Positions 1-9,648 of a stretch of 9,648 nt of DNA are shown here, piece after piece. The stretch lies in the IMG/VR virus record IMGVR_UViG_2609459830_000010; one strand, written 5' to 3'. Made by a program: the position numbers and the translations under genes. The notes under the pieces were generated by a model that had not been told where the DNA came from, did no database searches, and was given only the letters and a program-made list of their open reading frames with translations. Origin of the DNA: a virus. Taxonomy: Duplodnaviria > Heunggongvirae > Uroviricota > Caudoviricetes. Numbering within the stretch: position 1 is the stretch's first letter; each line of letters opens with the position of its first letter.

Positions 1-297
1 TTGTCTTCTCTGGTTATGGGCTGTACGCAACATAAAACAGATATGCCCCGACAATTGGTGAAGGCATTACCACAATATCCGGCCTATGCAGCGGCAAATT
101 ATATAAAGGGACGGGTTGATGTGAAGTTTGATATTGGTGCTGATGGTACTGTCACCCGAATTGAGTTTATCCGTTCAGAGCCGCACCATCTGTTTGATGA
201 GCAGGTTGTAAAGGCGATGGCAAAATGGCGATTTGAGAAGGACAGGCCGCGTAAAGGCGTGAAGAAAACGTTTATCTTTAGTCCTTCTGCACCCTGA
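1..297 (+). CDS. Lipoprotein consisting of a TonB C-terminal domain; 5-prime partial, true start lies upstream of the window
   Basis: Reading frame is open from base 1 and stops at 295-297. Window residues 4-8 are L-V-M-G-C, a lipobox-like motif, so the signal peptide must start upstream. The remainder (ALPQYPAYAAANYIKGRVDVKFDIGADGTVTRIEFIRSEPHHLFDEQVVKAMAKWRFEK) aligns by eye with the E. coli TonB C-terminal domain as recalled from memory (QPQYPARAQALRIEGQVKVKFDV..DGRV.NVQIL.AKPANMFEREVKNAMRRWRYE). Confidence 0.7.
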   Translation: MSSLVMGCTQHKTDMPRQLVKALPQYPAYAAANYIKGRVDVKFDIGADGTVTRIEFIRSEPHHLFDEQVVKAMAKWRFEKDRPRKGVKKTFIFSPSAP

Positions 298-428
298 TTA
301 TTTCATCAGAAATTAATTATCACTCTGTTGTTATTCTGTACATCCCGGCTGGGTAAGTCTTGTTCCGCCGGGTATGAAGATGAAATATTGTTGGAGGACA
401 GTGGGTACCTGCTCCTGTAACCGAACGT

Positions 429-629
429 TCATTTCTCGTTATTTGTCATGCTGGCCGTACGCAGATGCGTTGCATCTGTTGCCAGCCTTCTCCTGCAGGC
501 TTCAATAACCCACGCTGAAAAGTTACCGGACCCTTTATGCTCAAGGGCGATGTTGATCTGTTCAATCATCTGGTTTGGAAATCGGATGTTGCGGGTTGTT
601 GTTCTGCGGGGCCGGTTTTTCGATGACAT
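429..629 (-). CDS. Arc/MetJ-type ribbon-helix-helix DNA-binding protein (66 aa)
   Basis: Minus-strand ORF with ATG at 629-627 preceded by GAGGAAAG about 6 nt upstream on the minus strand. Basic N-terminal tail, then RNIRFP (beta strand), NQMIEQINIALEHKG (helix A), SGN turn, FSAWVIEACRRRL (helix B); this matches the P22 Arc pattern FNLRWPREVLDLVRKVAEENGRSVNSEIYQRVMESF as recalled. Only minus-strand gene in the window; AT-richer than the structural genes. Confidence 0.55.
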   Translation of the reverse strand: MSSKNRPRRTTTRNIRFPNQMIEQINIALEHKGSGNFSAWVIEACRRRLATDATHLRTASMTNNEK

Positions 630-670
630 TTTCTTTCCTCTGGTGACAAGCTATATGGCGAGGATTTTAC

Positions 671-1036
671 ATGGCTGTGCTTCGTACGTTACCGGGCAGA
701 ATCAAAACTCTGAACACCCGGCGGGTGAATGTCCTGAAGGGTGAACAGCGTCGTGTCAGTGGCAGTGCACGTGTTTCCCTCAAGCGTCATATCTGGCTCA
801 GGGATGCCGGGCAGTGCTGTCTCTGTGGTCGTGTGGTTGACCTCTGTGACAGTGAACTCGATCACCGAATTGCACTTCAGTTCGGTGGTGGTAATGAGGA
901 GACGAATCTCTGGACGCTCTGTACCGAATGCCATCGACAAAAGTCTGCTCGTGAAGCGGCGGGTGGTATGCCTGATCCGACGTTGCCTGAGCTTCCTGAT
1001 GGCACGCTCAGGGCCGACGGAATCACTGGCCTGTGA
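671..1036 (+). CDS. HNH endonuclease, phage packaging-associated type
   Basis: ATG at 671 with GAGGA about 8 nt upstream; stop TGA 1034-1036. Contains CCLCG...LDHRIALQFGGGNEETNLWTLCTECHRQK, i.e. Cys pairs flanking a His...Asn...His core typical of HNH nucleases. Sits immediately upstream of the terminase genes, the classic HK97-like arrangement. Confidence 0.85.
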   Translation: MAVLRTLPGRIKTLNTRRVNVLKGEQRRVSGSARVSLKRHIWLRDAGQCCLCGRVVDLCDSELDHRIALQFGGGNEETNLWTLCTECHRQKSAREAAGGMPDPTLPELPDGTLRADGITGL

Positions 1037-1128
1037 CCAGACCCGGGGGGGATCATCCGGCGAAAAAAAAAAGATCGCTTTGGACACCGCGCCCCCTCTC
1101 ACGCAGAGAAAAAATTCCCGTTTCAGGG

Positions 1129-1146
1129 CAGTTAACATGTTAACTG
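1129..1146. repeat. 18-bp perfect palindrome CAGTTAACATGTTAACTG
   Basis: Read directly from the sequence; the reverse complement is identical. It contains two inverted copies of the ATGTTAAC core. Confidence 0.9.
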
Positions 1147-1202
1147 GCTGCCCGGGCATTTTTGCGGTTTTTATCTTTATTATTCAGTTTGTTGTGCGGA
1201 AA

Positions 1203-1254
1203 AAATGTTAACAGGCTTTTTCAGCAAATGTTAACCAGGCAGCAGTTAACATTT
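1203..1254. repeat. Three copies of the 10-bp motif AAATGTTAAC: two direct (1203-1212, 1226-1235) and one inverted (1245-1254, GTTAACATTT)
   Basis: Read directly from the sequence. The direct copies are 23 bp apart; the inverted copy shares GCAGTTAACAT with the left arm of the upstream palindrome. Confidence 0.85.
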
Positions 1255-1326
1255 GCGGCATGAGACGCCGGGAAAAATGGGCTGAACCATACCCGGCTGA
1301 GTGCGTTCTGGACCCGGGAGGAGGCT

Positions 1327-1890
1327 GTGCTGACAACGCAAAAACGAAAATTTGCGCTGGCGCTCATGTCCGGGAAAAACAAAACAGCGTCAGCCATTGC
1401 CGCCGGTTATTCGGCGAAGACCGCCAGGGTTAAAGGCTCGCAGCTGGCAAAAGATCCGGAGGTGCTCGCGTTTATAGCCCGTAAACAGTGCGAAACGGTG
1501 GAGGTGGATGAGGTTCCTGTTTACCGGCAGAAAAAATCAGAGCAGGAGGATAAACCCCGTCGCCGTGAGGCGGCTGCAATACCACAGCCGGACGAAAACA
1601 ATCCGGAGATGCCACCGCCCGCGGTGATGTCTCATGGTATTGAATATATGGAGGATGGTCTTCCCGATCCGGTGAAAGCTATGGGGCAGATCCTGGTGGA
1701 AAACCTCAGCATTGATCCGAAACTGGCACTGGATGCGGCCTGGCGACTGGCGCAGTTCACACACCATAAAAAAGGCGATGCCGGTAAAAAATCGGCAAAA
1801 GGTGATGCCGCGAAAAAAGCGGCTAACCGTTTTGCGGTACCACCACCACCACGACTGGTGGTGAATAACGATAATGAGGGCAACGGATGA
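1327..1890 (+). CDS. terS: Terminase small subunit, P27 family
   Basis: GTG start at 1327 preceded by GGGAGGAGG; N-terminus MLTTQKRKFALALMSGKNKTASAIAAGYSAKTARVKGSQLAKDPEVLAFI matches the P27-family small-terminase N-terminal DNA-binding region as recalled. Charged, Lys-rich C-terminal tail. Stop overlaps the terL start (ATGA at 1887-1890). Confidence 0.85.
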   Translation: MLTTQKRKFALALMSGKNKTASAIAAGYSAKTARVKGSQLAKDPEVLAFIARKQCETVEVDEVPVYRQKKSEQEDKPRRREAAAIPQPDENNPEMPPPAVMSHGIEYMEDGLPDPVKAMGQILVENLSIDPKLALDAAWRLAQFTHHKKGDAGKKSAKGDAAKKAANRFAVPPPPRLVVNNDNEGNG

Positions 1891-3548
1891 TACCTGTATG
1901 GAGCACGGCCTGCCCGGACTGGGCAGAGCGCCTGAAAAAGGGGCTGTCGATTATTCCGGCTCCGATTTATCCGGACCAGGCTGCACATGCACTGGCGATT
2001 TTTAAACAACTGCGGATTGTGGATGCACCGGGTAGCCCGACATTCGGGGAGTCCTGTGCACCGTGGGTGTTTGACCTGGTGGCGGCCCTGTTTGGCTCCT
2101 ACGATGCGCAGACCGGTGTTCGCCATATCAAGGAAGTGTTTATCCTTATCCCCAAGAAAAACAGTAAGTCCACGCTGGCCGCGGGGATCATGATGACGGC
2201 GCTGTTACTGAACTGGCGGCAGGCGGCGGGCTACACCATTCTGGCCCCGACCGTGGAGGTGGCGGCTAACGCCTTCAACCCTGCCAGGGATATGGTACGA
2301 CGGGACGATGATCTGGATGACCTCTGTCAGGTGCAGACACATATCCGGACCATCACCCATCGGGTGACGGACACCACCCTGAAGGTGGTGGCAGCCGATC
2401 CGAATACGGTGTCCGGTATCAAGTCCGTGGGGACACTGATTGATGAACTGTGGCTGTTTGGCAAGCAGTACAAAGCGGAAGACATGCTACGTGAAGCCAT
2501 CGGCGGGCTTGCCTCCCGTCCGGAAGGGTTTGTGGTGTACACAACCACCCAGTCGAATGAACCGCCTGCCGGGGTGTTCAGACAGAAACTGCAGTACGCC
2601 CGGGATGTCCGTGACGGCAAAATTCATGATCCGCACTTTCTGCCGGTGATATTTGAACACCCTCCTGAAATGGTGGAAAGCGGGGCTCACCTGCAGATGG
2701 AAAACCTCGCCATGGTCAATCCGAATCTCGGTTATTCGGTGGATGAGGCCTTTCTGTACCGGGAGTACCGTAAAGCCCGGGAAGCCGGGGAAGAGACTTT
2801 CCGCGGTTTCATGTCAAAACACGCCAATGTGGAAATCGGTCTTGCCCTGCGTTCTGACCGCTGGGCGGGGGCGGATTTCTGGGAGCAGCAGGGCAGGCGC
2901 GTCAGCCTGGACGATATCCTGCAGCGCGCTGATGTGGTGACGGTGGGGATTGACGGCGGGGGCCTGGATGATCTGCTGGGAATGTACGTGACTGGCCGTG
3001 ACAGGGAAACCCGCGAATGGCTGGGCTGGGGCCATGCCTGGGTGCATGAAACCGCGGTGGTCAGACGGAAGAGTGAGGCATCCCGGTTTCAGGATTTTGT
3101 GGCCTGTGGAGACATGACGATTGTCCGTCGGGTCGGGGATGACACGGCGGAAGTGGCGGAGTATGTGCGTCGTATTCATGAGGCTGAGTTACTGGATCAT
3201 ATCGGTATTGACCCGTCAGGTGTGGGGCAGATTCTGGATTCACTGGCGGAAGCCGGGATCCCCGATGAGAGTGTGGTGGGGATAAGCCAGGGCTGGAAGC
3301 TGGGCGGGGCCATCAAAACCACCGAGCGCAAACTGGCTGAAGGGGTGCTGGTGCATGGTGATCAGCCCCTGATGGCCTGGTGTGTCGGCAATGCCCGGGT
3401 GGAGCCTAAAGGTAACGCCATTCTTATCACCAAACAGGCCAGTGGACGGGGAAAAATTGACCCGCTGATGGCGCTGTTCAATGCGGTCTCCCTGATGTCC
3501 CTTAACCCGGAACCGAAAAAGAAAGAATATGCGGTTTTTTTCATATAA
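1887..3548 (+). CDS. terL: Terminase large subunit (ATPase and nuclease)
   Basis: 553-aa ORF translationally coupled to terS. A P-loop-like segment (ILIPKKNSKSTLAAG) lies in the N-terminal half, and an acidic-residue-rich C-terminal half fits the nuclease domain. Size and position are typical of HK97-type TerL. Confidence 0.9.
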   Translation: MIPVWSTACPDWAERLKKGLSIIPAPIYPDQAAHALAIFKQLRIVDAPGSPTFGESCAPWVFDLVAALFGSYDAQTGVRHIKEVFILIPKKNSKSTLAAGIMMTALLLNWRQAAGYTILAPTVEVAANAFNPARDMVRRDDDLDDLCQVQTHIRTITHRVTDTTLKVVAADPNTVSGIKSVGTLIDELWLFGKQYKAEDMLREAIGGLASRPEGFVVYTTTQSNEPPAGVFRQKLQYARDVRDGKIHDPHFLPVIFEHPPEMVESGAHLQMENLAMVNPNLGYSVDEAFLYREYRKAREAGEETFRGFMSKHANVEIGLALRSDRWAGADFWEQQGRRVSLDDILQRADVVTVGIDGGGLDDLLGMYVTGRDRETREWLGWGHAWVHETAVVRRKSEASRFQDFVACGDMTIVRRVGDDTAEVAEYVRRIHEAELLDHIGIDPSGVGQILDSLAEAGIPDESVVGISQGWKLGGAIKTTERKLAEGVLVHGDQPLMAWCVGNARVEPKGNAILITKQASGRGKIDPLMALFNAVSLMSLNPEPKKKEYAVFFI

Positions 3549-3573
3549 CCCTGTTCACACTGTAACCATCACG

Positions 3574-3600
3574 AACCGCTGCGGCGGTTTTTTTATTTTC
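3574..3600 (+). terminator. Short hairpin plus T-tract, possible partial intrinsic terminator between terL and the capsid gene
   Basis: AACCGC (3574-3579), loop TGCG, GCGGTT (3584-3589), then TTTTTTATTTT. It lies between the terL stop (3546-3548) and the AGGAGG ribosome-binding site (3601-3606) of the next gene. The stem is only 6 bp, so it is weak. Confidence 0.35.
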
Positions 3601-3611
3601 AGGAGGCTGAT

Positions 3612-5549
3612 GTGACTCTTAAACGGGCCTGTTCCCTGCTGACGGTGAAATCCTTCAGTGAGGATGAACGGGTGATCACCGGGATTGCGTCAACGCCTTC
3701 TCCGGATCGGGATGGTGACATCCTGGAGCCGGAGGGCGCGGAGTTTGGCAGTGCGATCCCGTTTCTCTGGCAGCATGACCATTCCCGCCCGGTGGGGCAG
3801 TGTACGGTGCGCCGGGTCAGCGAAGGGCTGGAAATCACGGCAACACTGGTGAAGCCCGTACCGGATATGCCGTCGCAACTGGCTGCCCGGCTGGATGAGG
3901 TCTGGGCGGCCATTAAGACCGGGCTGGTCAGGGGGCTGTCCGTGGGCTTCCGTCCCCATGAATACACCTTTCTGGACGGAGGCGGACTGCATTTTCTGCG
4001 CTGGGAACTGATGGAGGTGTCTGCCGTCACCGTGCCCGCGAATGCGGAATGCACCATCCGGACCATTAAATCTTACGACCGCCCGTTTTCTGCCGCGTCC
4101 GGCAACCGGAAACCGGTGGTGAAAATCGCATCTTCTGCCGGCGCTGCGGCACAGTCAATAACCTCTTTTCATAAGGAAAAGTCAGCAATGAATACTGGTG
4201 AACAGATTAAAAGTTTTGAAAACAAGCGTGCGGCGCTGGCAGCCTCCCTTGAGGAGATCATGAACAAAGCCGCAGAGGAAGGCCGCACACTGGATGTGGA
4301 AGAGGAAGAGCACTACGACAACACCGCAGCGGAAATCCGTCAGGTGGATGCGCACCTGAAGCGTCTGCGTGAACTGGAAACCAGTAAGGCCGCCACGGCA
4401 CAGCCGGTGAAACAGGCCGGTAACGGGAATGTGGCCACGGTGGCTTCAGCGCCGGTGATCCGTGTTGAGCAGAAACTGGAGAAGGGGATTGGTTTCGCCC
4501 GCTTTGCCAAATCACTGGCCGCGGCTAAAGGTGTCCGCTCTGAAGCCCTGGAAGTGGCCCGTCGTCAGTATCCGGATGACAGCCGTCTGCATCATGTCCT
4601 GAAATCGGCGGTGGGGGCAGGGACCACCACGGACCCGCAGTGGGCAGGCAGCCTGTCTGAATATCAGGAATATGCGCAGGACTTTATTGATTACCTGCGT
4701 CCGCAGACCATTATCGGGCGATTTGGTCAGGGCGGGATCCCTGCACTTCGTCAGGTGCCGTTCAATATCCGCGTGCATGCCCAGGTGTCCGGCGGTGCTG
4801 CCGGCTGGGTGGGTGAGGGTAAGGCCAGACCCCTGACGAAGTTTGATTTTGAATCCATCACCTTCAGTCATGCGAAAGTGTCGGCCATTGCGGTACTGAC
4901 GGAAGAATTGATCCGTTTTTCCAGTCCGGCTGCTGATGCACTGGTCCGTAATGCGCTGGCGGAAGCGGTGGTGGCGCGTCTGGACACAGACTTTGTGGAC
5001 CCGAAAAAAGCCGCAGTGGCAGATGTCTCCCCGGCGTCCATCACCCATGATGTGAAGGGCACGGCATCAACCGGTAACCCGGATGCGGATGCCGAGGCCG
5101 CGTTTGGCCAGTTTGTGGCAGCAAACCTGCAGCCCACCGGTGCGGTCTGGCTGATGTCCAGCACCAATGCCCTGGCACTGTCCATGCGTAAAAATGCGCT
5201 GGGTCAGAAGGAATACCCGGACATGACCCTGCTGGGTGGCTCCTTCCAGGGGCTGCCGGTGATTGTCTCCCAGTACGTGGGTGACCAGCTGGTGCTGGTG
5301 AATGCCCCGGATATTTATCTGGCGGATGACGGCGGTGTGGCAGTGGATATGTCCCGTGAAGCGTCACTGGAAATGCAGTCTGAGCCGACCGGCGACAGCA
5401 CCACACCGTCCCCGGTGGAGCTGGTTTCCATGTTCCAGACCGGCAGCGTGGCCATCCGTGCGGAGCGCTGGATCAACTGGCGTCGTCGCCGTACCGCGGC
5501 GGTGGCGGTGATCACCGGTGTGAACTACGGCAGTGCGTCCGGCGGCTGA
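3612..5549 (+). CDS. Prohead protease (S78/HK97-type) fused to scaffold-like linker and HK97-fold major capsid protein
   Basis: GTG at 3612 with AGGAGG 5 nt upstream. N-terminal ~190 aa (ITGIASTPSPDRDGDIL...FLWQHDHSRPVGQ...GLSVGFRPHE...LMEVSAVTVPANAEC) matches the HK97 prohead protease pattern. Next comes a charged, helical, coiled-coil-like segment (EQIKSFENKRAALAASLEEIMNKAAEEGRTLDVEEEEHYDNTAAEIRQVDAHLKRLRELE) resembling a delta/scaffold domain, then a ~400-aa capsid-like region (LRPQTIIGRFGQGG...VPFN...). All are in one frame with no stop. Confidence 0.85.
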   Translation: MTLKRACSLLTVKSFSEDERVITGIASTPSPDRDGDILEPEGAEFGSAIPFLWQHDHSRPVGQCTVRRVSEGLEITATLVKPVPDMPSQLAARLDEVWAAIKTGLVRGLSVGFRPHEYTFLDGGGLHFLRWELMEVSAVTVPANAECTIRTIKSYDRPFSAASGNRKPVVKIASSAGAAAQSITSFHKEKSAMNTGEQIKSFENKRAALAASLEEIMNKAAEEGRTLDVEEEEHYDNTAAEIRQVDAHLKRLRELETSKAATAQPVKQAGNGNVATVASAPVIRVEQKLEKGIGFARFAKSLAAAKGVRSEALEVARRQYPDDSRLHHVLKSAVGAGTTTDPQWAGSLSEYQEYAQDFIDYLRPQTIIGRFGQGGIPALRQVPFNIRVHAQVSGGAAGWVGEGKARPLTKFDFESITFSHAKVSAIAVLTEELIRFSSPAADALVRNALAEAVVARLDTDFVDPKKAAVADVSPASITHDVKGTASTGNPDADAEAAFGQFVAANLQPTGAVWLMSSTNALALSMRKNALGQKEYPDMTLLGGSFQGLPVIVSQYVGDQLVLVNAPDIYLADDGGVAVDMSREASLEMQSEPTGDSTTPSPVELVSMFQTGSVAIRAERWINWRRRRTAAVAVITGVNYGSASGG

Positions 5550-5593
5550 GTCTGATGAGGAGGGCGGGAGGCGCGAGCTTCCCGCAGTAACTG

Positions 5594-5815
5594 ATGGCAA
5601 AAATCCGATATCTGCAGGGCACGCATGATGCCCGGGCCGGGGATATCCGTGATGTGGCACAGCCGTGTGCGGAGGTGCTGGTTCGCCTGGGGAAGGCGGA
5701 GTACATCACAGCGCGACGTCCGGCAGGTCAGAAAAAGAAACGTGATGCGGAGCATGGCGAATGTGGAACCTTTTGCGGCGAACCCGAAAAAACCAGAAAT
5801 CAGGACGTGACGTAA
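5594..5815 (+). CDS. Hypothetical small protein (73 aa), uncertain
   Basis: ORF between the capsid stop and the portal gene, overlapping the annotated portal start by 55 nt in another frame. No convincing Shine-Dalgarno directly upstream; a purine-rich GAGGAGGGCGGGAGG lies about 25 nt upstream. The N-terminal part looks protein-like (MAKIRYLQGTHDARAGDIRDVAQPCAEVLVRLGKAEYI). Confidence 0.25.
   Translation: MAKIRYLQGTHDARAGDIRDVAQPCAEVLVRLGKAEYITARRPAGQKKKRDAEHGECGTFCGEPEKTRNQDVT

Positions 5816-9648: not shown

Follow-up and report, generated by a model that had tools for sequence, protein, structure and literature searches.

The left end of the 9,648-nt sequence analysed here (IMG/VR record IMGVR_UViG_2609459830_000010, Caudoviricetes; hereafter the window) raises the question of why a phage should carry a TonB C-terminal domain detached from the rest of TonB, and what such a protein would do in the bacterial envelope. 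The initial annotation, made without database searches, described a secreted lipoprotein composed of this domain and suggested that it might serve as a decoy for the TonB boxes of outer-membrane receptors.

Gene and coordinates

Frame 1 of the window is open at the left edge and terminates at the TGA in positions 295-297. Its translation, LSSLVMGCTQHKTDMPRQLVKALPQYPAYAAANYIKGRVDVKFDIGADGTVTRIEFIRSEPHHLFDEQVVKAMAKWRFEKDRPRKGVKKTFIFSPSAP*, covers all but the first ten codons of a 108-aa gene (codons 11-108 and the stop). Approximately 400 complete E. coli genomes contain a match spanning all of the leftmost 1200 bases, with 97.6% as the highest identity. The first ten codons, which lie beyond the window edge, were recovered from E. 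coli NZ_CP180607 (locus L001), in which the 294 coding bases are identical to those of the window. In that record the annotated start lies 30 nt upstream of the window (L001:7971-8297, a 327-nt CDS described as “TonB family protein,” WP_000828070.1). The coordinates 1-297 proposed at the outset are therefore retained, but translation begins at the ATG 30 nt to the left and not at the TTG in position 1. The full product, now with a complete signal peptide, consists of MKRNLPLIIL followed by the window translation, that is, MKRNLPLIILLSSLVMGCTQHKTDMPRQLVKALPQYPAYAAANYIKGRVDVKFDIGADGTVTRIEFIRSEPHHLFDEQVVKAMAKWRFEKDRPRKGVKKTFIFSPSAP. The features discussed below are collected in Table 1.

Table 1. 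Features of the TonB_C lipoprotein gene and its surroundings (window coordinates unless a locus is named)
Feature	Position	Strand	Basis
TonB_C lipoprotein gene, codons 11-108 and stop	1-297	+	identity to L001:8001-8294
Remainder of predicted signal peptide with lipobox L-V-M-G-C; Cys codon 22-24	1-24	+	lipobox rule
Short tether (TQHKTDM) and start of N-terminal segment, matching TonB 153-160	25-75	+	model pLDDT, dN/dS
TonB_C core (residues 24-91 of the window translation)	70-273	+	Pfam match, phmmer, AlphaFold2, Foldseek
3' part of the 648-bp cassette	298-474	.	similarity to gene-less relatives resumes at ~475, inside the DUF3950 ORF
DUF3950 (YlcI/YnfO) gene, convergent neighbour	429-629	-	PF13132, E=4e-20
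Start of packaging module: HNH endonuclease 671-1036, TerS 1327-1890, TerL 1887-3548	671-3548	+	
Chromosomal single-gene homologues (Klebsiella, Raoultella, Serratia, Erwinia)	L009:5995-6333, L013, L014:5986-6312, L016		

Signal peptide and predicted location

Residues 1-18 have the composition of a lipoprotein signal peptide, with a positively charged N-terminus and a hydrophobic core followed by L-V-M-G-C. The lipobox recognized in the initial annotation is upheld: MKRNLPLIILLSSLVMG with the cysteine that follows it fits both lipobox patterns applied, the predicted lipidated Cys is residue 18 (PROSITE PS51257-type rule), and this residue is invariant in a 16-member alignment of the family. 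At the +2 position the protein has Thr; throughout the family, including clades as distant as 33% identity, the residue is T, S, A, V or F and in no case Asp. According to the Lol sorting rule, lipoproteins lacking Asp at +2 are delivered into the outer membrane's inner leaflet, and sorting to that location is predicted here on this basis. In an AlphaFold2 model 8-10 residues separate the lipid anchor from the first ordered residues, with pLDDT values below 50 at mature residues 1-4 and the first strand at mature residues 11-13.

The TonB C-terminal domain

Profile searches bear out the presence of a TonB C-terminal domain. The product scored 56.5 bits against Pfam TonB_C [PF03544; cut-off 24.6, E=3.9e-15] and 56.5 against TIGR01352 [tonB_Cterm; cut-off 27.1], while phmmer analysis of the PDB aligned residues 26-104 with the C-terminal domains of E. 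coli and Salmonella TonB (E~3e-16), in the case of E. coli TonB with residues 153-231 and no gaps. Its closest counterparts in sequence are TonB domains of enterobacteria, 37-42% identical to it. The AlphaFold2 model of the mature protein, based upon a 42-sequence alignment, has a mean pLDDT of 91.8 and the fold order alpha1-beta1-beta2-alpha2-beta3. When it was compared with solved TonB domains using Foldseek, a TM score of 0.87 and rmsd values of 1.0-1.3 Å to 1u07, 2gsk_B and 2grx_C were obtained, the BtuB-bound (2gsk_B) and FhuA-bound (2grx_C) forms of TonB lying within 1.0-1.1 Å. The mature domain is also basic, as is that of TonB (pI 9.9 versus 10.4).

The full-length TonB equivalogs NF008080-NF008084 were missed by a wide margin (50-73 bits against cut-offs of 265-448), and these profiles were matched only from position ~152 to the end, their C-terminal third. 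A reading as a TonB orthologue was rejected on these grounds and because the protein has neither a membrane anchor at its N-terminus nor a proline-rich spacer; the absence of both agrees with the initial description of the domain as stand-alone. Judged by these comparisons, the product is a lipoprotein consisting of a complete, stand-alone TonB C-terminal domain.

In the phmmer alignment residue i corresponds to TonB residue i+127. Y163-P164 of TonB are thus represented by Y36-P37, F180 by F53, G186 by G59, F202 by F75, W213 by W86, Y215 by F88 and F230 by F103, all of them positions which we take to be functionally important. Among the important residues checked all are kept except Q160 and R166, which contact the transporters in the complexes. 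Q160 is replaced by Leu here and is variable in the family; R166 is Tyr in most members and never Arg. Since neither is conserved, the interface with transporters may differ from that of TonB. Beyond beta3 the tail reads S-P-S-A-P and has four residues fewer than that of TonB; the family possesses signatures of its own, S-E-P-x-H-L-F-D and Y-P-x-Y-A.

Locus, cassette and selection

The gene order is holin, lysozyme, Rz/Rz1, a 340-bp gap, the TonB_C gene, a DUF3950 gene on the minus strand, HNH, TerS and TerL. The gene is accordingly situated between the lysis genes and HNH-TerS-TerL, at the edge of the packaging module as originally stated. That annotation had also likened the position to a lambdoid moron slot holding bor or cor-type genes. 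The first half of this comparison is sound, for bor/iss is the immediate upstream neighbour of the TonB_C gene in both phage 21 and CFT073; the second is a loose analogy, Cor-type genes being usually located near tail genes.

On either side of the gene, L001 and Stx1a phage 10314 are collinear at 92-94% identity; where L001 has 648 bp (about -173 to 474 in window coordinates), the Stx1a phage has a 246-bp AT-rich filler. The gene is thus a genuine present/absent moron cassette.

Two clades are found in E. coli, clade A, which includes the window, and clade B, of the phage 21/CFT073/ST131 type, with 71% protein identity between them. The dN/dS ratio between the clades is 0.14 overall. It is lowest in the core (0.06), intermediate in beta3 plus the tail (0.13) and highest in the region of the tether and Q160 (0.52), which has changed fastest. 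By this measure the gene is under purifying selection. Copies are present in 1616 of 5426 complete E. coli genomes (~30%), approximately 414 belonging to clade A and 1200 to clade B. All but a handful (1612/1616) are of full length, and every E. coli copy found falls within the prophage clades.

Relatives in phages and chromosomes

Related genes specifying the same architecture occur in Klebsiella prophages (40% identity), and a Salmonella prophage clade (44% identity) is represented on at least 1000 contigs. Chromosomal relatives were found in Klebsiella, Raoultella, Serratia, Erwinia, Rahnella, Gibbsiella and Pantoea. All five phage clades examined have the gene in the same slot, after holin/endolysin/Rz and before the terminase genes, with lysis and packaging modules that differ from clade to clade. 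Of the chromosomal copies, those of Klebsiella and Raoultella adjoin lacZ-lacI and a DUF1440 gene, and that of Serratia is flanked by a CxxCxxCC gene on one side and by dsbB-nhaB on the other; none of the copies examined in these three genera adjoins a transporter gene.

The accompanying genes in clade B are of note with respect to metal uptake. In phage 21 sitB-D follow the tail fibre genes in the stretch examined (L019:12968-15001), and the CFT073 prophage carries iss, sitABCD and a porin gene, an ompC paralogue (L020:17708-21151 and L005:1354-4520). SitABCD is a TonB-independent Fe/Mn importer.

Two further observations concern the family at large. The Klebsiella chromosomal gene is located between lacI and the DUF1440 (yagU-like) gene, and in Klebsiella phage ST13-OXA48phi12.4 a DUF1440 gene is found 3 kb upstream of the TonB_C gene (L003:277-903). 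Stand-alone TonB_C proteins of 105-130 aa were also recovered from other bacteria (P0102, P0113, P0150, P0165 and P0167); their signal peptides look like ones lacking a lipobox, and they would be soluble periplasmic versions.

Transcriptional control

Upstream regions were scanned for graded matches to the 19-bp Fur consensus, with 2620 control windows taken from the same loci, 3.5% of which reach 13/19, 0.8% reach 14 and 0.27% reach 15. The best sites lie 5-40 nt upstream of the start codon, and in the chromosomal and Salmonella-phage members they overlap the promoter. Scores are highest in the chromosomal members (14-17/19, with 15-17/19 in the homologues of Klebsiella, Raoultella, Serratia and Erwinia listed in Table 1) and the Salmonella phages (15-16/19, including perfect TGATAATnATTATCA palindromes), followed by the Klebsiella phages (12-14/19), clade A (13/19 at -16) and clade B (10/19). 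No canonical Fur box with three or fewer mismatches was found in L001. An extended -10 sequence, TGTTAGAAT, precedes the ATG by some 30 nt and has been conserved in other clades as well, and the -10 TGTTAG(T/A)AT with the site following it can be aligned among the Klebsiella chromosomal, Salmonella phage and clade A copies. In clade A the site after the -10 has become a palindrome, AGAATAAGaCTTATTCT. Promoter-like matches are no commoner than in shuffled sequence, and no intrinsic terminator was found for the gene. All of the promoter and Fur elements of the window's own gene lie to the left of the window.

Based upon these alignments we conclude that the family was, in all likelihood, ancestrally Fur-repressed and that the cassette moved together with its promoter. 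Fur control of clade A is possible, and that of clade B looks to have been lost. Ancestral regulation of this type points to expression in the lysogen during iron starvation. STM1586, the most Fur-derepressed gene of S. Typhimurium, was weighed as a homologue and then dropped as probably being yncE.

Possible function

From the properties described above we infer sorting to the outer membrane, binding of TonB boxes, an inhibitory outcome and Fur control of clade A, and we tentatively favour, at a probability of roughly 0.4, the proposal that the protein damps TonB-dependent import by occupying TonB boxes unproductively. The gene would be a lysogenic-conversion moron, the product of which is exported by Sec and lipidated at Cys18. 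Its tether of 8-10 residues would hold the domain at the level at which outer-membrane transporters expose their TonB boxes and at which those of TonB-dependent colicins would arrive. A TonB box would be added as a beta-strand to the beta3 edge, as in TonB; in a domain with no link to the ExbB-ExbD motor this binding would be unproductive and would compete with scarce host TonB. TonB-dependent import would be damped or blocked, leading to resistance to, or exclusion of, TonB-dependent phages, colicins and microcins, at the price of some loss of siderophore and B12 uptake. The ancestral switch-on by Fur derepression would coincide with the time when receptors are most abundant.

Such a decoy is favoured by the similarity of the fold to transporter-bound TonB (2gsk_B, 2grx_C) and by retention of most of the key residues of TonB. 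The invariant lipobox Cys, the lack of Asp at +2 and the low dN/dS, above all in the core, point the same way, as do the present/absent nature of the cassette, its recurrence in one post-lysis slot in five phage clades and the Fur boxes of its relatives. Clade B travels with sitABCD, and a TonB-independent importer could offset the cost. The phage lipoproteins Llp and Cor inactivate FhuA and offer a conceptual precedent. A precedent for inhibition itself comes from engineered periplasmic fragments of TonB, which on overexpression inhibit TBDT iron import in E. coli (Howard et al. 2001, as cited in PMC9841981).

Several points tell against the decoy. Fur-induced chromosomal homologues in Klebsiella, Raoultella, Serratia and Erwinia are hard to square with inhibition of the cell's own iron uptake. 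During iron starvation the transporters greatly outnumber TonB, so that titration of TonB boxes would require high expression. R166 is lost, mostly to Tyr, and Q160 is unconserved. The Fur box is degraded in clade A and lost in clade B, no terminator was found, and the promoter-like matches stand at the level of shuffled sequence.

A purely anti-phage reading explains poorly the ordinary chromosomal members found in other Enterobacterales. We entertain, with more reserve than the decoy itself, a wider proposal, that of a Fur-controlled “anti-TonB” shield native to the Enterobacterales, a TonB C-terminal domain anchored in the outer membrane which captures TonB boxes or TonB. It would have been taken up by prophages of E. 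coli, Salmonella and Klebsiella together with its promoter and Fur box. Lysogens would be protected from colicins, microcins and phages that depend on TonB at the very time when the receptors are exposed through lack of iron, and SitABCD would supply metal in a TonB-independent manner in ExPEC. This is conceivable, though on balance doubtful.

The opposite sign of effect is rather unlikely but has to be considered seriously. The protein might be a Fur-induced accessory which aids one or more TonB-dependent transporters by holding or presenting TonB boxes, by stabilising plugs, or by binding an imported substrate within the periplasm as the FusB C-terminal domain binds ferredoxin; prophages would then carry the gene as a fitness factor beside sitABCD. 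The strong Fur boxes at single-gene chromosomal loci in several genera are what one would expect of such a helper, as are the ordinary chromosomal contexts (lacZ-lacI with DUF1440; dsbB with nhaB) and co-carriage with sitABCD and iss in the phage-21-type prophage, and a TonB-like C-terminal domain has been solved with its substrate protein (9hi3, FusB with ferredoxin). On the other side, no transporter gene lies beside any copy examined, and energy cannot be transduced by a domain that is unconnected to the motor. Genomes of the E. coli K-12 type, moreover, do without the gene, given that all E. coli copies found belong to prophage clades.

Two readings we hold to be improbable to about the same degree. 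In the first, the domain would pair with the C-terminal domain of host TonB and hold it at the outer membrane. The target would be the few hundred TonB molecules rather than the commoner transporters, a stoichiometry in favour of this reading, and the phenotype would be the same as that of a decoy. Its closest matches are indeed enterobacterial TonB domains at 37-42% identity. Aromatic residues reportedly mediate contacts between TonB C-terminal domains in vivo, as seen by disulfide trapping in the Postle laboratory, and the residues concerned are all kept (F75, W86, F88 and F103). Crystal dimers of TonB fragments, on the other hand, vary with the length of the construct (the title of 1u07 refers to large changes between fragments), and the TonB tail, which takes part in some dimers, is represented here by the shorter tail ending in S-P-S-A-P. 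The inhibition by periplasmic fragments described in PMC9841981 fits a trap for TonB and a decoy for TonB boxes alike.

In the second, the domain would have been re-used for peptidoglycan or some other envelope protein and would have no part in TonB-box recognition. Non-conservation of R166 and Q160 and the family's own two signatures are consistent with a new partner. Yet Fur control places the family within the physiology of iron and TonB, its conserved alignment columns coincide with those of TonB, and the nearest relatives are true TonB domains from the same hosts.

A role as lysis accessory or outer-membrane spanin is very improbable and is effectively refuted. It is suggested by a match to PHROG 1267 (E=2.6e-42), labelled “Rz-like spanin,” and by the constant position of the gene after the lysis cassette. 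The phage, however, has its own Rz with a typical embedded Rz1 (VSAC lipobox, proline-rich; L001:7137-7322), and phage 21 has annotated i- and o-spanins besides the TonB_C gene. The product is a 90-residue globular domain rather than a short proline-rich peptide, closely related phages lack the gene, and its separate Fur-type promoter would make sense only in a living lysogen, which argues against a lysis function.

PHROG 1267 is essentially the TonB_C lipoprotein family, the profile being covered end to end. Because the phage has its own Rz/Rz1 and the spanins of phage 21 are additional, the label does not fit; it is probably a positional mis-annotation, one which will propagate.

Least credible of all is a functionless, decaying fragment of a captured tonB, which might be proposed since only the C-terminal third of TonB is present and an old annotation reads “partial tonB-like membrane protein,” but which is refuted by the dN/dS of 0.14, the 1612 full-length copies among 1616 in E. 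coli, and a signal peptide and lipobox that have been acquired and are conserved down to 33% identity.

Comparison with known systems

The TonB C-terminal domain of E. coli and Salmonella (1u07, 2gsk_B, 2grx_C and 8rd6) has the same fold, with the YP motif and aromatic residues in common at 37-42% identity. Unlike TonB, the present protein has a lipoprotein signal and possesses neither membrane anchor, proline-rich rod nor ExbB-ExbD coupling; its tail is shorter by four residues and ends in SPSAP, and R166 and Q160 are represented by Tyr and Leu. FusB, HasB and Vibrio TonB2 are TonB_C domains which have diverged for particular partners, FusB binding its substrate directly, and they too retain the membrane anchor and motor coupling that are missing here.

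Llp of T5 and Cor of phi80 and N15 are likewise small phage lipoproteins, which from the outer membrane act on FhuA from the periplasmic side and bring about superinfection exclusion. They are directed at a single receptor, whereas many could be targets of a TonB domain; functionally the protein would be a variant of this receptor-blocking lipoprotein theme. No sequence family common to it and Llp/Cor was found, its only PHROG matches being 1267 and 34172. Lambda Bor/Iss is a lipoprotein moron that occupies this slot too, between the lysis genes and cos, adjacent to the TonB_C gene in phage 21 and CFT073, but is an unrelated protein encoded in the opposite orientation and has a serum-resistance function.

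The engineered TonB fragments (Howard, Herrmann, Stratilo and Braun 2001, J Bacteriol 183:5885; cited in PMC9841981) are likewise periplasmic TonB domains without the energy-coupling N-terminus. They are soluble laboratory constructs, whereas the present gene is natural and prophage-mobile, its product has a predicted outer-membrane tether, and its relatives have Fur boxes.

Searches of BFVD viral structures gave no match at E<0.001, and the PADLOC defence models gave none to the TonB_C lipoprotein. Existing annotations read [quoted passage not shown] “TonB family protein” and, in phage 21, “TonB C-terminal domain protein.” No functional study was found in full-text literature searches, in keeping with the initial remark that this was not recognised as a characterised phage-encoded mechanism; in the paper on T11SS cargo, TonB C-terminal domains figure solely in the form of TonB genes that co-occur. 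As far as we could find, there is no earlier description of the link to Fur, of the relatives on chromosomes or of repeated prophage capture.

Many phages, colicins, microcins and siderophore-antibiotic conjugates of the cefiderocol type enter the cell through TonB-dependent transporters. If the protein truly interferes with TonB coupling it would represent a new type of prophage-conferred resistance, both mobile and iron-regulated. The E. coli genomes with the gene include those with the CFT073/ST131-type prophage (iss, sitABCD) and several Stx-phage lineages, and phage therapy, bacteriocin competition in the gut and the uptake of Trojan-horse antibiotics could be affected. Should it prove to be a helper instead, it would be an unrecognised component of the Ton system in iron uptake.

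Other features of the region

Several other features of the region deserve mention. The right border of the cassette (~474/475) falls within the convergent DUF3950 ORF, and the C-terminal third of that protein has therefore been swapped with the cassette. Between Rz and a conserved block, L001 contains a gene for a 74-aa hypothetical protein (L001:7408-7632) which is absent from Stx1a_10314 and constitutes a second small present/absent cassette; PADLOC gave no family match for it. The conserved block itself, directly upstream of the TonB_C cassette, comprises ~180 bp of non-coding sequence (L001:7648-7826, corresponding to L002:3700-3830 in phage 21). It is 79-96% conserved in 398 phage records, including lambda variants, exceeding the neighbouring genes in this respect. 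No Rfam family was found in the upstream or gene region, this block included. A 45-aa upstream ORF annotated in phage 21 is probably not coding, as it is not conserved in clade A.

Further into the window, the portal protein is specified by an ORF of 454 aa (5761-7125, +), which overlaps by 4 nt an ORF of 353 aa (7122-8183, +) with only a weak match to CBM_5_12. In L001 the equivalents of these two ORFs have been merged by PGAP into one “frameshifted” portal pseudogene, and ~162 extra nt are found there somewhere between position 9200 and the head-tail connector gene. A 645-aa ORF (3612-5549, +) contains both prohead protease (S78) and HK97-type capsid domains, and precedes the portal gene instead of following it.

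Follow-up and report, generated by a model that had tools for sequence, protein, structure and literature searches.

We found that the intergenic stretch upstream of the small terminase gene (terS) in a lambdoid Escherichia coli prophage carries an array of five short, GTTAAC-centred half-sites, and that this array is probably the small-terminase recognition part of the cohesive-end site (cos), i.e., the functional counterpart of lambda cosB. Several lines of evidence support this reading: the mapped virion termini of a relative, the conservation of the sites across diverged lineages, their concerted change in one lineage, the match between the motif and the N-terminal domain of the small terminase (TerS), and the copies of the array in satellites; together they favour the view of the original prediction (an earlier reading of the same DNA) that small-terminase sites lie beside the packaging cut. 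Our searches of the literature on GTTAAC in connection with terminases, on the cohesive ends of phage BP-4795 and on the genus Pankowvirus yielded no description of such an array. Only the 10-nt cohesive end has previously been reported for this region, and the array form is new to the searchable literature.

The window, i.e., the whole 9,648-bp stretch of DNA that we analysed, covers the packaging module of a Stx-type lambdoid (Pankowvirus-like) E. coli prophage in the order HNH, cos, terS and large terminase gene, terL (Table 1). Its positions 600-2000 share 94-97% identity with long-tailed Stx-converting lambdoid phages and prophages, including YYZ-2008 (assigned to the genus Pankowvirus by RefSeq), BP-4795, 1717, 2851 and many Stx1a/Stx2c prophages. 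Of 5426 complete E. coli genomes, 1283 have a cos region of the window type, with as many as 7 copies in one genome, and its hosts are long-tailed Stx1/Stx2c-type prophages of enterohaemorrhagic E. coli. The HNH gene, directly upstream of cos, occupies the position that gp74 has in packaging modules of the HK97 type. Further upstream lies a small DUF3950 gene on the minus strand (approximately 429-629), which probably corresponds to the 'RHH' protein of the original prediction.

Table 1 Features of the window that are discussed in the text, in order of position (bp).
Feature	Position	Strand	Evidence and remarks
TonB_C-domain ORF	1-297		ORF and Pfam analysis
HNH endonuclease gene	671-1036	+	Pfam HNH, E = 7.9e-07; PHROG HNH endonuclease; same annotation in relatives
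G7 run	1045-1051		Belongs to the conserved cos DNA; upstream of the cut
cos core, GGACACCGCGCCCCCT	1082-1097		Includes the inferred 10-nt 3' cohesive end, 1088-1097
Left-end block, CTCACGCAGAGAAAAAATTCCCGTT	1098-1122		A6 tract at 1109-1114; nearly invariant; common to all motif classes
Sites 1 and 2, 18-bp perfect palindrome CAGTTAACATGTTAACTG	1129-1146		Overlapping inverted half-sites ATGTTAAC at 1131-1138 (-) and 1137-1144 (+)
Spacer between sites 2 and 3	1147-1202		T-rich; 73% A+T over 1158-1206
Site 3, AAATGTTAAC	1203-1212	+	
Site 4, AAATGTTAAC	1226-1235	+	Left arm of a 12-nt inverted repeat
GGCAGC between sites 4 and 5	1238-1243		Invariant in 6 of 6 aligned lineages
Site 5, AAATGTTAAC inverted, reads GTTAACATTT	1245-1254	-	Right arm of the inverted repeat
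terS, small terminase, Terminase_2 family	1327-1890	+	GTG start; Shine-Dalgarno GGGAGGAGG at 1316-1324
terL, large terminase	1887-3548	+	Pfam TerL_ATPase and TerL_nuclease
Prohead protease / major capsid fusion	3612-5549		ORF and Pfam analysis
Portal	5761-7125		ORF and Pfam analysis
Head-tail connector	8180-8506		ORF and Pfam analysis

The original prediction had described a cluster of five GTTAAC-core motifs between HNH and terS, comprising a perfect 18-bp palindrome and a repeat that occurs twice in direct and once in inverted orientation, and every one of these elements was recovered. Specifically, GTTAAC starts at 1131, 1139, 1207, 1230 and 1245 (i.e., five times within 1131-1250), the palindrome at 1129-1146 is exact, AAATGTTAAC starts at 1203 and 1226 (23 bp apart) and returns inverted at 1245-1254, and the genes on either side are confirmed by their Pfam matches (HNH for 671-1036, Terminase_2 for 1327-1890). 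The window has one further GTTAAC, at 8569. When the window was shuffled with its dinucleotides preserved, 1.03 copies were obtained on average, with none out of 200 shuffles reaching six, and when 1037-1326 was shuffled 200,000 times by mononucleotides at least two copies were seen in 0.2% of cases, with a maximum of four. The repeated unit can be written as a half-site, (A/C)ATGTTAAC, whose five copies have the orientations - + + + - and lie 34 (-), 40 (+), 108 (+), 131 (+) and 148 (-) nt from the left genome end; beyond these five, the 8-mer ATGTTAAC or its complement occurs nowhere else in the window. The centre of the palindrome falls exactly 40 nt from that end, and sites 4 and 5 are part of a perfect inverted repeat with 12-nt arms, GCAAATGTTAAC at 1224-1235 and GTTAACATTTGC at 1245-1256, which are 9 nt apart. 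The T-rich spacer between sites 2 and 3 keeps its length to within 1 bp across lineages, together with its T runs and an ATTCA core, and is a possible bend or wrapping segment; A-tract phasing within it was assessed by eye, the spacing is irregular, and we make no claim of curvature.

The position of the cut comes from a close relative. A tblastn search with the window TerS led to Escherichia phage Lys8385Vzw. In this induced Stx1 phage, terS runs from base 230 of the record, TerS is 94% identical to that of the window and the intergenic sequence is nearly identical. This phage was classed by PhageTerm as a cos phage with 3' cohesive ends, with the cos sequence CGCCCCCCCT at the genome end (PMC7946995). 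Its record starts with CTCACGCAGAG / CTCACGCAGAGAAAAAATTCCCG..., which equals the window from 1098 onward, and ends in ...GGACACCGCCCCCCCT; the window counterpart of its cos is CGCGCCCCCT at 1088-1097, one substitution different. Transferred to the window by homology from this one PhageTerm analysis of one relative, the cut would fall at approximately 1087/1088 on the bottom strand and 1097/1098 on the top strand, and 1098 would be the left end of the packaged chromosome. The palindrome then starts 31 bp inside the inferred left end, and the array in its entirety falls between the cut and terS. The placement of cos between HNH and terS, as had been proposed, is thus upheld by a near-identical phage whose virion termini are at the equivalent of 1097/1098. 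The cos core is invariant in six diverged lineages and is kept across Enterobacterales relatives, and all phage and satellite relatives have a run of seven to eight G residues at a constant distance from the cut. The G7 run is also the point at which an ISEc20 element borders this sequence in PPompW prophages. The left-end block that follows the cut is probably used by the cutting machinery or for non-specific contacts with TerS.

We then compared the array across relatives at different distances. The 80 close relatives in IMG/VR (49 distinct variants) all keep the five cores; overall variation among them is low, and the invariance of the sites in the 49 variants is weakly significant (p = 0.04-0.15). 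The informative lineages are more diverged, namely L164 (TerS 64% identical), L274 (a prophage of E. coli ES5) and the satellite copies L266 and L270. In each of these four the half-site 8-mers are identical at 38 of 38 positions, while the remaining positions of 1098-1256 are 86% (L274), 68% (L164), 70% (L266) and 68% (L270) identical; when GTTAAC cores were set against the rest in the comparison with L164, the Fisher test gave p = 1e-5. Identity of the flanking DNA goes down to 62-70% in the diverged lineages, and similarity collapses downstream of approximately 1256. The original prediction had suggested looking for the motif at the same position in related prophages, and in the diverged lineages five sites are found at matching offsets: offsets and orientations are equal to within 1-2 bp in five lineages, with one extra site in L164 that stems from a 10-bp duplication and a last site shifted there by about 10 bp. 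The flanks of the palindrome have changed symmetrically (from CAG..CTG to GGTG..CACC in L164 and to CCAG..CTGG in L274), and the flank of site 3 has changed in step with the flank of site 2.

More distant relatives have a compact form of the region. This set comprises 20 prophages from other Enterobacterales genera, with TerS only 33-49% identical, and Salmonella phage FSL SP-016. In all of them the approximately 100 bp upstream of terS are nearly invariant (...GGGGGGG..GATCGC..GGACACCGCGCCCCCTCTCACGCACAGAAAAAATTCCCCTCTGGAGGGTGTAAAC-ATGTTAACAG), and GT(A/T)AAC-ATG-TTAAC has the terS start codon as its central ATG, at 39-40 nt from the inferred end; among records of compact relatives we found only SP-016 (a partial genome) and phi330, and neither starts at cos. 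The distance from the end to terS is 39 nt in the compact relatives versus 229 nt in the window lineage. The sequence ATGTTAACAG is invariant in 29 of 29 distinct compact sequences, and the synonymous positions of codons 2 and 3 (TTA ACA) are fixed in them while many later codons vary. Where terS starts outside a site, Met-Leu-Thr is coded as GTGCTGAC, ATGCTGAC or ATGTTGAC. Given the invariant synonymous positions and this alternative coding elsewhere, we consider that the first site is constrained as DNA and not as codons. We take the first site to be the ancestral one, and in most relatives it is the only one and overlaps the terS start codon. Sites 3 to 5 lie in roughly 1147-1326, about 190 bp of DNA that the window lineage has in excess of the compact form, and since most relatives package with a single palindromic site, these three distal sites are not universally required.

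The array is also found outside complete phage genomes. Searching complete E. coli genomes, we identified a diverged copy (78% identity) in strain Ec-042-T0, where a 9.5-kb island lies between cspD and clpS, and the cos core with all five GTTAAC sites forms its extreme end. Its genes code for an integrase, an HTH regulator, an Icd-like protein, a RepA helicase, a protease/capsid fusion and a small protein; tblastn found no homologues of TerS, TerL, HNH or portal in it, and nothing like terS follows the array. This version is present in about 50 of the 5426 complete E. coli genomes, and a second satellite variant adjoins yejO. That this helper-dependent island without terS keeps the exact array speaks for a packaging role of the array in cis and against one in the control of terS. 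Two types of satellite can be distinguished: those in which the helper cos and array are copied (L266 and L270), and those in which the cos core is kept with another motif (L166 and L171). Satellites with their own TerS have their own motif class, and no HNH or TerL gene was called within the 1.5-2.5 kb of flank that was fetched for them.

The candidate reader of these sites is TerS itself. The protein matches Pfam Terminase_2 (PF03592) over residues 2-57 (36.1 bits, cut-off 26.1), and its residues 1-55 are predicted to form a helix-turn-helix domain of four helices (AF2 pLDDT 92-96), for which the top Foldseek matches are the DNA-binding domain of SF6 TerS, 4zc3 and 2cmp (4zc3: target TM 0.84, rmsd 1.6 A). 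Two observations connect this domain with the motif. First, in L273 (a prophage of E. coli 2012C-4221) all five half-sites read ATGTTTAT or ATGTTTAC (i.e., ATGTTTAY) with unchanged array geometry, and both half-sites on the incomplete contig of L165 also read ATGTTTAT or ATGTTTAC; a search for a full-length copy of the L165 lineage gave no exact match and led to L273. The TerS proteins of L273 and L165 share the substitutions A25E, T32S and V35C, which are seen in none of three TerS proteins of GTTAAC lineages and which fall where helix 19-25 ends and within or beside helix 33-41, the predicted recognition helix. This covariation rests on two related lineages and probably reflects a single evolutionary event, for which reason we score it as one observation. 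A change of five sites in the same way would otherwise be hard to explain, which argues for one reader of all sites.

Second, there is another motif class with the same cos core, in which the TerS N-terminus reads M(A)LTxKKKxFA[SD]A..KG (P0055, P0064, P0097, P0099) and is always paired with AAGTTACAC at approximately +33 in place of the GTTAAC site. We saw this class in a Hafnia phage that has genes for HNH, TerS, TerL and capsid, as well as in satellite-like islands of E. coli and Salmonella, and L169 (E. coli) has an expanded array of seven AAGTTACAC sites with a T-rich spacer after the first site, a design as in the window. The N-domain of the window TerS is 69-78% identical to proteins of the GTTAAC class versus 47-58% to those of the AAGTTACAC class, and the identities of the C-domain show the opposite pattern. 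From these domain-wise identities it follows that motif class goes with the TerS N-domain.

These observations suggest how the array may work. TerL, together with the HNH protein, would make the staggered cut that leaves 10-nt 3' cohesive ends, and the half-sites would lie to the right of it, on the terS-bearing end, which is the first to enter the capsid. TerS would act as an oligomer whose N-terminal helix-turn-helix domains are flexible; a number of these domains could bind several half-sites at once, and the T-rich spacer (about 60 bp) would be bent or wrapped as they do so. Phage DNA marked by TerS would in turn be cut by TerL and HNH at initiation, and the motor would be stopped at the next cos. 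That TerS is what binds the sites, and that several of them are wrapped together, is inferred from the comparisons above. The small terminase G1P of SPP1/SF6 contacts repeated boxes in bent DNA on both sides of the cut, and it is this behaviour that suggests the wrapping mode.

Several other explanations of the array were weighed against recognition by TerS. The sites could be read by the HNH protein, by TerL or by a host DNA-bending protein, given that the HNH gene is adjacent, that HK97 needs HNH to cut its cos and that the T-rich spacer suggests bending. We regard this as unlikely: the satellites that encode a TerS, and for which neither HNH nor TerL was called in the fetched flank, have a motif class of their own, and the motif correlates with substitutions in the TerS N-domain. 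Furthermore, the integration host factor (IHF) consensus WATCAANNNNTTR had no match with up to one mismatch on either strand of 1098-1330. Nevertheless, TerS could be assisted in recognising the sites by HNH, TerL or a host protein.

The inverted repeats might instead work as RNA or DNA hairpins, either as a terminator after HNH or as an mRNA structure that tunes the translation of terS. Such hairpins could indeed arise in late mRNA: RNA of 1224-1256 folds at -15.7 kcal/mol (z = -2.9) and that of 1126-1153 at -16.3 kcal/mol, followed by T runs; L164 has a 22-bp palindrome directly before TTTT, and the symmetric changes of the palindrome flanks would also be expected from conservation of a stem. 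However, a canonical terminator was not found (a scan for intrinsic terminators returned 0 terminator-like sites in 900-1500, the T run being separated from the stem), and hairpins do not explain why sites 2, 3 and 4 are direct repeats of one 10-mer or why all five sites have one common sequence and changed together in L273. The invariance of the GGCAGC loop, the retention of the array in satellites where no terS follows, and the first 'stem' of the compact relatives, which consists of just 5-6 A/U-rich pairs, also speak against structure as the selected property, and we consider this explanation very unlikely.

An operator through which a regulator (DUF3950/RHH-like or another late regulator) controls terS and the head genes had been put forward as the alternative in the original prediction. 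Palindromic and direct repeats arrayed upstream of a gene are typical of operators, the small DUF3950 gene is close by, and there is a weak promoter-like match on the minus strand inside the array. Yet the array persists at the end of the satellite island, with neither a downstream terS nor a DUF3950 gene, its position is fixed relative to the cohesive end and not to terS (39 versus 229 nt), and motif class tracks the TerS N-domain. As to a regulator common to phage and satellite arrays, ORF 448-744 of the window, which is the largest of the small ORFs beside HNH, has no homologue adjoining the array of the satellite and is unrelated to the 93-aa neighbour of the latter. The operator reading is accordingly left with hardly any probability. 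Equally improbable is that recombination duplicated the 5' end of terS and left the motifs behind as relics without function (ATGTTAAC encodes Met-Leu-Thr, the conserved N-terminus of TerS): the first site does coincide exactly with the terS start of the compact relatives, the present start GTGCTGACA is three transitions away from ATGTTAACA, and 1147-1326 resembles DNA inserted relative to those relatives, but relics should decay, and here the 8-mers are intact among diverged flanks, offsets are conserved, five sites changed in concert in L273 and satellites keep them. Duplication of terS starts may explain the origin of the sites, not their maintenance.

The array can be compared with several known packaging systems. 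Lambda cosB (R3-I1-R2-R1, bound by gpNu1 next to cosN) resembles the array in lying between the cut and the small-terminase gene and in consisting of several copies of one short site in both orientations with a bendable segment between them; like lambda cosB, the array would anchor TerS and thereby let TerL cut the neighbouring site. The two differ, however, in features that define the lambda type, namely TerS fold, IHF site and end type. Lambda TerS is a winged helix of the gpNu1 type, whereas the window TerS is a Terminase_2 protein with an SF6-like helix-turn-helix; lambda cosB has an IHF site between its repeats, for which the array has no counterpart at up to one mismatch; lambda R elements are 16 bp long, as opposed to half-sites of 8-10 bp; and lambda ends are 12-nt 5' overhangs, in contrast to the 10-nt 3' ends of the window relative Lys8385Vzw, which go with an HNH partner.

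HK97 shares with the window the order HNH-cos-terS-terL, a TerL of the PF03354/PF20441 type, a 10-nt 3' overhang (for the window, taken from Lys8385Vzw) and TerS recognition just downstream of the cut on the terS side. In HK97 a single 15-bp TerS site at +15..+29 is read by a nonamer via its channel and an arginine clamp, and terS starts at +50. The window has instead five half-sites of helix-turn-helix type over about 125 bp from +34, not one channel-read site, and its TerS belongs to a different family; HK97 was absent from the TerS tblastn matches in the phage collection. The A-tract near the cut in the window can be likened, as an analogy only, to the A-tract that HK97 TerS needs at +15..+29. 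By contrast, SPP1/SF6 G1P has the N-terminal DNA-binding fold and the Pfam family in common with the window TerS, but SPP1 and SF6 are headful (pac) packagers with imprecise cutting once per series, while the window belongs to a cos system with defined cohesive ends. The mode of DNA recognition by TerS is still debated, with wrapping, threading and interdigitation as the options. In this context the array offers a testable model of TerS recognition, in which short half-sites have a fixed geometry and natural variants are paired with a few substitutions in the recognition helix.

The satellite copies recall the hijacking of cos by PICIs and SaPIs (EcCICFT073 with Rpp; cos SaPIs with a helper cos). 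In the Rpp system, satellites keep cosN and alter or copy the cosB part (PMC6739421). L266 and L270 parallel the copying of a helper cos, and L166 and L171 would parallel an altered cosB specificity, although seemingly through a TerS homologue of the satellite's own and not through an Rpp adaptor. Satellites that copy or replace the array thus suggest a further case of packaging piracy. More speculatively, the half-site array and the TerS helix-turn-helix might together form a packaging-specificity code that is naturally re-programmable on a common cut site: lineages with ATGTTAAC, ATGTTTAY or AAGTTACAC arrays would then have packaging specificities that exclude one another, and the expansion of sites in E. 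coli phages (from one to five to seven), along with the two satellite strategies, may reflect an arms race between helpers and satellites over packaging; we hold this broader reading only tentatively. In practical terms, it is the full packaging signal, beyond the 10-nt end, that defines which DNA these phages and satellites can mobilise, and knowledge of it shows how cos-based transfer could be built or blocked.

Finally, the array overlaps a 24-aa ORF at 1137-1211 (MLTGCPGIFAVFIFIIQFVVRKKC), which we considered as a small gene, toxin or membrane peptide and rejected: its differences from L164 are nearly all non-synonymous, and in the satellites L266 and L270 it stops after 4 codons. The hydrophobicity of the predicted peptide is explained by the T-richness of the strand.

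A satellite-like island of 9.5 kb, lying between cspD and clpS in E. coli, ends in the cos core together with the five-site GTTAAC array, and this version of cos was found in about 50 of 5426 complete E. coli genomes. The island encodes an integrase, an HTH regulator, an Icd-like protein, a RepA helicase, a protease/capsid fusion and a phrog_1561 protein. We found no gene for TerS, TerL, HNH or portal within it, and its capsid fusion had no similarity by BLAST to the capsid fusion of the window.

Other islands, found in E. coli and Salmonella, combine the window-type cos core with two AAAAGTTACAC repeats and encode a TerS homologue of their own (P0064/P0099). Also present are a primase (D5_N/DUF5906) or an SSB, together with small ORFs and a protein of about 300 aa with weak capsid similarity, which has no TerL next to it. 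These islands are probably phage satellites that have their own packaging specificity and use the cut site of the helper. A further TerS homologue, P0055, lies beside a Y1 transposase, an AlpA gene and an autotransporter; upstream of it are seven AAGTTACAC-type sites, arranged as in the window (i.e., a site, a T-rich spacer and then a cluster). This locus looks like a satellite remnant.

Positions of the features discussed (L-numbers denote fetched loci)
Feature	Sequence	Position	Strand	Remark
TonB C-terminal domain ORF	window	1-297	+	Pfam E = 3.9e-15
Region of ISEc20 (IS110 family) in PPompW prophages	L272	746-2204		abuts cos region at equivalent of window 1047
GATC (Dam) sites, two	window	1051-1054, 1073-1076
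24-codon ORF MLTGCPGIFAVFIFIIQFVVRKKC	window	1137-1211	+	ancestral terS ATG to TAA within site 3 of the array
terS	window	1327-1890
Unusual gene order	window	5761-8183		portal preceded by protease/capsid fusion
353-aa ORF after portal	window	7122-8183		PHROG matches to families labelled 'portal protein'
cspD/clpS island, segment	L266	1440-1680
cspD/clpS island	L268 (NZ_CP086544.1)	~2,992,500-3,001,900
Islands with own TerS	L166/L167	1380-3075
Islands with own TerS	L175-L184; L171/L172
Locus of P0055 and the seven sites	L169	1790-2030

TerS itself looks modular, its N-terminal DNA-binding domain recombining independently of its C-terminal helical part. Its central part (residues 56-110) is predicted to be disordered (pLDDT <50), is variable between relatives, both in length and in sequence, and is absent from the homologue P0032. 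In Acinetobacter guerrae (locus L122), where TerS is just 28% identical, terS follows CTCACTTATAAGAAAAAATC...ATGTTAAAGG, so the left-end block may not be confined to Enterobacterales, and the same may perhaps hold for the site type.

Within the array, we rejected the 24-codon ORF as a protein gene, as conservation at the protein level was absent; its hydrophobicity reflects the T-richness of the strand.

Upstream of the cut, the cos region contains two Dam sites, of which the CGATCGC copy is kept in many distant relatives. In the PPompW prophages, ISEc20 abuts the cos region within the G run. These prophages are probably defective for both cutting and release, because they lack HNH and the lysis genes, which normally lie between the Q/tRNA region and cos.

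Further downstream in the window, the 353-aa ORF that follows the portal gene had no Pfam match. The TonB-domain gene, located upstream of HNH within the late region, is an unusual cargo gene for a phage, and its counterpart in the near-identical induced phage Lys8385Vzw is annotated as 'protein TonB'.

Follow-up and report, generated by a model that had tools for sequence, protein, structure and literature searches.

Introduction

Phage HK97 encodes its S78-family protease (gp4) and its capsid protein (gp5) in two genes and has no scaffolding gene, the N-terminal helical delta domain of the capsid protein acting as the scaffold, and its protease is targeted to the prohead non-covalently. A different arrangement, nested in-frame head genes, is found in phage Mu (I/Z) as well as in lambda. 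In lambda, the genes C and Nu3 are nested in frame (Shaw and Murialdo 1980, as cited in PMC8508860); a long protease-bearing product is accompanied by a shorter one from an internal in-frame start, the protease is S49/ClpP-like, and a gene of its own encodes the capsid protein E, the nested product being a free scaffold. Fusion of protease and capsid genes as such is ordinary and not new: a tripartite capsid gene is described for Gifsy-2 (Effantin et al. 2010, as cited in PMC12315714), gp5 of MD8 combines protease, scaffold and capsid in one ORF (PMC8508860), and small actinophages carry protease-scaffold-capsid fusions (PMC7302621). In the literature, we found no description of internal initiation in protease-capsid fusions, two apparent leads (on evasion of CBASS and on CapRel) proving to deal with other subjects, though Effantin 2010/Duda 2013 may mention one.

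Here, we analyze a prophage-borne protease-capsid gene in a 9,648-nt stretch of tailed-phage DNA (IMG/VR record IMGVR_UViG_2609459830_000010), which we refer to as the window. Because an internal ribosome-binding site and ATG are kept among about 100 diverged relatives of this gene, both subunit forms are probably made, so that a single frame would yield protease-tagged as well as plain capsid subunits.

Architecture of the fused gene

The relevant features of the window, all on the + strand, are the following:

3573..3599, +, terminator-like hairpin with T-run, downstream of the terL stop (3548) and ahead of the capsid gene (sequence)
3601..3606, +, Shine-Dalgarno (SD) sequence AGGAGG of the full-length start, 5 nt before GTG 3612 (sequence)
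3612..5549, +, full-length ORF with protease, linker, delta domain and HK97-fold capsid (profile matches)
3753..4067, +, Peptidase_S78, HK97-type prohead serine protease, residues 48-152 (PF04586)
4077..4187, +, disordered variable linker, residues 156-192, its hypervariable part ending in the SD (alignment, AF2)
4172..4177, +, internal SD TAAGGA, including AAGGA (4173-4177), its codons being cat-AAG-GAA (sequence, conserved in all relatives)
4188..4190, +, ATG of codon 193 (Met193), candidate internal in-frame start (sequence, conservation)
4188..5549, +, putative nested ORF of 453 codons with delta domain and capsid protein (from conserved initiation signals)
4194..4394, +, helices of the delta (scaffolding) domain at residues 195-222 and 229-261 (AF2, TIGR01554)
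4767..5516, +, Phage_capsid, HK97 fold, residues 386-635 (PF05065)

According to the ORF list, the frame begins with GTG and comprises 645 codons plus the stop. The initial annotation had read it as a single frame joining a prohead protease, a scaffold-like domain and a major capsid protein, which is confirmed by its continuity from 3612 to 5549 together with the profile matches; the scaffold-like domain is an HK97-type delta domain. The protease part is assigned to the S78 family by Pfam (PF04586; 34.8 bits, cut-off 21), the NCBIfam model TIGR01543 scoring 46.4 bits and thus staying under its cut-off of 59. The capsid part is recognized by PF05065 (Pfam; 53.8 bits, cut-off 24.2) and by the HK97 major capsid model TIGR01554 (NCBIfam; 80.2 bits, cut-off 27.5), the latter over residues 204-584, whereas PHROG 617 (major head protein) covers nearly the whole protein, with residues 1-639 on profile positions 7-626 of 626 (E = 1e-260). 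His55 (3774-3776) and Ser110 (3939-3941) are invariant in the protease domain (alignments A1 and A2), suggesting a catalytic role for both. In the PDB sequence search, the protease part had no match, and the sole capsid match was marginal (9d9w, E = 0.004).

The linker is variable in the protein alignment save for K167, V169 and V170, which belong to a conserved KPVVK motif at residues 167-171. The AF2 model, run on a 15-sequence alignment and of low overall quality (mean pLDDT 42), served to place the boundary between linker and helices only: residues 141-193 lack secondary structure (pLDDT 24-34), and residue 195 is where helices begin, those of the delta domain (195-222 and 229-261) reaching a pLDDT of 72-76. 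The model of the capsid part is too poor to confirm the fold, which is assigned by TIGR01554 and PF05065.

Like HK97 gp4/gp5, the gene combines an S78 protease with a capsid protein whose N-terminal helical delta domain would act as the scaffold, and among the ORFs of the locus no scaffold gene was found between TerL and portal. Unlike HK97, the two parts form one continuous frame, so that no protease would be made other than that attached to the N-terminus of a capsid subunit, and the gene order differs in that the portal gene comes after the capsid gene. The gene shares with Gifsy-2 and MD8 the use of one ORF for protease, scaffold function and HK97-fold capsid; however, those genes have an S49/ClpP-like protease and a scaffold region of about 200 residues, and they show no sequence relationship to the gene in the window. 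Its architecture matches the one named in NCBIfam NF045541, 'prohead protease/major capsid protein fusion protein', but this model gives the window protein only 54.3 bits, under its cut-off of 525, and covers the protease and delta part alone, placing the protein in a different fusion lineage by profile comparison.

Upstream of the gene, the hairpin stem at 3573-3590 has 7 pairs, 4 of them GC, and is followed by TTTTATTTT; terminator-like hairpins are no more numerous in this region than in shuffled sequence. The AGGAGG of the 5' start has a duplex energy of -10.3 kcal/mol.

The candidate internal start site in the window

The initial annotation had pointed to an in-frame ATG at 4188, 10 nt downstream of AAGGA and at the boundary between protease and scaffold. 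Position, frame and spacing are borne out by the sequence, and the site lies at a domain boundary in the low-quality AF2 model, between the unstructured residues 141-193 and the helices from 195. The product of the nested ORF would be identical with the C-terminal 453 residues of the fusion.

Two properties of the site were compared with the remainder of the gene. With the full anti-SD tail, TAAGGA at 4172-4177 pairs with a moderate energy of -6.2 kcal/mol; with a short anti-SD, 40% of the in-frame positions of the gene pair equally well, and an SD-like stretch of equal or greater strength is found at 4 of its 10 in-frame ATGs. Judging 4188 by the SD pairing of the window alone was therefore rejected, the energy being equal to that of many positions; only its unstructuredness and its conservation separate it from them. 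The local fold from -30 to +30 has an energy of -6.9 kcal/mol at 4188 compared with a gene mean of -18.0 (0.8 percentile), and the remaining nine in-frame ATGs all fold at -15 or lower. Since the SD is not exceptional within this G-rich gene, the case for the internal start rests on conservation.

Other candidates in the same region were rejected. GTG 4296 (Val229) has a good score as an internal start in the window, but the residue is not conserved. A programmed frameshift to the out-of-frame TAA at 4172-4174, which would free the protease, has no slippery heptamer, and this TAA, simply a part of the TAAGGA SD, is not conserved in relatives.

Conservation of the internal site among fused relatives

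We compared 84 fused representatives with less than 90% mutual identity and 34-77% identity to the window. In all 84, an in-frame start codon lies at a distance of 0-3 codons from the Met193 column (among the 82 tabulated, 79 ATG, 2 GTG and 1 TTG at the Met193 position), the SD core is present in every one of them, and Met193 is invariant in the 15 aligned proteins. The check suggested in the initial annotation, whether relatives keep the internal start, thus had a clearly positive outcome. The first G of the SD core lies 7-16 nt before the start, and the core falls into three codon registers (59, 21 and 3 representatives); the residues encoded over it differ (K-E, K-G, E-G, R-R, E-R, G-R, T-E), which supports conservation acting at the nucleotide rather than the amino-acid level. 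In GC-rich relatives, the SD mostly encodes E-G, and some amino-acid constraint is therefore possible in those relatives.

The mean SD energy of the internal sites (-8.76) exceeds in strength that of the genes' own 5' starts (-7.27) and of the in-gene background (about -2.7), and the mean local fold is likewise weakest at the internal site (-9.4, compared with -12.4 at the 5' starts and -16.7 for the gene background), the internal site occupying the median 4th percentile within its gene. In 80 of the 84 genes, no rival in-frame start equals it on SD and fold together.

The enterobacterial clade, in which all members are fused, offers a view of this conservation at high divergence. All 19 of its representatives keep the SD and ATG, and identity at four-fold degenerate sites among them is 38% as compared with 26% by chance, suggesting that silent sites are nearly saturated. 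At closer range, between the window and phage BP-4795, differences are densest in the linker, and the 45-nt bin around the internal site holds the most differences in the gene (8 versus a mean of 1.8); despite this, TTTTCATAAGGAAAAG and the ATG are unchanged.

Fused and split forms

Of 5426 complete E. coli genomes, 1252 have the same open frame, which is also present in Stx1 phages and in BP-4795, where it is annotated as one 'major capsid protein' CDS. Among 192 full loci from Gamma-, Beta- and Alphaproteobacteria and viral metagenomes, 188 are fused and 4 split, a sample skewed to fused forms by the search patterns; an unbiased search for representatives returned 104 fused and 39 capsid-only (MCP-only) forms. 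On a neighbor-joining tree of these 143 cluster representatives, fused and split states are interspersed, with at least 34 state changes.

The split loci place the start of a separate capsid gene at the same position as the internal ATG. In Burkholderia phage vB_FUB47a, protease and capsid protein are separate within the synteny of the window (TerS-TerL-protease-MCP-small ORF-portal), Met1 of the capsid protein aligns to Met193 of the window, and its 444 residues align end to end with the nested ORF at 39% identity; a stop lies within a TAAGGA motif resembling that of the window. In Snodgrassella and two metagenomic split loci, the separate capsid gene likewise begins at the Met193 position, as do, to within one residue, 27 of the 39 MCP-only cluster representatives. 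The conserved codon, the SD in three registers, the structure minimum and the Met1 of split genes together support ATG 4188 as a second start. It is this conserved start that is the interesting part of the fusion, and the comparison supports its use.

A model of dual initiation and its alternatives

We propose that the protease and capsid genes became fused through loss of the intervening stop, with the translation initiation region of the capsid gene being retained. Initiation at GTG 3612 (SD AGGAGG) would give the 645-residue fusion, in which protease, linker and delta domain precede the capsid part, and initiation at ATG 4188 (SD TAAGGA, in an A-rich unstructured stretch) would give a 453-residue delta-capsid protein, an ordinary HK97-style subunit. 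As both products share their assembly surfaces, they could co-assemble into the prohead, with the fusion subunits bringing the S78 protease inside the shell as an N-terminal extension. How much protease is encapsidated would then be set by how often ribosomes initiate at one start relative to the other. After assembly, by analogy with HK97, delta domains and linker would be cut away by the protease, which would also excise itself and thereby leave the mature capsid protein. Taken as a whole, we regard this mechanism of two starts in one protease-capsid frame as likely. Two points count against it: ribosomes elongating from 3612 could occlude 4188, and a shell of fusion subunits alone is not impossible physically by a rough volume estimate, meaning that the second product is not strictly required.

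The explanation that comes closest is that only the full-length fusion is made, the ATG and SD being leftovers of an ancestral capsid start in fusions that are young or reverting to the split form; we consider this improbable. Because fused and split states are interspersed, some fused lineages may indeed be young, with their signals perhaps inherited rather than selected, and both the start position common to split relatives and an SD that is unremarkable within the window alone would fit such an origin. However, the start codon and SD have decayed in none of the 84 fused representatives, and the region of the internal site is also held free of mRNA structure. Within the all-fused enterobacterial clade, the SD has shifted in register and spacing with silent sites near saturation, and since this clade keeps SD and ATG, inheritance in young lineages is unlikely as the full explanation. 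Moreover, a switch from the fused to the split state would be viable only with a start that is already functional.

Somewhat less probable again is a constraint by the protein or by elongation, in which the purine stretch and Met would form a self-cleavage or recognition site in the linker, or a pause for protease folding. E-G or K-G is frequent just before the Met and the linker also contains the conserved KPVVK motif, but the residues over the SD are chemically unrelated with the nucleotide core kept; neither a pause nor a cleavage site needs an mRNA free of structure or a set distance to an ATG, GTG or TTG codon, and the Met is simply the initiator in split relatives. That the fusion is an artefact of sequencing or assembly, or a decayed prophage joining two genes, has in its favor nothing beyond the two genes of HK97 itself. 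This reading has a negligible probability and is already refuted by the comparative data, namely the recurrence of the frame in E. coli genomes, in the Stx1 phage and BP-4795 and in nearly all full loci, together with the invariant His and Ser of the protease.

Possible dual initiation in related and unrelated systems

The resemblance to lambda C/Nu3, raised in the initial annotation, is apt as a mechanism. In both cases, a long protease-bearing product is accompanied by a shorter one from an internal in-frame start, predicted in the window from initiation signals; unlike lambda, the window gene has an S78 protease, and the nested ORF contains the capsid protein itself. Applied to lambda gene C, the SD and fold metrics pick one in-frame ATG, codon 309, which has a strong SD and the least-folded window. 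This codon is the start of the 131-residue Nu3, which makes the result a partial positive control.

In a functional sense alone, dual initiation would be the N-terminal, initiation-based counterpart of the retroviral Gag/Gag-Pol strategy, in which the protease enters the shell on a minority of subunits and the ratio is fixed in translation. No homology is involved, and in Gag/Gag-Pol the extension sits at the C-terminus and arises through frameshift or readthrough, whereas in the window it is N-terminal and would depend on two initiation sites. If correct, dual initiation would explain how fused systems avoid a protease on all of the several hundred capsid subunits, would allow the protease-to-capsid ratio to be set with no targeting signal, and would account for repeated loss and regain of the stop between the genes within the family at little cost. 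In thousands of database entries, a gene of this kind is entered as one 'major capsid protein'; should the internal start be in use, it would have two products, with its protease function left unannotated. Among the lambdoid prophages of pathogenic E. coli, many carry this module, Stx1-converting ones included, making its genetics accessible.

A second fusion shows the same pattern. The Gifsy-2 gene (L197, 22471-24561) carries the annotation Clp protease, and in ClpP-scaffold-MCP fusions of this type, GAGGA-N8-ATG is conserved at the end of the protease domain, with the internal ATG in the least-folded 0-6% of the gene (18 representatives); the conserved site supports an independent replicate in an unrelated fusion. 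We lean, by a narrow measure, towards the generalization that dual initiation is common to protease-capsid fusion genes of tailed phages, with a minimum of two unrelated lineages concerned (S78-HK97 and the S49/ClpP type of Gifsy-2) and with the choice of start site setting the number of protease copies per shell. The combination of SD, start codon and local minimum of mRNA folding offers a practical signature for nested starts.

Gene content and architecture of the fusion gene

The window is a 9.6-kb head-gene block of a lambdoid prophage, which shares 98% identity with Stx1a-converting phages and 96-97% identity with phage BP-4795 and is carried by 1252 of 5426 complete E. coli genomes, a single genome holding as many as seven copies.

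Genes of the window
671-1036, HNH endonuclease
1327-1890, small terminase
1887-3548, large terminase
3612-5549, protease-capsid fusion ORF
5594-5815, small ORF of 73 aa, no Pfam match
5761-7125, portal
7122-8183, repeat-containing ORF, no Pfam match
3' of ORF 7122-8183, connector, head-completion and gp10-like genes

The fusion ORF runs from GTG 3612, with AGGAGG 5 nt ahead, to the stop codon at 5547-5549 (645 codons), and its BP-4795 counterpart is a single CDS named 'major capsid protein'. The protein matches Peptidase_S78 (residues 48-152), the HK97 major-capsid model TIGR01554 (204-584), Pfam Phage_capsid (386-635) and, over its full length, PHROG 617 (E = 1e-260). His55 and Ser110, the putative catalytic residues, are invariant in relatives. 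ATG 4188 is codon 193, and AAGGA (4173-4177) precedes it by 10 nt. The AF2 model of the fusion protein is poor overall (mean pLDDT 42); it leaves the linker (residues 141-193) without structure and contains two confident helices from residue 195, so ATG 4188 coincides exactly with the beginning of the delta (scaffold) domain. The initial annotation, which proposed a protease-capsid fusion with an internal in-frame start at 4188, had described the frame, domains, AAGGA spacing and boundary position correctly.

KPVVK (residues 167-171; 4110-4124) is the sole conserved motif of the otherwise variable linker, and the stand-alone protease of the Burkholderia phage has PVVK in its C-terminal tail as well; the motif may serve for self-cleavage or be what is left of a tail that targets free protease to the prohead. 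At the 5' end, a two-codon ATG-TGA frame (3610-3615) uses the same AGGAGG site as the real start; its ATG, directly followed by the stop, is out of frame with GTG 3612 and has one base in common with it.

Fusion by itself is known and ordinary biology. Protease, scaffold and capsid functions reside in single genes in Gifsy-2 (Effantin 2010, as cited in PMC12315714), Pseudomonas phage MD8 (PMC8508860, section 2.5) and several clusters of small actinophages (PMC7302621). The window protein falls below the cut-off of the NCBI family named for protease-capsid fusions (54 vs 525 bits), which indicates a separate fusion lineage.

Conservation of the candidate internal start

Within the window sequence alone, the evidence for an internal start at 4188 is weak. 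With a short anti-Shine-Dalgarno (SD) probe, 40% of in-frame positions in the G-rich fusion gene equal the pairing of AAGGA, and with the full 16S tail the AAGGA site reaches -6.2 kcal/mol, a value bettered by three other in-frame ATGs. ATG 4188 is distinctive in its mRNA structure: the fold around it (-30 to +30) is -6.9 kcal/mol vs a gene mean of -18.0 (0.8 percentile), and all nine other in-frame ATGs lie in fold windows of -15 or lower.

Comparison among relatives, for which 196 related loci were gathered from reference genomes and viral contigs, gives strong evidence for the predicted start. In Burkholderia phage vB_FUB47a, syntenic with the window, protease and capsid protein are separate genes; the capsid Met1 aligns with window Met193 (39% identity end to end), and the protease stop codon lies within a TAAGGA motif resembling that of the window. 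Genuine splits also occur in Snodgrassella prophages and two metagenomic contigs, where the capsid gene begins at the Met193 equivalent. The initial annotation had proposed checking whether relatives keep the internal start, and both start codon and SD are retained in 84/84 fused representatives (<90% mutual identity; 34-77% identity to the window): an in-frame start codon lies 0-3 codons from the Met193 column (79 ATG, 2 GTG and 1 TTG among the 82 tabulated), with an SD core 3-12 nt ahead and its first G 7-16 nt from the start throughout. The core is found in every codon register (59, 21 and 3 representatives) and encodes chemically unrelated residue pairs (K-E, K-G, E-G, R-R, E-R, G-R, T-E); conservation at this site is at the nucleotide level. 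The internal SD, with a mean of -8.76 kcal/mol, is no weaker than the 5' SD of the genes themselves (mean -7.27), and the mean local mRNA fold is -9.4 at the internal site vs -12.4 at the 5' start and -16.7 in the gene background. In 80 of the 84 genes, no other in-frame start codon equals the internal site in both SD and folding.

The same two metrics were applied to two control genes. In lambda gene C, the positive control, they pick codon 309 (record position 5342) alone among the in-frame ATGs, with SD TCAGGAGGG at -10.8 kcal/mol and in the least-folded window of the gene; we take this codon to be the start of the ~13 kDa, 131-residue Nu3. The RefSeq nu3 start in lambda (NC_001416), 5132 (201 aa), lacks the signature: its SD is badly placed and its context well folded, vs 5342 with 131 aa, and the RefSeq annotation may use the wrong start. 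The Gifsy-2-type gene (ClpP-like protease, scaffold, capsid) is unrelated to the window gene and served as an independent replicate. Its candidate site is:

Gifsy-2 (NC_010393) 23131-23133, candidate internal start GAGGAG-N8-ATG, codon 221 of gene 22471-24561

This ATG directly follows the ClpP-like protease domain in an unstructured window. The site is kept in 18 diverged representatives (58-74% identity), in the least-folded 0-6% of each gene; its SD also codes for a conserved E-E pair, so that nucleotide and protein constraint are inseparable there.

Inheritance versus selection of the internal signals

When only the capsid part was used for an unbiased search, the 143 nearest 50%-identity clusters open to classification comprised 104 fused and 39 capsid-only representatives. 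The two states are intermixed on a neighbour-joining tree and need at least 34 changes, which implies that the stop codon between both genes was lost and regained many times. This leaves room for young fused lineages, in some of which the internal start signals may be inherited rather than selected; however, a fused gene can be viably split only if the internal start works beforehand, and the enterobacterial clade containing the window argues for selection. There, fused proteins of 644-650 aa make up nearly all of the 120 best hits, the exceptions being a few truncated or longer gene calls, and 19/19 representatives are fused. Four-fold degenerate sites show 38% pairwise identity vs a chance expectation of 26%, so that silent sites are nearly saturated, and all 19 keep SD and ATG, the SD occupying two registers at several spacings. 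When the window is compared with BP-4795, the 45-nt bin around ATG 4188 is the most divergent in the gene (8 differences vs a mean of 1.8), and despite this no change affects the ATG or the 16 nt TTTTCATAAGGAAAAG.

Proposed mechanism

We consider it likely that two in-frame starts give tagged and plain capsid subunits that co-assemble, carrying in the protease, with cleavage following. One late mRNA would yield a protease-tagged capsid subunit of ~70 kDa and a plain delta-capsid subunit of ~49 kDa; the protease would enter the shell with the tagged subunits and, after assembly, cut off the delta domains and itself. Loss of the stop codon would tether a protease that was previously diffusible and tail-targeted, leaving the supply of capsid subunits unchanged. 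The upstream start is GTG in the window's clade, in only 2/82 representatives, and the internal start there is ATG, a pairing consistent with the fusion as the minor product. Nested in-frame phage head genes are a known kind, but here the nested product would be the capsid subunit itself; literature searches, which lacked two key papers, found no prior description of such a conserved internal start, the protease-capsid fusion being already known. An accessible E. coli system would allow direct tests of the internal start.

Additional features of the locus and its relatives

The gene order across 1887-7125 (terminase, protease-capsid, portal) is unusual and is kept in the distant relatives L002 (vB_FUB47a), L279 (a split metagenomic relative) and L282; in HK97 and lambda the portal lies ahead of the protease and capsid genes. 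ORF 5594-5815, which lies between capsid gene and portal gene, runs past the called start of the latter (5761). Small ORFs occupy the matching place in BP-4795 (ORF57), vB_FUB47a (L002 3944-4120) and split metagenomic relatives (L279 3951-4181), and ORF 5594-5815 is probably a genuine, conserved gene. A terminator-like hairpin GAACCGCTGCGGCGGTTT with a T-run behind it (3573-3599) lies in the 63 nt that separate the large-terminase stop from the capsid start, within the presumed single late operon; the count of such sites in the region is not above that in shuffles.

Among the relatives, a Parasphingorhabdus MAG (L034, 2330-4206) encodes a capsid protein without delta domain and then a protease ORF whose C-terminal extension is helical, the reverse of the window order. 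Three database proteins, P0001 (1079 aa), P0123 (1094 aa) and P0126 (1091 aa), carry ~430 extra residues ahead of the protease-capsid unit, P0001 additionally with a TerL_ATPase domain, and represent terminase-protease-capsid triple fusions or else frameshifted assemblies.

Two tandem repeats were observed. One, towards the 3' end of the small-terminase gene (1770-1823; 27-nt unit, 2 copies, 85% match), codes for a K/A-rich duplicated peptide. The other (7353-7717, in ORF 7122-8183) has a 162-nt (54-aa) unit in 2.3 copies with 87% match; BP-4795 ORF59, annotated 'portal protein', has 461 aa vs 353 aa for the window ORF, and this 108-aa gap, equal to two repeat units, suggests copy-number variation.
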